NCBI GenBank assembly: GCA_025059045.1 | Contig: JANXEA010000014.1 | Coordinates: forward strand, 43,569 to 107,568 | From: Candidatus Bathyarchaeota archaeon | Lineage (GTDB): Archaea > Thermoproteota > Bathyarchaeia > Bathyarchaeales > DTEX01 | Reading direction: 5' to 3' | Length of the DNA stretch: 64,000 bases | Shown here: positions 1 to 64,000 of the stretch, piece after piece | How the letters are laid out: each line of letters begins with the position of its first letter | Position numbering within the stretch: position 1 is the stretch's first letter | Position numbers and translations under genes: made by a program | The notes under the pieces: model-generated | What the model saw: only the letters and a program-made list of their open reading frames with translations | What the model was told of the DNA's origin: nothing | The model's database searches: none

Positions 1-1392
1 AACATTCAAGGCGGCGATATAACCTTTGAAAGATCAAACCTAACACCGCTCGTAGGAAGCGACGCGCATATCCTCTCAAAAGAGACTGTTAAGGAGTTTT
101 TGTGTGTTGAGGGAGGTGTCGATGTCGGAACACTGATAGGATTCGATCTGCCACTAACCGTTAAGATCTCTGAAATGGTGCGATATCACACTGGAATATT
201 CGGCTTCACCGGATGTGGAAAATCAAATCTCAGCTCAATACTGCTTAGAAAGTCATTAGACGCAATAACCAATCTATCAGTCGTCATCTTCGATGTTGCT
301 GGGGAATACCTAATACATCTCCTAGACCTAGCCCCAAGATTCTTCTCCACAGAGGACTTGGGCGAGGACGTGGACAGGATTCTGGATTCACAGGCGATCC
401 CAGAGACATTGGAAATGAAGATTGACAGGCATATAATTGCACAAGCAATCAGGAAACTAGTCCAGCAGGGAAGGGTGCAGAAGCTATCGCTTTCATATCC
501 GATGGAGTATATACCCTTAACGTTGGGTCATATATTGGGCTTAATTGGCTCGATAGCGAGAGGTAGGAGCAAGGAATCGATCCAAGGGACGATCGCTCTC
601 AACAGACTTAATATCTTTGCCTCGAAGAAGGGATATCGCGAGGAGACGAGACTGGAAGAAATCGCGGATGACATTGAAGCTAAGGACGAACTAAAAAGAA
701 TACTTGAGGATTTCTCAGCAACCATTCATCATTTATCCGGAACAGTTAAAGATATACAGGCCATACTCAGGGCCCTTGAAGAAGAAATCGATGAGGATAA
801 GGACGTCAGCAACGGTGGAGGCATCAAAAACCCTGAATGGCTGGCTACCAAAGTAGCGATTGAAGATTTTAGAGGCATAAACGTCGTTTATGCGCCGGAA
901 CCTGTAGATGCTAGAGAGATCGTGAGCAGATTCGTAGATCGTCTTCTTTGGTTAAAGAAGACTAGGGGTGTTGGGAGAACTGTGCTTACCGTGCTTGATG
1001 AAGCACAGGAATTCATACCTGACAGGACGAGGAAGGATGACTATACGGAACAGTCTAACTTGGCGGTTGAGAGGCTTCTGCGCCAGGGAAGAAAATATAG
1101 GGCTAACTGCTGGATCTGCAGCCAACGGGTTGCGCATTTGAACGTGAATGCACTTCAGCAGCTGCATAGCTACTTTGTAAGCGTGCTTCCGAGATTTTAT
1201 GATAGGATGGTTATCGCAGATGCGTTCAGCCTCAGTTATGACCTGCTTGACAGGACAACGGAACTAGACATAGGCGAATGGCTGTTTGTCTCTTATAAGG
1301 CGACAAAGCAGAGGAACGTCCCAGCCTTCGTCAAGACCCCTAACAATGAAGATATTGTCTCCGAAAATCTTCTTCGAGAATTCGCGTCATAA
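1..1392 (+). CDS. HerA/DUF87-like P-loop ATPase (5' end lies outside the window)
   Basis: Frame 1 is open from base 1, with no stop before the TTG at 100 that the ORF track uses. The gene is therefore truncated by the window edge. Motifs seen: Walker A 'GFTGCGKSN', Walker B 'VLTVLDEAQEFIP', and 'RQGRKYRANCWICSQR', as in HerA/FtsK-like DUF87 ATPases. Confidence 0.6.
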   Translation, partial: NIQGGDITFERSNLTPLVGSDAHILSKETVKEFLCVEGGVDVGTLIGFDLPLTVKISEMVRYHTGIFGFTGCGKSNLSSILLRKSLDAITNLSVVIFDVAGEYLIHLLDLAPRFFSTEDLGEDVDRILDSQAIPETLEMKIDRHIIAQAIRKLVQQGRVQKLSLSYPMEYIPLTLGHILGLIGSIARGRSKESIQGTIALNRLNIFASKKGYREETRLEEIADDIEAKDELKRILEDFSATIHHLSGTVKDIQAILRALEEEIDEDKDVSNGGGIKNPEWLATKVAIEDFRGINVVYAPEPVDAREIVSRFVDRLLWLKKTRGVGRTVLTVLDEAQEFIPDRTRKDDYTEQSNLAVERLLRQGRKYRANCWICSQRVAHLNVNALQQLHSYFVSVLPRFYDRMVIADAFSLSYDLLDRTTELDIGEWLFVSYKATKQRNVPAFVKTPNNEDIVSENLLREFAS

Positions 1393-1476
1393 ATGGACGT
1401 TTGAGTAAGGATCTGCAGCGGACAGGTTATGCTGTTTGCATTGAGTCGAGGTCGTCTAATCTCGTAACTACCAGCG

Positions 1477-2637
1477 CTAAATCCCCAGTTTCCCGAAATC
1501 TATTAAATAGGTGGATGAGGGCGCCAGGGCTCGAGTCATAACGTCCTCCGCCACGCCTCTACTTTCCTCAGGATTGTACATTGCCTCAACAAGCCTATCA
1601 AAGTCTAAATTATTGATTCTCTCGCAGCCAGCTCGAAGTGCGTTGATATTTAGCACAAGAGCTCTTTCAACAGGCATCCTTTCAGGATTGATGTCTATCC
1701 CAAATCTGCCTCTGTAACCGTACATCTTTAGGACGAGGAGCGCCGCGTACATCTGATCCAAGCCCAGAACGCCAACATTCAGGTCTTGATCATAGTTTCC
1801 GAGCGGCTGGCTATTCCAGTGGGTGTGAGCGAGTCTTCCCTCTCTAAGTATAGATGCAAGAGCGTATGCAAGCTCCTCATGGCCCATAAGAATATGACCG
1901 ACCTCCGGGTTTAGGCATACAAGGCTATGTCCTTCTCCCAATATCTTTTTATTTTCCTCAGAAGTTAATAGGGATTCAACATTCCTCGCCATGAGAATGC
2001 CGTTTGCAGTATTCCTATAGATATTGTTTCCTCTAGGCTCATACGGTTTAGGTTCAATTGCCACCCTGACGCCTGGTACGGCATCCATTGCCTCCGCCAA
2101 TCCTCTCTCGAAGTTCTCCCACATCAGATAGAACTCTGTTCCGATAGGGTTTTCATATCCATCGATACCTGGCCAGACGACGCAGAACTCGGTATTCAAT
2201 TCCTTATTCATCTGGAGCGCTCTTATCGTACGGTCAATGGCTTTCCTCCTTACAGCCGGATTCATATTTGAGAGGGAGCCGAACTCGAAGGTCTTCTCAT
2301 AGAAAAGGTTCGGTATAACCGTCACGAGATTTATGCCTGTCTCCCTTCTAAGGGCCTTATATTCGTCAATGGTCTCCTCATTGACCTCGTTTGGATAATG
2401 AGCCTCCAAACCGAAGCTAGAGTCGATGACACCCATATCATAAAGTGAGGCAACCTTCATCAGCACATCTTGAATAGAGCCTCGCTCTATATAGGCCTCA
2501 TGGAAACGGCCCCCACCCGGGTAGAAGTACCATACACCAGCAGAGAAACGCGGCTCAAGATTGAAACTCTTCAGATGTTTAAGCATCTCATCTCTAGTCT
2601 TCACTTTCTTCTGGTCACGAAGATCAACCAAAACCAT
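1477..2637 (-). CDS. Xylose isomerase-like TIM-barrel protein (divergent sugar isomerase/epimerase)
   Basis: 386 aa. It is co-linear with class-I xylose isomerase motifs: 'VAIEPKPYEPRGN' (cf. IEPKPNEPRG), 'LNPEVGHILMGH' (cf. NPEVGHEQM), 'NYDQDLNVG' (cf. YDQDLRFG) and 'FGIDINPER'. The 'HIDLN' metal-ligand block reads 'HTHWN', so substrate and activity are uncertain. Confidence 0.6.
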   Translation of the reverse strand: MVLVDLRDQKKVKTRDEMLKHLKSFNLEPRFSAGVWYFYPGGGRFHEAYIERGSIQDVLMKVASLYDMGVIDSSFGLEAHYPNEVNEETIDEYKALRRETGINLVTVIPNLFYEKTFEFGSLSNMNPAVRRKAIDRTIRALQMNKELNTEFCVVWPGIDGYENPIGTEFYLMWENFERGLAEAMDAVPGVRVAIEPKPYEPRGNNIYRNTANGILMARNVESLLTSEENKKILGEGHSLVCLNPEVGHILMGHEELAYALASILREGRLAHTHWNSQPLGNYDQDLNVGVLGLDQMYAALLVLKMYGYRGRFGIDINPERMPVERALVLNINALRAGCERINNLDFDRLVEAMYNPEESRGVAEDVMTRALAPSSTYLIDFGKLGI

Positions 2638-2732
2638 TTTTGATCAAGATTTACAGAATGCCGAATCATAAGATAAGACTTTTGCAGAGTTGGTGGAGAA
2701 CAGCAAGGTTCTTATTGGAGACACTCCATCCA

Positions 2733-4571
2733 TTAAAGGCGCTTTTGATCCGAAGCCTCACTTGCAGATACTACCTCTGCGCCCATAAGTTGGCCTATCT
2801 GAATCTCGTAGAGTTTAGCGTATAGTCCACCCTTAGACAAGAGTTCTTCATGAGTTCCTTCCTCGACTATCTTCCCCTTATCGATAACTATGACCCTGTC
2901 GGCTAGAAAGGTTGTAGATAGTCTATGCGCGATTATGATGCATGTCCTCCCTTTAAGAAGCTTCTTTAATGCCTCCTGTAATATGCTCTCTGTATAGGGA
3001 TCGACGCTGCTTGTCGCTTCGTCTAAGATAACTATCTTAGGCTGTCTTACAAGGGTTCTCGTTATATTTATAAGTTGTCTCTGTCCCACAGAAAGGTTTG
3101 CACCGCCTTCAGTGACGATTGTCTTTAACCCTTCAGGCAGGGAGTTTAGGAGTGGTTCCAAACCAAGACTATGAATAACCTCTATAATTTCATCCTCAGT
3201 CGCATCTGGCTTCCCATAGCGAATATTCTCTAGAACCGTATCCCGGAATAGCACAGGCTCCTGCGGGACTAATGATAATTGGCGTCTAAGCGACTTCAGT
3301 CTCATCTTCCTAACATCAACTCCATCTATGAGTATGCGACCCTTTTGCGGATCATATAACCTAAGCACAAGGTTCGCGAGGGTTGTTTTTCCCGCTCCGG
3401 TCGGCCCGACAACTGCAAGTATCTCTCCAGGCTTGATATGGAGGTTGAACCCATCAAATACCTTGGTCCCATTATATCCGAAGGTTACGTTCTCAATTCC
3501 TATTTCGCCATTCTTAATTTCTAGGTCAACCGCGTCCTCAGCCTCTGTAACCTTCGGCTTCGCCTCAAGATAATCAAATATTCTCTCCGCAGCAGCTAGG
3601 GCTGATTGGAGCATGTTATAGTAAATTGTCAAGGTTATTATCGGGTTGAAGAACATCTCGACGTAGCTGTAGAAGGCTATAAGCGTCCCAATAGTTGTCT
3701 CGTTGTTGATGACTAAGTAGCCGCCGTAAAATATGAGCAGGGCTATAGTAGCAGCCCTTATCAGGCTTAGTACTGGGCGAGTTAGAGCCATAACCAGGGT
3801 TGCCCTAAGATTTGCACGCATCGTCTCATAGCTGACCCTCTCAAAACGTCTAAGGTTCTCGCCTCCCCTCTCAGAGAAGGATTGAGAGACCTTCATCCCA
3901 GCAACCGTTTGTTCAATATTTGATGTCAGCTCGCCGACCTTAGCGCGAACCTCCCGATATGCTCTATAGCTCCTTCGAGCCAAGAAAATGACTGAGACAA
4001 CGATAAGCGGTATAAGCGACAATGTCACCAGTGTAAGATTTATGTTCAAGCTTAACATGGCTACCAGCGCACCGATTATCGTCAACGTGTTAAAAACGGC
4101 GTCGATGAAGCCTGTCGTAGCGGTCTGACCGACAGATTCCACGTCGCTTGTGAATCTGGATATAACCTGGCCAGCTGGCATCGTTGAGAAGAAAGAATAA
4201 TCTAGCTCCACAGAATGGGCAAACAGCATTGACCGCAAATCGTAAAGTAGCCTTTGAGTTAACCACGCGATACTGTAGCTTCTCAGAATACCTAAGGCCC
4301 AGCCGCAGAGAGATATGACTGCGACGAGAATCGAATAGAAGATCAAGGCATCAATATTCCTCGCCATTATTCCGTCGTCGACGATGCGCTTTCCAAAGTA
4401 CGGTCCTATCACATTCAGAATCAGGACGGCTGAGGCGACAACAGTGAAGAGCATCACTTTTATCTTATACCTCCAGATAAGCCTAAGGAGCTTCGCCATT
4501 ATCTTAGAGGGGGGACTCTTAGGTTTGCCCTCTCCGCCCTCACGCGCATACCTGCCTATCATCCACCCCAA
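2733..4571 (-). CDS. ABC exporter half-transporter (TMD-NBD fusion), consensus-site subunit
   Basis: 612 aa with an N-terminal 6-TM domain. NBD motifs: Walker A 'GPTGAGKTT', Q-loop 'VPQEP', deviant signature 'LSVGQ', Walker B plus catalytic Glu 'IVILDEATS', H-loop 'IIAHRLST'. It starts 4 nt after the upstream partner gene ends. Confidence 0.9.
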   Translation of the reverse strand: MGWMIGRYAREGGEGKPKSPPSKIMAKLLRLIWRYKIKVMLFTVVASAVLILNVIGPYFGKRIVDDGIMARNIDALIFYSILVAVISLCGWALGILRSYSIAWLTQRLLYDLRSMLFAHSVELDYSFFSTMPAGQVISRFTSDVESVGQTATTGFIDAVFNTLTIIGALVAMLSLNINLTLVTLSLIPLIVVSVIFLARRSYRAYREVRAKVGELTSNIEQTVAGMKVSQSFSERGGENLRRFERVSYETMRANLRATLVMALTRPVLSLIRAATIALLIFYGGYLVINNETTIGTLIAFYSYVEMFFNPIITLTIYYNMLQSALAAAERIFDYLEAKPKVTEAEDAVDLEIKNGEIGIENVTFGYNGTKVFDGFNLHIKPGEILAVVGPTGAGKTTLANLVLRLYDPQKGRILIDGVDVRKMRLKSLRRQLSLVPQEPVLFRDTVLENIRYGKPDATEDEIIEVIHSLGLEPLLNSLPEGLKTIVTEGGANLSVGQRQLINITRTLVRQPKIVILDEATSSVDPYTESILQEALKKLLKGRTCIIIAHRLSTTFLADRVIVIDKGKIVEEGTHEELLSKGGLYAKLYEIQIGQLMGAEVVSASEASDQKRL

Positions 4572-4574
4572 TGT

Positions 4575-6320
4575 CTACTTAACCTCCCGTCTCTCCTGAT
4601 GTGCGAACTGTGCATTGTAGATTCTCGCATATACGCCTCCAAGCCGCATGAGATCTTCATGAGTCCCATCTTCGACTACCTTGCCATTATCCATGACAAT
4701 TATCCTGTCGGCTAGCTTGAGTGTTGAAAGCCTCTGGGTCACAATGAATGTTGTTCTCCCTTCTATGAGCTTTTTCAGCGCCTCAACTACCGTAGCTTCG
4801 GTCTCGGCGTCAAGGTTAGAAGTTGGATCATCAAGTATTAGGATCCTTGGATTCAATATAAGCGTCCTTGCTATTGAGAGCCTCTGTCTCTGCCCTCCGG
4901 AGAGTGTTACGCCTCTCTCCGCCACGTCTGTCTCATAGCCTTTAGGCAAACTTTCTATGAATTCATGTATGCCAGCTGCCTTAGCGGCTTCGACAACCTC
5001 GCTCATAGAGGCGCCTGGCTTCCCATATGTTATATTATCCTTTACTGTGCCAGCGAAGAGCAACACATCCTGATGAACTATGCCAATATTCCTTCTGAGA
5101 GACTTGACCTTAACATTCCTGACGTCTACACCATCTATCAGTATGCGCCCCTTTTGAGGATCATAAAATCTGGGTATCATTTTTATCAGCGTCGACTTGC
5201 CAGAGCCTGTAGGTCCGACTATCGCAACCTTCTCACCTGGTTTTACGTCAAGATTAACGTCCACCAAAACGGGTTTGCTTGCATCATACCCGAATGTAAC
5301 ATCCTCAAATCTTACATGGCCCCTCACATCCCTAAGATCGAGTGCATCAGGCTCCTCCTTAACCTCAGGCTCCATATCCATTATGTCAAATATCCTTGAA
5401 GCTGATACAGATGCCCTCTGATAATCAAGAACAAAGAACCCTAGACCAACAAGAGGTCTGTTAAGCATGGCTAGGTAGAGAAGGAATGCTGCGATGTCTC
5501 CTATACTCATGATCCCTGCAATAGCCCTTGAACCGCCATATAGAAATACTGAGACCTGGATGGCGGCTGATATTAGACCGATTGACGGCCATGAGACCGA
5601 AGCGTACTTTTGAAAACGCATATTCAAACCGTAAATTTTGTCTAGATTAGCTTTGAATGTCTTCTCGAAAATGTCCTCCACCGCCAAGGCCTTCAAAACT
5701 TTGACTGTAGAGGTATATTCTTGGACAGTGCTGTTGAATTGGCTCATGGCTATCCAGTTCTCTTCAAGAATCGGGAAGACCTTACGATTGAAGAGAATTG
5801 CGACCAACGCCAGCAGGGGGATAAGAGACATCGCGACAATTGTCAACTCCACATTTATGCTTAGCAGTATGTAAACGGCTATTGTCGACGAGAAAACCGC
5901 GTCCAAAAGCGGCATAGTTGCAAAGCTTATGAAACGATTCAGGTTGTCCATATCATTTGTTACCCTCACAATTATCTCGCCGATCTCAGCTCGATCATAG
6001 AAGCCGTACGAAAGCTCATGAAGATGCTTGTATAGGTCTAATCTTAGGCGATATATTGTTCTCTGCGCTATAAGCTCGAAAATGTAACGTACAAAAAAAG
6101 CCGCCACACCCTCAAGGAAAGTTAATAGAATAACCAGCAATGAAAGGGGCAAAAGCTTACTGGGATCATACGCAACGACAGAATTAAGAAGATCTCGAAC
6201 ATACCAGGGGATCATCATGGCCAGACATGTAGAAGCAAGCATCAGGGCAAGACCTAGCGTGAGAAACCTCCAGCCACTAACAACGTAGCTGAAAACCCTT
6301 AGTATAGATGATCTGGCCAT
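4575..6320 (-). CDS. ABC exporter half-transporter (TMD-NBD fusion), degenerate-site subunit
   Basis: 581 aa. Motifs: Walker A 'GPTGSGKST' and canonical signature 'LSGGQRQR'. Walker B reads 'ILILDDPTS' (catalytic Glu replaced by Asp) and the H-loop reads 'FIVTQRLST' (His replaced by Gln). It is the first gene of the pair. Confidence 0.9.
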   Translation of the reverse strand: MARSSILRVFSYVVSGWRFLTLGLALMLASTCLAMMIPWYVRDLLNSVVAYDPSKLLPLSLLVILLTFLEGVAAFFVRYIFELIAQRTIYRLRLDLYKHLHELSYGFYDRAEIGEIIVRVTNDMDNLNRFISFATMPLLDAVFSSTIAVYILLSINVELTIVAMSLIPLLALVAILFNRKVFPILEENWIAMSQFNSTVQEYTSTVKVLKALAVEDIFEKTFKANLDKIYGLNMRFQKYASVSWPSIGLISAAIQVSVFLYGGSRAIAGIMSIGDIAAFLLYLAMLNRPLVGLGFFVLDYQRASVSASRIFDIMDMEPEVKEEPDALDLRDVRGHVRFEDVTFGYDASKPVLVDVNLDVKPGEKVAIVGPTGSGKSTLIKMIPRFYDPQKGRILIDGVDVRNVKVKSLRRNIGIVHQDVLLFAGTVKDNITYGKPGASMSEVVEAAKAAGIHEFIESLPKGYETDVAERGVTLSGGQRQRLSIARTLILNPRILILDDPTSNLDAETEATVVEALKKLIEGRTTFIVTQRLSTLKLADRIIVMDNGKVVEDGTHEDLMRLGGVYARIYNAQFAHQERREVK

Positions 6321-6519
6321 TCTCCATCTCCGCTTGGACCCCGTCTATGGGCGATTTGATGCGAATAGCTTGGCGCCGATATAAAAGTTTTTCAGAATAA
6401 GCACACATTGCTATAGATCTTTAGTCCCCTTCCTTCACTCTCCAGATAGATAAGAGATAGCATTAAAAATGCGACTAGACGTTGAAGAAGACTTTTCAAG
6501 CCTAAAACCCAGCGAATAC

Positions 6520-7632
6520 TTACATATAAACCCTCACTGGTTCACCGAGCATTCCTATATCAACACCCATTATTCCCGGTCCATGATATCTTGATGGTAT
6601 CCGTCTGGAACGCGTGATTTTCGTTCCGCCTCTTTTAACGAGCTTATCCCTCAATAGTAAATCAGAATCAAGGTCTGCAAACCTAATGTTCTTTAATGCG
6701 GCTGCCAGGTGGGTCGCAGCCGCTATCCCAACCTCAGATTCTCCTGTGCATCCAATCATGCATGGTATGTCAGCAGCCTCTGTTATCGCCGCTATCTTCC
6801 TAGCTTTAGCTATACCTCCGCACTTCATCAGTTTTATGTTTATCATGTCTGCCGCCTCGAGTTCTATTACCCGTAATGCATCTTCAGCTGAGCATACACT
6901 CTCGTCGGCCATTATTGGAATAGGGGATTTGCGCCTAACTTCAACCATGCCTTCTAGATCCTCAGGCGGAACTGGCTGCTCTGCGAACTGGATGTTGAAC
7001 CTCTCAATTCTGTTTAGAACCTCTACTGCCTGTTTTGGAGTCCAGCCCCCATTTGCATCAATTCTAAGCTGCAAATCTTCGCCCACCGCCTCCCTGATAA
7101 GTCTAATTCGCTCAACATCCTCGGTAGGGTTAACTCCAACTTTAACCTTTAAGACATTGAACCCGCTTCTAACGGCTTTGATGGCGTCCTTAGCCATCTC
7201 TTGAGGCTGCCTTATCCCCAGAGTAATATCCGTTAAGACTTCGGTTCTGTAACCTCCCAAGAGCATGAAAAGCGGCTTCCCAACAGTCTTACCGAAAATA
7301 TCATGCAATGCCATATCGACCGCCGCCTTCGCCGCAGGGTTCCTGGCAACCGTCGAATCCATCATATCTAGAGTCCATTCAATCCTCAGTGGGCATGCGC
7401 CTATCATCTTCGGAGCTAAGAGATCCAGGGTCTGGATTACGGTCTCCGGGGTCTCGCCGGTAAGTCTCCTTGAAGGCGAAGCCTCACCCCAGCCAACAAC
7501 GCGATAGTCAGTAACAATCTTTACGATTATGTTTTTGCTCATGTATGCGGTTCCAGGTGCAATTCTGAAAGGTTCACGGTAATCTAGGGAAACATTGTAA
7601 ACCTCGATGCGTTGAATCCCCAAATCTGGCAC
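6520..7632 (-). CDS. Enolase-superfamily enzyme, dipeptide (L-Ala-D/L-Glu-type) epimerase / MLE-subgroup-like
   Basis: 370 aa. The capping domain contains 'GWGEASP'. Barrel metal-ligand blocks are 'LRIDANGGWT', 'FAEQPVP' and 'IMADES'. The segment 'INIKLMKCGGI' is typical of the MLE/dipeptide-epimerase subgroup. Confidence 0.7.
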   Translation of the reverse strand: MPDLGIQRIEVYNVSLDYREPFRIAPGTAYMSKNIIVKIVTDYRVVGWGEASPSRRLTGETPETVIQTLDLLAPKMIGACPLRIEWTLDMMDSTVARNPAAKAAVDMALHDIFGKTVGKPLFMLLGGYRTEVLTDITLGIRQPQEMAKDAIKAVRSGFNVLKVKVGVNPTEDVERIRLIREAVGEDLQLRIDANGGWTPKQAVEVLNRIERFNIQFAEQPVPPEDLEGMVEVRRKSPIPIMADESVCSAEDALRVIELEAADMINIKLMKCGGIAKARKIAAITEAADIPCMIGCTGESEVGIAAATHLAAALKNIRFADLDSDLLLRDKLVKRGGTKITRSRRIPSRYHGPGIMGVDIGMLGEPVRVYM

Positions 7633-7837
7633 CTACGAAGCACAAAACACTCATCTTTATTCTATATGTACTGATTAAAAGCTTTGTATACTCATAGAGG
7701 CGGAGGCATTTTAGGATGGTGGTGTTAATAATAGGAATATGGGTATGTTCTAGAACCTTCGAAAAGATTATATCTGACACGTTGGCATTAGAGAGGTTAA
7801 ATTCGCCGAAAAAGGGTTCCGCCGTTCCATCTAACTG

Positions 7838-9688
7838 GTGCATGTAATGAGCGTTGCGAAACCAGTGGTCGAGTATGTCAACGCCATTAAGACCGAGAAG
7901 AGCTTATCCGCATCATTAGACACTTTCAAAAGGCTTATCAAATACCAGAAGCCTTACACTCACTTTCTGATTCTCATAGCCGCCCTTTCCGTTCTAAGAT
8001 CTTACCTTTTCACACTCGAACCACTCTACACTTCACAGATTATTGACTTGGTAGTTATAGGCGGGAATGTAGGTGTACTACCTGTCCTCATACTTAAAAT
8101 ATTGATCGCCGTAGTCTCATTCGGCATCGTAAACTTCTTGATAACATATCTCCATGGCTACTCGGCGCAACTAGTTATCAGAGACCTTAGATCCGACTAC
8201 TATTATTCGTTGCAGGACAAGTCATTCAGGTTTTATGACTCAGTCGCTGTGGGCGATCTGGTTTCCCGTGCCACGATGGATCTCCAGCCAGTTGAAGGCT
8301 TTCTAAGGTCTTGGGTTGGAACCCTAGGTAATGCTGTATTCACCGTAATCATCGTCTTTGGGACTATGTATTCTATAAGTCCAATTATGAGTATAATGTC
8401 AATTGTTCCCATGATCCTGGTATTCTACTTTACAAGTCAACTCTGGATGAAGACGATGCCGCTCTTCAGGAAAATGATGCTCATCTTGGGAAGACTCGGT
8501 GCGTATATACAGCAGAATATTATTGGAATGAGGGTTGTTCGGATTTTCCAAAGAGAAAAAGAGATGGAGGAAGGGTTTAAGCAGGTTGAGGAGGTCTATG
8601 TCAACACTGCCATCACGGCAGGGAGAATCCAATCTATTTATGCCCCATCCCCGCAGGCGATACTAACACTCGGAATAGTCATGATCTACCTTTACGGAGG
8701 AAACATGATAGCTTCTCCAGGGCGCCTGTTGACCATAGGCGAGCTTACCCTTTTTTCAAGGTATATGATGAGGTTGAGTTTTCCTCTTCGCGATCTAGGT
8801 CAGCTTGTCGGGACCTGGATAAACGCTTCAGCTGGCCTTGAAAGAATCTATGAAATTATGGATCTACCGGTGGATGTTAAAGACGAATTCAACGCGCAAG
8901 ATATCTCCATCAAGTATGGCGAAGTCGTATTTGAGAATGTAACCTTCGGATATGACAAGAATAGACCTGTACTTAAGAAAATAAGTTTCAAGGTTAAGCC
9001 CGGAGAGAAAATAGCCATTCTAGGTGCAACTGGATCTGGAAAAACTACGCTAGTCTACCTAATTCCAAGATTTTATGACGTTGACTCTGGAAGTATAATT
9101 ATTGACGGGGTCAACGTGAAGAAGTTTAAATTGTCCTCGCTGAGAAGGCAGATAGGCTTAGTTCTACAGGACGTCTTCATATTCACTGGAACCATTAGAG
9201 ATAACATCGCATTTGGGAACCCAAACGCCTCAATGGACTCTATCATCAGAGCTGCAAAACTGGCCAGGATCCACGACTTTATCGAGTCGCTGCCAGAGGG
9301 ATACAATACCATAGTTGGAGAGAGAGGGGTAACCCTGTCTGGCGGTCAGAGACAGAGAATAACAATTGCCAGAGCGTTATTAACTGATCCTAAAATCCTC
9401 ATACTTGACGATTCATTATCATTCGTGGATGCTAAAACCGAGCAGGAGATTCAGGAAGCCATAGAGGAGGCTATGAAGGGAAGGACATGCTTCATAATTG
9501 CGCAGAGACTTTCCACGATAAAGAATGCCGACAGGATAATGGTTCTCGATGACGGTGAGATCGTCGAGTTTGGAACTCACGAAGAACTATTGGCGAAGGG
9601 AGGTATCTACAAAAAGATTTATGAGACTCAGTTCCTTGAAAAGGCGCCTCCTGAAATCTTAGAGAGGGAGATAACTGTACATGTCTAG
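7838..9688 (+). CDS. ABC exporter half-transporter (TMD-NBD fusion), degenerate-site subunit
   Basis: 616 aa. Motifs: Walker A 'GATGSGKTT', signature 'LSGGQRQR', Walker B 'ILILDDSLS' (Glu to Asp) and H-loop 'FIIAQRLST' (His to Gln). It overlaps the next gene by 8 nt (ATGTCTAG). Confidence 0.9.
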   Translation: MHVMSVAKPVVEYVNAIKTEKSLSASLDTFKRLIKYQKPYTHFLILIAALSVLRSYLFTLEPLYTSQIIDLVVIGGNVGVLPVLILKILIAVVSFGIVNFLITYLHGYSAQLVIRDLRSDYYYSLQDKSFRFYDSVAVGDLVSRATMDLQPVEGFLRSWVGTLGNAVFTVIIVFGTMYSISPIMSIMSIVPMILVFYFTSQLWMKTMPLFRKMMLILGRLGAYIQQNIIGMRVVRIFQREKEMEEGFKQVEEVYVNTAITAGRIQSIYAPSPQAILTLGIVMIYLYGGNMIASPGRLLTIGELTLFSRYMMRLSFPLRDLGQLVGTWINASAGLERIYEIMDLPVDVKDEFNAQDISIKYGEVVFENVTFGYDKNRPVLKKISFKVKPGEKIAILGATGSGKTTLVYLIPRFYDVDSGSIIIDGVNVKKFKLSSLRRQIGLVLQDVFIFTGTIRDNIAFGNPNASMDSIIRAAKLARIHDFIESLPEGYNTIVGERGVTLSGGQRQRITIARALLTDPKILILDDSLSFVDAKTEQEIQEAIEEAMKGRTCFIIAQRLSTIKNADRIMVLDDGEIVEFGTHEELLAKGGIYKKIYETQFLEKAPPEILEREITVHV

Positions 9689-11501
9689 CCCGTTCGGCGT
9701 CTTCTCGAAAGCTGAGGAGACAAGAAAAAGGACTGTTCCGGACAGGGTACTGATCCTGCGAATGTATGATTACGCTAAACCTTACAGGAGAAACTTAGCG
9801 GTTGGCGCGATAACCATAGTTCTAACAGCACTCACAGGGCTACTTTCACCTTACCTGCACAAGGTTGCGATAGACCAGATTATTCAGCCTGGAAACCTTA
9901 TTGGTTTCCTCTGGTGGGTCCCCCTATTCATCCTTGTTACCCTAGCTAACTTCTTCTTCCAATATATTCAGCTCTTTCAGATGAGAATAGTAGGCGAAAA
10001 GGTTGTCGCTAGGATGAGAGACGAAATGATCCACAAGCTGCAGATAATCTCTCTAAGATACTTCTCAGAGGGCGAGATTGGGAGAATTCTCTCGAGGCCT
10101 GTGAATGACGCCAACACTGTCAGAATCTTCCTGAGAATGGGCCTGACAAGCATAATCCAGGATACGGCTTCCATATTAGGCGCTTTGATCATAATATTCT
10201 CTTTGAATGTGAAGCTCGCCCTGCTTGCGGTCGCCGTTCTACCGTTTGCCGTGACGTTGGCTTGGCTTCTCGGAAAAGTCTCCAGGGCAGCCTATAGAGA
10301 CATGCTCTCAACCCTAGGAGGCCTAACATCAAGGATTCAAGAAAACCTATCAGGCATGAAGGTGATTAAATCGTTCGTTCAGGAGGAGAATGCCCTTGAA
10401 GAGTTTTCTACCGTCCAAGACAAGACTGTAAAGGCGAGTTTAAGGACCATAAGAATCTCAGCCGCTTACCAGCCGATCATACTCTACCTGAGGATAGCTG
10501 GGACAGCCTTGATCCTCTGGTATGGATCGCTAATGGTTTTAGGAGGAGAGATCACCGTAGGAACACTGGTAGCATTCATTGAATACCAGTTCTCATACTT
10601 CATGCCTCTAGTCGATTTGGTTTCCGTATACGACCAATACCAGTCCGCGATGGCCGCTATAGAAAGGATGTTCGATCTTATAGACACGAATGTTGAAGTT
10701 GGGGAAGCCCCGCCCGAGGAAGCCATAGAAATAAGCAGCATTGAAGAAGTCACATTCGAAAATGTCACATTTGGATATGACCCGAGGATACCAGTCGTCA
10801 AGAATGTAAGTTTCAGCCTTAAAAAACCTTATAAGCTGGCGATAGTCGGCCCCACAGGCGCAGGTAAGAGCACAATAATTAACCTCTTAGCGAGATTCTA
10901 TGATCCGCTCGAAGGCAGAATATTAATCAATGGCTATGACCTAAGGAAGATTAAGATTTCATCTCTCCGCGATAAGATGAAGATAGTTCTTCAGGACTCA
11001 TTCCTATTTCCAATGAGCGTAAAGGACAATATAAGGTTTGGAAATCCAGAGGCTTCGGATGAAGAGGTCGTTGAAGCAGCGAAAGCTGTCGGAGCGCATG
11101 AGTTTATAATGAAACTTCCCGGCGGATACGACTATATCATACAGGAAGGCTCCTCGAATATCTCGATCGGACAGAGACAACTCATAAGCTTTGCAAGGAC
11201 GCTTCTAATGAACCCTCAGCTGCTGATCCTCGACGAAGCAACATCAAGTATAGACCCCTACACTGAGCTTGTGGTTCAGAACGCCCTAAAGAAGCTTCTT
11301 GAGAATAGGCTTGCCATAATAATAGCACATAGACTCTCAACCATAAGGCTCTGCAATGAGATCATTGTTTTAGATCAAGGCAGAGTAGTAGAAAGGGGGA
11401 CGCATAAGGAACTTATGGAGAAGGGCGGGATATACAGTGCTTTCTACCGGATGCAATTCAAAGAGGAGAAGGGTCTGGAGATCGCGGCTAGAATTGGTTA
11501 G
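9681..11501 (+). CDS. ABC exporter half-transporter (TMD-NBD fusion), consensus-site subunit
   Basis: 606 aa. Motifs: Walker A 'GPTGAGKST', deviant signature 'ISIGQRQL', Walker B 'LLILDEATS' and H-loop 'IIAHRLST'. Confidence 0.9.
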   Translation: MSSPFGVFSKAEETRKRTVPDRVLILRMYDYAKPYRRNLAVGAITIVLTALTGLLSPYLHKVAIDQIIQPGNLIGFLWWVPLFILVTLANFFFQYIQLFQMRIVGEKVVARMRDEMIHKLQIISLRYFSEGEIGRILSRPVNDANTVRIFLRMGLTSIIQDTASILGALIIIFSLNVKLALLAVAVLPFAVTLAWLLGKVSRAAYRDMLSTLGGLTSRIQENLSGMKVIKSFVQEENALEEFSTVQDKTVKASLRTIRISAAYQPIILYLRIAGTALILWYGSLMVLGGEITVGTLVAFIEYQFSYFMPLVDLVSVYDQYQSAMAAIERMFDLIDTNVEVGEAPPEEAIEISSIEEVTFENVTFGYDPRIPVVKNVSFSLKKPYKLAIVGPTGAGKSTIINLLARFYDPLEGRILINGYDLRKIKISSLRDKMKIVLQDSFLFPMSVKDNIRFGNPEASDEEVVEAAKAVGAHEFIMKLPGGYDYIIQEGSSNISIGQRQLISFARTLLMNPQLLILDEATSSIDPYTELVVQNALKKLLENRLAIIIAHRLSTIRLCNEIIVLDQGRVVERGTHKELMEKGGIYSAFYRMQFKEEKGLEIAARIG

Positions 11502-11545
11502 TAAAAGAACGGTGGAAAGCCTTCACGTTTGAGACGGTAATCTCC

Positions 11546-12481
11546 TCAAGTATCGTCCTTAAAAATTTCTAAGTACTGGGGGACAACATCAGCCATGAAG
11601 GCTCTCATTCCCTCAAACGTCTTGTAATGCCTAACCATATCTCTTATCACATAGAATGGAAGTGTTACAACGTCGACTCCTATTTCAGCCATCTCTCTCA
11701 CTTGCCTCGCATTTCTCATGCTCGCCGCTATCACTTGCGTCTTGTAGCCATAATTTCTATATATCTTGACGATCTTTGCTACTAGATCAACGCTGCCTAG
11801 AACACCGTTATCCTGGGTCTCATCAATAAGTCTTCTAACCTCTTTGTCTCCTAGGGCCTCTGCTGGGGACCCAAAAATTTTGAGACGCTCGCCCACCTTT
11901 TTCATCCTAAAAGCTTTTACTGTCTCATGGTCGAAATAATCTTCTTTCTTGAAATCCAGACCCATTTTTTTGCGGATATAGTCGTCGATTCTCCCCGCAA
12001 ATGGGCTTGCGTAGGTTGCGCCTGCCTTTGCTGCAAGTATCGCCTGTTCAGGAGTCATGATCAAAGTGCAATTTGTAGGTATACTCATTTTGCTGAGCTC
12101 TCTTATAGCAATTAACCCGTCGAAATCAAGATCCTCATCTTGAAGACCTGGATTAATGGGTATCTTTATGACTACATGTCCGTATGGACTGAATTTCTCA
12201 TATAATATTCTTGCCTGGTTGATCATTTCCTCAGCCCTTGTCGCCGTCACCTCGAGACTTACTGGACCTGGAACAGTTCTCAAGATTTCCTTGATATATT
12301 CTTCCACCGCGATTTTTCCTTTCCTATTCTCAACAGCTTTCTTGATGAGTGTGGGGTTGGTTGTCGCCCCATCAATCACCCCCCAAGCCACAGCCTTCCT
12401 GATTTCCTCTATCTCAGCCGTGTCTATGAAGATTTTCAAATCTTCTTCTCCCTTCCCAATGTATTCACCTAAATCATCCAT
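11546..12481 (-). CDS. Transaldolase / fructose-6-phosphate aldolase family protein (long form)
   Basis: 311 aa. Motifs: 'IFIDTAEIEEIRKAVAWGVIDGATTNPTLI', the Schiff-base Lys block 'VVIKIP', 'NCTLIMTPEQAILAAKAGATYASPFAGRIDD' and 'KTQVIAASMRN'. It overlaps the upstream dehydratase-like gene by 13 nt. Confidence 0.8.
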   Translation of the reverse strand: MDDLGEYIGKGEEDLKIFIDTAEIEEIRKAVAWGVIDGATTNPTLIKKAVENRKGKIAVEEYIKEILRTVPGPVSLEVTATRAEEMINQARILYEKFSPYGHVVIKIPINPGLQDEDLDFDGLIAIRELSKMSIPTNCTLIMTPEQAILAAKAGATYASPFAGRIDDYIRKKMGLDFKKEDYFDHETVKAFRMKKVGERLKIFGSPAEALGDKEVRRLIDETQDNGVLGSVDLVAKIVKIYRNYGYKTQVIAASMRNARQVREMAEIGVDVVTLPFYVIRDMVRHYKTFEGMRAFMADVVPQYLEIFKDDT

Positions 12482-13626
12482 AAATCCTGACCCTTATACT
12501 CATAGGTTTTTATGAAAGCGTCTTCCAGCTCTATCCCTAGACCCGGCTTATCAGGAACCTTGATGTATCCATCCTCAACAGTTATTGGTCTCGATGTAAG
12601 GTTACTCATCAGCGGGTTAAATGTGCAATCATACTCAACAATCGGGCAATTGGATGTGGATGCCGAGAAATGGATGGTTGCAGCTAATGACACTGAGCTG
12701 CTGAAGCAATGCGGTATAACCGGCACATTCCAGACCGAAGCCATAGCCGCGATCTTCTTGCATTCCAGAAGCCCACCAGCATGTGTGACATCTGGCTGAA
12801 TGATATCCGCAGCGTTATTAACCAATAACTCTTTAAATCCATATCTAGTGAACTCGTTCTCTCCAGTCGCTATTGGCAAATCAACAGATGAGCATAATTT
12901 CCTATATCCATCCAGATCGTCCGGGGGCAGGGGCTCCTCTAAGAAGTAGACTTCATACCTTTCCATCTCTTTTGCTAGCCTTATCACCTTCTTGAGGGTC
13001 CATGGCTCGCTATAGCTCTTTCCCTCATCAACCATCAAGTCAACCCCATATCCAACAGCATCCCTTACAGCCCTAACTAATTCCACATCTTCTTCAGGAG
13101 ATAATCCAGCCCTAATCTTAATGGCTGTAAAACCCTGATTCACATACTCAGCAGCTTCTTTCGCAACTTCTCCTGGACTTTTCCACATCCCGGCGCTTGC
13201 ATAAACCCTCACTTTATCTCGAACCAGACCTCCTAAAAATTGATAAGCGGGGGTACGCTTTGACTTGCCGAGAATGTCTAAAAGCGCTATCTCGATCCCG
13301 CTTATAGCACCGATAACCACACCTCTCCTACCGCAATACTGAGAGAATCTATACATTTTCTCCCATAAACTCTCTACTCGACATGGATCTTCGCCTACAA
13401 TTATTGGCTTAAACACTTTATCGACAACGGCGGATATGACGCTTGGTGGGCCTGAGGCCTCTCCGATTCCCTCCACACCCTCATCTGTCTCCACAGATAT
13501 AATGGCACATGTTCTTTTCGAGACTGTTCCACCAAGCGGATGCTTCCATCTGAGGTTTTCAGGGATAGGGCATGAGAGGAGGATGCTCCTTACACTCTTA
13601 ATCTCCATTTCGTATGTGCACCTCAC
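12469..13626 (-). CDS. Enolase-superfamily enzyme, mandelate racemase / acid-sugar dehydratase-like
   Basis: 385 aa. Metal-ligand blocks 'LMVDEG', 'FLEEPLPP' and 'IATGENE', plus 'IIQPDVTHAGGL' and 'IPHCF'. The probable start is the second Met ('MEIKSV', about 13608). Confidence 0.75.
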   Translation of the reverse strand: MRCTYEMEIKSVRSILLSCPIPENLRWKHPLGGTVSKRTCAIISVETDEGVEGIGEASGPPSVISAVVDKVFKPIIVGEDPCRVESLWEKMYRFSQYCGRRGVVIGAISGIEIALLDILGKSKRTPAYQFLGGLVRDKVRVYASAGMWKSPGEVAKEAAEYVNQGFTAIKIRAGLSPEEDVELVRAVRDAVGYGVDLMVDEGKSYSEPWTLKKVIRLAKEMERYEVYFLEEPLPPDDLDGYRKLCSSVDLPIATGENEFTRYGFKELLVNNAADIIQPDVTHAGGLLECKKIAAMASVWNVPVIPHCFSSSVSLAATIHFSASTSNCPIVEYDCTFNPLMSNLTSRPITVEDGYIKVPDKPGLGIELEDAFIKTYEYKGQDLWMI

Positions 13627-13651
13627 TTACTAAACCTTAATAGGCGCTTAA

Positions 13652-15559
13652 GTGCTTTTTTGGTATGTAGGTGCAAGCGAAATGCGTGGTTATGCTGGAA
13701 AAATTCTCGAAGTTGACCTTTCAAGCAACAGCATCAAGGAGACCAGTTTTGGCGATGATATCCTAAGACAATATATTGGCGGGAGAGGATTAGCCGCAAA
13801 GATCCTTTGGGATCAGCTCGGAGAGAGATGGGAGGAGATTGACCCACTGGGTCCAGAAAACATCCTCCTCGCACTCACAGGCCCCCTTAGTGGCTTCTTT
13901 CTTGGGGCGAGGATATGCATATCCGGAAAGTCTCCGCAGAGCAATGGCATCGTCGGCTCAACGTTAGGCGGTGAATTCCCCATAGAATTGAAATGCGCTG
14001 GGTTCGACGGCATAATCGTCAAAGGCGGTTCCGAAAAGCCAGTTTACCTCCTAGTCACAGATCAAGAACTCGAGATAGTGGATGCGGCTCATGTTTGGGG
14101 AAGGGGCGGCAAGGAAACTGTAGCGATATTAAGTAGGGAAGTGAGGGAGAGAATCGGAAAAAGAATGGAAAGAAGGGGACTGGCGAAAGAGCCGGCGGTC
14201 ATCTACATAGGTCCTGCAGGCGAGAAAATGTCTAGGCTGGCCGCCGTATGCACTAAGTGGACGCATGCCGCAGGATATGGAGGATATGGAGCGGTTATGG
14301 GTTCAAAAAACCTTAAGGCTATAGTTGCTAAAGGGTCAGGCCCCCTTCCCGATGTAGAGGATATTGAGAGGGTTAGGGGACTCATCGAAGAATCTTCGAA
14401 AATCCTGATGAGAAATGTTAGGATGAGGAGATGGGGTACGGGGAGTGCAGGGTATGAGGTTGGGGCGAGGCAGAGCTCGGAGCCGGTGAGAAATTGGCAA
14501 GATGAGTGGCATGATGAAAAGAGCTTCGGGGTCACCGAGTTTGAAGATAGGCTTTGGATTAAACGTTACTGGGGCGACTTCGGATGCCCATTAACATGCC
14601 TTAAAATCGCTTATATTAAGACAGGACAGTATAAGGGGGCGGTCACTGATAACCCCGATTATGAACTGCAGGCCTATGCCGGACCGAATCTCGGCATATT
14701 CAGACCGGAAGACAATGTTTATTTAGTTTCACTTATAGACGACCTAGGCTTCTGCGGGATACAGGCTGGCAATGCACTAGGCTTCGCAGCTGAACTCTAT
14801 CAAAGAGGAATATTGACTAAGGATGATCTGGGAGGCATCGATCTCAGATGGGGGAAAACAGATGCGTTCGCGGCGCTGCTGAGAGATATCGCTTTTAGGA
14901 AAGGTGTTGGAGATATACTCGCTGAGGGCACATATCGAGCAGCAAAGGCATTGGGTAAGATAAAGGGGGTTGATCTTTCCTCCTACGCGATTGTCGAAAA
15001 GGGAATAGCCATAGGCGCTCATGGGATAAGGAGCGGAAAAGATTATCCGATTGAAATTTCATATGCATGCTCTGTTCAGGGAGGAGATCACTCTTCAACC
15101 GCTTATCTGCCACTGAATCATCCTAACAGCGAATTTAGAATGATATTTTCCGACTCAGCTGTCCTATGCGTGTTCAACACATTTGGTTTGCCAGAGGAGA
15201 TTGTTTGGAATTTCTATGAATCTGTCACTGGTTGGAGAATCGAGCCCCAGGAGTGGTTTGGGACTATGGCTCGACGCATTCTTCACATCCAGAGGGCAGC
15301 GCTATTGATAGGGGGACCCGACCTAAGATGGGATCCAAAGATCCATGACGATAACCCACCGAGATTCTACGAGCCGTTGCAGTCTGGTCCGTGCTCAGGA
15401 AGAAAAATTGACCGTAAAAGGTTTGAAGAAATGAGAATGGAGTATTACGAGGAGGTAGGGTGGGATGAGAACGGGGTTCCGAAAGGAGAAGAGCTGGAGC
15501 GCTTAGGCCTAATCGAGGTCAGCAAGAAACTCGAGATGATGGGTCTATACGGATCATGA
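13652..15559 (+). CDS. Aldehyde:ferredoxin oxidoreductase (AOR) family, tungstopterin enzyme
   Basis: The N-terminus 'YAGKILEVDLSSNSIKETSFGDDILRQYIGGRGLAAKILWD' is the classic AOR start, and the length is about 625 aa. The ORF track starts at a GTG at 13652; the ATG at 13682 ('MRGYAGK') is the more likely start. Confidence 0.85.
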   Translation: MLFWYVGASEMRGYAGKILEVDLSSNSIKETSFGDDILRQYIGGRGLAAKILWDQLGERWEEIDPLGPENILLALTGPLSGFFLGARICISGKSPQSNGIVGSTLGGEFPIELKCAGFDGIIVKGGSEKPVYLLVTDQELEIVDAAHVWGRGGKETVAILSREVRERIGKRMERRGLAKEPAVIYIGPAGEKMSRLAAVCTKWTHAAGYGGYGAVMGSKNLKAIVAKGSGPLPDVEDIERVRGLIEESSKILMRNVRMRRWGTGSAGYEVGARQSSEPVRNWQDEWHDEKSFGVTEFEDRLWIKRYWGDFGCPLTCLKIAYIKTGQYKGAVTDNPDYELQAYAGPNLGIFRPEDNVYLVSLIDDLGFCGIQAGNALGFAAELYQRGILTKDDLGGIDLRWGKTDAFAALLRDIAFRKGVGDILAEGTYRAAKALGKIKGVDLSSYAIVEKGIAIGAHGIRSGKDYPIEISYACSVQGGDHSSTAYLPLNHPNSEFRMIFSDSAVLCVFNTFGLPEEIVWNFYESVTGWRIEPQEWFGTMARRILHIQRAALLIGGPDLRWDPKIHDDNPPRFYEPLQSGPCSGRKIDRKRFEEMRMEYYEEVGWDENGVPKGEELERLGLIEVSKKLEMMGLYGS

Positions 15560-15621
15560 TGAATCAATAAAAAAATACATTGTAGGCAACTTGCATAGGC
15601 CGCAAATTTAAGTGTAGTTGC

Positions 15622-16836
15622 TTAGAAGTGAATAATGGATCTAATTGCTGAAGAGAGAATTGAGAGTATCTCTCTCCTTGCCGCAATCTTCCAAAGAATT
15701 TTGCTTTGGAAATCCATATCGCCTTCGGCTGAGATCAACTCTTGAAGCGTTTCGTCTTCGGCAATTATCTTGAATATTTTGTCAATTACCTCGTCTGAGA
15801 GATGATTCAGCACTCGTCTGGCAGCATATCCTATACTAAGCTCTTTTCCAACCTCTCTTCTCCAAAGTTCTTCATAAACCCTCAAATATTCGCCGCTGAA
15901 ATCTCCCCGATTAACCGCTTCAACCGCAACTCTGCCAGCAATCCTAGCGCAGATTCCACCGAGGATTACTCCGCCTCCCGTTGTAGGCTTAACCTGCCCA
16001 GCTGCATCCCCAACGATTAGTAGACCGTCATCATAAGTTTTTTTGATTGGCCCGCATGTCACAACACGGCCTGAGCGGGTCTTGATAACTTCAAGGTTCC
16101 TTAGATCTCCGAAACGTTTCTCGACAAACCTTTCTAGATACAGTTTAGGGTTTCCTCCTTTGCATGCTAAGCCGACTCTAGCGACCTTTCTTGTTAAAGG
16201 GATAACCCATGCAAAAAATGAGGGGGCAATCTTCTTACTGACATGTATCTCAACGTATTCCGGCTCAACGTCAATTCCGCCTAAATCCATTTGAATTCCC
16301 GGTATAAGATCATCTATGTTAAGTGTCTCAAGCCCTGACAATCTAAGCATAAGTGATGATGTTCCACCTGCATCTATTACCACCTTAGCCCTTATGAACC
16401 CCTCATCGTAGTACGCGAGAGATTCACCACCCTCCCTCTGGATGGAGTTCACTTTCACACCTAAGTAGATGTGTGCACCAGAGTTACGGGCCTTCGTCGC
16501 AAGATATTCGTCAAACATACTCCGTTCAATAACATATGCGATAGGTTCATCTCTTTCTATCTGAAATGATAGCCCAGAGGGCGAAAAGAAACGCGCGCCT
16601 CTAATTGAATTTTGGATATAATCTCCAGTCTCAGATAGCCCTATCCTCTGAAGGCCTGATATGCTGAGTAAACCCGCGCAGTGGCATGGGATACCAATCT
16701 GCTCATGCTCCTCTACAATTATTATCTCAGCCCCGCCTATTTTTAGCGCTTCACATGCGGAGATTAAACCAGCAGGGCCAGCCCCGATAATTAGGATGTC
16801 TGTTGACTCGGACCGCATGGTTATTTCCTCAGCCAC
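15622..16836 (-). CDS. Geranylgeranyl reductase-family FAD-dependent oxidoreductase
   Basis: 404 aa. It has the dinucleotide fold motif 'DILIIGAGPAGLISA' and 'IVGDAAGQVKPTTGGGV', typical of archaeal digeranylgeranylglycerophospholipid reductase-like proteins. Confidence 0.7.
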   Translation of the reverse strand: MAEEITMRSESTDILIIGAGPAGLISACEALKIGGAEIIIVEEHEQIGIPCHCAGLLSISGLQRIGLSETGDYIQNSIRGARFFSPSGLSFQIERDEPIAYVIERSMFDEYLATKARNSGAHIYLGVKVNSIQREGGESLAYYDEGFIRAKVVIDAGGTSSLMLRLSGLETLNIDDLIPGIQMDLGGIDVEPEYVEIHVSKKIAPSFFAWVIPLTRKVARVGLACKGGNPKLYLERFVEKRFGDLRNLEVIKTRSGRVVTCGPIKKTYDDGLLIVGDAAGQVKPTTGGGVILGGICARIAGRVAVEAVNRGDFSGEYLRVYEELWRREVGKELSIGYAARRVLNHLSDEVIDKIFKIIAEDETLQELISAEGDMDFQSKILWKIAARREILSILSSAIRSIIHF

Positions 16837-16941
16837 ATGAGGCTATATGCGGTTATTTTTTGGTTGGCGTAGAACAGTCAGTATGAGGAGTTGCCGCGGT
16901 CTTTGAGGTTAGTTTAAGAAGAGCAGAAGAGCCGTTGATTA

Positions 16942-17721
16942 TCATCTTTTAAAGTTCCATTCCCTAGTCGCATATTTATCCGATCGAAGTTTACAGGCTA
17001 GTTGCCACTCGAAATCTGATACTTCACCTTCGATTAACCTGATCCCTAAAGAAGACTCAAACCCATTTATGAGAGCACGCTTAAGCTCTTCGAAGCTCAC
17101 GTCTCTTCCTAAAAATCCATTTACGGATGTGACCCTTTCCTCGACAGCCTTAATCATTTTGTCCCGAATCTTTTCGCTTGGAACTCTTAGAACCGTAAAC
17201 ATAAGTTTTGGGTCGACGTCCCTTAGGATTGTTCCATGCTGGTGGACAACATTCATGCTTCTGGTCTGAGCGTTTCCAGAGATCTTTTTTCCCTGAACAA
17301 CAATGTCGTTTATCGGTTTGAACTCTGCAGGGATCCCGAGAAGCCTTAAGCCAGCTGTCAGCCCCGAACAGAGGGTCTCATAGGTTTTTATGAAGTCCCC
17401 GGAGATCAATCTATGATCCTCATTCACTATTATGCTATAGGTTAATTCGCCGTCCCGATCATGATATACGGCTCCTCCACCCGTCCTCCGCCTAACATAG
17501 TTGATCCCTCTTTCATCGCATGCCGCTATGTTCACTTCTTCCTCCATACTTTGGAAGTAGCCTATCGAGACGGCTGGGGGCTCCCATCTGAAGAACCTAA
17601 CGGTATTCGGAACCCTGTTCATTGACCTAGCAATCGCTATAGCCTCATCCAGAGCCATATTTGTGAATGCATCATTCAAACCTGTATCGAGCAGACGCCA
17701 ACTATCAGCCATCTTCTTCAC
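16942..17721 (-). CDS. lplA: Lipoate-protein ligase A, catalytic (BPL/LplA/LipB) domain protein
   Basis: 259 aa. Motifs: 'WRLLDTG...NMALDEAI', 'VRFFRWEPPAVSIGYFQ', 'RRRTGGGAVYHD' and 'GKKISGNAQ'. Confidence 0.8.
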   Translation of the reverse strand: MKKMADSWRLLDTGLNDAFTNMALDEAIAIARSMNRVPNTVRFFRWEPPAVSIGYFQSMEEEVNIAACDERGINYVRRRTGGGAVYHDRDGELTYSIIVNEDHRLISGDFIKTYETLCSGLTAGLRLLGIPAEFKPINDIVVQGKKISGNAQTRSMNVVHQHGTILRDVDPKLMFTVLRVPSEKIRDKMIKAVEERVTSVNGFLGRDVSFEELKRALINGFESSLGIRLIEGEVSDFEWQLACKLRSDKYATREWNFKR

Positions 17722-17989
17722 CAGCCATAACTATGCATTTTGCAAGATCTTCAGGGGATGCGCCTAACAATGTAACCTTACTGGTCTCTAAGAATTCTGC
17801 TATTGCTTTTGCAATGCTTGATTCCACCAAGGGTTGATATCTGATTTTCTCTTCCAAAATCTCTATGGCATCCTCCGGATGCATGAAAAAATCTCCTGTG
17901 ATCTTTATCTCCTCTATCAGGCCGTCTTTTTTTCTTACTTTGACCCTGATAAGCTTTCCTCCTGAAACCTTGTATTCAGCTTTTCCCAT
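17705..17989 (-). CDS. Stand-alone lipoate ligase C-terminal accessory domain protein (LplB-like)
   Basis: 94 aa. The segment 'GGKLIRVKVRKKDGLIEEIKITGDFFMHPEDAI' matches the LplA C-terminal domain pattern. It overlaps the lplA start by 17 nt. Confidence 0.55.
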   Translation of the reverse strand: MGKAEYKVSGGKLIRVKVRKKDGLIEEIKITGDFFMHPEDAIEILEEKIRYQPLVESSIAKAIAEFLETSKVTLLGASPEDLAKCIVMAGEEDG

Positions 17990-18054
17990 AAGCAGTCACC
18001 TCCCTAACGCTCTAGCGGCATAGCATATATATACTTTTCAATAAGACCACGATT

Positions 18055-18708
18055 TTATACGCGGATGTCTGGCTTTTCTTGCCTGCGCCTCAGAACTAGA
18101 TCGTCGATGACCATACGGATTGCCTGAAAGACTTCATTCTTGCTCAGCGATTCCACATCTATTATTAGGTGGAAGGGAGTAAAGTCTTCTCCGAGACTGA
18201 ACCCGTAGAGTTCCTTGTAAATTGCTCGGGTCTTCTCCTCTTTCTCGCGGAGAAACTTCAATGCTTCTTCAACGCTTATACCATCCCTTATCGCTATGCG
18301 TCTGGCTCTTTCCTCTTCCGAGGCTTCCAGCCAAACTTTGAACCCGTCTTTTACAAGCCATGGCATGGCCCAACTGTCCAGCACAACTCCGCCCAGACGA
18401 GCCCACTCTAGCAGTTTCTCATCGACTTTCCTGTCGAGATTTAGGTTTCTTTGTCTCTCATCGATGAACCTTATTCCCTCTGAGCTCTCCCACCAACCTC
18501 TGCGGGTCACCTTATAACCCATTTCAGCCGCTATCGCCTTTAATGCGTCACCGCCAGAGTAATACTTGAGCCCATAATGTTTTGCAAGCCTCTTTGCAAC
18601 CGTACTCTTCCCAGATCCGGCTAGTCCGCATATACAAATAACCATCTGCTTTCTTACGCATGGACCCGGCATATCTTGTGTCAAACTCTCACCCCTTTGA
18701 AGTGTCAA
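18055..18708 (-). CDS. cmk: Archaeal-type cytidylate kinase
   Basis: P-loop 'ICGLAGSGKSTVAKRLAKHYGLKYYSGGDALKA'. It sits after the DUF106 gene, as in conserved archaeal secY-region clusters. The true start is probably an internal Met ('MVICICG', about 18645). Confidence 0.7.
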   Translation of the reverse strand: MTLQRGESLTQDMPGPCVRKQMVICICGLAGSGKSTVAKRLAKHYGLKYYSGGDALKAIAAEMGYKVTRRGWWESSEGIRFIDERQRNLNLDRKVDEKLLEWARLGGVVLDSWAMPWLVKDGFKVWLEASEEERARRIAIRDGISVEEALKFLREKEEKTRAIYKELYGFSLGEDFTPFHLIIDVESLSKNEVFQAIRMVIDDLVLRRRQEKPDIRV

Positions 18709-18713
18709 TCTAA

Positions 18714-19211
18714 TTATCTTGGCTGCATGCTTAGCCCTGTTCTAAGACCAAAGATCCGGCTCAATATGGAACTTGAAAAGTAGGAGCATATAATATACCA
18801 GAGAAATAGCTGCAATGGGTAGGGTGGGAAGGGGCTTATGAAGGGAACCCAGAATGGAACATAGGCAACGCCGACTGTGCCATAAATGGAAAAAAGAAGG
18901 AACCATGCGCTAAGATATAACGATGCGAGCGTCATGGATCCTATGATCTGACGCTTAAGCCTTCTCGACTCTATCTGATTGATAATTTTCTCCTGTTTCT
19001 TAACTTTTGACATGAGTTTCTTGTCCCCAGTCTTCTTAGCCCTCTCTTTTTCTGCGTTAAACCTGTTAATCTCATCCTGCCACGCTGCTAACTGTTTGGG
19101 ATTCATGAGCGCTCGATTCACCAGCATCGTGATTAGGAAGAGGAGAAAAGTCACGCCGAGTATAAGCAATGTTGAAAACGGCGGGATAAGTATCTGCTCT
19201 GCTATCGACAT
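18714..19211 (-). CDS. DUF106 / EMC3-TMCO1-like membrane protein (archaeal Oxa1-superfamily candidate)
   Basis: 165 aa. Layout is TM, then a basic coiled loop ('AEKERAKKTGDKKLMSKVKKQEK'), then two TM segments. It lies immediately downstream of secY. Confidence 0.6.
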   Translation of the reverse strand: MSIAEQILIPPFSTLLILGVTFLLFLITMLVNRALMNPKQLAAWQDEINRFNAEKERAKKTGDKKLMSKVKKQEKIINQIESRRLKRQIIGSMTLASLYLSAWFLLFSIYGTVGVAYVPFWVPFISPFPPYPLQLFLWYIICSYFSSSILSRIFGLRTGLSMQPR

Positions 19212-19219
19212 ATCTTATC

Positions 19220-20650
19220 TCAGCCACCTAAGAATCTTCTCAGGACCGGATACATCTCTTCAATCTGCTCCCTCATTAGCTGCTGGTAGATTTGATAGAC
19301 TATCCCAACGGAGAGCAGTATCCCCGTCCCAGTGCCGAAAGCGCCGAAGAAGTCGGCTAAGGCGGCCAGCAACCCAACGATCAATCCGCCCAATATAGTC
19401 ACTGTTGGAATATACCGCTTTAGTACGACCTCCACTGTTCTGTCCGATCGCCTGAATCCTGGTATCTGCATCCCCGAATCTACAAGCTGCTTTGCGATTG
19501 TTCTCGGATCTATGCCTCCTACCTGAAGCCATATGTATGAGAATAGTATGCAGAAGGCGATTAAGAAGATTGCGTATACGATGTATCTAAGTGGATTCTC
19601 AATTACTTCTAGGAAGCCACGTGTCGGCGCTGTGACATAATATGCAAGGCCGTCTGTGGGAATTAGGTCTCCATCCTTAATTGTGAACTTGCCCAGCACG
19701 TTGATTAATGGTGCCCACTCGCTGTCCCTGAAGTGGCTCCAAAGGAGCTGGGACCAGACGTAGATGTTTCCGAAGAGGGCTGATGCGAAGATGACTGGAA
19801 GGTTTGAAACATAGAGTAGGCTGATTGGGTATCTCCCTCTGAAGCCTCGGAATGAGGCGTGAGCTATAGGAAGTTCAACCCTTATACCCTGCGCGTATAT
19901 AACAAAGAGGAAGATACCTACAGTTGTTAGTAGGCCTACTATGCTGGGGTAACCGCTGGGGCTGAGAACGAGGTGCTGAAGGGACCCACCCGTTACCAAT
20001 GATTGTATCAGAGCCGATATGATGCCGTATCGTCTGACCGGCTCTTCTGTTCCGCCAACCTCTATTATCGAGAAGGAGTCAAGCATTATTCTCTGGGCCA
20101 CACCAGCGAGTATGAAGAGGCTGATTCCGCTTCCAATACCCCAACCTTTCTGGATCATTTCGTCTAGCAGCATTAGGATTAGCCCAGCGAATAGCAGTTG
20201 GAAGAAGATTACGATTGCCTGCTTTTGGTTTAGGGTGCCGTAGAAACCGCCCAATAGGTAGGCTGAGGCCTGAAATGCTGTGAAGAATAGGGAGAAGACT
20301 TTGCTTGCACCAGTGAATAGGGAGCGGTCCTCCGGGTTTGAAAAGTCAACATTTATGATGCCCGATCCGGCTAACATTTGTAGTATGAGACCCGCAGTTA
20401 CGATGGGGCCGATCCCAAGCTCCATTAATGTTCCTCTAGTTGAGGCGAATATCACCCTATAGTAGATGAGACCTTCACCTGTCGCGCCGGATAAACCATA
20501 AAGCGGAACTTCGCTCATAATAAGGTATATTATTACCGCAAGCGCCGTCCACAGTATTTTCTCGGTGAGACCCACCCTTCTCTCGGGCGCTTTAACCTCC
20601 GGAACCAAAACTATGAGGGGCCTGAAAGCGTTTAGGAACTTGCTAGTCAA
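19220..20650 (-). CDS. secY: Preprotein translocase subunit SecY
   Basis: 476 aa polytopic protein following uL15. The N-terminus 'LVPEVKAPERRVGLTEKILWT' and overall pattern are typical of archaeal SecY/Sec61alpha. Confidence 0.95.
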   Translation of the reverse strand: MTSKFLNAFRPLIVLVPEVKAPERRVGLTEKILWTALAVIIYLIMSEVPLYGLSGATGEGLIYYRVIFASTRGTLMELGIGPIVTAGLILQMLAGSGIINVDFSNPEDRSLFTGASKVFSLFFTAFQASAYLLGGFYGTLNQKQAIVIFFQLLFAGLILMLLDEMIQKGWGIGSGISLFILAGVAQRIMLDSFSIIEVGGTEEPVRRYGIISALIQSLVTGGSLQHLVLSPSGYPSIVGLLTTVGIFLFVIYAQGIRVELPIAHASFRGFRGRYPISLLYVSNLPVIFASALFGNIYVWSQLLWSHFRDSEWAPLINVLGKFTIKDGDLIPTDGLAYYVTAPTRGFLEVIENPLRYIVYAIFLIAFCILFSYIWLQVGGIDPRTIAKQLVDSGMQIPGFRRSDRTVEVVLKRYIPTVTILGGLIVGLLAALADFFGAFGTGTGILLSVGIVYQIYQQLMREQIEEMYPVLRRFLGG

Positions 20651-20707
20651 TTTTTCCCCTCACACAATTCTTTACACTCGTTATTGCTAAAAATCTCTGC
20701 CGAGTAA

Positions 20708-21148
20708 TTATCCGCCTGCGTCAAGGTTTTGTTCAATGTCTGTTAATACTTTACCGCCCGCCTCCTCTATCTTTTTTAGTGCTGTTTTAGAGCAGGAAGG
20801 TATCTTAACTGTTATTGGCAGAGTGATTTTTCCCTCGCCTAAGAGTTTAGTGTAGCCCATATCCTCAAGATCAATGATGACCCCCGATGCTCTTTTAGGC
20901 AGAACCCTAGACGCAATCTCTTGGAGGTCATCTAAACTTAACACTTTCTCCTCAATTTTCTTTAATGATTTCAGCTTCTTTTTCTTGAAATAATCTGGTT
21001 CATATCTCAGTATGTAGCTCCATCCATGTTTGTGCCTTCCGACCCTCCGCTGCCCCTTTGACCCGCTTTTTCTATGCTGCCCCACTCTCCCATACCCGCA
21101 TGTTCTGGATCCACGCATCTTCCTAATCTTACGCAACTTATGCGGCAA
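20708..21148 (-). CDS. rpl15: 50S ribosomal protein uL15
   Basis: N-terminus 'KLRKIRKMRGSRTCGYGRVGQHRKSGSKG'. It lies between uL30 and secY. Confidence 0.9.
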   Translation of the reverse strand: MPHKLRKIRKMRGSRTCGYGRVGQHRKSGSKGQRRVGRHKHGWSYILRYEPDYFKKKKLKSLKKIEEKVLSLDDLQEIASRVLPKRASGVIIDLEDMGYTKLLGEGKITLPITVKIPSCSKTALKKIEEAGGKVLTDIEQNLDAGG

Positions 21149-21161
21149 AGACTTTCCCCCT

Positions 21162-21656
21162 CTACATCATCCTCTTGAGCAAATCGTTTATGGCTTCACC
21201 TCTATATCCAGTTGCTCCTCCGCTCTTCCAGCTCTTTTTTACTGAGCTCCGCATCCCCTTCCTTGGCGGATGAAGACGAAATATAGGTTTAACCTTCTCA
21301 AGCTTTCTAAATTCAACTTTCAAACTGTAAATGTCTTCAGCAAGATCTTCAATAGAATTGTAACCCATAGTCTTCAGGAATTCGTCAGTCAACTTCCTGT
21401 TCCCCAATGTTCTACCTCTCCGGCTCAGAAGCAGGGAAAGCGTCTCCTTGGAAACTTCTCCCCATGTAATATAGTTTTGGGCCTTATGAAGCATTCCAAG
21501 ATATGAAGGCCTATCATCGATTATCGTTGCATGATAGATGCGGTTAAGATTAAGCATTCTCATCGTATCCTCTATCTCACCTCTCACATCGCCTTGACCG
21601 CGAACTCTGACCACTGCTATGCATCGTTGGCCCTTCTCCAATTCGATCACACCCAA
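21162..21656 (-). CDS. rpl30: 50S ribosomal protein uL30
   Basis: 164 aa. Contains 'IAVVRVRGQGDVRGEIEDTMRMLNLNR'. It overlaps the uS5 stop by 10 nt. Confidence 0.9.
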   Translation of the reverse strand: MGVIELEKGQRCIAVVRVRGQGDVRGEIEDTMRMLNLNRIYHATIIDDRPSYLGMLHKAQNYITWGEVSKETLSLLLSRRGRTLGNRKLTDEFLKTMGYNSIEDLAEDIYSLKVEFRKLEKVKPIFRLHPPRKGMRSSVKKSWKSGGATGYRGEAINDLLKRMM

Positions 21657-22294
21657 TCCGTTGGAGTGACTACGCTGTATGTCTTCTTCAGCGCATCAAA
21701 GACTGCATAGGCAAAGGATGGAATTGTCTTCGTTGATCCATAGCTCCTAGTCCAGCAGTCTTTTATCCCTGCAAGCCTGAGAATCACCTTGGCAGTTTCG
21801 CTTGCTACGAGCCCAAGGCCTCTAGGTCCAGGTATTATTCTAATCTTTACACCGCCACATTTGCCAGAGGTTTCAAACATGAGTGAGTGGGGTTGCCCAC
21901 ATCCGCATTCCCAGCTCCCACATCCTCTTCTTACGATGGTTATGTTGAGCCTCGCATCCTTAGCCGCATTCTCTATTGCGGTGCGAACCTGCTCCGCTTT
22001 TCCAAAGCCCAATCCAATACAGCCGTTACCATTCCCCACGGCGACGACCGCCTTAAACCTTGATTTTTCACCTGCATCAGTCTGTTTTTGGACGAGGCTT
22101 ACATTTATAACTTCTTCCTCCAGATTGGGAACAAGAAGATCGACAATTTGGGGTTCACGGATCATCTGTCCTTCAGCGAATAGGTCCTCAAGCGAAGAGA
22201 TCTTACCCTCCAGAACTAGTCTTCCAAGTCTAGTACGCGGAACCCATTCTTCAAGTCTCTCCGTCTTTTCCTCGCTTCTAATCAAGACTTTCAC
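21647..22294 (-). CDS. rps5: 30S ribosomal protein uS5
   Basis: Motifs 'EEWVPRTRLGRLV' and 'FKAVVAVGNGNGCIGLGFGKA'. GTG start preceded by AGGTGA. Confidence 0.95.
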   Translation of the reverse strand: MKVLIRSEEKTERLEEWVPRTRLGRLVLEGKISSLEDLFAEGQMIREPQIVDLLVPNLEEEVINVSLVQKQTDAGEKSRFKAVVAVGNGNGCIGLGFGKAEQVRTAIENAAKDARLNITIVRRGCGSWECGCGQPHSLMFETSGKCGGVKIRIIPGPRGLGLVASETAKVILRLAGIKDCWTRSYGSTKTIPSFAYAVFDALKKTYSVVTPTDWV

Positions 22295-22537
22295 CCAGGC
22301 TGTACGTCACCTAACCTGCTTAACCATTTTGACTTTTACCGATGGTTGACCTAAATTTTTACTGAATCAACGTGAATTATAAATTTAAACTTATCTAATT
22401 ATTATGCGATGGGGAACATCTACAATTTTTCTTTGGGAGAAAAGATTTCTCCGAAGAATGTTAACTATTTACCGAACTTTCTGAGGGAAAACAGAGGGTA
22501 TAGGATTCTTTCGCGGCCCTCCGTAGAAGGTAGTCAT

Positions 22538-23824
22538 TCACTTTTTCCTCTTAAGAATTTCTATTCCATTCATGTACGGTCTTAGAACTTCTGGAACAAT
22601 TACTGAACCATCCCTTAATTGATACTGCTCGAGAATGGCCATCATCGTTCGGCTTGTTGCTAATGCCGTGCTATTCAATGTGTGCACGAACCCTTTGGGC
22701 GGTTTGCCCGGCCCCTCTCTATATTTTATATTCAAGCGTCTCGCTTGGTAGTCTGTGCAGTTGGAGTTAGAGCCGGATTCTCTAAACTTTCCATCTGCCA
22801 TCCAAACCTCAACGTCATACTTCTTCGCGGCCACCGACCCAATATCCCCGGTGCATGTGTTAACAACTCTGTAACAGAGCCCGAGTTTCTGGTATAGCTC
22901 CTCACAGTTCCGCTGGAGTTCCTCGTGAAGTTCCCAAGACTGCTCTGGTAGGCAGAAGATGAACTGCTCGATCTTGTTGAACTGGTGCATTCGAAACAAT
23001 CCTTTAGTGTATTTTCCATGCGCCCCTATTTCCTTTCTGAAATTCGTGCTGATCCCGACGAACTTTTTGGGCAGCTCATCCATGTCTAAAGTCTCATTCA
23101 TATACATTGCTGCGATTGGGTGTTCGCTGGTTGCGATGAGGTAGTGATCCTCACCTTCTATCTTATACATTACCGTTTCAAAGTCTGAAAGGTCTGTAAC
23201 CCCCTCATAAGGTTCCCTTCTAAGCATGTAGGGAGGCTCGATCAAAGTGTATCCGCGAGCCATCAAGAAATCTATTGCAAATTTTTGGATTGCAAGATCC
23301 AACAGCACCAATTCATCCTTCAAGTAGTAGAATCCTGTACCAGCAACCTTATTGGCTCTTTCCTCATCGATCAAGCCCAGGCCCTTCGCTATTTCTAAGT
23401 GATTCTTAGGTTCGAAGTCGAATTTAGGAGGCGACCCCCAACGTCGAATCTCCACGTTCTCGGTTTCATCTTTGCCGAAGGGAACTGACTCATGAAGTAG
23501 GTTTGGAATACGCATAAGCAAGTATCTTGACTCTCGCTTTGTTTCCTCAACGCGAGTGTTGAGTTCCTTTATCCTGTCTTGGATCATGTCTGCTTCCTTG
23601 AGAAGCTGAGTGAAGTCGCCCCCCTCTTTCTTTAACTTTGCGATCTGCTGGTCAAGTATGTTCCTTCTTCTTCTTAGCTCGTTGATCTCAGTCTGGAGGG
23701 ATCTCCATTCTCTATCGCGTTCTATGAACTCGTCTAGCAGGCGCAGTTTCTCAGGGTCATTTCTCCTCATCAAATTCGCTCTTACGAGCTCAGGCGAAGT
23801 CCTGATAAGCTTCACATCAATCAT
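22538..23824 (-). CDS. serS: Seryl-tRNA synthetase
   Basis: 428 aa with the N-terminal antiparallel coiled-coil arm ('IDVKLIR...ELRRRRN') and a class II core ('FRKEIGAHGKYTKGLFRMHQFNKIEQF', 'TLNSTALATSRTMMAILE'). Confidence 0.95.
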   Translation of the reverse strand: MIDVKLIRTSPELVRANLMRRNDPEKLRLLDEFIERDREWRSLQTEINELRRRRNILDQQIAKLKKEGGDFTQLLKEADMIQDRIKELNTRVEETKRESRYLLMRIPNLLHESVPFGKDETENVEIRRWGSPPKFDFEPKNHLEIAKGLGLIDEERANKVAGTGFYYLKDELVLLDLAIQKFAIDFLMARGYTLIEPPYMLRREPYEGVTDLSDFETVMYKIEGEDHYLIATSEHPIAAMYMNETLDMDELPKKFVGISTNFRKEIGAHGKYTKGLFRMHQFNKIEQFIFCLPEQSWELHEELQRNCEELYQKLGLCYRVVNTCTGDIGSVAAKKYDVEVWMADGKFRESGSNSNCTDYQARRLNIKYREGPGKPPKGFVHTLNSTALATSRTMMAILEQYQLRDGSVIVPEVLRPYMNGIEILKRKK

Positions 23825-23972
23825 CTCACACCATCTCTTGTAGATTTACAAAGGAGAAAAGAATCGAAGCCGTATATATCTTGACCTGTCATATTGGCCC
23901 GCCAACTTATTCATCCTAAACATTTTAATACTCCAGCCTTGACAAATATGTAAGTCTCTTCGGAGGCCATAA

Positions 23973-24611
23973 ATGTCCAAAAGAGGACAAGTTAAGGACA
24001 AATGGCGTAACAAGAAGTGGTATACGGTACTCACCCCGCCATACTTTGGAAATGTTGAGGTCGGTTTAATACCTAGCGACGAGCCTGAAAAGCTGATAGG
24101 CAGAGTTGTAGAGTGCACCCTGTATGACATCACTGAAGATTTTGCCCATCAATATTTGAAGATGTATTTCCAGATAGTTTCGGTTGAGGGTAAACAGGCC
24201 TTCACAATCTTCAAGGGGCATGAGTATTCAAGAGATTACCTTAGAAGCTTGGTTAGAAGGAAGACAACGCGTGTTGACGGCATCCTCAATGTAACCACGA
24301 AGGACGGTTATAGACTGAGAGTTTCGGCATGCGCATTCACGCTAAGTAGAATAAAAACCTCGCAAGAAAGAGAGATACGCATAATTATGAGAAGAATTAT
24401 AGAAGAGAAGGCAGTTTCGCTCGGCTTTGATCAGTTTGTTCATGAAGCTGTCTTAGGAAAAATGGCATCAGACATCTATAATGAGGCTAAAAAGATAGCG
24501 CCTCTCCGCCATGTCGGTATTAGAAAATCTAAGCTTATCTCTAAACCATCATTAGAGCCTGAGAGGAAGATCGAATTAGTTGCGGAGGCGCATGCTGAGG
24601 CAGTTGAATAA
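23973..24611 (+). CDS. rps3ae: 30S ribosomal protein eS1 (S3Ae)
   Basis: The N-terminus 'KDKWRNKKWYTVLTPPYFG' is typical of S3Ae. Confidence 0.9.
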   Translation: MSKRGQVKDKWRNKKWYTVLTPPYFGNVEVGLIPSDEPEKLIGRVVECTLYDITEDFAHQYLKMYFQIVSVEGKQAFTIFKGHEYSRDYLRSLVRRKTTRVDGILNVTTKDGYRLRVSACAFTLSRIKTSQEREIRIIMRRIIEEKAVSLGFDQFVHEAVLGKMASDIYNEAKKIAPLRHVGIRKSKLISKPSLEPERKIELVAEAHAEAVE

Positions 24612-24747
24612 AGATAGGGAAGCACTCATCATTTTAAATCAGTAGGTAATGAGTATATTTAATAATATCTTCTTTGTTTTTAGGGAGCGAAACTATCCTA
24701 GGCCCACTATCTTATTAATCGGCCATGTTATTCAACTCGTATAGGGA

Positions 24748-26304
24748 TTGGTTGCTGGGATAATGAACTCTGTGCCTGAGCTTAATGTTGTAAAGAAGGA
24801 CTGGAGAAAGGTTGACCTGAAGATTGCTCTATGCTACCCAAACGTGTATAGGGCGGGAATGAGTGGACTGACAGTTAGGTTGCTGTATGGGTTGATAAAT
24901 AGCCGAGAGGATGTGTTATGCGAAAGGTTCTTCATGCCTACATCAGATGAGCCTATTAGAAGCCTAGAATCAAATCAACCCCTCAAAAAATTCGATGTAA
25001 TCGCATTTACCCTGCAATATGAGGAGGATTATCCAAACGTCATTCGCATGCTCATTGAATCGTCAATTCAGCCACGCCGGAATAGGAGATCCGCTACTGA
25101 CCCAATTATAATCGGAGGCGGACCTTGCGCAACTTCTAATCCGGAGCCGCTTGCAGAATTCTTCGACCTCTTCCTAATAGGCGAGGCTGAGCCCGTAATC
25201 GACATACTTATTGATAGAATAGAGTCCTGGAAAGACACGAAAAGCGGCGTCGAAGAATTAGCGGATATAAAGGGCGTATATGTGCCCGAGATTTCAAACC
25301 AAACTGATAGGGTGTGGTGCCGAGATTTTAATAGCGCTTTCTTTCCTATTGAACAGCAAATACCCATTGTGAATGAAAAGAGCCCTTACATGACAGTTTT
25401 CGGAAAATCCTTCGCAATCGAGCCTATAAGAGGCTGCAGCCGATTTTGCAGGTTTTGCCTTTACAGCCACATAAGCTTTCCTCAAAGGGAAAGAAGCCTA
25501 GAGAAGGTGGAGGAAATAATAGAAGAGGGGATACGCCGCACTCCTGTAGACAAAGTCTCATTGATCGGAGCCAGCATATTCAATTATAAATATTTGGAGG
25601 ATCTCTGCGACTACATTGTATCTTCTGGGCTTAGACTTGCTCTCCCCTCCATACGTCCTGAGAATGTTACAGAACATTTGGCCAAGATTCTTAGAAAGGG
25701 TCAGCAGCGAAATGTAACACTTGCGCCAGACGCGGCTACGCCTAAAATGCAGGAGATAATAGGCAAGAGAATGAGTGAAGCGGATATGGTAGATGCCGTA
25801 AAAATATTGCTGCGCCATGAAATCAGACGTTTAAAGCTATACTTCATTATAGGATTGCCGTCTGAGGAGAGGGAAGACGTTGAAGCTATTGCTGAACTCT
25901 CTAAGAAGATTGCAGATGCTGGTTACGGTCCAAAAGCGGTTCACATAAGCATTAACCCATTGATCCCGAAGCCTCATACACCTTTTCAGAACGAAAATCC
26001 TCCGTCCGTTGCGTATACAAGAAGCGTTTTGAGACTGTTGAGAGCGAAGCTGAGGGGTGACAGGCGCATCACAATTGAGTGTTTGGATCCACGTTATGCC
26101 CAGATCCAGTCTCTCCTCAGCCTAGGCGATCGTAGGCTAGGTGATGTGGTGGAGCTCGTTGCTAGATATGGCGGCGGACTGGGCGCTTGGAGAAGATCCT
26201 TGAAGACTTGTGGAATAAATTTAGAAAAATATTTACGTGACAGGAATATTGACGAGTATATTCCATGGAAGAACATTAATGTGGGCGCAAATATTGTTAA
26301 ATAA
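24748..26304 (+). CDS. Radical SAM protein with N-terminal B12-binding-like domain, function unknown
   Basis: 518 aa with the cluster motif 'RGCSRFCRFCLYSH' (CxxxCxxC). From memory, the N-terminal segment 'KIALCYPNVYRAGMSGLTVRLLYGLIN...ERFFMP' resembles the uncharacterised TIGR03960-type radical SAM family. An alternative ATG start lies at 24763. Confidence 0.75.
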   Translation: MVAGIMNSVPELNVVKKDWRKVDLKIALCYPNVYRAGMSGLTVRLLYGLINSREDVLCERFFMPTSDEPIRSLESNQPLKKFDVIAFTLQYEEDYPNVIRMLIESSIQPRRNRRSATDPIIIGGGPCATSNPEPLAEFFDLFLIGEAEPVIDILIDRIESWKDTKSGVEELADIKGVYVPEISNQTDRVWCRDFNSAFFPIEQQIPIVNEKSPYMTVFGKSFAIEPIRGCSRFCRFCLYSHISFPQRERSLEKVEEIIEEGIRRTPVDKVSLIGASIFNYKYLEDLCDYIVSSGLRLALPSIRPENVTEHLAKILRKGQQRNVTLAPDAATPKMQEIIGKRMSEADMVDAVKILLRHEIRRLKLYFIIGLPSEEREDVEAIAELSKKIADAGYGPKAVHISINPLIPKPHTPFQNENPPSVAYTRSVLRLLRAKLRGDRRITIECLDPRYAQIQSLLSLGDRRLGDVVELVARYGGGLGAWRRSLKTCGINLEKYLRDRNIDEYIPWKNINVGANIVK

Positions 26305-26348
26305 AAGGCGTAGAGACTGCTCTCTATAATTGATGAGAAGATGAAAGA

Positions 26349-26693
26349 ATGAGAATAGAAAAAGAGAGATTCAAGAAAATGTTTCCACATCTGGCCGAAG
26401 AGATGGAGAAGGGCGAGCATTCTGTCACCATAACGTCAGTCAAATTCAATAATGAAGTTGCGGAAAATGCTCCTTCCCGAATGTTTGAGGGCTATGACCC
26501 AGATGTTATCGATTTTCTTAGAAGATGCGACAACGAGAAGCAAGCCGAGGAAATAATATCCTATCTAGAGATAAAAAAGGAAATCAGTGAGGAGTATGCT
26601 GAGAGGTTGAGAAAGCAGCTCAAAGAAAGAGGTGTCAGAAGCTTTGGTCCCAAAAAAGAAAATGATTACTACTTGAAAAAAGCAGGCTACTAA
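26349..26693 (+). CDS. Small charged hypothetical protein
   Basis: 114 aa, soluble and Glu/Lys-rich. It shares the strand with its neighbours and lies in a tight gap after the radical SAM gene. I can support no function. Confidence 0.5.
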   Translation: MRIEKERFKKMFPHLAEEMEKGEHSVTITSVKFNNEVAENAPSRMFEGYDPDVIDFLRRCDNEKQAEEIISYLEIKKEISEEYAERLRKQLKERGVRSFGPKKENDYYLKKAGY

Positions 26694-26858
26694 GCGAGTT
26701 TTAAAGGGTTAGATCAGCTATCCTCGGGTCTTCCCAGCATACATCACCCTACAAAAAAAATTCAAATCAATATCGCTTTGATTGAACGAGTAAGCTTAAA
26801 AAAGCAGAAGACGAAGATAGAACCCTATAAAACGCTTCAATGAAGAGGATGAAGAGAT

Positions 26859-28601
26859 TTGAATAAAATGTTGCCGACCTTATCCCGCCTGACTCTCGCA
26901 TCATTTATCTTCATAACATTCCTCTCACAATTTTTCCATTGTTCTCCCGCAAACCAGAACACGGAATACCCCTCCATCAGAATTGGCAGAGTTATAATTG
27001 TAGAGAATGGGGGCGCGTTAATAGTTAAGGACATATTCACATTGTCCACTAATCCGAATCAAGACATCGCCCAGATATCCAATTTCCAATATGGATTCAG
27101 CAGCGTTTACGCGCGAAATCTTCTCCAAGCCTTCTCAAACGACACCAAGGGAAAACTTGGATTGGATGTGATTGTTGGCGACGAATATTTCTGGCTGCGT
27201 ATCTCATTTTCCAAGCCAATTGATGTAAGCCGCGGAGGCGCTTACTCTTTCACTGTAACATCCATATTTAAGGACCTGATAATATATAATCAATCATGGT
27301 ATTCCCTAAACATTTCTCTCTACCCGATTCTTCAAACAGAAGCTGCTTCATGCAGTTTGACCGTCCTACTTCCCTCAGAAACCAGCATACTATATGCTCC
27401 GGAATCATTTACTATAGCTGAAGATGATGAGCATAAGATATTATCTCGAGAGATAACACCACTCAGCGCCCTCACAGATGAATCCCTCTACTTAGAATTC
27501 ACGTCAACACGATACAAATTGTTGGATATTGATGAACTACGCAGAACTGTGACGGTGGATCCATTAGGCAAGTTGACTGTAACGGACATTTATAGAATAT
27601 TTAACCGGGGAGCTGACTTCTCGTCAATCTCTTTCACCATACCTAAGAATGCCACGAGTATATATGCAGAGGACATATACGGTGCGATTCCTCAGTCTAA
27701 AATCTCCCAAAAAGATTCCGAAGAGTATATTGAAGTTGATATAAGGCTGACGGAGACGTTAGAAAAAGATAGGGTGCTGAAAATTTTGATATCATATCAG
27801 CTTCCATCCGATCTATATATTTCAAGGCTGGGATGGCAGGAGTACGTTTTGAATGTCACTATGATCAGGCCGGCTGAATGGATAATTGATAGATTCTCAG
27901 TGACCGTCCTACTTCCAGAGGGGGCTCAATATTTGAATTCGACCATTTCACCAATGGGGCCCATAAAACTGAGACAATGGTCTTTTATTCCTGAAATCGA
28001 ATTCGCCGCTGAGAATGTAACGATATCCTTTGAACGGTTTTTCCGTATTTCCTATGCATATTCGATCTTTTGGGCGTCCTTTAGACCTACACTCTGGACA
28101 GGCGTAGCGGCGATATTTGCATGTTTATTATTCGGTCTATATAGGGTATCTCACACCATCGCCACTGTTAAGGTGTCGATTTCCAAGGAATCTTTGAGAG
28201 GATTCGTTGAGACTTATGAGGAGAAGATAAGACTTAGGGCTGAGCTTGAATCGTTGGAGAGGCAGTCTGAGAAGGGTAAAATTTCTAGAAGAAAGTATAG
28301 GTTGCAGAGGAGCTCTTATGATGAGCAACTCTCGAAAGTTCAAAGGGATCTTTCTAGGTTGCGAAGAGAAGTTGAGATGGCGGGCGGTCCGTTTGTAGAG
28401 GGGTTGAAACGAATTGACAGGGCGGAGGCCGAAATTGAGGCTATGAACAAGAATATTGAGAACGTTGAGAAACAATTTATGAGAGGAGAGATTTCCTCTG
28501 AGGAGCGACGCAAACTGGTATCCGAGTATATGAGAATAAGGGAAAGGGCTGAACAGGCAATAGAGGATGTCTTATTAAGATTTCGTGAGATGATGGCTTA
28601 G
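26859..28601 (+). CDS. Type-I membrane glycoprotein candidate, ribophorin I / OST1-like architecture
   Basis: The likely start is the ATG at 26868 ('MLPTLSRLTLASFIFITFLSQFFHCSPA', a signal peptide). An ectodomain of about 390 aa carries 7 N-x-S/T sequons. One TM segment follows ('LWTGVAAIFACLLFGLY'), then a charged coiled-coil tail of about 150 aa. Co-linear motif matches to ribophorin I are listed in the finding. Confidence 0.55.
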   Translation: MNKMLPTLSRLTLASFIFITFLSQFFHCSPANQNTEYPSIRIGRVIIVENGGALIVKDIFTLSTNPNQDIAQISNFQYGFSSVYARNLLQAFSNDTKGKLGLDVIVGDEYFWLRISFSKPIDVSRGGAYSFTVTSIFKDLIIYNQSWYSLNISLYPILQTEAASCSLTVLLPSETSILYAPESFTIAEDDEHKILSREITPLSALTDESLYLEFTSTRYKLLDIDELRRTVTVDPLGKLTVTDIYRIFNRGADFSSISFTIPKNATSIYAEDIYGAIPQSKISQKDSEEYIEVDIRLTETLEKDRVLKILISYQLPSDLYISRLGWQEYVLNVTMIRPAEWIIDRFSVTVLLPEGAQYLNSTISPMGPIKLRQWSFIPEIEFAAENVTISFERFFRISYAYSIFWASFRPTLWTGVAAIFACLLFGLYRVSHTIATVKVSISKESLRGFVETYEEKIRLRAELESLERQSEKGKISRRKYRLQRSSYDEQLSKVQRDLSRLRREVEMAGGPFVEGLKRIDRAEAEIEAMNKNIENVEKQFMRGEISSEERRKLVSEYMRIRERAEQAIEDVLLRFREMMA

Positions 28602-28703
28602 AAGAGAATGGTAATTGAAGATTAACTAAAATTAATGGATATCTCCACAAAAAGTTTTTATTTCGGCGTATAGATTGACATCAGACCTAAAAGGTGGCAG
28701 AAG

Positions 28704-28886
28704 ATGGTTGAGATTAAGGTTGATGCTGAAAAATGCACTGGCTGCGGAACATGTGTAGACACGTGTCCAGTCGGAGTCTATGAAATCAGAAATGGAAAAT
28801 CTGTTCCAGTAAAGGTTGATGAATGCTTAATATGTAGGGCCTGTGAAACTCAGTGTCCTGAGAACGCGATACAAGTGATTGAGTAA
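28704..28886 (+). CDS. 2x[4Fe-4S] ferredoxin
   Basis: 60 aa with two cluster motifs, 'CTGCGTCVDTCP' and 'CLICRACETQCP'. Confidence 0.85.
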   Translation: MVEIKVDAEKCTGCGTCVDTCPVGVYEIRNGKSVPVKVDECLICRACETQCPENAIQVIE

Positions 28887-28891
28887 GCGCC

Positions 28892-29959
28892 TTACTCCAT
28901 CTTCCAGAACCTTGACTGAACCTTTTTAACATCCTCCAAAATTTTTTCAGCTTTTCTCTGTGTTTGCGGGTTTATTGGTGGACGTGACTCCCGAATATTC
29001 ATCCACAGCCCGCACATTCTTGAAATAACCGCTGGAACGATTCTCCTTAAAAAGGATAATGTATATCCCCCCTCTAGAACCGCCACAAGCCTTCCCGAGC
29101 AAAACCTCTCAGCCAATTCCATTAAAAATTGAAAAAGTTTCGGAAAAATTTGGGCTGACAAAGATAGCTCACCAATTCTGTCCCTGTAGTAGCTGTCAAA
29201 ACCCGCGGATACCAGGATAAACTGCGGCTCATACTGTATAGCTATGGGGGCGACAACCGTCTTGAATGCTTTCCAGTAAACGAGGTCTCCTGTTCCGAAT
29301 GGGAGCGGAATGTTCACGTTGTATCCGATTCCTTTTCCCTCTCCAACTTCCTCCAAGAAGCCTACGCCTGGAAATCGGCCTGGGTCTTGATGAAGACTGA
29401 GGTAGAGAACATTGTCCGTGTTATAGAAAACCTCTTGGGTCCCATTTCCATGATGTGCATCAATGTCGACAATCAAGACTCTGGTTAGGCCGAAGTTTCT
29501 TAAGAGGTGGGCGGCGGCTATGGCGACATTATTGAATATGCAGAACCCTAGGCCATAGTTTCGTCCAGCATGATGCCCGGGCGGTCTTGAGATCACAAAG
29601 GCATTGCGAGCGTCTCCCCTCATTACCATGTCAACAGCCTCTAATGCACCTCCAGCCGCCAACCTTGCAACATTGAAGGTTTCAGGGGAGACGATTGTCT
29701 CCGTCTCCTGGTCAAGGATGCCGCCGCCTGACATAGATAACTGTTTAACATACTCTACATAATCAGAGGTATGGATTAATTGAAGATCCTCTATGCTAGC
29801 GTATCGCGGCTTGATGACTTGGATTGTTTCTGCCCCTAAAATGTTGGCCGTCTTTAGACCATTTTCGATCGCTCTTAATCTTTCCGGGGATTCAGGATGC
29901 CCAAGGCTCGTCTTATGTTCAACGTATTTCCCGTCGTAAATGATTGATGTAACCCTCAT
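28892..29959 (-). CDS. Histone deacetylase / acetoin utilisation (AcuC) / acetylpolyamine amidohydrolase family protein
   Basis: Motifs 'RPPGHHA', 'VDIDAHHGNGTQ' and 'GFDSY...L', the arginase-deacetylase fold signatures. Confidence 0.9.
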   Translation of the reverse strand: MRVTSIIYDGKYVEHKTSLGHPESPERLRAIENGLKTANILGAETIQVIKPRYASIEDLQLIHTSDYVEYVKQLSMSGGGILDQETETIVSPETFNVARLAAGGALEAVDMVMRGDARNAFVISRPPGHHAGRNYGLGFCIFNNVAIAAAHLLRNFGLTRVLIVDIDAHHGNGTQEVFYNTDNVLYLSLHQDPGRFPGVGFLEEVGEGKGIGYNVNIPLPFGTGDLVYWKAFKTVVAPIAIQYEPQFILVSAGFDSYYRDRIGELSLSAQIFPKLFQFLMELAERFCSGRLVAVLEGGYTLSFLRRIVPAVISRMCGLWMNIRESRPPINPQTQRKAEKILEDVKKVQSRFWKME

Positions 29960-30118
29960 TTTGTGTTCCTTTAAGATTGATAGATGTTTCGGTCACCCAT
30001 TAAATTATTTTTCTCAAATATTGTGGTGGAGTCTAACGTTTGTGGGAACGATGAAAGGGATTAATATTTTATATGGGCATCTTAGTATTTGAGTTTAAAT
30101 TAGGCTTGGTGATATTGT

Positions 30119-31489
30119 ATGCCCGTCTTACCAATTGACACTGGGCGATATGGGACACCGGAGATGATTTCGGTTTTCGAGGAGGAGAATTACGTCCAAA
30201 AGCTACTTGATGTGGAAGCCGCCCTTGCATGGGCGCATGGGCAGGTTGGAACGATTCCACGTGAAGACGTTGAGAAAATTGTCGAAATGGCTTCAACTAA
30301 ATTCGTGAAGCTCGAGAGGATTAAGGAGATTGAGAAGGAGATTAAACATGACATAATGTCGGTTGTACGTGCCTTTGCAGAGGTTTGCGGGCCTAGCGGC
30401 GCATATATTCATCTTGGGGCAACAAGCTATGACATTGTTGATACTGCGAGGGCGCTTCAGCTAAGGGATGCTATAAACATTATAGGTAAGAAGCTTGACG
30501 ATCTAGAACTTGTCTTAGTTAAGGCGGCTGACCGATATAAGCGCACTGTCATGATGGGTAGAACACATGGTCAACATGCTCTGCCAATCACTTTTGGGCT
30601 TAAGCTCGCCGTATGGATGAGAGAGGTATCGAGGCACATACAGAGGCTCATGGAATGCAAGAGGAGGGTTCTTGTAGGCAAGATGACCGGTGCTGTTGGG
30701 ACGCAGGCTGGATTCGGCCCTCATGCAATGGAGATCCAGAGGCTTGTAATGGAGAGGCTGGGATTGAGTTCTGTTGAAGTTTCAACGCAGATTGTCCAGA
30801 GAGACCGTCACGCCGAGCTCATCTTACTCCTGGCAAACATAGCCTCAACACTTGACAAGTTTGCAACCGAGATCCGAGAGCTCCAGCGGACCGAGATAGC
30901 CGAGGTTTTTGAGCCATTTGAGGAGGAGAGACAGGTTGGCAGTTCAGCTATGCCCCACAAGAGGAATCCTGAACTATGTGAGAGGATATGCGGACTTGCA
31001 AAGGTCATGCGGGGGCTGGTTATACCTGCCTTGGAGAATGTGGTTACATGGCATGAAAGAGACCTCACCCAGTCCTCTGCTGAGAGGTTCATAATACCTG
31101 AAGCCTGCATCATTACCGATTACATGCTGCATCTGATGATCAAAATTATTTCAGGTCTTCGCGTTGATGAGGATAGAATGAGGAGGAATATTGACATTAC
31201 TGAGGGCAGAACTATGTCCGAGTCGGTTTTGATGGCTCTTGTGAGGAAGGGTATGGATAGGCAGAAGGCGCATGAACTGGTCCGCAGACTAACCTTTAAG
31301 AGTATAGCGGAGAAGACAAGTCTAGAGCAGGTTCTATTGCAGGATGAGGAGGTGCGCAGTCGCCTGTCACCTGAAGAAATAGAAGAGGCACTTGATCCCA
31401 TGAATTACCTTGGAACATCTGTTATGCAGGTTGAAAAAGCAATAGAGAAAACATTGGCGGAGAGAAGGGAGAGGGGATTAGAGGCATAA
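30119..31489 (+). CDS. purB: Adenylosuccinate lyase
   Basis: 456 aa with 'GATSYDIVDTA', 'GRTHGQHALP' and the fumarate-lyase signature 'SSAMPHKRNP'. Confidence 0.9.
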   Translation: MPVLPIDTGRYGTPEMISVFEEENYVQKLLDVEAALAWAHGQVGTIPREDVEKIVEMASTKFVKLERIKEIEKEIKHDIMSVVRAFAEVCGPSGAYIHLGATSYDIVDTARALQLRDAINIIGKKLDDLELVLVKAADRYKRTVMMGRTHGQHALPITFGLKLAVWMREVSRHIQRLMECKRRVLVGKMTGAVGTQAGFGPHAMEIQRLVMERLGLSSVEVSTQIVQRDRHAELILLLANIASTLDKFATEIRELQRTEIAEVFEPFEEERQVGSSAMPHKRNPELCERICGLAKVMRGLVIPALENVVTWHERDLTQSSAERFIIPEACIITDYMLHLMIKIISGLRVDEDRMRRNIDITEGRTMSESVLMALVRKGMDRQKAHELVRRLTFKSIAEKTSLEQVLLQDEEVRSRLSPEEIEEALDPMNYLGTSVMQVEKAIEKTLAERRERGLEA

Positions 31490-31557
31490 AAGAATGCTTT
31501 GGAAACCTATACGGCATGCCGTTAGAATCCGCCGCCTCCTTTATGAGGGATTAGTTT

Positions 31558-32727
31558 TTAGGATGGCATCCTAAGGATCCATTGGATCTGTGAGAGAAGC
31601 CTTCGGATCGGCAGGTTTTGCGGGCATTTCCTCTCACATAAACCGCATTTAACGCATCTATCGGCTCTATTCTCCGGCGGTATTGATGCATTGTATCGTT
31701 CTATTACTCCAGGCATTTGGCTATCATTGGATCTTAAGACCTCATTATAGATGGCTAGGATGCTAGGTATACTGACACCTTGTGGGCATGGGGTACAGTA
31801 CTGGCATCCGGTGCAACCAACAAAGCCGTATCGGAGGTATCTTTCTCTAACCTCAGCGATTATTTCCAGCTCCTTAGGCTTGAGAATGTTTGGGGCTGAG
31901 CGGTCTGCAATCTGAATATTCTCTGTGACCTGCTCCATTGTGCTCATACCACTTAATGCGACGGAGACTTCGGGATGGTTCCAGACCCATAGGATAGCCC
32001 ATTCAGCCGGCGACCTCTTTATTTCGGCGTTAAGCCATATCTCTTGAACCTCCTTTGGCGGTGTAACAGCTAGTAATCCCCCTCTTATGGGCTCCATAAT
32101 CACGATTGCGAGACCTCTTGATGCAGCGTATTTTAGCCCCTTGGTTCCGGGTGTCCGTCGGCTGCTCTCAACATCAATATAATTGTACTGTATTTGGCAA
32201 AATGTCCACTTGCTGTAGCCGTCAATTATCTCCTTGAAGACTTCGAACTCGTCGTGAAAACTAAACCCAAAATATCCGATCTTACCTTCCTTGATCTGTT
32301 GTTCAGCCCAGTCCAGCACATTTAAGTCTATGGTTTTCCGCCAGTTTTCCCTATTAAGCCCATGAAGAAGATAGAAGTCAATATGGTCCAGCTGCAGTCT
32401 CCTCAGCTGTTCATTGAAAATCTGGTCTAACTCCTCACGTTTATTAATCCTGCCCATCGGCATTTTTGTCGCGACTTTAACCCTCTCTCGGTAACCGTCC
32501 ATCAAAGCCTTTCCAACAACAACCTCACTATTCCCGCCATGATATGGATATGCGGTGTCAACATAATTCACGCCATGGTCAATGGCATACCTAATCATCC
32601 TTATAGCTTCAGGCTCATTCACCTTGCTAGGGTCGCCGTCAAGTATAGGCAGCCTCATGGCTCCAAAACCAAGCACAGAGACCATCCAGTTTAATCTGCC
32701 AAACCTTCTATACCTCAAGCCCACCAC
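31558..32727 (-). CDS. Aldo/keto reductase with C-terminal 4Fe-4S-binding extension
   Basis: AKR N-terminus 'GFGAMRLP...IDHGVNYVDTAYPY', plus C-terminal Cys clusters 'CTGCQYCTPCP' and 'CVKCGLCERKCP'. Confidence 0.8.
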   Translation of the reverse strand: MVGLRYRRFGRLNWMVSVLGFGAMRLPILDGDPSKVNEPEAIRMIRYAIDHGVNYVDTAYPYHGGNSEVVVGKALMDGYRERVKVATKMPMGRINKREELDQIFNEQLRRLQLDHIDFYLLHGLNRENWRKTIDLNVLDWAEQQIKEGKIGYFGFSFHDEFEVFKEIIDGYSKWTFCQIQYNYIDVESSRRTPGTKGLKYAASRGLAIVIMEPIRGGLLAVTPPKEVQEIWLNAEIKRSPAEWAILWVWNHPEVSVALSGMSTMEQVTENIQIADRSAPNILKPKELEIIAEVRERYLRYGFVGCTGCQYCTPCPQGVSIPSILAIYNEVLRSNDSQMPGVIERYNASIPPENRADRCVKCGLCERKCPQNLPIRRLLSQIQWILRMPS

Positions 32728-33006
32728 TCAAAAACCAATCTTAAGTTTTCTATCACTTATATGTATTCTTAAAACATTGCAAAAGTCGCCCCTGCAGTTG
32801 AGGAAATATGCTAACTTGTAGAGACAGGCTTTGAAATGTCTGCAACCATAATGGAAACATAATCGTAAGGAAGAGAAAGCGACCATTATAACGAAATTTT
32901 TGACAGGGTGCTCGTGTTCATTTTAAACGGGCAGGGTTTAAAATGATTCGAACTATACTTGGGGCATGAGCGTGCTGGAGTGAGGATTTTTAGATAGATT
33001 TTTAAG

Positions 33007-33576
33007 TTGAAGTATAGAATTCTCTTCGAACTGCTTCCTTTAAAGGGAAGTGCCATGTGCATAATTGGCAAAGATAAACTTATAGAGCTGATTGAGAGGT
33101 ACAAATGCGTTTACCCATTTGACATGAGCCTTTTAGACGGGGATGGCTATGTCTTAACCGTCAAAGAGGAGACGACGCTCCAGTATCTTGAACATAAGAA
33201 TCTAATATCGAAGGAGATAGTTTTCACGCCTCCAAATTACGTCGCTCATCTAACAGCCAAGAGCAAGTATGGGAGGGCGGGCTTATCTTTTCTAAATGCA
33301 GCGAAGGTTCACAGCGGGTTTGTTGGGAGGCTGGCCCTGGAACTCGTTAACCTCTCAAATGACCGGTCGCCCATAACCATTAAGAGGGGTGACCCGTTGA
33401 TGCACATTGAATTTATAACACGAATAGGTAAGCCGTCACCATATCTTGGGGAGTATCAGTTTCAGTACATGAGTGATGAGGAGATAGAGATATACATTCC
33501 AATCCTCAGGGATGTGTTTCCAAATTACGATGATCTGGTAAAAATCTGGTTCAGAAATAAGCCTCTAAGAGAATAG
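33007..33576 (+). CDS. dCTP deaminase / dUTPase-fold protein
   Basis: 'KSKYGRAGLSFLNAAKVHSGFVGRLALELVNLSNDRSPITIKRGDPLMHIEFI' matches the Dcd/Dut beta-barrel pattern. The likely start is the ATG at 33055 ('MCIIGK'); the track uses a TTG at 33007. Confidence 0.65.
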   Translation: MKYRILFELLPLKGSAMCIIGKDKLIELIERYKCVYPFDMSLLDGDGYVLTVKEETTLQYLEHKNLISKEIVFTPPNYVAHLTAKSKYGRAGLSFLNAAKVHSGFVGRLALELVNLSNDRSPITIKRGDPLMHIEFITRIGKPSPYLGEYQFQYMSDEEIEIYIPILRDVFPNYDDLVKIWFRNKPLRE

Positions 33577-33648
33577 TAATCAATTGTAGGGAGCTGAAAA
33601 CGAAGATTTTAAATATCTCTCCTGTTTGTATGCTGAGAGGAATGGGCA

Positions 33649-34161
33649 ATGAAGGCACGCAACTATAGAGAGGTCAAGGGCGCACCGTACACGAGAGTAG
33701 AATATATACACGGGGCTCCACAGCCTAAGATTACAAGGTTCACTATGGGCGACCCAAACGGCGACTACACCTATCAGGTCACACTTCTCTCAGAAAACAG
33801 GGTTCAAATCCGCCACAACGCCCTAGAGGCGGCTAGAGTTGCCTCAAACCGTTACTTACAAGAGAAGCTGGGCAACAGCTTCTACATGAGAGTTCTCCCA
33901 CTGCCGCACGTTGTTCTCAGAGAGAACAAGATGATATTCGGTGCGCATGCAGATAGACTACAGCAGGGGATGACAAAGGCCTTTGGAAAGCCGATAGGTA
34001 GAGCGGCTAGGGTGGAGCCCAATCAGCCCGTAATCACCGTTCAGGTCAGAGATAACGGAGTGGAGGCAGCGAAGGAGGCATTAAGAAGAGCCTCCGCCAA
34101 ACTTCCCTTAACTTATAGAATAGTTGTTGAAAAATTGGAAAAAGATGCTATATCTGGGTGA
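33649..34161 (+). CDS. rpl10e: 50S ribosomal protein uL16 (L10e)
   Basis: The N-terminus 'ARNYREVKGAPYTRVEYIHGAPQPKITRF' is typical of archaeal L10e. Confidence 0.9.
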   Translation: MKARNYREVKGAPYTRVEYIHGAPQPKITRFTMGDPNGDYTYQVTLLSENRVQIRHNALEAARVASNRYLQEKLGNSFYMRVLPLPHVVLRENKMIFGAHADRLQQGMTKAFGKPIGRAARVEPNQPVITVQVRDNGVEAAKEALRRASAKLPLTYRIVVEKLEKDAISG

Positions 34162-36566
34162 AAGCCATGTCAGAAAAGAAAGGAAAATATGTTCTCTGGT
34201 TCGACGAGATCGGGATGGAGGATGTGCCTCTAGTAGGAGGCAAGAGCGCTAGCCTCGGAGAGATGACCAGAAGAACCGGGGTCCCGGTTCCATATGGATT
34301 CGCAACGACTGCCGAAGCATACAGGCACTACATAAAAGTAAATGGGCTCGATGAGAAGATAGCTGAAGCATTAAAAGAATTAAAGGATCCGAATGACACA
34401 GCTACCCTCCAAAAAGTAGGCGCAAAGATTAGGAAGATGATTGCTACTGCCAAGATGCCCGAGGAGATCGAGAAAGAGATAGTAAAAGCATACAAGCAGT
34501 TGGCCAAGAGGATCGGCGAGGAAGATCCATTCGTCGCTGTTCGAAGCTCAGCCACGGCTGAGGACTTGCCGGACGCTAGCTTTGCCGGTCAACAGGAAAC
34601 CTACCTTAATGTTCACACGCCGGAAATGGTTGTCGAGAAGATAAAAGAATGCTTTGCCAGCCTCTTCACTGATAGGGCGATATTCTACAGAATCCAGAAG
34701 GGATTCGATCATATGGCCGTAGCCTTGAGCAGCATCGTCCAGCTGATGGTTTACAGTAAGGCCAGCGGCGTAATATTCACCCTCGACGTGGCAAGCGGAG
34801 ATAAAAGCGTAGTCCTAATAGAAGCCGGATACGGCCTAGGAGAATTCATCGTGCAGGGAACAATCACCCCCGACGAATACTACGTCAGAAAGAGCGATCT
34901 CGAGATCGTGAAGAAGAATGTACCGACGAAGACTGTTCAGCTCGTCAGGCTTCCAAAAGGCGGAACAGAGAAACAGCCTGTGCCACCTGAACTTCAGAAC
35001 AAGCAGGTTCTAACAGACGAACAGATAAAAGAATTGGCAAAGTACGCGATTGCTATAGAAGAGCACTATAAAAAGCCGATGGATATTGAGTGGGCTCTCG
35101 ACGAGAGAACAAACAAACTGTTCATTCTCCAGGCTAGACCTGAGACTGTATGGGCACTTAAAGCGGCTGCTGAGGCTAAACCAGCGGAGATTGTCCCTAC
35201 AAAAGAGAGGAAAGTGCTGGTCCAAGGATTACCAGCCTCACCCGGCATCGCTGTCGGTAAGGTGCATATAATACCGACAGTAGACAAGATCAATGAGTTC
35301 CAGAAGGGCGAGATACTGGTAACCGAGATGACTGCACCCGACTGGGTTCCAGCAATGAGAAAAGCAGCGGCTATAGTGACTAACTCTGGTGGGATGACAT
35401 GCCATGCGGCAATAGTTTCCCGTGAACTTGGCATACCATGCATTGTGGGCACATCTTCCAAAGGGAAACCCGCAACCGAGTATCTGCCAGACGGAGCAAT
35501 GGTCACCGTCGACGCGAAGCTAGGAGTCGTATACGAGGGTGTGCTAGAAGAGGTTTCTGAAGCGAGAGCCGCGCCTACTGCAGCCGTCGCGGTCGCGGAA
35601 CCATATGTAGTGACAGGGACGAAGATCTACGTCAACCTTGGAGAGCCTGAGATTGCTGAGAAGGTGGCAGCCCTGCCCGCTGATGGTGTAGGCCTTCTGA
35701 GACAGGAATTCGTCTGGACAAGCGAGATAGGCGAGCACCCATTATACCTAATTGAGACAGGCCATCCTGAGAAGGTGGTAAATGGGCTTGCAGAAGCTTT
35801 TCGCAAGATATGTGCAGCATTTTATCCGCGTCCAGTAATAATGCGTTTCAGCGACTTCAAGTCATCCGAATATAGAGAGCTGAAGGGCGGAGACAAATAT
35901 GAGCCAATAGAACCTTCAGCCCTCATGGGATGGAGAGGCGCATCGCGATACTATGATCCCAAATACGTTGAAGCCTTCAAGCTTGAGGTCCAAGCGGTCA
36001 AGAAGGTTAGAGAAGAGTTCGGCCTCAAGAACCTTTGGGTGATGATTCCATTCTGCAGAACACCTGAGGAGATGGAAAAGATCAACCAGATCTTCGAGGA
36101 GCAGGGCCTTAAACGTGGACCAGACTTCAAAGTTTGGCTGATGGCTGAGATACCTAGCAACTGTCTCATAGCCGACAAGTTCAATAAGTATGTAGACGGC
36201 TACAGCATTGGAAGCAACGACCTAACAATGACGGTGCTTGGATGCGACAGGGATAACGAAAATGTCGCGCACCTATTTGACGAGAGAAATCTAGCCGTCA
36301 AACGTGCGATCAGGCTTCTCATAAAGCTCGCCCACCGCGACGGAAAGACTGTTAGCATATGCGGACAGGCGCCAAGCGTATACCCAGAGTTTACGGAGTT
36401 CTTGGTCCGCAGCGGCATCGACAGCATCTCAGTTAATCCTGACGTCGTCGTCTCAACACGGAAACTCGTCGCCATGATTGAACAAAAAATATTGCTGGAG
36501 AAAGCCACTGGAAAAGGGCCGCGGGAAGACCCCGACCTAGATATTCCATTAGATGATTCTGAATAA
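34158..36566 (+). CDS. ppsA: Phosphoenolpyruvate synthase (pyruvate, water dikinase)
   Basis: About 800 aa with an ATP-grasp N-domain ('GGKSASLGEM'), the phospho-His domain 'GGMTCHAAIVSRELGIPCIVG' and a PEP-utiliser TIM barrel ('GSNDLTM'). The likely start is the ATG at 34167 ('MSEKKGKYVLWFDEIG'). Confidence 0.95.
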   Translation: MKAMSEKKGKYVLWFDEIGMEDVPLVGGKSASLGEMTRRTGVPVPYGFATTAEAYRHYIKVNGLDEKIAEALKELKDPNDTATLQKVGAKIRKMIATAKMPEEIEKEIVKAYKQLAKRIGEEDPFVAVRSSATAEDLPDASFAGQQETYLNVHTPEMVVEKIKECFASLFTDRAIFYRIQKGFDHMAVALSSIVQLMVYSKASGVIFTLDVASGDKSVVLIEAGYGLGEFIVQGTITPDEYYVRKSDLEIVKKNVPTKTVQLVRLPKGGTEKQPVPPELQNKQVLTDEQIKELAKYAIAIEEHYKKPMDIEWALDERTNKLFILQARPETVWALKAAAEAKPAEIVPTKERKVLVQGLPASPGIAVGKVHIIPTVDKINEFQKGEILVTEMTAPDWVPAMRKAAAIVTNSGGMTCHAAIVSRELGIPCIVGTSSKGKPATEYLPDGAMVTVDAKLGVVYEGVLEEVSEARAAPTAAVAVAEPYVVTGTKIYVNLGEPEIAEKVAALPADGVGLLRQEFVWTSEIGEHPLYLIETGHPEKVVNGLAEAFRKICAAFYPRPVIMRFSDFKSSEYRELKGGDKYEPIEPSALMGWRGASRYYDPKYVEAFKLEVQAVKKVREEFGLKNLWVMIPFCRTPEEMEKINQIFEEQGLKRGPDFKVWLMAEIPSNCLIADKFNKYVDGYSIGSNDLTMTVLGCDRDNENVAHLFDERNLAVKRAIRLLIKLAHRDGKTVSICGQAPSVYPEFTEFLVRSGIDSISVNPDVVVSTRKLVAMIEQKILLEKATGKGPREDPDLDIPLDDSE

Positions 36567-36661
36567 TCCCGAAAAACCGCTATTTTTTCCCTCAAATTTT
36601 TAATTCTTAGAAATAATAAAGAAGAGTGTTCATCGATTAGTTAACGGCAGGGTTCTCTGTT

Positions 36662-36793
36662 ATGAGCCTATGCTCCAGATATCTCCTTGACTGCGGACAT
36701 GAAATAGTGGCGGTGACCCCGCTGCGCAGAGACAGCCACACCTACTGCCACGTATGCAAAAAATACGTTAAAGTTCTGAGAGAGCTAAGGTAG
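36662..36793 (+). CDS. Possible 43-aa Cys/His-rich small protein (below the ORF-track cutoff)
   Basis: My translation is MSLCSRYLLDCGHEIVAVTPLRRDSHTYCHVCKKYVKVLRELR. It carries a C-x6-C-x-H ... C-H-x-C pattern. It overlaps the 3' end of the convergent wHTH gene by 26 nt. There is no clear Shine-Dalgarno sequence. Confidence 0.2.
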   Translation: MSLCSRYLLDCGHEIVAVTPLRRDSHTYCHVCKKYVKVLRELR

Positions 36794-37097
36794 ATTCCCT
36801 ACCCGAATTGATGATCGTTGAATTCGGCATATCAACGGCACGTTTAAACAGAACGTATTCCTTCAGCTCCTCAAATGCTGAGAGGACTTCAAACCCCCTC
36901 GATGTTAACTTGTATCCTCTCCCCTTTTCACTTGACCTAGAAGGTTTCAATATGCCTTGGGATCTAAGGAGACTTAAATATTTCTTAAGGAGCAAAGGTG
37001 AGAGATTCAAGGTTTTTTCTAGATGAGCAAAATCTCTTTCCCTCTGTATCTCACGCATAATGTCTAGGCATGTTTCAACCTTATAACATTCTCTCAT
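36768..37097 (-). CDS. Winged helix-turn-helix DNA-binding protein
   Basis: 109 aa. The segment 'LSPLLLKKYLSLLRSQGILKPSRSSEKGRGYKLTSRGFEVL' fits the wHTH recognition helix plus wing pattern. Confidence 0.5.
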   Translation of the reverse strand: MRECYKVETCLDIMREIQRERDFAHLEKTLNLSPLLLKKYLSLLRSQGILKPSRSSEKGRGYKLTSRGFEVLSAFEELKEYVLFKRAVDMPNSTIINSGRESTLALSEL

Positions 37098-37333
37098 AAG
37101 ATTTCGTTAAAATATTAGCCACACCAACATTAAAGCCATTATGAATTTACAATTCATTTTACGACAGCATATATGGCAGAAGAAAATGAGAAATGATGAT
37201 ACATTGGATCTCCATCTGGCCGAAGGCAGAGCAGAGTTTTCTCATCCGGATAAATTATTGAGGTAAAACAATGTTTAAGTGAAAAGGACTATCTGAAAAT
37301 ATTGGAGACAACCGTGATTATGCGTGGAATAAT

Positions 37334-38347
37334 ATGGATAGAGTAAAAAGCGGATTCGATCTTAACGAGGAGAGGCTGCGTGAGGAGGTTAACAAGAGGG
37401 GGGCGAAGAGGGTTCTTCTTCAGCTACCGGACGGCCTTAAGAGTGAAGGGCCAAGATTGGCTTCAATCATTGAAGATGCTGGCGCCATTGCAATAATATC
37501 GGGCGATCCATGTTATGGCGGCTGCGATCTGGCCCTGCATGAGGCTCGCGCTCTCAAGGCAGATCTCCTTATCCATTATGGGCACACCAGGATGATAGAA
37601 ATAAAAGAGGCTGATGTTCCTGTCCTTTATTTTGAAGCTAAGGCCACAGTTGATATATTGCCAGCCATTAGAAAGGCGCTTAATCTCCTCAAGCCATGGA
37701 CGAGAATAGGATTGGCCACAACCGTTCAGCACGTTGACAGGATTGAAGGGGCAAAGAGGGTCCTTGAAGATGCTGGAAAGATCGTGTACATTGGAAGAGC
37801 GGGACATATGAGTTATCCAGGGCAAGTCTTAGGCTGCGACTACAGCAGCGCCAAGATCATCACAGACAAAGTTGACGCCTTCCTGTTTATAGGCGGAGGA
37901 AGATTTCATGCATTAGGCTTATGCCTCGTAACCAAGAAACCAATCGCAGTTGCGGATCCCTACGAAAATCGCGCGTACCTATTGAGTGATGAGTGGAAGG
38001 AGATTATGAAGAGACGTTGGGATGAGATATATAGAGCGAGGAGAGCGGACAGTTTCGGCGTGATTGTTGGGCTGAAGATGGGGCAATGTAGAATGGATGC
38101 CGCCCTCAAGGTGAAGTATGAGATACAAGAAAGCGGCAAAAAGGCGGCACTTCTCTGTCTACGGGAGATAACCCCGCAGGAGCTAATGCAATTTACAACA
38201 ATTGACGCATTCGTGAATACGGCGTGCCCACGCCTATCTCTAGATGAAACTACATCATTCAGCAAACCGCTCCTCACAGTTGAAGAGGCATATGTTGCGA
38301 TTGGAAAGATTAGCTGGCAGGAATTAATGGAGAAGGGAGTTATTTGA
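37334..38347 (+). CDS. dph2: Diphthamide synthesis radical-SAM enzyme Dph2
   Basis: 337 aa with 'RVLLQLPDGLK' and three-domain Dph2-like repeats with conserved Cys. The Dph2-methylase-Csl4-RpoL context is typical of archaea. Confidence 0.8.
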   Translation: MDRVKSGFDLNEERLREEVNKRGAKRVLLQLPDGLKSEGPRLASIIEDAGAIAIISGDPCYGGCDLALHEARALKADLLIHYGHTRMIEIKEADVPVLYFEAKATVDILPAIRKALNLLKPWTRIGLATTVQHVDRIEGAKRVLEDAGKIVYIGRAGHMSYPGQVLGCDYSSAKIITDKVDAFLFIGGGRFHALGLCLVTKKPIAVADPYENRAYLLSDEWKEIMKRRWDEIYRARRADSFGVIVGLKMGQCRMDAALKVKYEIQESGKKAALLCLREITPQELMQFTTIDAFVNTACPRLSLDETTSFSKPLLTVEEAYVAIGKISWQELMEKGVI

Positions 38348-38373
38348 GACACTCATCGAAGGCCGGGTCTTAG

Positions 38374-39015
38374 GTGATCAGGAAAAAGCGCTTAGAGATT
38401 CTGCTTTCCAAATTAGATCCGATTCCAGAACCGAGACTTGAATGGGAGAGCTATATGCTTGATGCTGGAAGCGCAGCCAAGATCATCTACATCGCATCTT
38501 TTGTATACGGCGACATACGCGGAAAGAATGTGATCGACCTAGGCTGCGGGAGTGGCATACTGGCGGTAGGCGCATCGATAGCTGGGGCGAGATGGGTTGT
38601 TGGAGTTGATGTTGACAAGAAATCTATTGAAGCTGCTAAAAGGAACGCTTCAAAGGTTTCCGCGGACGTCGACCTGGTAGCCGGAGACATAAGTTGCGTA
38701 ACTGGACACTTTGACACAGTACTCATGAACCCTCCTTTTGGAGCGTGGAAAAGAGGGGCGGATGTTTACTTTCTAGAGAAGGCGCTGCAGATCGGCGACG
38801 TCATCTATTCATTACATAAAGGCAGCGAGTCTGTGCGAAACTTTCTCAGCAGCAAAATACCTGATATTGGCGGGCATATTGACAAAGTTTACAGCTTGAC
38901 CATTACCATTAGGCGGACTTTCAGTTTTCATAGGATGAGGCGATACTCGGTTAACGCTGATCTTTACAGGATAATTAGAAAAGCGTCAGATGCAAGGAGC
39001 AAAGCTAATATGTAG
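38374..39015 (+). CDS. SAM-dependent N6-adenine-type methyltransferase (COG2263 / METTL5-like)
   Basis: Motif I 'VIDLGCGSGILAVGA' and motif IV 'NPPFG'. Confidence 0.7.
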   Translation: MIRKKRLEILLSKLDPIPEPRLEWESYMLDAGSAAKIIYIASFVYGDIRGKNVIDLGCGSGILAVGASIAGARWVVGVDVDKKSIEAAKRNASKVSADVDLVAGDISCVTGHFDTVLMNPPFGAWKRGADVYFLEKALQIGDVIYSLHKGSESVRNFLSSKIPDIGGHIDKVYSLTITIRRTFSFHRMRRYSVNADLYRIIRKASDARSKANM

Positions 39016-39072
39016 CGCAGTGTCGTAAAGTAGCGACAGGATGAACAGGGAGTAGGAGAAGGAGTAGGCGAA

Positions 39073-39654
39073 ATGGCCGTCAAACAGCTAGGCAGAGAGA
39101 GCGGCTACTTTGTAACACCAGGGGAGAAGATAGGTGTTATTGAAGAATTTATACCATACTCGGGGACTCAGGTGGATAATGGCATAATACGTTCGACTAA
39201 TGTTGGGTTTGTTCTTCTCGATTTTGCAAACAGGAGGATCTCCGTCTACCCGACTGCACGTAATCACAACATCCCAAAAGTTGGCAGCATAGTTATTGGC
39301 GAAGTCACGGGCGTGCAAAGCTCGATGGCTTTCGTACGCATCTCAAAAGTTGGCCGCAAATTCATATCAGGATCGTTTACGGGGGTTTTGCATATCTCGG
39401 ACGTTAGCTTCAGGTATGCTGAAAACATTCTTGATTGCTTCAGGCTCGGAGATGTGATTCGCGCAAAAGTCATAAGCAACAAGAATCGAACATTTCATCT
39501 CACTACTAAGGGTGACAATCTAGGGGTCATATTTGCTCTATGCTCCCAATGTGGAGGACCACTAGTGCTTAAGGGAAAGATTCTTAGATGCGAATCATGC
39601 AATACATCTGAGAAGCGTAAGATCGCAAATGATTATGGTACGGTCAGCATGTAA
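39073..39654 (+). CDS. csl4: Exosome complex RNA-binding protein Csl4
   Basis: The order is N-terminal domain, S1 domain ('VGSIVIGEVTGVQSSMAFVRI'), then a C-terminal zinc ribbon ('CSQCGGPL...CESCN'). It lies immediately upstream of rpoL. Confidence 0.8.
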   Translation: MAVKQLGRESGYFVTPGEKIGVIEEFIPYSGTQVDNGIIRSTNVGFVLLDFANRRISVYPTARNHNIPKVGSIVIGEVTGVQSSMAFVRISKVGRKFISGSFTGVLHISDVSFRYAENILDCFRLGDVIRAKVISNKNRTFHLTTKGDNLGVIFALCSQCGGPLVLKGKILRCESCNTSEKRKIANDYGTVSM

Positions 39655-39660
39655 AGATAT

Positions 39661-39966
39661 GTGGAGGCGGCGGTCTTGCAGTTAAAGATATTGAAGAGGA
39701 CGCAGAACGAGTTGAAGATTGAGATTGAGGGTGAAGGGCACACTTTATGCAACCTTTTAGAGTCGGTTCTTCTTGAAGACGATTATGTTGAATTTGCGGG
39801 CTATGATATTCCGCATCCGCTGGTTTCGAACCCGGTTATGCTGATAAAGACGAGAAATGGGAAGAGCCCTACAGATGCGGTCAAAGAGGCGGTTGATAAG
39901 ATATTAGAAAGGGGAAGAATGTTGAATGAGAATTTCCTCAAAGCATTAGAGGAATGGAAGAAGTAG
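39661..39966 (+). CDS. rpoL: DNA-directed RNA polymerase subunit L (Rpo11)
   Basis: The segment 'LKILKRTQNELKIEIEGEGHTLCNLL...FAGYDIPHPL' is typical of RpoL/Rpb11. Confidence 0.85.
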   Translation: MEAAVLQLKILKRTQNELKIEIEGEGHTLCNLLESVLLEDDYVEFAGYDIPHPLVSNPVMLIKTRNGKSPTDAVKEAVDKILERGRMLNENFLKALEEWKK

Positions 39967-40050
39967 GTGAAGGATAATTTTAATTATCGCCATATGAGCA
40001 GCAAGTTATTAGGATGGAAAAAAGCCGGGGCCTCTAAGAAAAAAAATCGC

Positions 40051-40461
40051 TCATCTTTCATTCAAATTCTTAGCGGACAGGCGTAGGAGGATGGCAAAAG
40101 CGTCAACTTCCGAATCGCCACTCTCAATTATATTGATAGCTTCCTCAAGATCTACCGCCCCCGACATCCAGCCATATAGTATAATAGATTCCGCGGCATC
40201 TGCTTGCCTGTGCCTATCAGTCCTAGACGGCAAAAACTTTCGAAGGTCAGCCTTACGCAGCGCCGAAGCGAGAACTGAGCTATCCACCTTCCTACCAACC
40301 GGTCTTCCACACTTTTTTGAAAGAGCTAAAGAATAGAGAAAATTGACGAAAGCGTCCCCCAATGAGGCCAGATCCCGATCTTCAAGTACCGCGGATATAT
40401 TCTCATGCTTTGGCGCGAAACTGAAGACTCCTAGTCTACGAGGCTCTGCTCCACTACTCAT
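40051..40461 (-). CDS. Small RNase III-domain-like protein (putative)
   Basis: 136 aa. 'LASLGDAFVNFLYSL' resembles the RNase III signature (ExLGDA) and 'QADAAESIILYGW' resembles the second catalytic block (DxxEAxxGA). There is no dsRBD. Assignment is by motif only. Confidence 0.4.
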   Translation of the reverse strand: MSSGAEPRRLGVFSFAPKHENISAVLEDRDLASLGDAFVNFLYSLALSKKCGRPVGRKVDSSVLASALRKADLRKFLPSRTDRHRQADAAESIILYGWMSGAVDLEEAINIIESGDSEVDAFAILLRLSAKNLNER

Positions 40462-40584
40462 GATAGAATTTTTTCCTAAAGGAAGCTTTTAAGTTTTGGA
40501 TTGAGATATGATGACTTGAGAGTACAAGCATATGGGCCGATAGTATCCCTTAATGTTCCAGCATGTACAGAGGCATAGGTTTAC

Positions 40585-41658
40585 ATGGCGGTGCAGATGA
40601 AGAAAACGATTGTTCTTAAGGTTGACAGCGAAAAACCAGAATTGGACGCGATTAGGATAGCTGCCGATGTTATTCGGAAAGGGGGCCTTGTAGCCTTTCC
40701 TACAGAAACTGTCTACGGTTTAGGGGCAGATGCATTAAATCCGAGAGCCGTAGAAGATATTTACCGGGCAAAGAAGAGACCGTTAGATAATCCCATAATC
40801 GTCCATATAGCAGACGTTCCTGACGTCTATAAAGTCTCTAAGGAGGTCCCCGAGGCAGCCGAAAAACTAATAGACATATTCTGGCCCGGCCCTTTAACAT
40901 TAATCCTCAAGGCATCCGAGATTGTGCCGAGAATCACTACTGGGGGGTTGACAACGGTCGCAATAAGAATGCCTGACTCAAAGATTGCGTTAGCACTAAT
41001 AAGGGAGTCACGTGTCCCAATCGCTGCTCCAAGCGCCAACCTTGCGGGGCGACCGAGCCCAACCCTAGCCGAACATGTTCTCAAAGATCTTGACGGGAGA
41101 ATAGATTTAGTGTTGGATGGCGGGCCCACCAGGGTTGGGGTTGAATCGACTGTTCTGGATTTAATTTCAGATCCGCCGCAGATACTGAGGCCTGGGGGGG
41201 TTCCTTACGAAGAGATAAAGAGAGTTATCGAGAACGTCAGGCTTCATCCAGCCGCCTTGGCTAAAGAGAATGTTCCAGTTGATGTGGCACGCTCGCCCGG
41301 CATGAAGCACAGGCATTATGCGCCGAACGCTAAGCTCATCGTCGTGGAGGGAGATCTTAACGCTTCCTTGAGGAAGGTTCAGGAGCTGGTCAACCATTAT
41401 AAAAGCTTAGGGCTGAAGGTAGGTGTACTCTGCACAGAGGAAAGAACCCAGTGCTTAACTGCCGATACTGTTAAATCATTTGGAAGGCGGGAGGATCTAG
41501 CCGAGATTGCAAGGAATCTTTTTAGGGTTCTCCGTGAATTCGATAAGGATGGAGTCGACGTTATAATAGCTGAAGGTGTTTCGGAGGAGGGTTTGGGACT
41601 CGCCGTAATGAATAGGCTTCGAAAGGCTTCAGGCTTCAATATAGTCAGGGCGGAATAG
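40585..41658 (+). CDS. sua5: L-threonylcarbamoyladenylate synthase Sua5 (YrdC domain plus Sua5 C-domain)
   Basis: Motifs 'FPTETVYGLGADA', 'RAKKRPLDNPIIVH', 'SANLAGRPSP' and 'GMKHRHYAP'. Confidence 0.9.
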   Translation: MAVQMKKTIVLKVDSEKPELDAIRIAADVIRKGGLVAFPTETVYGLGADALNPRAVEDIYRAKKRPLDNPIIVHIADVPDVYKVSKEVPEAAEKLIDIFWPGPLTLILKASEIVPRITTGGLTTVAIRMPDSKIALALIRESRVPIAAPSANLAGRPSPTLAEHVLKDLDGRIDLVLDGGPTRVGVESTVLDLISDPPQILRPGGVPYEEIKRVIENVRLHPAALAKENVPVDVARSPGMKHRHYAPNAKLIVVEGDLNASLRKVQELVNHYKSLGLKVGVLCTEERTQCLTADTVKSFGRREDLAEIARNLFRVLREFDKDGVDVIIAEGVSEEGLGLAVMNRLRKASGFNIVRAE

Positions 41659-42624
41659 TTAAAAATCGTCTTCGGAGACTTCCCCTTCAGCATCCTCGAT
41701 CCCCTTCTCTGTGATGATGAACCTCGCCGAGTTTTCAGGGAGATATGGACTGTCGATAACCCTCGCAACCCTCACACCCTTTGACCCCTTTCTAAGGTAA
41801 ACTCTATGCGTACAGGCATGGGCCATTATATTTCCTCCGGCAGGCCTGTTGGGGTCGCCGAAGAATGTTGAAGGGTTCGCTTGGACTTGATTCGTGATTA
41901 CCACGGCAACATTAAAGGCTTCGGAAAGCCGAAGGATCTTATGCAGGTACTGATTAAGCTTTTGCTGGCGTTCGGCAAGGTTTTCTCTGCCAAGATACTC
42001 GCCGCGGAAATGACTGATCATACTGTCGACAACTATCAGTTTAATGTTATTCTGGGGGCATAATGAGAATAGACTGTCAATCAACAGGCATTGGTGACTG
42101 CTATTATAGGCTCTTGCAACATAAATCCTGCTTGCAACCGCATTTGGATCCAGACCTCTTGCCGATGCAATCTGGTAAACTCTTTCGGGAACAAATGTTC
42201 CTTCAGTGTCTATGAACGCTACATTTCCCCCCAGGCCCCCCTGCTCCGGCGGCAGTTGTGCAGTGACGGAAAGCATTAGGCAGATCTGCGTCTTACCCGA
42301 TCCATATTCACCGATGAGTTCGGTGACGGCTTGTGTCTCGATTCCCCCTCCGAGAATCTCATCAAGTTTTTTGCTTCCGGTCGTGCATCTATTCATCAGT
42401 TTTCTTCTCTCATAGAAGTCTTTGGCAGTCTGGAACTCGACCGCTACTATCTGTCTTGCTGCTTCCTGTATCTTTAGCACTGTATTGAAGCCTATCCCGG
42501 TTTTCTCCATGATCTCTTGCGGGGGTGATACGGCTATAGATTCTATTGTTGAGTAGCCTGCTGCCCTAAGTTTGGATGCGGTTGATACGCCTACACCGTC
42601 TAGAGATTCTATATCCTCAGACAT
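41659..42624 (-). CDS. radA: DNA repair and recombination protein RadA
   Basis: 321 aa with the HhH N-domain ('LDGVGVSTASKLRAAGY'), Walker A 'GEYGSGKTQ' and Walker B 'KLIVVDS'. Confidence 0.95.
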   Translation of the reverse strand: MSEDIESLDGVGVSTASKLRAAGYSTIESIAVSPPQEIMEKTGIGFNTVLKIQEAARQIVAVEFQTAKDFYERRKLMNRCTTGSKKLDEILGGGIETQAVTELIGEYGSGKTQICLMLSVTAQLPPEQGGLGGNVAFIDTEGTFVPERVYQIASARGLDPNAVASRIYVARAYNSSHQCLLIDSLFSLCPQNNIKLIVVDSMISHFRGEYLGRENLAERQQKLNQYLHKILRLSEAFNVAVVITNQVQANPSTFFGDPNRPAGGNIMAHACTHRVYLRKGSKGVRVARVIDSPYLPENSARFIITEKGIEDAEGEVSEDDF

Positions 42625-42626
42625 TT

Positions 42627-42845
42627 TTAATCATACATCCACTCAATATTCTTCGAGGATATTGTCTTCCAGCATTTCTTGCATACTGGAAGCTGCTTTC
42701 CCTTATACATGATGTATAGGGCTATATCTGTGCTTCTGCATTCTCCGTCCCACGGATTTTTGCACACTTCCTCTAAATGTCCCACTGTTCCCTCTACGCT
42801 AAGATTCGCAGCCGCATTGGATTGTGGCCTCTTTCTTCTATTCAT
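42627..42845 (-). CDS. Small Cys-rich (zinc-ribbon-like) hypothetical protein upstream of radA
   Basis: 72 aa with 'CKNPWDGEC ... CKKC'. Its stop lies 2 nt before the radA start codon. Confidence 0.45.
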   Translation of the reverse strand: MNRRKRPQSNAAANLSVEGTVGHLEEVCKNPWDGECRSTDIALYIMYKGKQLPVCKKCWKTISSKNIEWMYD

Positions 42846-42950
42846 TGGTACTGATCGCCTTCCGTGGGAATGTAGAAGTAGAGAGTATATAAGGGATCGG
42901 TGATTTCTGGGGGAGGGGTGGGGCGCAGATATCGACTTCGCTTCCAGGTC

Positions 42951-43247
42951 TTACCCCCTTATTAACTTGATTTTCTGCAAGAATTCAATTATATTTCTCG
43001 CTAATTCATCGTCCAGATTAATTTTGTAGGTCTTGGGTGTGTACGGATATTCTTTGACCATATTCAGTCTTACAAGAGTCTTCAATTGGTTGTCGACGGC
43101 AGGTGTGCGCAGCCCGGTCAGCTTAACCAAAGCGTACTTCGTGAACGCTTGGTTAGGGTTCAGCGCCAGATGTAATATGACTCTGAAAGCGCTTCCTCCT
43201 CCGAGCACATCCTCAAGTTTTTTCCATATATCTTCTTCAGTCTTCAT
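42951..43247 (-). CDS. Small winged-helix (ArsR-like) protein
   Basis: 98 aa with 'RVILHLALNPNQAFTKYALVKLTGLRTPAVDNQLKTLVRLNMV'. Its start overlaps the end of orc1/cdc6 by 11 nt. Confidence 0.5.
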   Translation of the reverse strand: MKTEEDIWKKLEDVLGGGSAFRVILHLALNPNQAFTKYALVKLTGLRTPAVDNQLKTLVRLNMVKEYPYTPKTYKINLDDELARNIIEFLQKIKLIRG

Positions 43248-44415
43248 CAGTCTTCTTCAATTTCTCCATCAAGTTGCTCAAAAATTTGTCAAGGTCCAGG
43301 GCTGAGGCGCCTGAAATCCCGATTTCACTAAGAGACTTCATCTCCACTATTCCTCTGTAGATGAGATCTTGAAGATGTTCCTCAAATTTTTCACAGGGTT
43401 TCATGTTGTATTCTTCGCATAGCATGTTGTAACTGTTTCTGATCTCGCGCAGTCCGACGTATGCCGCCTTACTCGTCCTTAGGCATCGTGCAAGGGAGAG
43501 GAGTATCATTTTTCCATCATTGTCTAGGCTCATTACATCCTCGGTTGTTATGGCCGGGTTTACGCCGCCGTAGACCTTTCGGACATGGTCGGGCAGAATT
43601 TTTCCCACACCCAGATTTTCAGCTAAGTTACCAGAGTAATATAGAAGATCTAGCCCCACCCGGATATCCCCGTTGACGGGCGGATTGGCCGTTATATCGC
43701 ATATGAGATCTAATGTCTCATCATCTATGGCGCCAGGCTTTAATGCTTCGTCCACCCTATCCTGGAGTATGTCTCTTATCTCTTTTCCCTTATATCTTGG
43801 AAAATTGATGACTCCCATGCCGAGGGTTGATTTTTCCGCAGGATCTAGACGATCATGCCACTTGAGTGATCTTGCTATGAAGATTATGCCGATGATGGGT
43901 GAGGGTCTTCCCGGGTCTATCTCAGTTATGCGTGTCAGATCATAGACAAGATGCTCCTTCGGGTTTATTTGTAGGAAATAGTCGATCTCGTCGAAGGAGA
44001 GGATTAGATACTGGTTGTTCACTCTCAGGTATCTAATCAGCTCTCTCATCATCTCCTCCGGGCTTAGGCTTCTTGTCGAGATTTCTGGGGCAACCTTCTT
44101 CACTAAGTTGCCGAATAACACGAATTTTGTGGTTCCTTCAACTTTGCAGTTGATGTAAGCGTGTCTCAAATTGATTCTATCTTTCTTCGCCTGTTGCGTA
44201 AGATGCTCGCCGAACTTTATGGTTGTACATGTCTTTCCGGTTCCGGTGTCACCAATAATCTGAACGAAACGTGGATAAGCGTTATTTATGTCCTTGATTA
44301 AGCCCCCATATATTGAGAGGAGAATGTTTATCTGGTCCTCACGGTGTGGGAGCCTCTTGGGTATATAATGCGGCGAAAGCTTATTCCTATCCTTAAATAT
44401 TAGGCTGCTTGCCAA
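43237..44415 (-). CDS. cdc6: Orc1/Cdc6 replication initiator family AAA+ protein
   Basis: Motifs 'YIPKRLPHREDQINIL', Walker A 'GDTGTGKT' and Walker B 'LILSFDEID', plus a C-terminal winged helix. Confidence 0.9.
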   Translation of the reverse strand: MASSLIFKDRNKLSPHYIPKRLPHREDQINILLSIYGGLIKDINNAYPRFVQIIGDTGTGKTCTTIKFGEHLTQQAKKDRINLRHAYINCKVEGTTKFVLFGNLVKKVAPEISTRSLSPEEMMRELIRYLRVNNQYLILSFDEIDYFLQINPKEHLVYDLTRITEIDPGRPSPIIGIIFIARSLKWHDRLDPAEKSTLGMGVINFPRYKGKEIRDILQDRVDEALKPGAIDDETLDLICDITANPPVNGDIRVGLDLLYYSGNLAENLGVGKILPDHVRKVYGGVNPAITTEDVMSLDNDGKMILLSLARCLRTSKAAYVGLREIRNSYNMLCEEYNMKPCEKFEEHLQDLIYRGIVEMKSLSEIGISGASALDLDKFLSNLMEKLKKTDED

Positions 44416-44577
44416 TTAGATCGATGGATCCTCCTTTCTCAACAGTTATTCTTATTCTTTGCATCTTATAAAGGATGATGAGCCTTCAGAGTTGCACCTA
44501 AATTTATAGGAGCTTGAAAAATTCCATATAGTTGTGCGGAAAGTATAAATTTTAGTTGCTTATACCATTGCCTCATC

Positions 44578-45093
44578 TTGGGGTGCGATGCAGCTGTGGC
44601 GTATAAGTATCTCGCACAGGCTTGGAAGGATCCTGACTCCTCATTTATAAGAGACTTGATGAGGGAGAGGGTTATAGAGTGGCGGAAGGAGCCAGCAATA
44701 ATTAGGATTGAAAAGCCAACTAGAATTGACAGGGCTAGGAGGCTGGGTTATAAGGATAAGCCAGGCTACGTTGTTGTCCGGGTCAGGGTTAGAAGGGCTG
44801 GGATGAGAAAAAAGAGGCCGAGGTCTGGAAGAAGACAGAAAAGGATGGGTGTTGAGAAGTATAAGCTTACTAAGAGTATGAGGCTGATAGCCGAGGAGAG
44901 GGCGGCGAGAAAGTTCCCAAACCTCGAAGTTCTCAACTCTTACTGGGTCTGGCAGGATGGAAAGTATAAGTGGTTTGAGGTTATACTCGTTGATAGAACC
45001 CTTCTGCCCGAGCTCAAACTTGGAAAAGGAAGGGGAAGAGTCTTCAGAGGCTTAACGAGCGCAGGTAGAAAAATGAGGGGCCTTATGGCCTAA
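44578..45093 (+). CDS. rpl15e: 50S ribosomal protein eL15 (L15e)
   Basis: Motifs '[12 protein letters not shown]' and '[24 protein letters not shown]'. The start is uncertain between the TTG at 44578 and the in-frame GTG at 44596, which would give the canonical 'MAYKY' N-terminus. Confidence 0.9.
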
Positions 45094-45099
45094 GAATTC

Positions 45100-45567
45100 T
45101 CAGACAATGTAGACAAGGGCTGCTAAAACGCTGCCATGTGAGCCTTCTGGAACCTCGAGGGTTTCAATCCGATATTTTGTGTTATCAAGTTCTATCCCTC
45201 TAACCCTAGCCATCTCAGCAAGCCTTCTCTCAAGCTCCTTCCTCAGGGAAGCCTGATCCATACAACCGTACGCTTCGGCGACCAAGCCGTATCCCTCTTC
45301 CTCGTCTATTCCGTAGGCGATCCCAGCGCTTATTGTCCCCCCAGTTCCCTCAGCAGCAGCCATAACGGCATAAGTGATCGAGCCTACCGGGATCTTTTTA
45401 GGCTTGGTCTCCACGCAGTTCGGCGGAATTATGGAACTTACCCTAACAATATTGCATTCCGACAGTCCAGCAGCCTTCAAGGCAAGGTCAAACGCGTTGA
45501 GTGTTGAGACCTTACTCACAGCCTTGCCGCTTGTCACAAAAAAGGACTTAGGGATCACTTTATTCAC
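45100..45567 (-). CDS. pdaD: Pyruvoyl-dependent arginine decarboxylase
   Basis: 155 aa. 'FFVTSGKA...LNAFDLALKAAGL..NIVRVSSIIPP' includes the Ser-Ser self-cleavage site pattern. Confidence 0.85.
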   Translation of the reverse strand: MNKVIPKSFFVTSGKAVSKVSTLNAFDLALKAAGLSECNIVRVSSIIPPNCVETKPKKIPVGSITYAVMAAAEGTGGTISAGIAYGIDEEEGYGLVAEAYGCMDQASLRKELERRLAEMARVRGIELDNTKYRIETLEVPEGSHGSVLAALVYIV

Positions 45568-45727
45568 CTCTACTCACATGGAGCGGTGTTCATCCCTAAA
45601 ATAATGGAGAATATTAGTTTTGCGATCAATCCGCATAGTGGAACGCGTCAGAATGATGAAACAGTCCAATCCGATAATAAAAAATGCTGAGAAGAATGGG
45701 CATATTGATTGATCTCAAGAGTTTTGG

Positions 45728-45800
45728 TAGCCCGGGGGAGATTCGAACTCCCGTCAGAGGCTCCAGAGGCCCCGATGCTTGGCCGCTACACCACCGGGCT
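45728..45800 (-). tRNA. tRNA-Gln (anticodon CUG); CCA encoded at 45725-45727
   Basis: Reverse complement: AGCCCGG-TG-GTGT-AGCGGCCAA-GCAT-C-GGGGC-CT[CTG]GA-GCCTC-TGAC-GGGAG-TTCGAAT-CTCCC-CCGGGCT-A-CCA. This folds by hand into a full cloverleaf. Confidence 0.85.
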
Positions 45801-45861
45801 TAAATATCAGAATCTATTTGAGCCACTAATTCATAAAATACTTTTCTGTTCTCGCCGCTGC

Positions 45862-46287
45862 TTAATGTCTCCGCTTCTTTTTGAACGGTCTGCTCTCGGA
45901 TAGGTGCCATGGAACCTGTATGTACGTCTTTTCTGAGAGGTTATTCTTTGTGTTAACCTTCAAATCTTCCCCGCTTATTCGCCGTATTAAGCCGCCTCTA
46001 GCCACGTTCAGTCTTAATCGGCCCTTGTATAGTGTTGTGTAGGCCCCTCTGACTTCGATCACCTCGTTTACCACGGGCTTTAGGGATGTGTTATCGCGAA
46101 GGGTTAGGATGACTGTTCCAGTCTCGTCGCCTACAAGCACCTCCGTAACCAGCCGTTGCCTTGTAATCCCCTTCGCCGGGATCGAGAATGTTGGGAAAAT
46201 GCTCACGACCTTTACAATGAGGTTTAGGTCTTGGAAGTTGGGTTTTAGGCTGGCGACATTCACGTATTCTGTTGGTGTGAAACCCAT
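45862..46287 (-). CDS. ssb: Single-OB-fold ssDNA-binding protein (Sulfolobus SSB-like)
   Basis: From memory it is co-linear with crenarchaeal SSB: 'LKPN...LNLIVKV', 'VGDETGTVILTL' and 'VIEVRGAYTTLYKGRLRLNV'. It has a basic C-terminal tail. Confidence 0.7.
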   Translation of the reverse strand: MGFTPTEYVNVASLKPNFQDLNLIVKVVSIFPTFSIPAKGITRQRLVTEVLVGDETGTVILTLRDNTSLKPVVNEVIEVRGAYTTLYKGRLRLNVARGGLIRRISGEDLKVNTKNNLSEKTYIQVPWHLSESRPFKKKRRH

Positions 46288-46347
46288 ATTTGACAGCTTC
46301 TTTAGAGGAGAGTATTGTGTTCGCCTAATTAAGAATATTGATGGGAT

Positions 46348-47490
46348 TTATGAGAAGAGGACCGTAATCATTTCTCTCCTTTTCTGCCTTATTCCGATGA
46401 TGATTTCTTTAACCCTTCTGAGAGCCTCCTCCACATAGGCTTCTCTTACATCCTCAACCCCGAAAGCTTCTACGGCCCCTTTATAGATGATGCTTGGCGA
46501 TGCCACGGAATCCTCTAAGAATCGGAATAGTGTTGTGAAGTCAAATCTCCTATTCTCGATTACGGAGACAAGCCACGCAAAGTTCTCGAGCATGTGGAGG
46601 GAGCTTGAAATCATGTAGTGAGCGGCCTCTTCGAAGTAGGCGTCCTCTATGAGAGATTGCGCACGGTTAAAGAATCCCTTCCAAAAACTCTCCCTGCAAT
46701 AATAGTTCAGCGAGTTCATAACCTTATGGTGCAGGGTCTTCACTGTTGAGGAATTTGAATGGACGAAGCCTGAAGCTGCTTTCCACACGTCGGTTAGAGA
46801 TGAGAGGATCCGCTCGCATCCCTGCTCTTCAGCTTGGGTGAGCGACGATATTCTAAGGTAATCTTCTAGGAGCTTGGAGGCTTCAAACCGCTCAGCCGAT
46901 GACTTTACATGCTTGACGAAGCGGCTATTTGAAATCGGCAGCCTGTTCAGCTCTATTAGAATCTTCATCGTTGCATCTAGTGCCGCTGCCGCACTTACCT
47001 TAGCGCTCTTAAGGTCACCCTTATTGTAGGATGAGAAGCCTCTGCTCAGGTATATGTCCGCTTCAGTAAGATAATCCATTGTGCGCAGATCTATTCTTTC
47101 AGGCTTGCGGTAGGTATTCAGAATCAGCTCTTTGACCTTGGCAAGCTTCGCTTTACGGTCGAAGAGAATCTCAGCCTCAAATAGTTTTTGATCTATCTCG
47201 GGAGGGTTCTCCCTTAGAACCCATCTCTCCGGGACGAAGTCTAAATCTATAAAGAAACCGTCGATCTCAGCGCGCTCCACATACTCATAGCCGAGATTCC
47301 TAGAATCCACAATTAATAGGTCTATGTCGCTGCTTGACACTGCTTCGCCTCTGCTCCAGCTTCCGAAAAGGCAGACCCCTGATATGCTATCTCTAGCCTT
47401 CAGATCGTCTAGAAGTTCTTGGATTACTGAACCGACTTTCTCCGGCCAATCTCCCAATCTTTTCCCTCGCCGCATTCTAGCTCTCGTCAT
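46348..47490 (-). CDS. Pol-beta-superfamily nucleotidyltransferase domain protein with long helical C-terminal region
   Basis: The N-terminal minimal NTase motif is 'GSWSRGEAVSSSDIDLLIV' (GS...DxD). The remaining 270 aa or so are predicted helical. Confidence 0.6.
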   Translation of the reverse strand: MTRARMRRGKRLGDWPEKVGSVIQELLDDLKARDSISGVCLFGSWSRGEAVSSSDIDLLIVDSRNLGYEYVERAEIDGFFIDLDFVPERWVLRENPPEIDQKLFEAEILFDRKAKLAKVKELILNTYRKPERIDLRTMDYLTEADIYLSRGFSSYNKGDLKSAKVSAAAALDATMKILIELNRLPISNSRFVKHVKSSAERFEASKLLEDYLRISSLTQAEEQGCERILSSLTDVWKAASGFVHSNSSTVKTLHHKVMNSLNYYCRESFWKGFFNRAQSLIEDAYFEEAAHYMISSSLHMLENFAWLVSVIENRRFDFTTLFRFLEDSVASPSIIYKGAVEAFGVEDVREAYVEEALRRVKEIIIGIRQKRREMITVLFS

Positions 47491-47593
47491 TCTAGTATAA
47501 AAGTTTCAACCCTTTATGTAGTTTTTACGGGCAGAGGAGACTTTTCATCATGTTGAGTGCTGCCTGTTTGGTCATATAAATATTTAGGCCGAC

Positions 47594-47610
47594 CGAAAAA
47601 TTTAAATATT
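47594..47610 (+). promoter_or_regulatory. Consensus-like archaeal BRE/TATA element (CGAAAAATTTAAATATT)
   Basis: A purine-rich BRE followed by TTTAAATA, lying 127-143 nt upstream of the first tfb ATG. Confidence 0.5.
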
Positions 47611-47736
47611 AGAAGCCCCGCATAGTATCGGTCAAAACGGGGCTAATGAGCTAACTGATGATTCGGATCTCCCGGAGAACGGGAGGTGAAGAATCACGTT
47701 TTGTGAGGTTATCCGTTTTACTCTTTAGGCATAATA

Positions 47737-48696
47737 ATGGAGGGTATGACCGAGATGGAGAAGAAGGAACTTCAGCCTCAGAGGCAGATAATGGCCAGCA
47801 AGTGTCCAGAATGTGAGAGTACAAACCTAATTCACGATTACGATAGTGGAGAGACCATATGCGGTAATTGCGGGCTCGTTGTGCAGGACATTATGATGGA
47901 TGAGGGGCCTGAGTGGAGAGCGTTTACACAGGAGGAGAAGGAGTCCCGCAGCAGAGTTGGCATACCCACCTCATACTCGGTCCATGACAAGGGGTTATCA
48001 ACGTCTATAGATAGGATTGACCGCGACGCGTTTGGCAGGAAGCTTCCACTATCGACGAGGCTCCAGATGTGGCGCCTGAGGAAGTGGCAGATAAGATCTA
48101 GGGTTCACTCATCTATAGATAGGAATCTTGCTCAGGCAATGACTGAACTTGACCGCCTATCAGATAAGGTTTCAGCACCCTCAGCGGTTAAGGAGAAGGC
48201 TGCGCTCATATACCGCAAAGCATTGGATGAGGGTCTTGTTAGAGGAAGGTCTATCGCCGCTATCGCGGCCGCTTCCCTCTATGCAGCCTGCAGGGCGACT
48301 GGCACGCCTAGAAATTTGAGGGAGATTGCAAGAGCAAGCTTGGTTAAGAAGAAGGATGTTGCTAGATGCTATAGGCTTCTGCTGCGTAAGCTTGATATTC
48401 AGATGCCGATCGCTGATCCCATCATATACATATCAAAAATATCTGAGAAAGCAGCGATACCGGGTCACATACAGTCGATAGCTGTTCAAATCTTGAGCGA
48501 GGCTAAAGAAAAAAATATTTCTGCGGGAAAGGATCCGATGGGGCTTGCCGCAGCGACTCTTTATATCGCATGTAAGAGGGCCGGCGAAAAGAAGACCCAG
48601 AAGGAGATCGCTGACGCTGCAGGCGTCACAGAGGTCACTGTTAGGAATAGGTTTAAGAATCTTAAGAAGCTGCTGAACCTGGAAATCCCTGATTAG
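47737..48696 (+). CDS. tfb: Transcription initiation factor IIB (TFB)
   Basis: Zinc ribbon 'CPECES...CGNCG', B-reader/linker and two cyclin folds ('GRSIAAIAAASLYAACR', 'DPMGLAAATLYIACK'). The exact start is ambiguous among three nearby ATGs (47737, 47746, 47755). Confidence 0.95.
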   Translation: MEGMTEMEKKELQPQRQIMASKCPECESTNLIHDYDSGETICGNCGLVVQDIMMDEGPEWRAFTQEEKESRSRVGIPTSYSVHDKGLSTSIDRIDRDAFGRKLPLSTRLQMWRLRKWQIRSRVHSSIDRNLAQAMTELDRLSDKVSAPSAVKEKAALIYRKALDEGLVRGRSIAAIAAASLYAACRATGTPRNLREIARASLVKKKDVARCYRLLLRKLDIQMPIADPIIYISKISEKAAIPGHIQSIAVQILSEAKEKNISAGKDPMGLAAATLYIACKRAGEKKTQKEIADAAGVTEVTVRNRFKNLKKLLNLEIPD

Positions 48697-48926
48697 ACTT
48701 CAGATTTATCCTCGTTACCCATCTTCTTTTCTATTTCTAAAATTAGTGGGCCAATATAGCCGCATTCTAGGCAGATGTATCTTGTCGGAATGAGCCAAGC
48801 GTCAAGTTTGCTGGACAATTTAATGTTGACGCTTCCACAGCGTGGGCAAGCTTTTATGGTGGTGGATGTCGGGGAACGATGCGCAATAATTCTAAATAGC
48901 GATCTTATTCGCTTAAGCACCTTCAT
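48693..48926 (-). CDS. Small zinc-ribbon hypothetical protein
   Basis: 77 aa with 'CPRCGS...CLECGY'. It is convergent with tfb and overlaps it by 4 nt. Confidence 0.45.
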   Translation of the reverse strand: MKVLKRIRSLFRIIAHRSPTSTTIKACPRCGSVNIKLSSKLDAWLIPTRYICLECGYIGPLILEIEKKMGNEDKSEV

Positions 48927-48950
48927 GAGAGATTCTTCTCGCCAGACTGC

Positions 48951-49259
48951 CTATTGCACTTCGATATTTTCTTCAGGGTAACCCATTTTAATGAGAAACT
49001 CGTATGCCTTTTCTCTTTGGTCCCCCTGCAGCATTATCTGCCCATTCTTGGCTGTTCCACCGCAGGCGCAGAAGCTTTTTAATTTCTGCGCGAGCCTTCC
49101 GAGGTCAATGTCTTTACTGTCTATGCCGTCGATAATCGTCATTGGTCTATTGAACTTTCTTGTCTCCGCCCGGACAATAATTTTCTGCTGCTCCTTACTG
49201 ATCTCTCCACAAACACAGATGTCCTTAGGAAGACCACACTTTGGACAGATGTCAACCAT
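48951..49259 (-). CDS. sui1: Translation initiation factor aSUI1 (eIF1 homologue)
   Basis: 102 aa. N-terminal 'CPKCGLPKDICVCG', then the SUI1 fold segment 'IIVRAETRKFNRPMTIIDGI...LKSFCACGGT'. Confidence 0.85.
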   Translation of the reverse strand: MVDICPKCGLPKDICVCGEISKEQQKIIVRAETRKFNRPMTIIDGIDSKDIDLGRLAQKLKSFCACGGTAKNGQIMLQGDQREKAYEFLIKMGYPEENIEVQ

Positions 49260-49340
49260 TACTCTGGTCTTTGCTCCTTTATCGCCTCAACCAATATAGA
49301 TGATTGGGGGATATTTAAGACTTTAGGGTTTGACCACTCT

Positions 49341-50534
49341 TCATAGTGGTGGAAGAGACCTTAATTGTTCGAGGACGTATCCGCGGATTTCTTGAGGGGT
49401 GGGCAGCTCGCACGCTATCTTTCCATCTTTTATGAGTGGTTTAAGCATTGGGTAAGTTAAGCCGCCGCATCTTGGGCATTTTGGAGACTGCTCGGATGAT
49501 GGTTGCACAGTGTCCGCGAAGCATTTTTTGCACCGCCAGACCTGTTTCTTCCCGCTTAATTTCCCCCTTTTAGCCGCATATCTTCCCTCGACTTCCACAA
49601 TGTCCATTGCGAAGTCAACTGTTGGGGCGTTGCTTATAGATGTCCCCACACCAAAGGCCTCGGCGCCAGCATCTCTCAGAATTCTGATTGACTCCTCGTC
49701 TAGGCCTCCTGAGACAAAGATCTTCACATGCTTATATCCTCGGAGGTCAAGTTCCCATCTTACTTCGCGCACAATCTCGGCGAAGTTCCCTTTACGCGAC
49801 ATTGGGGTATCTAACCTTACGCCGTAGAGCCTATCTTTTAGAGCATCTGCCGCCATAATGGCCTCAACCTTCTCGTCTAGGTATGTGTCCACTAGACAGA
49901 TTCTCGGCACATCCTCCGGCATCAGTTCATCAAATGATCTCCAAGCTTCTATCTGGCTTCCCAACGCTACGATTAGGGCGTGCGGCATGGTTCCGCTCGG
50001 CTTGATTCCGATGCGTTCAGCCCCTATCACGCTTGACACTCCATCAAGCCCGCCGATGTAGGAGGATCTGTCAAGCATAGGCGCTATTGCCGGATGCATC
50101 CTGCGTATGCCGAAGGCGATGACTAGCTTATCTCCCGCAACCTTTCTCACCCTCGCAGATTGTGTTGCAACTCCAGTAGACTGGCAGAGCATGCCGAGCA
50201 TCGGGGTTTCTAGGAGACAGAACTCGCCATATGGCCCCTCAACATATAGGACTGGTTCCCTAAAGCCCCTGTAATCATGTGGGAAGAAGATTGTTCCTTC
50301 CGGCATCGCGTACACGTTAACTGGGCATCCCTCAAAGAGGTTGGCGACCTCCTCAATCCCGCATAGGACTGCCCATTCCCATCCCTTCGGTAATCCTCCG
50401 GCAGTTACCTCCGCCACAACATTAACCCTATCCTTCTTCTTGGCTTGTAGAATCTGCTTCGTCCTTACGAAGTATATGTCTGTTGTCTTCCCATTCTTTA
50501 TCTCTTCGTCGTCAGCGTAATAGAAGCGCCTCAA
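49341..50534 (-). CDS. Nicotinate phosphoribosyltransferase-family protein with C-terminal zinc ribbon
   Basis: 397 aa. NAPRT-like N-terminus ('TDIYFVRTKQIL') and a barrel with 'GVRLDTP' and 'IFVSGGLD'. The C-terminal ribbon reads 'CKKC...CPRCGG'. Confidence 0.8.
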   Translation of the reverse strand: MRRFYYADDEEIKNGKTTDIYFVRTKQILQAKKKDRVNVVAEVTAGGLPKGWEWAVLCGIEEVANLFEGCPVNVYAMPEGTIFFPHDYRGFREPVLYVEGPYGEFCLLETPMLGMLCQSTGVATQSARVRKVAGDKLVIAFGIRRMHPAIAPMLDRSSYIGGLDGVSSVIGAERIGIKPSGTMPHALIVALGSQIEAWRSFDELMPEDVPRICLVDTYLDEKVEAIMAADALKDRLYGVRLDTPMSRKGNFAEIVREVRWELDLRGYKHVKIFVSGGLDEESIRILRDAGAEAFGVGTSISNAPTVDFAMDIVEVEGRYAAKRGKLSGKKQVWRCKKCFADTVQPSSEQSPKCPRCGGLTYPMLKPLIKDGKIACELPTPQEIRGYVLEQLRSLPPL

Positions 50535-50690
50535 ATTCTACACCTATCCGAATGGGTATTGATTGAGAAGGATATGTCAGTCTGGCCTTAAAAACTTGTT
50601 TTCCTACGCATATGTGCGGCTTGGATGCGGATGATGTAGAGTGGAATAAAAATATAGGGATACTAGGCTGTTATGTTTTCGATTGGTGTT

Positions 50691-51611
50691 CTATGCTTCC
50701 CCACAAAGGGAAGTGATCCGTTTCCAGTTCTCGTCAACCCATCTTTGGATGACTTCGACCTCATGTTGAAACTCAGGTGTGAATAGGTGTCTAAATCTGC
50801 CCTGAACCTTAAGGAATTCTGAGACCGGTTTAGGCGTCGGAACCTTTATGTTAAGTTTATACCTTCCTCTCTCAAACTCGTAGACTGGCCAGTATCGTGT
50901 TTGGACGGCAAGTCTTGCCACCTCAATACTCTTGTCAGAGTCGAATCTCATTCCTAGAGGGCATGGTGAAAACACGTGGATGACTGCCGGCCCCTTCACG
51001 TCAAGAGCCTTCTGAACTTTTGTTATGTAATCGTTCCAGTAGGCAGGTGAAGCTGTCGCCGCATATTCTATGCCATGGGCCACGCATATGCCTATAAGAT
51101 CCTTCTTGAACTCGGGTTTCCCGGGGATCACCCTTCCAGCCGGGCTTGTCGTAGTTGATGCTCCATGTGGTGTCGCTCCGGATCTCTGGATCCCAGTGTT
51201 CATGTAGGCTTCGTTGTCATAGCATATGTAAACGAGGTCGTGCCCTCTTTCCATGGCGCCTGACAGCGCCTGGATTCCTATGTCGAAGGTTCCACCGTCG
51301 CCTGCGAATGCTATAACATCAACATCCTTATTCCAGGCTTCCCTCTTGGACAGGGCTTTGACGGCGGATTCTATGCCTGAGGCGACGGCTGCTGCATTCT
51401 CGAAGGCGATGTGGACCCATGGGATTCTCCATGAGGTGTATGGGTAGATGGTGGATGAGACCTCTAAGCATCCTGTCGCATTAACGGCTATCGTTGGTCT
51501 CTTAAGCGCCTTCATAGTCATACGTACAATTATTCCGGCGCCGCATCCAGCGCAGAGTCTATGCCCAGAAGTGAAGAGCTCCTCCGTCGTCAGCTCCTTT
51601 AATGTGACCAT
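50691..51611 (-). CDS. porB: 2-oxoacid (pyruvate-type):ferredoxin oxidoreductase, beta (TPP-binding) subunit
   Basis: Motifs 'CAGCGAG' and the TPP motif 'AFAGDGGTFDIG...NEAYMNTG'. It abuts the porA stop directly. Confidence 0.9.
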   Translation of the reverse strand: MVTLKELTTEELFTSGHRLCAGCGAGIIVRMTMKALKRPTIAVNATGCLEVSSTIYPYTSWRIPWVHIAFENAAAVASGIESAVKALSKREAWNKDVDVIAFAGDGGTFDIGIQALSGAMERGHDLVYICYDNEAYMNTGIQRSGATPHGASTTTSPAGRVIPGKPEFKKDLIGICVAHGIEYAATASPAYWNDYITKVQKALDVKGPAVIHVFSPCPLGMRFDSDKSIEVARLAVQTRYWPVYEFERGRYKLNIKVPTPKPVSEFLKVQGRFRHLFTPEFQHEVEVIQRWVDENWKRITSLCGEA

Positions 51612-52790
51612 CTATTCTCTCACCCCAACAAATTTTACTGGCTCATTCACTTTTCCAGTCTTGGATACTTCAAGGCCTTCCTCGAAGAGGCCTCTAATGT
51701 CGGATGGTGCGATATCTCTTCCTCCTAGCCCATATACGACGTTAATCACCTTCAATTCCCTCTCCGCCTGATATAGAGCCGAGATAACGTCGCTGCAGAG
51801 TGGGTTGTAGGGTGCTCCGAAGCTGCAGGCCCTGTCCAGAACTATTAGGGCCTTCAGGTTTTCGGTTGCCTTGACGATCTCCTCGGCTGGGAATGGTCTA
51901 TATATCCAGGGCTTTATGACGCCTACCTTGAAGCCTTTCTTGCGCATGCTGTCCGCCACATATTTTGTTGTTCCAGCGGTGCTTCCGAGGCAGAGTATTG
52001 CTACTTCAGCATCCCCAATTCCGAAGGTGTCAATAATCCCGTACTTTCTTCCAGAAATCTGCTCGTATGCCTCATTAACTGAGCTTATGACCCCCTTTGA
52101 TTCCTTGATGGCCTCGACTTGCTGGCGTTTCATCTCGAAGTAGTAGTCTGTGAGGCATAGTGCGCCCACGGTTATGGGTTTGGCAGGATCAAGCGTTATC
52201 TCAGCCTTTCTTGTTGAAACAAAACTGTCAACTGCCTTATCGTCTAGGGTCTTTACACCTTCGAGGGCGTGGGAGAGGATGAAGCCGTCTATGTTGACAC
52301 TGACTGGGAGTAGCGCTTTTTTGTCCTCAGCTATCCTGAAGGCTTGAATTGTCCAGTCATAGGCTTCCTGCACATTCTCCGCGTATATCTGAATCCAGCC
52401 GCAGTCTCGGGAGCCCATCATGTCCGAGTGGTCGCCGTGAATGTTAATGGGCGCTGAAAGTGCGCGGTTGACGACACCCATGACTATTGGGCACCTTAGG
52501 CCAGAGGCGATATAGAGCATTTCATGCATTAGTGCTAAGCCCTGGCTTGAAGTTGCTGTGAAGACTCGCGCTCCAGTTAGGCTTGCGCCTATGCAGGCTG
52601 AGAGAGCTGAATGCTCAGATTCTACGCATATGAACTCTGTCTTTACTTCACCGTTATGAACGTACTCGCTGAAGGCTTCGACGATTATCGTCTGCGGTGT
52701 TATGGGGTAGGCTGCGACGACGTCTACGTTGCACTGCTTAACCGCGTAGGCTATCGCTTCATCGCCTGTTAAACCGATAAGTTTACTCAT
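51612..52790 (-). CDS. porA: 2-oxoacid:ferredoxin oxidoreductase, alpha subunit
   Basis: 'LTGDEAIAYAVKQCNVDVVAAYPITPQT' is the typical alpha N-terminus. I place the start at the ATG at 52790 ('MSKLIGL'), which is preceded by GAGGTGA and lies 2 nt after the porD stop. The ORF-track start at 52835 would overlap porD by 43 nt. Confidence 0.9.
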   Translation of the reverse strand: MSKLIGLTGDEAIAYAVKQCNVDVVAAYPITPQTIIVEAFSEYVHNGEVKTEFICVESEHSALSACIGASLTGARVFTATSSQGLALMHEMLYIASGLRCPIVMGVVNRALSAPINIHGDHSDMMGSRDCGWIQIYAENVQEAYDWTIQAFRIAEDKKALLPVSVNIDGFILSHALEGVKTLDDKAVDSFVSTRKAEITLDPAKPITVGALCLTDYYFEMKRQQVEAIKESKGVISSVNEAYEQISGRKYGIIDTFGIGDAEVAILCLGSTAGTTKYVADSMRKKGFKVGVIKPWIYRPFPAEEIVKATENLKALIVLDRACSFGAPYNPLCSDVISALYQAERELKVINVVYGLGGRDIAPSDIRGLFEEGLEVSKTGKVNEPVKFVGVRE

Positions 52791-52792
52791 GC

Positions 52793-53098
52793 TCACCTCT
52801 TCTCCTCTATCATCGTTATCGCCTTGACTGGGCACTCATTTGCACATATGCCGCATCCTTTACAGTAATCTAGATCTACGGTGACGTGTTTTTCTAAGCG
52901 TTTTATCGCCCCGTCTGGGCAGTATATCCAGCATATGAGGCAGTTGACGCATTTATTCGTGTCTATTACTGGTCTGAAGGCTCTCCAGTCTCCGGTCTTA
53001 TACTTCGTTGCGGAACCTGGCTCCAAGAGTATGCCGCCGATGGGAACAGTTTTCCAACCGGGTTTCTTCTCTTCACCCAACGATCTTCGCCTCCTCAT
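52793..53098 (-). CDS. porD: 2-oxoacid:ferredoxin oxidoreductase, delta (2x[4Fe-4S]) subunit
   Basis: Cluster motifs 'CVNCLICWIYCP' and 'CKGCGICANECP'. Confidence 0.9.
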   Translation of the reverse strand: MRRRRSLGEEKKPGWKTVPIGGILLEPGSATKYKTGDWRAFRPVIDTNKCVNCLICWIYCPDGAIKRLEKHVTVDLDYCKGCGICANECPVKAITMIEEKR

Positions 53099-53630
53099 AT
53101 GCTCTGGCTATAGCCGCTATGTTCTTTTCGCCTACGGCTCCTGGAAACCTTTCCCTAATCACCCTGTTGATTGACTCTAGGGTTACAAGTTTGACGCCCC
53201 TAGCAAGTGCTCCTAGCATCGCAGTATTGTATATTGGTCTTCCAAGAATATCGAGCGCGATTCTGACCGCGTCGACCGTGCAGACTCGGGCATTCCTAAC
53301 CCCAAGTCTCCTCCCGAGTTCTTCAGGTTGTTTATCAGTATTCGCGATTATCGTTCCATTCTCAACCAGCCCCTTTGTCACGTCTATGGCGCCGATCAGT
53401 GTTGGGTCAACCACGACCACGATGTTCGGCATATATATGTGACTGTGGATGGTTATCGGTTCATCTGATATTCGCGTGTACCCTGTGACCGGTGCTCCTC
53501 TCCTCTCAGGGCCGAACTCTGGGAATGCCTGAACATATTTGCCGTCATATAAGCCTGCATATGCTAGGAGCCGGCTTACGGTGACTATTCCCTGTCCTCC
53601 TCTTCCATGCCACCTAATCTCGCTTAACAG
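53073..53630 (-). CDS. porG: 2-oxoacid:ferredoxin oxidoreductase, gamma subunit (start re-assigned; probable CTG start)
   Basis: The ORF track begins at an internal Met (53432). Hand translation of the same frame upstream is stop-free to 53666. It reads ...LLSEIRWHGRGGQGIVTVSRLLAYAGLYDGKYVQAFPEFGPERRGAPVTGYTRISDEPITIHSHIY-MPNIVVV..., which is the conserved gamma N-terminus with its 'GRGGQG' motif. No ATG/GTG/TTG is available. A CTG at 53630-53628 lies 7 nt downstream of GGAGGG. Confidence 0.75.
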   Translation of the reverse strand: MLSEIRWHGRGGQGIVTVSRLLAYAGLYDGKYVQAFPEFGPERRGAPVTGYTRISDEPITIHSHIYMPNIVVVVDPTLIGAIDVTKGLVENGTIIANTDKQPEELGRRLGVRNARVCTVDAVRIALDILGRPIYNTAMLGALARGVKLVTLESINRVIRERFPGAVGEKNIAAIARAYEEAKIVG

Positions 53631-53718
53631 GTAAGCGCCCTCCTGTACGCGTTTTTCACTCCAGGTTTATGGTTAATGGGAAATACATCAAACTTATAAC
53701 TTTACCTATAAGTGAACG

Positions 53719-54882
53719 TTATTCACTCCTTTTACAGAGTGCTGTCTGGAGGAGGAGCACGAGGAAGCTGAGGGTGAAGCTGAATAGGTATGGCGCGTTT
53801 CGGGCGGATTCTGAGAGGGTTCCGCCTATCAGAGGCCCGATGACGTATCCCAGCCCAATGAGACTTTCGAATATTCCTGCTGCGTAAGCTTTTGATTGGC
53901 TCCATAGTCTGAAGAGCGATGATATTGAGGCCGCATAGGATAGGCCTGCGCCGAAACCGTAGACTATGAAACAGAAGGTGAAAGATTGGGGGGTTGAGGC
54001 CTGTGAGGTGATGAGGGATGCGGTGGCGAGGGATAATGATCCAAGAAGGAACATTCCGTTCTTTCCAATCTTTGCCTCTATCCTCGTTGCTTTTAGGAAT
54101 GTGAGGACCCTCGCGGCGCCGAATGAGAATGTTATGAAGCCGATCTCATATGGCGGAAAGTTCAAATCTGTTGCGTGGTATGGGAAGAGGCAGGTTATTA
54201 TCCCAACCGTTGTGGAGAAGAGGATGATTGATGCGAATGCAAGGTTGGCGGATCTCATCTCCCTTTTTAGCATCATATTGAATGAGGCCCTCTCATGCTC
54301 TTTCTTCTGCTCCATAATGAAAATAAGGCTTAGGATGCCTAGGGGTATTGAAAGGACTGTTGAGAATATGAAGGGCGAGAGTATAGAAAACCTTTCAATC
54401 AGCATTCCTCCTATTAGGGGGCCGAGCAGCATGGCTAAGCTCCAAGAAATATTGAACTTCCTCAGCGTCTCTTCGAGTCTCTCACTATGAAGATCTGCAA
54501 TAAGCGCCTCTACTGATGGCCAGAAGATTGCGGCTGAAAGGCTTTCCAACCCTCTCACCATGATGAGTATTATTGAATCTTTGGTGAGACTGTAGAGTAT
54601 GCAGGAAAGCCCGAAAGAGAGGAGGGATAGGTAGACAAAACGTTTTCTTCCGAAACGGTCTGAAAGCATGCCTGAGATGAGCGGCATGAAGGAGTATATG
54701 AGACCGCCAGTCGAGCCTATGATGCCTACGAGGAAGGGCGAGGCCCTTAACATGTTTGCGTAGATTGGAACTGCTAGGCTTGTTACGCCTGCAAGCATTT
54801 GAAATGCGAATACGTCAAGATAGAGAAAGGTCTCTGAGATTCCGGATTTGGGATGCTCTGCATCTTCGCTGTTCACGCGCAT
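53719..54882 (-). CDS. Major facilitator superfamily transporter
   Basis: 387 aa with about 12 hydrophobic segments and the MFS loop-2/3 signature 'GMLSDRFGRKR'. Confidence 0.8.
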   Translation of the reverse strand: MRVNSEDAEHPKSGISETFLYLDVFAFQMLAGVTSLAVPIYANMLRASPFLVGIIGSTGGLIYSFMPLISGMLSDRFGRKRFVYLSLLSFGLSCILYSLTKDSIILIMVRGLESLSAAIFWPSVEALIADLHSERLEETLRKFNISWSLAMLLGPLIGGMLIERFSILSPFIFSTVLSIPLGILSLIFIMEQKKEHERASFNMMLKREMRSANLAFASIILFSTTVGIITCLFPYHATDLNFPPYEIGFITFSFGAARVLTFLKATRIEAKIGKNGMFLLGSLSLATASLITSQASTPQSFTFCFIVYGFGAGLSYAASISSLFRLWSQSKAYAAGIFESLIGLGYVIGPLIGGTLSESARNAPYLFSFTLSFLVLLLQTALCKRSE

Positions 54883-54970
54883 AAGTTAACAGGTTCAAGG
54901 CTATAAACAGATTTCTCTATTCCAGAAGAGAAAAAGTGTTAAGAAGTATGTGATACCTGTGGGTCTCGAG

Positions 54971-54976
54971 AAAAAA
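54971..54976 (-). terminator. Oligo-T run downstream of the thermosome gene
   Basis: A6 on the plus strand is T6 on the coding strand, about 40 nt after the thermosome stop. Archaeal terminators are oligo-T tracts. Confidence 0.35.
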
Positions 54977-55015
54977 GTGGGTGAAGAGCGGGGAATGTGC
55001 AAGATTTAGCGTTAT

Positions 55016-56665
55016 TTAGAATTCGCCGCCGCCATAGCCGCCCGATGGTGCGCCCTCTTCCCCTTTAGGCGTCTTCGGAGGCTTCATCTTCCCCGCGGCT
55101 ATGATATCATCGATCTTTAATATCATTGTTGCAGCTTCGGTTGCAGACTTTATTATCTGCTTCTTCACTGCCAGCGGTTCGTAGACTTCAAGTTTCTGCA
55201 TGTCCTTGACGTCTCCTCCAAAGACGTCGACTCCGGCCCATATCTCTCCCTTCTCATGCCTCGCTCTGAGCTCCGACGTTATGTCGATTGGATCTAAGCC
55301 TGCGTTTTCGCCGAGAGTTATTGGAATGACTTCTAGAGCGTCTGCAAAGCATTGGACGGCGAGCTGCTCTCTTCCGGGCAGGGTTTCCGCGTATTCTCTT
55401 AGGGTCTTTGCAACCTCGATTTCCGGCGCGCCGCCTCCGAGAACCACCTTCGGCTCCTGGACCACGTCTCTTACAACGCAGAGAGCGTCGTGGACGGATC
55501 TTTCAGCTTCGTCTACGATCCTCTCTGAGCCGCCTCTAATGAGTATGGCGACTGACCGCGGGTTCCTGCATCCCTCTATGAATGTCATCTTGTCATCTCC
55601 GATCTTTCGCTCCTCTACCAGGGCGGCGTATCCTAAATCCTTCTCTGTCAAGTCTTCCAGGTTGGTTACAACTTTTCCTCCAGTGGCCTTGGCGAGCTTC
55701 TCCATGTCTGACTTCTTGGCTCTCCTCACGGCGAGTATCTTCTTTCTGGCTAGGAAGTGTTGGGCCATGTCGTCTATGCCCTTCTGGCATATGACCACGT
55801 TCGCCCCGGTTGCAGCGATCTTCTCAACCATGTTTCTGAGCATGTTCTCTTCTTCGCGGAGGAAGGCTTCCATCTGCTCCGGTGTCTCGATGTTGATCTT
55901 CGCGTCGAATTCTGTCTTCTCAACCTCTAGTGCGCAGTCCAGTAGCGCTATCTTGGCTTCTTCGACGCGTTTCGGCATGCCTGGATGTACAACTTCCTTG
56001 TCGAGGACAATACCCTTTATGAGTTTCGTCTCTGTAATGGATTCTCCCGGTTTCTTTTCGACCATTATGTCGTCTAAGTCGACTCTGTAGCTGTCTCCAA
56101 CTTTTTGGGCCACGTGGAGAACTGCTTCGACGGCTATGTCTGCTAACAGTTCACGGTTCTCGGAGACTAGCTTGCTCGCCATAGCTGTCATTGCGACCTT
56201 CTTGAGGTATATCTTGTCGAGCGGATCTACTTTGATGGCGATCTTTTCAAGGGTCTCCAGTGCCTTGTCAGCCGCCTTCTTGTAGCCGTCGATGATGATA
56301 GTTGGGTGAACATTCTTGTTCAGGAGGTCCTCCGCCTTCGTCAGGAGCTCCCCAGCAACGATGACGGAGCTTGTTGTTCCGTCTCCAACCTCGTCATCCT
56401 GGGTTTTGGCAACTTCAACCATCATCTTGGCTGCCGGATGCTCAACGTCGATCTCGTCTAGTATGGTTCGGCCGTCACTTGTTATGGTGACGTCTCCTAG
56501 GCTGTCCACCAGCATCTTGTCCATTCCCTTTGGTCCTAGGGAACTCTTAACGGCCTCTGCTATGATGCGGGCGGCCATTATATTGTTGTGCTGCGCTTCT
56601 TTTCCCCTGGATCTTGTTGACCCTTCCTTTAAGATCAGGACCGGAATTCCCTGAGCGGTGGACAT
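55016..56665 (-). CDS. ths: Thermosome subunit (group II chaperonin)
   Basis: 549 aa with '[11 protein letters not shown]', 'VGDGTTS' and 'GGGAPEIE', plus a C-terminal GGYGGG tail. Confidence 0.97.
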
Positions 56666-56687
56666 GGATATCTCCTCCAGGTATGTT

Positions 56688-56708
56688 GATAATTAAATAT
56701 TTTTATGC
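56688..56708 (-). promoter_or_regulatory. Candidate TATA element for the thermosome gene
   Basis: The minus strand reads GCATAAAAATATTTAATTATC, centred about 33 nt upstream of the ATG. GGAGG sits 8 nt upstream of the ATG. Confidence 0.4.
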
Positions 56709-56831
56709 TATGAAGAATAGGTCGAATTTATATACTTTTCTAAACTGGTAAGCGGATTATTGGCTCCGCGGAACCGTCAAGTTTAAGTCTGGAGGTAAAG
56801 GATTTTTGTAGTGTAGGCACCGGTGAGATAA

Positions 56832-57149
56832 ATGAAGGATAGGAAGAAACGCAGTTTGTTTGACGAGTTTTTTGGCAGCTCCCTGTTTGAGGATATAGAC
56901 AAGATCTTTGAGGATATGCGAGAAGGTAAAGAAGTTGAGAGCGGCTATTCCATAAGCGTTACGCAGACTCCGCAGGGGACAAAGGTCCATGTTAGGGCTG
57001 GGAAAGGTGTGGACGTGAACACGTTGAGACGGCAGCTTGAGAGGCAGTATCCTAATGCGCAGATTGAGATAGAGGGGGGCCGGCCGCTGATTAGGGAGAT
57101 CTCGACGAAACCGATAATTGAAGAAGATAAGGATGAAGGCGGCAGGTGA
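56832..57149 (+). CDS. Small charged hypothetical protein divergent from the thermosome gene
   Basis: 105 aa. GGTGAG lies 5 nt upstream of the ATG. The composition is protein-like, unlike the overlapping minus-strand ORF at 56757..57164. No function can be assigned. Confidence 0.4.
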   Translation: MKDRKKRSLFDEFFGSSLFEDIDKIFEDMREGKEVESGYSISVTQTPQGTKVHVRAGKGVDVNTLRRQLERQYPNAQIEIEGGRPLIREISTKPIIEEDKDEGGR

Positions 57150-57684
57150 ACTTTGGCGCCGCATGCCTTTAACATCATATCTTCCTGCCTGAGCTTTTGC
57201 GCTTGTACCTAGAAAATAGAAGTAAAAATCTCTCTATTTTCGATCACCCCCTCCTAGGTGTTTATATACTCTGATTAGGATTTGACCTCTGCGGGTCTAC
57301 TGTACAAGGGTTCTGGAAAATGATCTTCAATACCTCTAAATAAGGTCTTTCTGTTCTTACATAGACGAAGACCAAAATTACTCAAACGAGCTATTATGCC
57401 GATTGCATGCCTATCAGCTCTGTTTATCAGCAACTCTACCCTTAGATGCCTTAAATCCTCCCATATATCTCATAAATGTTAAGGAAAGATCTTCTGGAAT
57501 CCTTATGCAATCATACTAAAGCCGAGGTATATCCTGAAGACTGGATTAAAGCAGATGATAACAGATCGATTATCTTTATAAGGAAAGTTACAAATAGAAG
57601 ATAATCGAAAAATAGATGTAATCAACGCGAAAATTACCCAGTAAAAGACCGAAAGCTCCAAAAAACCGCCTCGGGTTTGAAGAC

Positions 57685-57711
57685 GAAAAATCCCATAAAG
57701 GGAATTGAAAG
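57685..57711 (+). repeat. Solitary CRISPR-repeat-like 27-mer GAAAAATCCCATAAAGGGAATTGAAAG
   Basis: From memory it closely resembles the crenarchaeal repeat family GATTAATCCCAAAAGGAATTGAAAG, including the ATTGAAAG 3' end that becomes the crRNA 5' handle. Weaker copies ending in GAAAG lie at 57629..57655 and 57561..57587. This is not a regular array. Confidence 0.35.
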
Positions 57712-58034
57712 ACCGATTTGTCGAGAAGAAGCATCTTAATCAATGTAATAATCTGGAATAGTCGCCTTTAGGCGAATCTCTAAGGCTTTTATGGTATGTT
57801 TTCGTGTTTTTCGTTTTTTAGGGCTGCGGAAGTGTTGTCAGGGTGACTGTGGAGAATCGAAGATGGGGGAAGACACTAACATCTAATTATTTGAATTTTG
57901 GCGTTGTAAGGATTCTCTACGTTCGGAAAATCACCTTTATTTGGCGGGATCATCTTACCAATATGTGCCGCTACGTCAAACGTTTAGAGGGTTCAGGCCT
58001 GATGTTCCGGGGAAGATTCGCTGGAGCTTGTTGC

Positions 58035-58050
58035 AAAAGATAAATAAATG
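58035..58050 (+). promoter_or_regulatory. Candidate BRE/TATA for tRNA-Val (AAAAGATAAATAAATG)
   Basis: An A-rich BRE plus TAAATAAAT, centred about 34 nt upstream of the mature tRNA 5' end. Confidence 0.45.
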
Positions 58051-58077
58051 TGCTGGGTAACAGTAAACTAGTTCAAT

Positions 58078-58152
58078 GGGCCGGTCGTCTAGCCTGGTTA
58101 GGACGTCTGCCTGACGCGCAGAAGGTCGCCAGTTCAAGTCTGGCCCGGCCCA
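58078..58152 (+). tRNA. tRNA-Val (anticodon GAC)
   Basis: GGGCCGG-TC-GTCT-AGCCTGGTTA-GGAC-G-TCTGC-CT[GAC]GC-GCAGA-AGGTC-GCCAG-TTCAAGT-CTGGC-CCGGCCC-A. The cloverleaf is folded by hand. CCA is not encoded. Confidence 0.9.
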
Positions 58153-58156
58153 CTTA

Positions 58157-58196
58157 TTTTCTGGTTGCTCTACCTGTTTTTTTCAGCGCATTTTTT
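58157..58196 (+). terminator. Oligo-T tracts downstream of tRNA-Val
   Basis: T4 at 58157-58160, T7 at 58177-58183 and T6 at 58191-58196. Confidence 0.45.
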
Positions 58197-58251
58197 GGAT
58201 TTGAAGTTAAAGGAAGTTAGAGGTTTAACTGGCAACTAAAATACTTAAGGC

Positions 58252-60180
58252 TTGAGTGCTCAAATCTTTTATCCGAGGCAGGAATATTTGCGCAGATGCT
58301 ACCTAATTAATGGATCTAATGAGAAGAACATTGTTAGACTACTCTTCTATAACCCAGAATTAGACGGCCTCATAGAGTTTGAGAATGAGAATTACAAACC
58401 ATACTTTTTCACAGTGCCGGATGTTAGCGGCGTGATCAGTGAGTCCCTGAAAGACCTTTCAGCAAATTTAAGCGTCGGGGAGAAGATTGATCTCTTCTCT
58501 GGAAAGCCTAGAAAGTTACTTAGGGTAGAGCTCTCAGATCCCTCTCAACTTCAAGTAGTCTCCAGGCTTCTCAGGAGCGGATGGGAAAGCGAGGTTCCCT
58601 ACGTGTCAAGCTACGTGTATGATAATGGGCTGGTTTTCGGCGCAATGCACACCATTGACGGAAAGCCCACAATAACAACAGACGTAGATGAGGACATCAA
58701 ACTAAGATTTCGGGAAAAGTTTTCAAGCCTTAGGGATGCTGACCCCCTCAAGTATGAGATGCTGGAATTCTGGTTCTCACTCTGCTCCCAGCCGATACCG
58801 CAGACCTCCCCCAACAAGCTAGGTTTACGGCAAGATATAGGCTATGAAAGCCTATACCTAGCATTCATGCTATCCCGCCTGGCTAACATCCCACTGCCAT
58901 CCGCGCTTTCAAGCCGCCAGGTCAGCGTATGGATAAAATCCATTCTCCACTCATACCTGAGAAGGAAGAATACCCTGATCCCAGCTGACAACGAGCTTAG
59001 GAAGGGCGAAACTCCAAGAAGCATTCCAGGCGGCTTAACCTTGCCACCTAAACCTGGAACATACTTCAACACCTACGTCCTAGACTTCGAGAGCCTATAC
59101 CCAAGCATCATCGACTCCTACAACCTGTCATATGAGACAATAGACTGCAACCACGGTGAATGCGCGGGGAATAGGGTTCCAGGCGCCAAGCACCATGTCT
59201 GCACGAGAAGGAGAGGCGTCTACTCCATACTAATCGGGGCTCTAAGAGATCTTAGAGTCCAATGGTTCAAGCCCATCTCGAGAGACCCAAAGATTCCTGA
59301 GGAGCAGAGGAGGCTGGCCGAAGCAGCATCAAGGCTCCTGAAGCTGATACTGGTCGCAAGCTACGGCGTTACAGTCAGAATAAGAGGACTAGCATGCCCA
59401 GCCCTTGCCGAATCAATAACAGCATACGGCAGATACGCCCTTAAGGAGAGTTGGAGCATCGCTGAGGAGATGGGGCTTGAACCGCTCTACGGCGACACCG
59501 ACTCACTCTTCATCAACAACCCCGATGAGGTTAGGGTACAGCAGCTCATAGGGGTGGTGAGAGAAAGGCTCCGCCTAGGCCTGGCTTTGGACAAGATCTA
59601 CAGCGTCTGCATCCTCACAAGAGCTATGAAAGCCTATTTCGGCGTCAGGAAGGACGGACAGCCGGATATCAAGGGCTTAACAGCTATAAAAGCCAACTCG
59701 CCAAACTTCATAAAGAACGTCTTCAACAAATGCGTCAGCCATCTCGTAAATGTTGAAAACTGGGCAGATCTTGAAGCGGCGAAGCAGGGGATGAGGCAGA
59801 CGGTGACGGACGCTATAGCGGATCTGAGAGCTGGAAGAATCCCGATAAGCGACCTCAAATATAATGTCAGACTGCATCTTGAGCCTCTGGAGAGAGCGGA
59901 GAGAGAGACGATGCATCAACCATACCAGTCCGCCATCCAATTCATGATGCTTGGTAAGGGTCTGCGGCATGGAGACATTGTCTCCTTTGTAAAGGTTAAG
60001 CCATTCACCTTCGCAGGGAAGGTCTTCACGGTTAAACCCTCCCACCTAGTAACGGATCTAAGAGAAGTTGACATAGAAAGTTATGTAAGAAACCTGAAGT
60101 CAGCCCTCAGCCAAGTCTTCAGGCCGATGGGCCTCTCCTTCGAGGATGAGCAGAAGAGGACGCTCGCCGACTTCATCTAG
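58252..60180 (+). CDS. Family B DNA polymerase, short exonuclease-deficient form (PolB2-like)
   Basis: 642 aa with motif A 'DFESLYPSII', a motif B-like 'KLILVASYG', motif C 'YGDTDS' and a TTG start. Only about 68 residues separate 'YVYDNGLVFG' from 'LSRLANIPL', where canonical PolBs carry Exo I-III. At the Exo III position it reads 'YESLY' instead of YxxxD. Confidence 0.8.
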   Translation: MSAQIFYPRQEYLRRCYLINGSNEKNIVRLLFYNPELDGLIEFENENYKPYFFTVPDVSGVISESLKDLSANLSVGEKIDLFSGKPRKLLRVELSDPSQLQVVSRLLRSGWESEVPYVSSYVYDNGLVFGAMHTIDGKPTITTDVDEDIKLRFREKFSSLRDADPLKYEMLEFWFSLCSQPIPQTSPNKLGLRQDIGYESLYLAFMLSRLANIPLPSALSSRQVSVWIKSILHSYLRRKNTLIPADNELRKGETPRSIPGGLTLPPKPGTYFNTYVLDFESLYPSIIDSYNLSYETIDCNHGECAGNRVPGAKHHVCTRRRGVYSILIGALRDLRVQWFKPISRDPKIPEEQRRLAEAASRLLKLILVASYGVTVRIRGLACPALAESITAYGRYALKESWSIAEEMGLEPLYGDTDSLFINNPDEVRVQQLIGVVRERLRLGLALDKIYSVCILTRAMKAYFGVRKDGQPDIKGLTAIKANSPNFIKNVFNKCVSHLVNVENWADLEAAKQGMRQTVTDAIADLRAGRIPISDLKYNVRLHLEPLERAERETMHQPYQSAIQFMMLGKGLRHGDIVSFVKVKPFTFAGKVFTVKPSHLVTDLREVDIESYVRNLKSALSQVFRPMGLSFEDEQKRTLADFI

Positions 60181-60249
60181 ACTTAGAAAGGCTACATCTT
60201 CCTCATTCATATTCCATTCATAATCTGTTCTTACTGGTTTAACAATTCG

Positions 60250-60266
60250 AAAAAGGTTTATATTTC
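60250..60266 (+). promoter_or_regulatory. Candidate BRE/TATA for acs (GAAAAAGGTTTATATTT)
   Basis: TTTATATTT is centred about 36 nt upstream of the ATG at 60297. Confidence 0.45.
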
Positions 60267-60296
60267 CCATGACGATAACAAAAACAAACCCAAAAA

Positions 60297-62291
60297 ATGG
60301 ATCAGAGTGAAGCAGAAATGAGCAGAGAACCAATTAAGTGGATAGTGGAAGACCCGAAAAAGAAGAACGTCTTCTGGCCCTCCGAGGAGATGAAGAAAAG
60401 GGCATGGGTAAGCGACCCATCAATATATGAGGAGGCAGCGAAAGACCCTGTTGGCTTCTGGGCGAAACTCGCTAAGGATGGGATAACATGGTTCAAAGAG
60501 TGGACCGAAACCTACAGGCGGGTCCCCCCATCCTATAAATGGTTTATAGGCGGAAAACTGAACATCTGCTATAACGCCGTTGATAGGCATGTAGAAACAT
60601 GGAGGAGAAACAAGGCGGCTATAATATGGGAGCCTGAACCAACTGATGAGCGGACTAGAATCCTAACCTATTACGACCTTTACCGAGAGGTAAACAAGTT
60701 TGCCAATGTACTGAAGAAGCTGGGCGTCAAGAAGGGCGACAGGGTCGGCATATACCTGCCAATGATCCCAGAGGTTCAGATAGCAATGCTTGCCTGCGCC
60801 CGTATAGGAGCTGTTCACAGCGTCGTATTCTCAGCTTTCAGCGGAGCCTCCCTCAGAGACAGAATGATAGACGCTGGGGCCAAAGTCCTGGTAACTGCGG
60901 ACGGATACTACCGAAGAGGAAAGCCCGTCAATCTAAAGGAGAACGCTGATGCAGGTGTTGAGGGGACATCTATAGAAAAAGTCGTTGTCGTTAAGAGGCT
61001 TGGCAGCGAAGTCAAGATGGTTGAGGGCAGAGACTACTGGTGGCATGAATTGATGAAGGATGCGGAAGCGTACTGCGAGCCAGAAGTCATGGACAGCGAG
61101 GACATGCTCTTCATACTATACACAAGCGGAACGACAGGTAAGCCGAAGGGCATTGAGCATCATGTTGGAGGATACACCGTCCAGGCATACTGGACAACAA
61201 AATGGGACTTCGACCTACACGACGATGACGTCTTCTTCTGCACGGCCGACATCGGATGGATCACAGGCCACACATACAATTGTTATGGACCCCTCATGAA
61301 CGGCGCAACATTCGTACTATATGAGGGTGCACCAGATTATCCAGCCCCTGACAGATGGTGGGAAATAGTTGAGAAGTATGGGGTCACAGTCTTCTACACC
61401 GCGCCAACCGCAATCAGGATGCTGATGAGATTCGGCGATGAGTGGGTTAAGAAGCATAACCTAAGCAGCCTAAGGATCCTTGCCACGGTCGGCGAGCCGA
61501 TTAATGAGGAGGCTTGGCTATGGTACCTCAACGTCGTAGGCGGTGGCAGATGCCCAATAATTGACACGTGGTGGCAGACAGAGACAGGCGCGACGCTCAT
61601 AAACTCCCTGCCGGGAATAGGCCCATTCATACCCACCGTAGCCGGAAGGCCGTTCCCAGGAACAAGGTTTGCCGTCCTAACAGAGGAGGGAAAGCCGACG
61701 GGTATAGGTGAAGGCGGATTCCTCGTCCAGATGGATCCCTTCTCGCCAGGAATGTTCAGAACCATCTATAAGGATCCGCAGAGGTTCAAGGAGCAGTACT
61801 TCGGCCCATACGGCGAAAACTATTACTTCACAGGCGACGGCGCGTACATTTACGACTCCATGGGCAACATTAGGATAACTGGAAGAGTCGACGATGTCAT
61901 GAAAGTTGCAGGCCATAGATTATCAACGGCAGAAGTTGAGAATGCGATAGCACTTCACCCGGCGGTCGTAGAATGCGCGGTTGTCGCGGCGCCGCATGAC
62001 ATCAAGGGCGAGGTTCCAGTGGCCTTCGTCACGCTAAAGCCAGGATACAACCCGACGCCTGAGCTTGAGGCTGAACTGAAGAAGCAAGTGGACAAGGCGA
62101 TAGGCCCGACAGCCAGACCGGAAAGGGTCATAATTGTCGACGATCTACCAAAAACCAGGAGCGGAAAGATCATGCGGAGGATTCTTAAAGCCTTAACCAG
62201 CAATCAGCCAATAGGCGACATCTCAACCCTAATGAACCCAGAGTCAGTAGAGGCGCTTAAGCAGAAAGTAGGCTATAAAGGATCACCATAA
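60297..62291 (+). CDS. acs: Acetyl-CoA synthetase (AMP-forming)
   Basis: 664 aa with the AMP-binding motif '[11 protein letters not shown]', plus 'WWQTETG', 'YYFTGDGA' and '[12 protein letters not shown]'. Confidence 0.95.
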
Positions 62292-62313
62292 ACATCCTCG
62301 ACAACCCCATTAA

Positions 62314-62322
62314 TTTTTTTTT
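62314..62322 (+). terminator. T9 tract 23 nt after the acs stop
   Basis: The sequence is TAATTTTTTTTTATG. Oligo-T is the archaeal termination signal. Confidence 0.5.
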
Positions 62323-62527
62323 ATGTAATATCATTTATTGCAAAGAGCATAGTTAGCAGTTCCTGAATAAGATTGATCAAGTATTTTGCGGCTGCCTGTC
62401 GCGGAATAAAGGTCTCCGCGGACTTTAATCGCTCAAACAATTATGGCCAAGTGTGAAGCAAGCAAAAACGACATAGCCTACACATAATCTGGGACAGCAT
62501 AGGAAAAGAGGACCCGCCAAAACTTGG

Positions 62528-62617
62528 TGGGCCCGGGGCGATTCGAACGCCCGACCAACAGGTTTCTCATCCAGGCATTATGAGCCTGCCGCTCTAACCG
62601 TGCTGAGCTACGGGCCC
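62528..62617 (-). tRNA. Intron-containing tRNA with CAU anticodon (elongator Met or Ile2); CCA encoded at 62525-62527
   Basis: Reverse complement: GGGCCCG-TA-GCTC-AGCACGGTTA-GAGC-G-GCAGG-CT[CAT]A-(15-nt insert ATGCCTGGATGAGAA)-A-CCTGT-TGGTC-GGGCG-TTCGAAT-CGCCC-CGGGCCC-A-CCA. The insert sits at the canonical 37/38 position. Its ATGAG pairs with the CTCAT of the anticodon loop. Confidence 0.8.
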
Positions 62618-62829
62618 ATAACTGTCATAGAAAATATCGGTCAGCTCCTTACTTAAGAATTTTCCTCCGCGCCTAGGCCTTTTTGGACATTTTTCACTAA
62701 CATTTGATTAAAAAACTAATATGCTTCTAAGCGTTTCCTCCCCCGACTCCTCTATTAAGATGATAATCCTTAAATAATATTACTCTCTTCGCTAATGTCA
62801 ATCCGGCGGGATGAGGGGCACATTCTAAT

Positions 62830-63306
62830 ATGAAGGCGGATAGGCGGATCGTCTTACTTGACCAATCAATCGCCAAACACAATTACAGGAAAGACTCCCT
62901 TCTGGAGATACTGCACACCGCACAGGAGATTTACGGCTACCTGGACAGGGAGATCCTTCTTCATATTGCCAATGCGCTGAAGATTCCGCCGAGCCACGTC
63001 CTCGGTGTCGCAACATTCTACAATTTCTTTAAGCTTAAGAAGCCAGGGGCGCATGTAGTGACCTTCTGCTATGGAACCGCCTGCTTCGTCAGGGGCGTCG
63101 AAGAAATAGTCGCCGCAGTCGAACGTGAATTCAATGTTAAACGCGGCGAAACAAGCCCTGACGGCAGACTCTCAGTATTCATCACGAGATGCATCGGCGC
63201 ATGCGCCATGGCCCCAAACGTTATTATCGATGATGAGCATATCGGAAAGGCGACGAAAGATCTTACGATAAATAAGATTAGGCAGCGTCTGGAGGCCTGG
63301 AAATGA
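62830..63306 (+). CDS. NuoE/HoxE-like thioredoxin-fold [2Fe-2S] subunit
   Basis: 158 aa with Cys motifs 'FCYGTACFVRG' and 'TRCIGACAMAPN'. An ATGA overlap joins it to the next gene. Confidence 0.85.
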   Translation: MKADRRIVLLDQSIAKHNYRKDSLLEILHTAQEIYGYLDREILLHIANALKIPPSHVLGVATFYNFFKLKKPGAHVVTFCYGTACFVRGVEEIVAAVEREFNVKRGETSPDGRLSVFITRCIGACAMAPNVIIDDEHIGKATKDLTINKIRQRLEAWK

Positions 63307-64000
63307 AAGTCGCCGAATTACTGAAAATCGCAGAGGAGGAACACAGAAAGAGAGAATCCATCCGCTATAGAATAAACGTATGCTGCTCAACGGGCTGCCT
63401 CCCGCTCGGCGCAACAAAGGTTTTGAAAGCCTTCGAAGATGCCTTGAAAGAGTTCGGAGTAGATGATATATGCAGGACTTGTCGAACTGGCTGTGTCGGA
63501 ACATGCTATGTTGGTCCAGCAGTAGTTGTAGAACCAGGCGACTACCTCTACCAGAATGTTAAACCAGAAGATGCGAAAGAGATTGTTAGGAGCCACATAG
63601 TAGAGGGAAAGCCTGTCGAGCGGCTACTCTACAAGAATGAGGCCTTCTTCAGGAAGCAGGTTAAAATCGTGATGAGAAACGCTGGCAAGATTGATCCATT
63701 CAGGATTGAGGATTACCTGGCTGTTGGAGGATACTTCGCACTGATAAAATGCCTGGAGAAGATGACGCCGAAGGACGTCATTGACGAAGTTTCCGCGAGC
63801 GGTCTTAGAGGAAGAGGCGGGGCTGGTTTCCCAACAGGCCAGAAATGGAGTTTTGTAGCAAGGGCCACTGGCAGACCTAAATATGTCGTCGCAAACCTGG
63901 ATGAGGGGGATCCCGGCGTCTTCGCGAATAGAACACTTGCCGAAGCGGATCCACATTCAATACTGGAGGGTATGCTGATAGCTGCCTACGCAGTAGGCGC
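63303..64000 (+). CDS. NuoF/HoxF/HydB-like NAD(P)H-binding flavoprotein subunit (3' end outside the window)
   Basis: This ORF is not in the track because it runs off the window. Hand translation from the ATG at 63303 reads MKVAELLKIAEEEHRKRESIRYRINVCCSTGCLPLGA...SGLRGRGGAGFPTGQKWSF...VVANLDEGDPGVFANR. That gives an N-terminal thioredoxin-like 2Fe-2S domain plus the FMN/NADH-binding signature. Confidence 0.85.
   Translation, partial: MKVAELLKIAEEEHRKRESIRYRINVCCSTGCLPLGATKVLKAFEDALKEFGVDDICRTCRTGCVGTCYVGPAVVVEPGDYLYQNVKPEDAKEIVRSHIVEGKPVERLLYKNEAFFRKQVKIVMRNAGKIDPFRIEDYLAVGGYFALIKCLEKMTPKDVIDEVSASGLRGRGGAGFPTGQKWSFVARATGRPKYVVANLDEGDPGVFANRTLAEADPHSILEGMLIAAYAVG

What the first reader, a model, noticed from the sequence alone, without database searches (positions are those of the whole stretch)
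26859..28601. Ribophorin I / OST1-like type-I membrane glycoprotein in an apparently TACK-type archaeon
Architecture: a signal peptide, then an ectodomain of about 390 aa with seven N-x-S/T sequons. A single TM segment follows. The protein ends in a Lys/Arg/Glu-rich coiled-coil cytoplasmic tail of about 150 aa. This is the layout of eukaryotic ribophorin I.

Several blocks are co-linear with human RPN1 as I remember it:
- 'SISFTIPKNATSIYAEDIYG' vs 'FKTILPAAAQDVYYRDEIG'.
- 'IEVDIR...ILISYQLP' vs 'VEMEIR...YIVGYNLP'. The spacing from the 'IP/LP' block is about 55-57 residues in both.
- 'IIDRFSVTVLLPEGAQ' vs 'VIDSLTVKIILPEGAK'. This lies 35-36 residues after the 'LP' block in both.
- The TM segment follows about 60-70 residues later in both.

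To my knowledge, archaeal ribophorin I homologues have been highlighted mainly in Asgard genomes as eukaryotic signature proteins. This window instead carries a Sulfolobus-type SSB and other TACK-like traits. No AglB/STT3 or OST3/6-like gene is adjacent.
Basis: partly seen in the sequence, partly recalled or inferred. Interest (0 to 1): 0.7.

Follow-up and report, generated by a model that had tools for sequence, protein, structure and literature searches.

The report
Ribophorin I (OST1) homologue in Bathyarchaeia
The gene encodes a genuine, complete archaeal counterpart of ribophorin I/OST1, the helper subunit of the eukaryotic N-glycosylation machine, in a Bathyarchaeia (TACK) archaeon; this is a real but only modestly new result, because this "eukaryotic signature" protein is usually credited to Asgard archaea alone but has already been reported in TACK.

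Summary
The ORF at 26859-28601 (+, 580 aa) exists exactly as described: signal peptide, ~370-aa ectodomain with seven sequons, one TM helix and a 149-aa K/R/E-rich tail.

The ribophorin I reading is supported by four independent tests:
- Pfam Ribophorin_I scores above its gathering cut-off.
- The family profile hits human RPN1 (E 8e-11).
- The same profile hits the crystallised cytoplasmic domain of Lokiarchaeon OST1, 8whn (E 2e-12).
- An AlphaFold model's eight best PDB matches are all Ost1/RPN1 chains (E 3e-28 to 2e-20), and the tail modelled alone superposes on 8whn (TM 0.85, 2.1 A).

The organism is a Bathyarchaeia (TACK) MAG. The gene belongs to a large family with conserved synteny in 35 Bathyarchaeia loci, continuous with Odinarchaeia proteins. 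No AglB/STT3 or OST3/6 gene lies in the window or next to any homologue.

Most likely it is an AglB accessory subunit whose tail docks ribosomes, but that is inferred, not shown.

Novelty is limited. One 2024 paper already states OST1 occurs in TACK, and one related GenBank record is already named OST subunit 1. This protein itself is labelled "hypothetical".

The parts
26826..26831 (+). TATAAA, a TATA-box-like hexamer 33 nt upstream of the TTG start and 42 nt upstream of the ATG at codon 4. It suggests the gene has its own promoter and a leaderless or short-leader mRNA.
   Evidence: Read directly from the sequence. Not tested against shuffles. The intergenic gap to the upstream gene is 165 nt.
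26859..28601 (+). Complete coding sequence of the OST1/ribophorin I homologue (580 aa plus stop).
   Evidence: ORF list. Identical to MCS7120691.1 and MDW8048100.1, both 'hypothetical protein'. Pfam Ribophorin_I above its cut-off. Foldseek top eight hits are RPN1/Ost1.
26859..26951 (+). N-terminal signal peptide region (about aa 1-31; hydrophobic helix at 6-25, followed by ...HCSPANQ).
   Evidence: AlphaFold helix 6-25 followed by a low-confidence linker at 26-35; sequence. The cleavage site was not predicted with a dedicated tool.
26964..27512 (+). Extracellular beta-sandwich lobe 1 (about aa 36-218; boundary approximate). Carries sequons N94, N144 and N151.
   Evidence: AlphaFold strands 39-215 at pLDDT about 90. 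Aligned to the luminal domain of human and yeast Ost1/RPN1 over 444-457 columns. Sequons.
27513..28064 (+). Extracellular beta-sandwich lobe 2 (about aa 219-402). This is the most RPN1-like part, with the IPKNAT...YQLP...LLPEGAQ blocks and sequons N264, N332, N360 and N386. N386 is a sequon in 75 of 150 family members.
   Evidence: Pfam best stretch aa 254-423 against profile 257-432 of 437. phmmer to human RPN1 277-381. Profile hit 255-435 against RPN1 273-460. Sequon conservation.
28065..28151 (+). Single transmembrane helix (aa 403-431), opening with the family signature FWASFRPTLW.
   Evidence: Hydropathy. AlphaFold helix 403-431. W405-A-S-F-R-P410 is invariant in alignment A1. The profile alignment continues through the RPN1 TM segment.
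28152..28598 (+). Cytoplasmic four-helix bundle (aa 432-580; helices about 443-471, 477-506, 510-541 and 547-579). Homologous to the ribosome-binding cytosolic domain of Asgard OST1 and metazoan RPN1.
   Evidence: Profile against 8whn_A: E 1.7e-12 over residues 20-158 of 161. Tail-only AlphaFold model: pLDDT 93.2, pTM 0.81. Foldseek's only significant hit is 8whn, TM 0.85/0.87, rmsd 2.1 A over 142 columns.
28655..28663 (+). T-rich tract TTTTTATTT, 54 nt after the stop codon; a possible archaeal transcription stop.
   Evidence: Read directly from the sequence. Not tested.
26349..26693 (+). DUF2095 gene (114 aa), a conserved co-directional upstream neighbour. Listed as context only; it is not shown to be a functional partner.
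   Evidence: Pfam PF09868, E 7e-25. Upstream on the same strand in all 29 of the 35 Bathyarchaeia loci that have it, and within 600 nt in 18. Absent next to the divergent homologues in L036 and L038.

Best explanation
Shown: the gene encodes a full-length orthologue of eukaryotic ribophorin I/Ost1 and Asgard OST1, in a Bathyarchaeia (TACK) archaeon. It is a type I membrane protein. Two beta-sandwich lobes sit outside the cell and are probably themselves N-glycosylated. One helix crosses the cytoplasmic membrane. A four-helix bundle sits in the cytoplasm.

Inferred by homology: the TM helix and membrane-proximal lobe pack against the catalytic oligosaccharyltransferase AglB (the STT3 homologue, encoded elsewhere in the genome). 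The outer lobes hold or present emerging polypeptide near the AglB active site. The basic cytoplasmic bundle docks a translating ribosome sitting on SecYEG. N-glycosylation would then be coupled to translocation at the cell membrane, as RPN1 does in the mammalian OST-A/Sec61 translocon.
For: Identity:
- Pfam Ribophorin_I: 38.8 bits against a cut-off of 25.
- phmmer to human RPN1: E 0.0034. Family profile to RPN1: E 8.2e-11. Family profile to 8whn: E 1.7e-12.
- Full-length AlphaFold model: pLDDT 84. Its eight best PDB matches are all RPN1/Ost1 chains, E 3e-28 to 2e-20. They include 8b6l_O and 6s7o_E, aligned over about 590 columns that include the cytosolic domain.
- The tail modelled alone matches only 8whn: TM 0.85/0.87, rmsd 2.1 A.

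Topology:
- Sequons are enriched outside, 7 observed against 2.2 expected (P about 0.001), and 9.1 against 3.7 family-wide. The tail has none.

Selection:
- The family is large: 1071 clusters at 50% identity with E<=1e-3, and 327 with E<=1e-30.
- It sits in a conserved syntenic block in 35 Bathyarchaeia loci.
- Several tail Arg/Tyr positions are conserved: Y453, R477, Y480, R542 and R574 are invariant in A1.

Function by analogy:
- Carilo et al. 2024 (PMC11417166) showed that the homologous MK-D1 OST1 cytoplasmic domain pulls down ribosomes, as does the human one, whereas its extracellular domain does not.
Against: - No genomic link to glycosylation was found. There is no AglB/STT3, OST3/6 or glycosyltransferase gene in the 64-kb window, within 10 kb in any of the 35 Bathyarchaeia loci, or on the two divergent contigs.
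- Archaeal AglB is generally described as a single-subunit enzyme (general knowledge), so a partner is not required for catalysis.
- No complex, ribosome binding or phenotype has been shown for any TACK homologue. Even for Asgard, function in N-glycosylation is flagged as unproven (PMC8993221).
- Sequence identity to RPN1 is low (14-15% in the structural alignments).
- The presence of AglB in this particular genome could not be checked.
Confidence: 0.75

Rival explanations
1. It is a true OST1 homologue but works independently of AglB. For example, it could be a membrane ribosome receptor or translocon accessory factor next to SecYEG, or an extracellular holdase for secreted proteins. The link to the oligosaccharyltransferase would then have arisen later, in the Asgard/eukaryote line.
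For: There is no gene linkage to AglB or any glycosylation gene in any context examined. The tail, which is the ribosome-binding module in homologues, is the best conserved part of the family: 65% mean column identity in A4 against 50% for the whole protein in A1. The gene sits among translation genes (S3Ae, SerRS, ribosomal proteins), with SecY and an EMC3/TMCO1-like insertase 6-8 kb away.
Against: In every system where the protein has been placed structurally, it is an integral OST subunit (PDB hits). The membrane-proximal lobe and TM helix that contact the OST core are conserved in sequence with RPN1. Lack of operon linkage is normal for archaeal membrane complexes, and it is equally true of the Odinarchaeia homologue.
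Confidence: 0.2
2. The gene is not ancestral to Bathyarchaeia but was acquired by horizontal transfer from Asgard archaea. Its presence in a TACK genome would then say nothing about the age of the OST1 module.
For: Asgard (Odinarchaeia) proteins are full-length hits of the Bathyarchaeia profile, E about 8e-64. In a crude NJ tree they fall among sequences that include NCBI Bathyarchaeota-labelled proteins, so the two groups are not cleanly separated.
Against: - The window protein nests in a clade holding all Bathyarchaeia-labelled loci.
- Within that class the protein has diverged to 26-39% identity with the window protein, while keeping the same syntenic block S3Ae-(radical SAM)-DUF2095-OST1-(ferredoxin)-deacetylase-ADSL. 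This argues for long vertical residence.
- GC content around the gene is unremarkable.
- An ancient transfer cannot be excluded. The NJ tree is star-like, unrooted in effect, and has no eukaryotes.
Confidence: 0.2
3. It is an unrelated S-layer or adhesin-type beta-sandwich glycoprotein with a coiled-coil tail, and the resemblance to RPN1 is coincidental.
For: The weak coiled-coil hits (CCDC-167, SMC-like, ASRP) show the tail is compositionally coiled-coil-like. Generic beta-sandwich proteins such as aminopeptidase N and streptococcal adhesins appear lower in the Foldseek list, at E about 1e-5.
Against: Pfam, profile-to-PDB and two independent fold searches all single out Ost1/RPN1 and 8whn, with a gap of many orders of magnitude to the next fold. 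All coiled-coil family hits are below their curated cut-offs.
Confidence: 0.02

Closest known systems
Asgard archaeal OST1, e.g. Candidatus Prometheoarchaeum syntrophicum MK-D1 OST1 (WP_147663064.1; cytoplasmic domain crystal structure PDB 8WHN; Carilo et al. 2024, PMC11417166)
   Same: - The overall layout is the same: signal peptide, about 400-aa extracellular domain, one TM helix and a four-helix cytoplasmic bundle of about 150 aa.
- The tail is homologous in sequence (profile E 1.7e-12) and superposes in structure (TM 0.85, rmsd 2.1 A).
- An Odinarchaeia protein is a full-length hit of the Bathyarchaeia profile.
   Different: - The host is a TACK (Bathyarchaeia) archaeon, not Asgard.
- Identity is only 18% to 8whn and about 24% to the Odinarchaeia protein.
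- Ribosome binding has been shown for the MK-D1 domain but not for this one.
- Whether the other OST subunits reported in Asgard (Ost3/6, Ost4, Ost5 and others) exist in this genome is unknown.
Mammalian ribophorin I (RPN1), subunit of OST-A/OST-B (PDB 6S7O, 6S7T, 8B6L, 8PN9)
   Same: - Pfam family PF04597.
- Co-linear sequence blocks in luminal lobe 2 that run on through the TM helix.
- The same two-lobe luminal fold plus TM plus cytosolic helical bundle; best Foldseek hits E 3e-28 to 1e-22.
   Different: - About 14% identity.
- It sits in the cytoplasmic membrane rather than the ER.
- The partner would be AglB rather than STT3A/B.
- Large rmsd (23-25 A) over the full chain shows that the relative orientation of the domains in the model differs from, or is undetermined relative to, the cryo-EM structures.
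Yeast Ost1p (PDB 6EZN, 6C26, 7OCI, 8AGB)
   Same: The luminal two-lobe fold and TM helix match: E about 2e-21, TM 0.59-0.62 normalised to the target, rmsd 7-8 A over about 450 columns.
   Different: The yeast Ost1 chains in these entries are about 430-440 residues and the alignments stop at about 450 columns, so the window protein's cytoplasmic four-helix bundle has no counterpart in them. There was no sequence-level hit to yeast Ost1.

Membership tests
Ribophorin I / OST1 (Pfam PF04597) | Significant match to the curated family profile, above its gathering score | tested here: met
   38.8 bits against a cut-off of 25, E 7.8e-10, two stretches; the best covers aa 254-423 against profile 257-432 of 437. 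PF04597 is also precomputed for 8 of the 12 closest homologues.
Ribophorin I / OST1 (Pfam PF04597) | Type I topology: cleavable N-terminal signal, large luminal/extracellular domain, single TM helix near the C-terminal third | tested here: met
   Hydropathy and the AlphaFold helices 6-25 and 403-431. Sequons are enriched only in the ectodomain. Signal-peptide cleavage itself was not predicted with a dedicated tool.
Ribophorin I / OST1 (Pfam PF04597) | Two-lobed beta-sandwich luminal fold, as in solved Ost1/RPN1 structures | tested here: met
   Foldseek's top eight PDB hits are all Ost1/RPN1 chains (human 8b6l_O, 6s7o_E, 6s7t_E, 8pn9_E; yeast 7oci_A, 6ezn_A, 8agb_E, 6c26_1), E 3e-28 to 2e-20. 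The next fold is at 5e-6.
Ribophorin I / OST1 (Pfam PF04597) | Physical membership of an oligosaccharyltransferase complex with STT3/AglB | not testable with these tools
   No multimer prediction or experimental data were available. No AglB lies in the window or near any homologue.
RPN1/Asgard-OST1-type cytosolic ribosome-binding domain (PDB 8WHN type) | C-terminal four-helix bundle of about 140 aa, homologous to the 8WHN / human RPN1 cytosolic domain | tested here: met
   Profile E 1.7e-12 over residues 20-158 of 161. Tail-only model pLDDT 93.2. 8whn is the only significant structural hit, TM 0.85/0.87, rmsd 2.1 A.
RPN1/Asgard-OST1-type cytosolic ribosome-binding domain (PDB 8WHN type) | Direct binding to ribosomes | not testable with these tools
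   Shown only for the MK-D1 and human domains (PMC11417166). Here there is only a basic composition (K+R 33 of 149, net charge +4) and conserved Arg positions.
Multi-subunit eukaryote-like OST (Ost1 with Ost3/6, Ost4, Ost5 and others) | Co-occurrence of other non-catalytic OST subunits in the same genome | tested here: inconclusive
   No OST3_OST6 or other OST family was found in any of the 56 window ORFs of 100 aa or more. That covers only 64 kb of the genome. Very small subunits (Ost4, Ost5) would be missed by the 100-aa ORF cut-off.

The most novel reading that the evidence does not exclude
A complete OST1, including the ribosome-docking four-helix bundle, was already present in the common ancestor of TACK and Asgard archaea and has been vertically retained across Bathyarchaeia. 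If so, ribophorin I is not an Asgard-specific 'eukaryotic signature protein'. A ribosome-SecYEG-OST coupling (co-translational N-glycosylation at the plasma membrane) would then predate the Asgard lineage, and Bathyarchaeia would offer a second, independent archaeal system in which to study it.
Probability: 0.4. Interest if true: 0.6.

Novelty: new member of a known kind. Interest (0 to 1): 0.4.

Why it matters
Ribophorin I/Ost1 is one of the translocon-linked proteins used to argue that Asgard archaea alone carry the precursors of the eukaryotic ER machinery. Eme et al. 2023 describe prokaryotic Ost1 homologues as those "previously reported in Asgard archaea".

This work shows a structurally complete OST1, including the ribosome-binding tail, that is widespread and syntenically stable in Bathyarchaeia. 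That pushes the likely origin of this module deeper into the archaea. It also cautions against reading the protein as an Asgard-specific signature.

In practice, a large set of "hypothetical proteins" can now be named, and a concrete experiment is available: tail-ribosome pull-down and AglB co-purification.

The gain is incremental. TACK occurrence has already been stated in print (PMC11417166), and the domain is detectable with standard Pfam annotation.

Tried and rejected
1. NCBIfam gave only sub-threshold coiled-coil noise (ASRP, SMC) for the tail. The Pfam CCDC-167 hit, 26.9 bits against a cut-off of 27, is the same artefact.

2. Two of the three word-indexed homologue searches were largely wasted (with the 46-sequence alignment, with ectodomain-only sequences). 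The only gain was the Odinarchaeia label for P0154. So I could not tabulate the family's taxonomic spread beyond Bathyarchaeia and Odinarchaeia.

3. The genome-contig scan uses two short peptide patterns ([IV][FL]WASFRPT and one other), so it only reaches the close subfamily. Absence from other TACK classes must not be inferred from it.

4. I looked for an OST partner hidden in the roughly 1.2-kb gap between DUF2095 and OST1 that eight of the nine checked loci show. By my reading of its sequence it is a radical-SAM/HhH-type protein, not OST-related; it was not profile-scanned.

5. DUF2095 has no solved relative in the PDB by sequence. I treat its linkage as conserved gene order rather than a demonstrated partnership, because the whole block (S3Ae, deacetylase, ADSL) is syntenic and DUF2095 is absent next to the divergent homologues.

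6. The NJ tree is star-like and has no eukaryotes. I use it only to place the window protein within the Bathyarchaeia-labelled clade, not to decide between vertical descent and transfer.

7. The organism name of KYH37769.1 was truncated in the output ('[Candidatus ...'). Its contig is from Guaymas Basin sediment, and I could not confirm its phylum.

8. The 2017 Asgard paper (doi 10.1038/nature21031) is not held in the library.
Full report
**1. The observation**

- There are seven N-x-S/T sequons (N94, 144, 151, 264, 332, 360, 386). All lie in the ectodomain and none in the tail.
- Shuffling the ectodomain gives 2.2 +/- 1.3 sequons (P about 0.001). Across 80 family members the mean is 9.1 observed against 3.7 shuffled.
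- Only one segment is strongly hydrophobic, at about residues 405-431.
- The tail is 149 aa with K11, R22, E25 and D4.

**2. Identity**

Four independent lines agree.
- (a) Pfam PF04597 Ribophorin_I scores 38.8 bits against a gathering score of 25, E 7.8e-10. NCBIfam has nothing but sub-threshold coiled-coil noise.
- (b) A profile of the 12 closest homologues (alignment A1) hits two PDB sequences. Human RPN1 scores E 8.2e-11 (profile 255-435 against RPN1 273-460, running through the TM helix). 8whn_A, 'Ribophorin 1 superfamily protein', scores E 1.7e-12 over residues 20-158 of 161. 8WHN is the crystal structure of the cytoplasmic domain of OST1 from the Lokiarchaeon MK-D1 (PMC11417166).
- (c) The AlphaFold2 model of the whole protein has mean pLDDT 84.1, and about 90 over both beta-rich lobes and the tail. 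Its eight best PDB matches are all RPN1/Ost1 chains from human OST-A, OST-B and the Sec61-TRAP-OST translocon, and from yeast OST, at E 3e-28 to 2e-20. The next fold class, the aminopeptidase N / LTA4H N-domain, is at 5e-6.
- (d) The tail modelled alone (aa 436-580; pLDDT 93.2, pTM 0.81; four helices) has a single significant PDB match, 8whn. That match has TM-score 0.85/0.87 and rmsd 2.1 A over all 142 columns. The next hit is a designed bundle at E 0.035 and TM 0.41.

**3. Organism and family**

The protein is 100% identical to MCS7120691.1 ([Candidatus Bathyarchaeota archaeon]) and MDW8048100.1 (RMJ07_00230, [Nitrososphaerota archaeon]). Both are named 'hypothetical protein'.

A pattern-seeded scan of one genome per GTDB species found 35 loci. 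All are from Bathyarchaeia/Bathyarchaeota MAGs except one labelled Thermoproteota. They are 25-39% identical to the window protein. Bathyarchaeota belongs to kingdom Thermoproteati, i.e. TACK.

An exhaustive HMMER search of 1.84 billion representative proteins found 1071 clusters at E<=1e-3, 593 at E<=1e-10 and 327 at E<=1e-30.

Among the top 150, P0154 is an Odinarchaeia (Asgard) protein: a full-length match at E about 8e-64, about 24% identical. So the Bathyarchaeia and Asgard proteins form one continuous family.

A crude NJ tree places the window protein inside the clade containing every Bathyarchaeia-labelled locus, nearest L001-L004 and L028. The Odinarchaeia sequences fall in a second, more divergent group. 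That group also holds two NCBI Bathyarchaeota-labelled proteins and P0158. The tree is star-like and lacks eukaryotes, so I draw nothing further from it.

**4. Surroundings**

All 56 ORFs of 100 aa or more in the window, plus the 60-aa ferredoxin, were scanned against Pfam.

The gene's neighbours, in order:

| Position relative to the gene | Neighbour |
|---|---|
| Upstream | seryl-tRNA synthetase |
| Upstream | ribosomal protein S3Ae |
| Upstream | a radical SAM protein |
| Immediately upstream | DUF2095 |
| Immediately downstream | a 2x[4Fe-4S] ferredoxin |
| Downstream | a deacetylase-family gene on the opposite strand |
| Downstream | adenylosuccinate lyase |

- No STT3/AglB, OST3_OST6, glycosyltransferase or dolichol-pathway family occurs anywhere in the 64 kb.
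- No WWDxG motif exists in any frame of the window, and none (WWD[YWF]G) in the ORFs of the 35 related loci.
- None of the genes called on the Guaymas Basin contig carrying P0158, or on the Odinarchaeia contig, hits an STT3 family.
- The block S3Ae-(radical SAM)-DUF2095-OST1-(ferredoxin)-deacetylase-ADSL is syntenic across Bathyarchaeia. DUF2095 is upstream on the same strand in all 29 loci that have it, and within 600 nt in 18. The deacetylase is present in 24 loci and ADSL in 16.
- Where a gap of about 1.2 kb separates DUF2095 from OST1, it holds what reads as a radical-SAM/HhH-type protein.
- A TATAAA hexamer lies 33 nt before the TTG, and a T-rich tract follows the stop. The gene probably has its own promoter.

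**5. Mechanism**

Shown: the fold, the topology and the homology of all three modules (ectodomain, TM helix, cytoplasmic bundle) to OST1/RPN1.

Inferred from the homologues:
- In eukaryotic OST structures, Ost1/RPN1 is an integral non-catalytic subunit (the PDB entries).
- In the mammalian OST-A translocon the RPN1 cytosolic bundle contacts the ribosome.
- The homologous MK-D1 domain pulls down ribosomes (PMC11417166).

My best reading is that the Bathyarchaeia protein is an accessory subunit of AglB at the cytoplasmic membrane. Its tail would dock translating ribosomes at SecYEG, coupling translocation to N-glycosylation. Its sequon-rich ectodomain would itself be glycosylated.

I put identity at over 0.95 and this mechanism at roughly 0.55. 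The main alternative, at about 0.2, is a ribosome-receptor or translocon-accessory role that does not involve AglB. The total lack of genomic linkage to glycosylation genes leaves that open.

**6. Comparison with what is known, and novelty**

Ribophorin I in archaea is usually presented as an Asgard feature. Eme et al. [quoted passage not shown]

However, Carilo et al. [quoted passage not shown] A divergent family member from Guaymas Basin sediment, KYH37769.1, already carries the GenBank name 'dolichyl-diphosphooligosaccharide--protein glycosyltransferase subunit 1'. PF04597 is also among the precomputed Pfam hits for this very protein.

I found no paper in the library that describes the Bathyarchaeia family, its synteny, or its intact 8WHN-type tail.

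The finding is therefore a correct identification of a new, currently unannotated member of a known kind. It has some evolutionary interest, because it bears on the ESP status of ribophorin I and the age of the ribosome-docking module, but it is not a new kind of system.

**7. Verdict**

- The novelty class is 'new member of a known kind'.
- Interest is 0.4.

The most novel reading not excluded is that a complete OST1 predates the TACK/Asgard split. I give it probability about 0.4 and interest about 0.6 if true.

Noticed in passing
window 26349-26693 (+): A DUF2095 gene (114 aa, function unknown) lies directly upstream of the OST1 homologue. It keeps that position and strand in all 29 of the 35 Bathyarchaeia loci that have it. 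It is better conserved (49-70% identity) than OST1 itself. It has no PDB relative by sequence.
   Followed up: partly
window 18714-20650 (-): SecY (with the Sec61 plug domain) is followed by an EMC3/TMCO1-like membrane insertase (165 aa) at the end of a ribosomal-protein cluster (S5, L30, L15), 6-8 kb upstream of the OST1 homologue. The translocon genes are nearby but not adjacent. This proximity is not seen in the related loci, within their 10-kb flanks.
   Followed up: partly
window 2733-6320 (-) and 7838-11501 (+): Two divergently oriented pairs of full-length ABC exporter genes (each with ABC_membrane plus ABC_tran domains, 581-616 aa) flank a mandelate racemase/enolase-family gene. Their substrate is unknown.
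   Followed up: no
   Followed up: yes
window 62528-62617 (-): One of the three tRNA hits spans 90 nt, against 73-75 nt for the other two. This suggests an intron or a long variable arm.
   Followed up: no
L029 and L034 (both on CP070835.1, Bathyarchaeota bin106 chromosome): One complete Bathyarchaeota genome carries two OST1-like genes about 110 kb apart. The second (L034) is only 25% identical to the window protein over residues 75-443, so some lineages have a divergent paralogue.
   Followed up: no
P0119 / P0168 (metagenome representatives; cluster): Some family members carry extra N-terminal sequence ahead of the OST1 ectodomain. P0119 has an extension of about 85 aa, and its cluster-mate P0168 is 851 aa. 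This hints at domain-fusion variants.
   Followed up: no
window residue N386 (nt 28014-28022) and alignment of 150 family members: The membrane-proximal sequon N386-V-T is a sequon at the same column in 75 of 150 family members, and is invariant N / near-invariant T among the 12 closest. The other six sequons are poorly conserved in position. This suggests one functionally important glycan site next to the TM helix.
   Followed up: partly
window 58252-60180 (+): A family B DNA polymerase ORF of only 642 aa, with the DNA_pol_B domain at residues 218-625. It is short for an archaeal PolB and may lack, or have a reduced, N-terminal exonuclease region.
   Followed up: no
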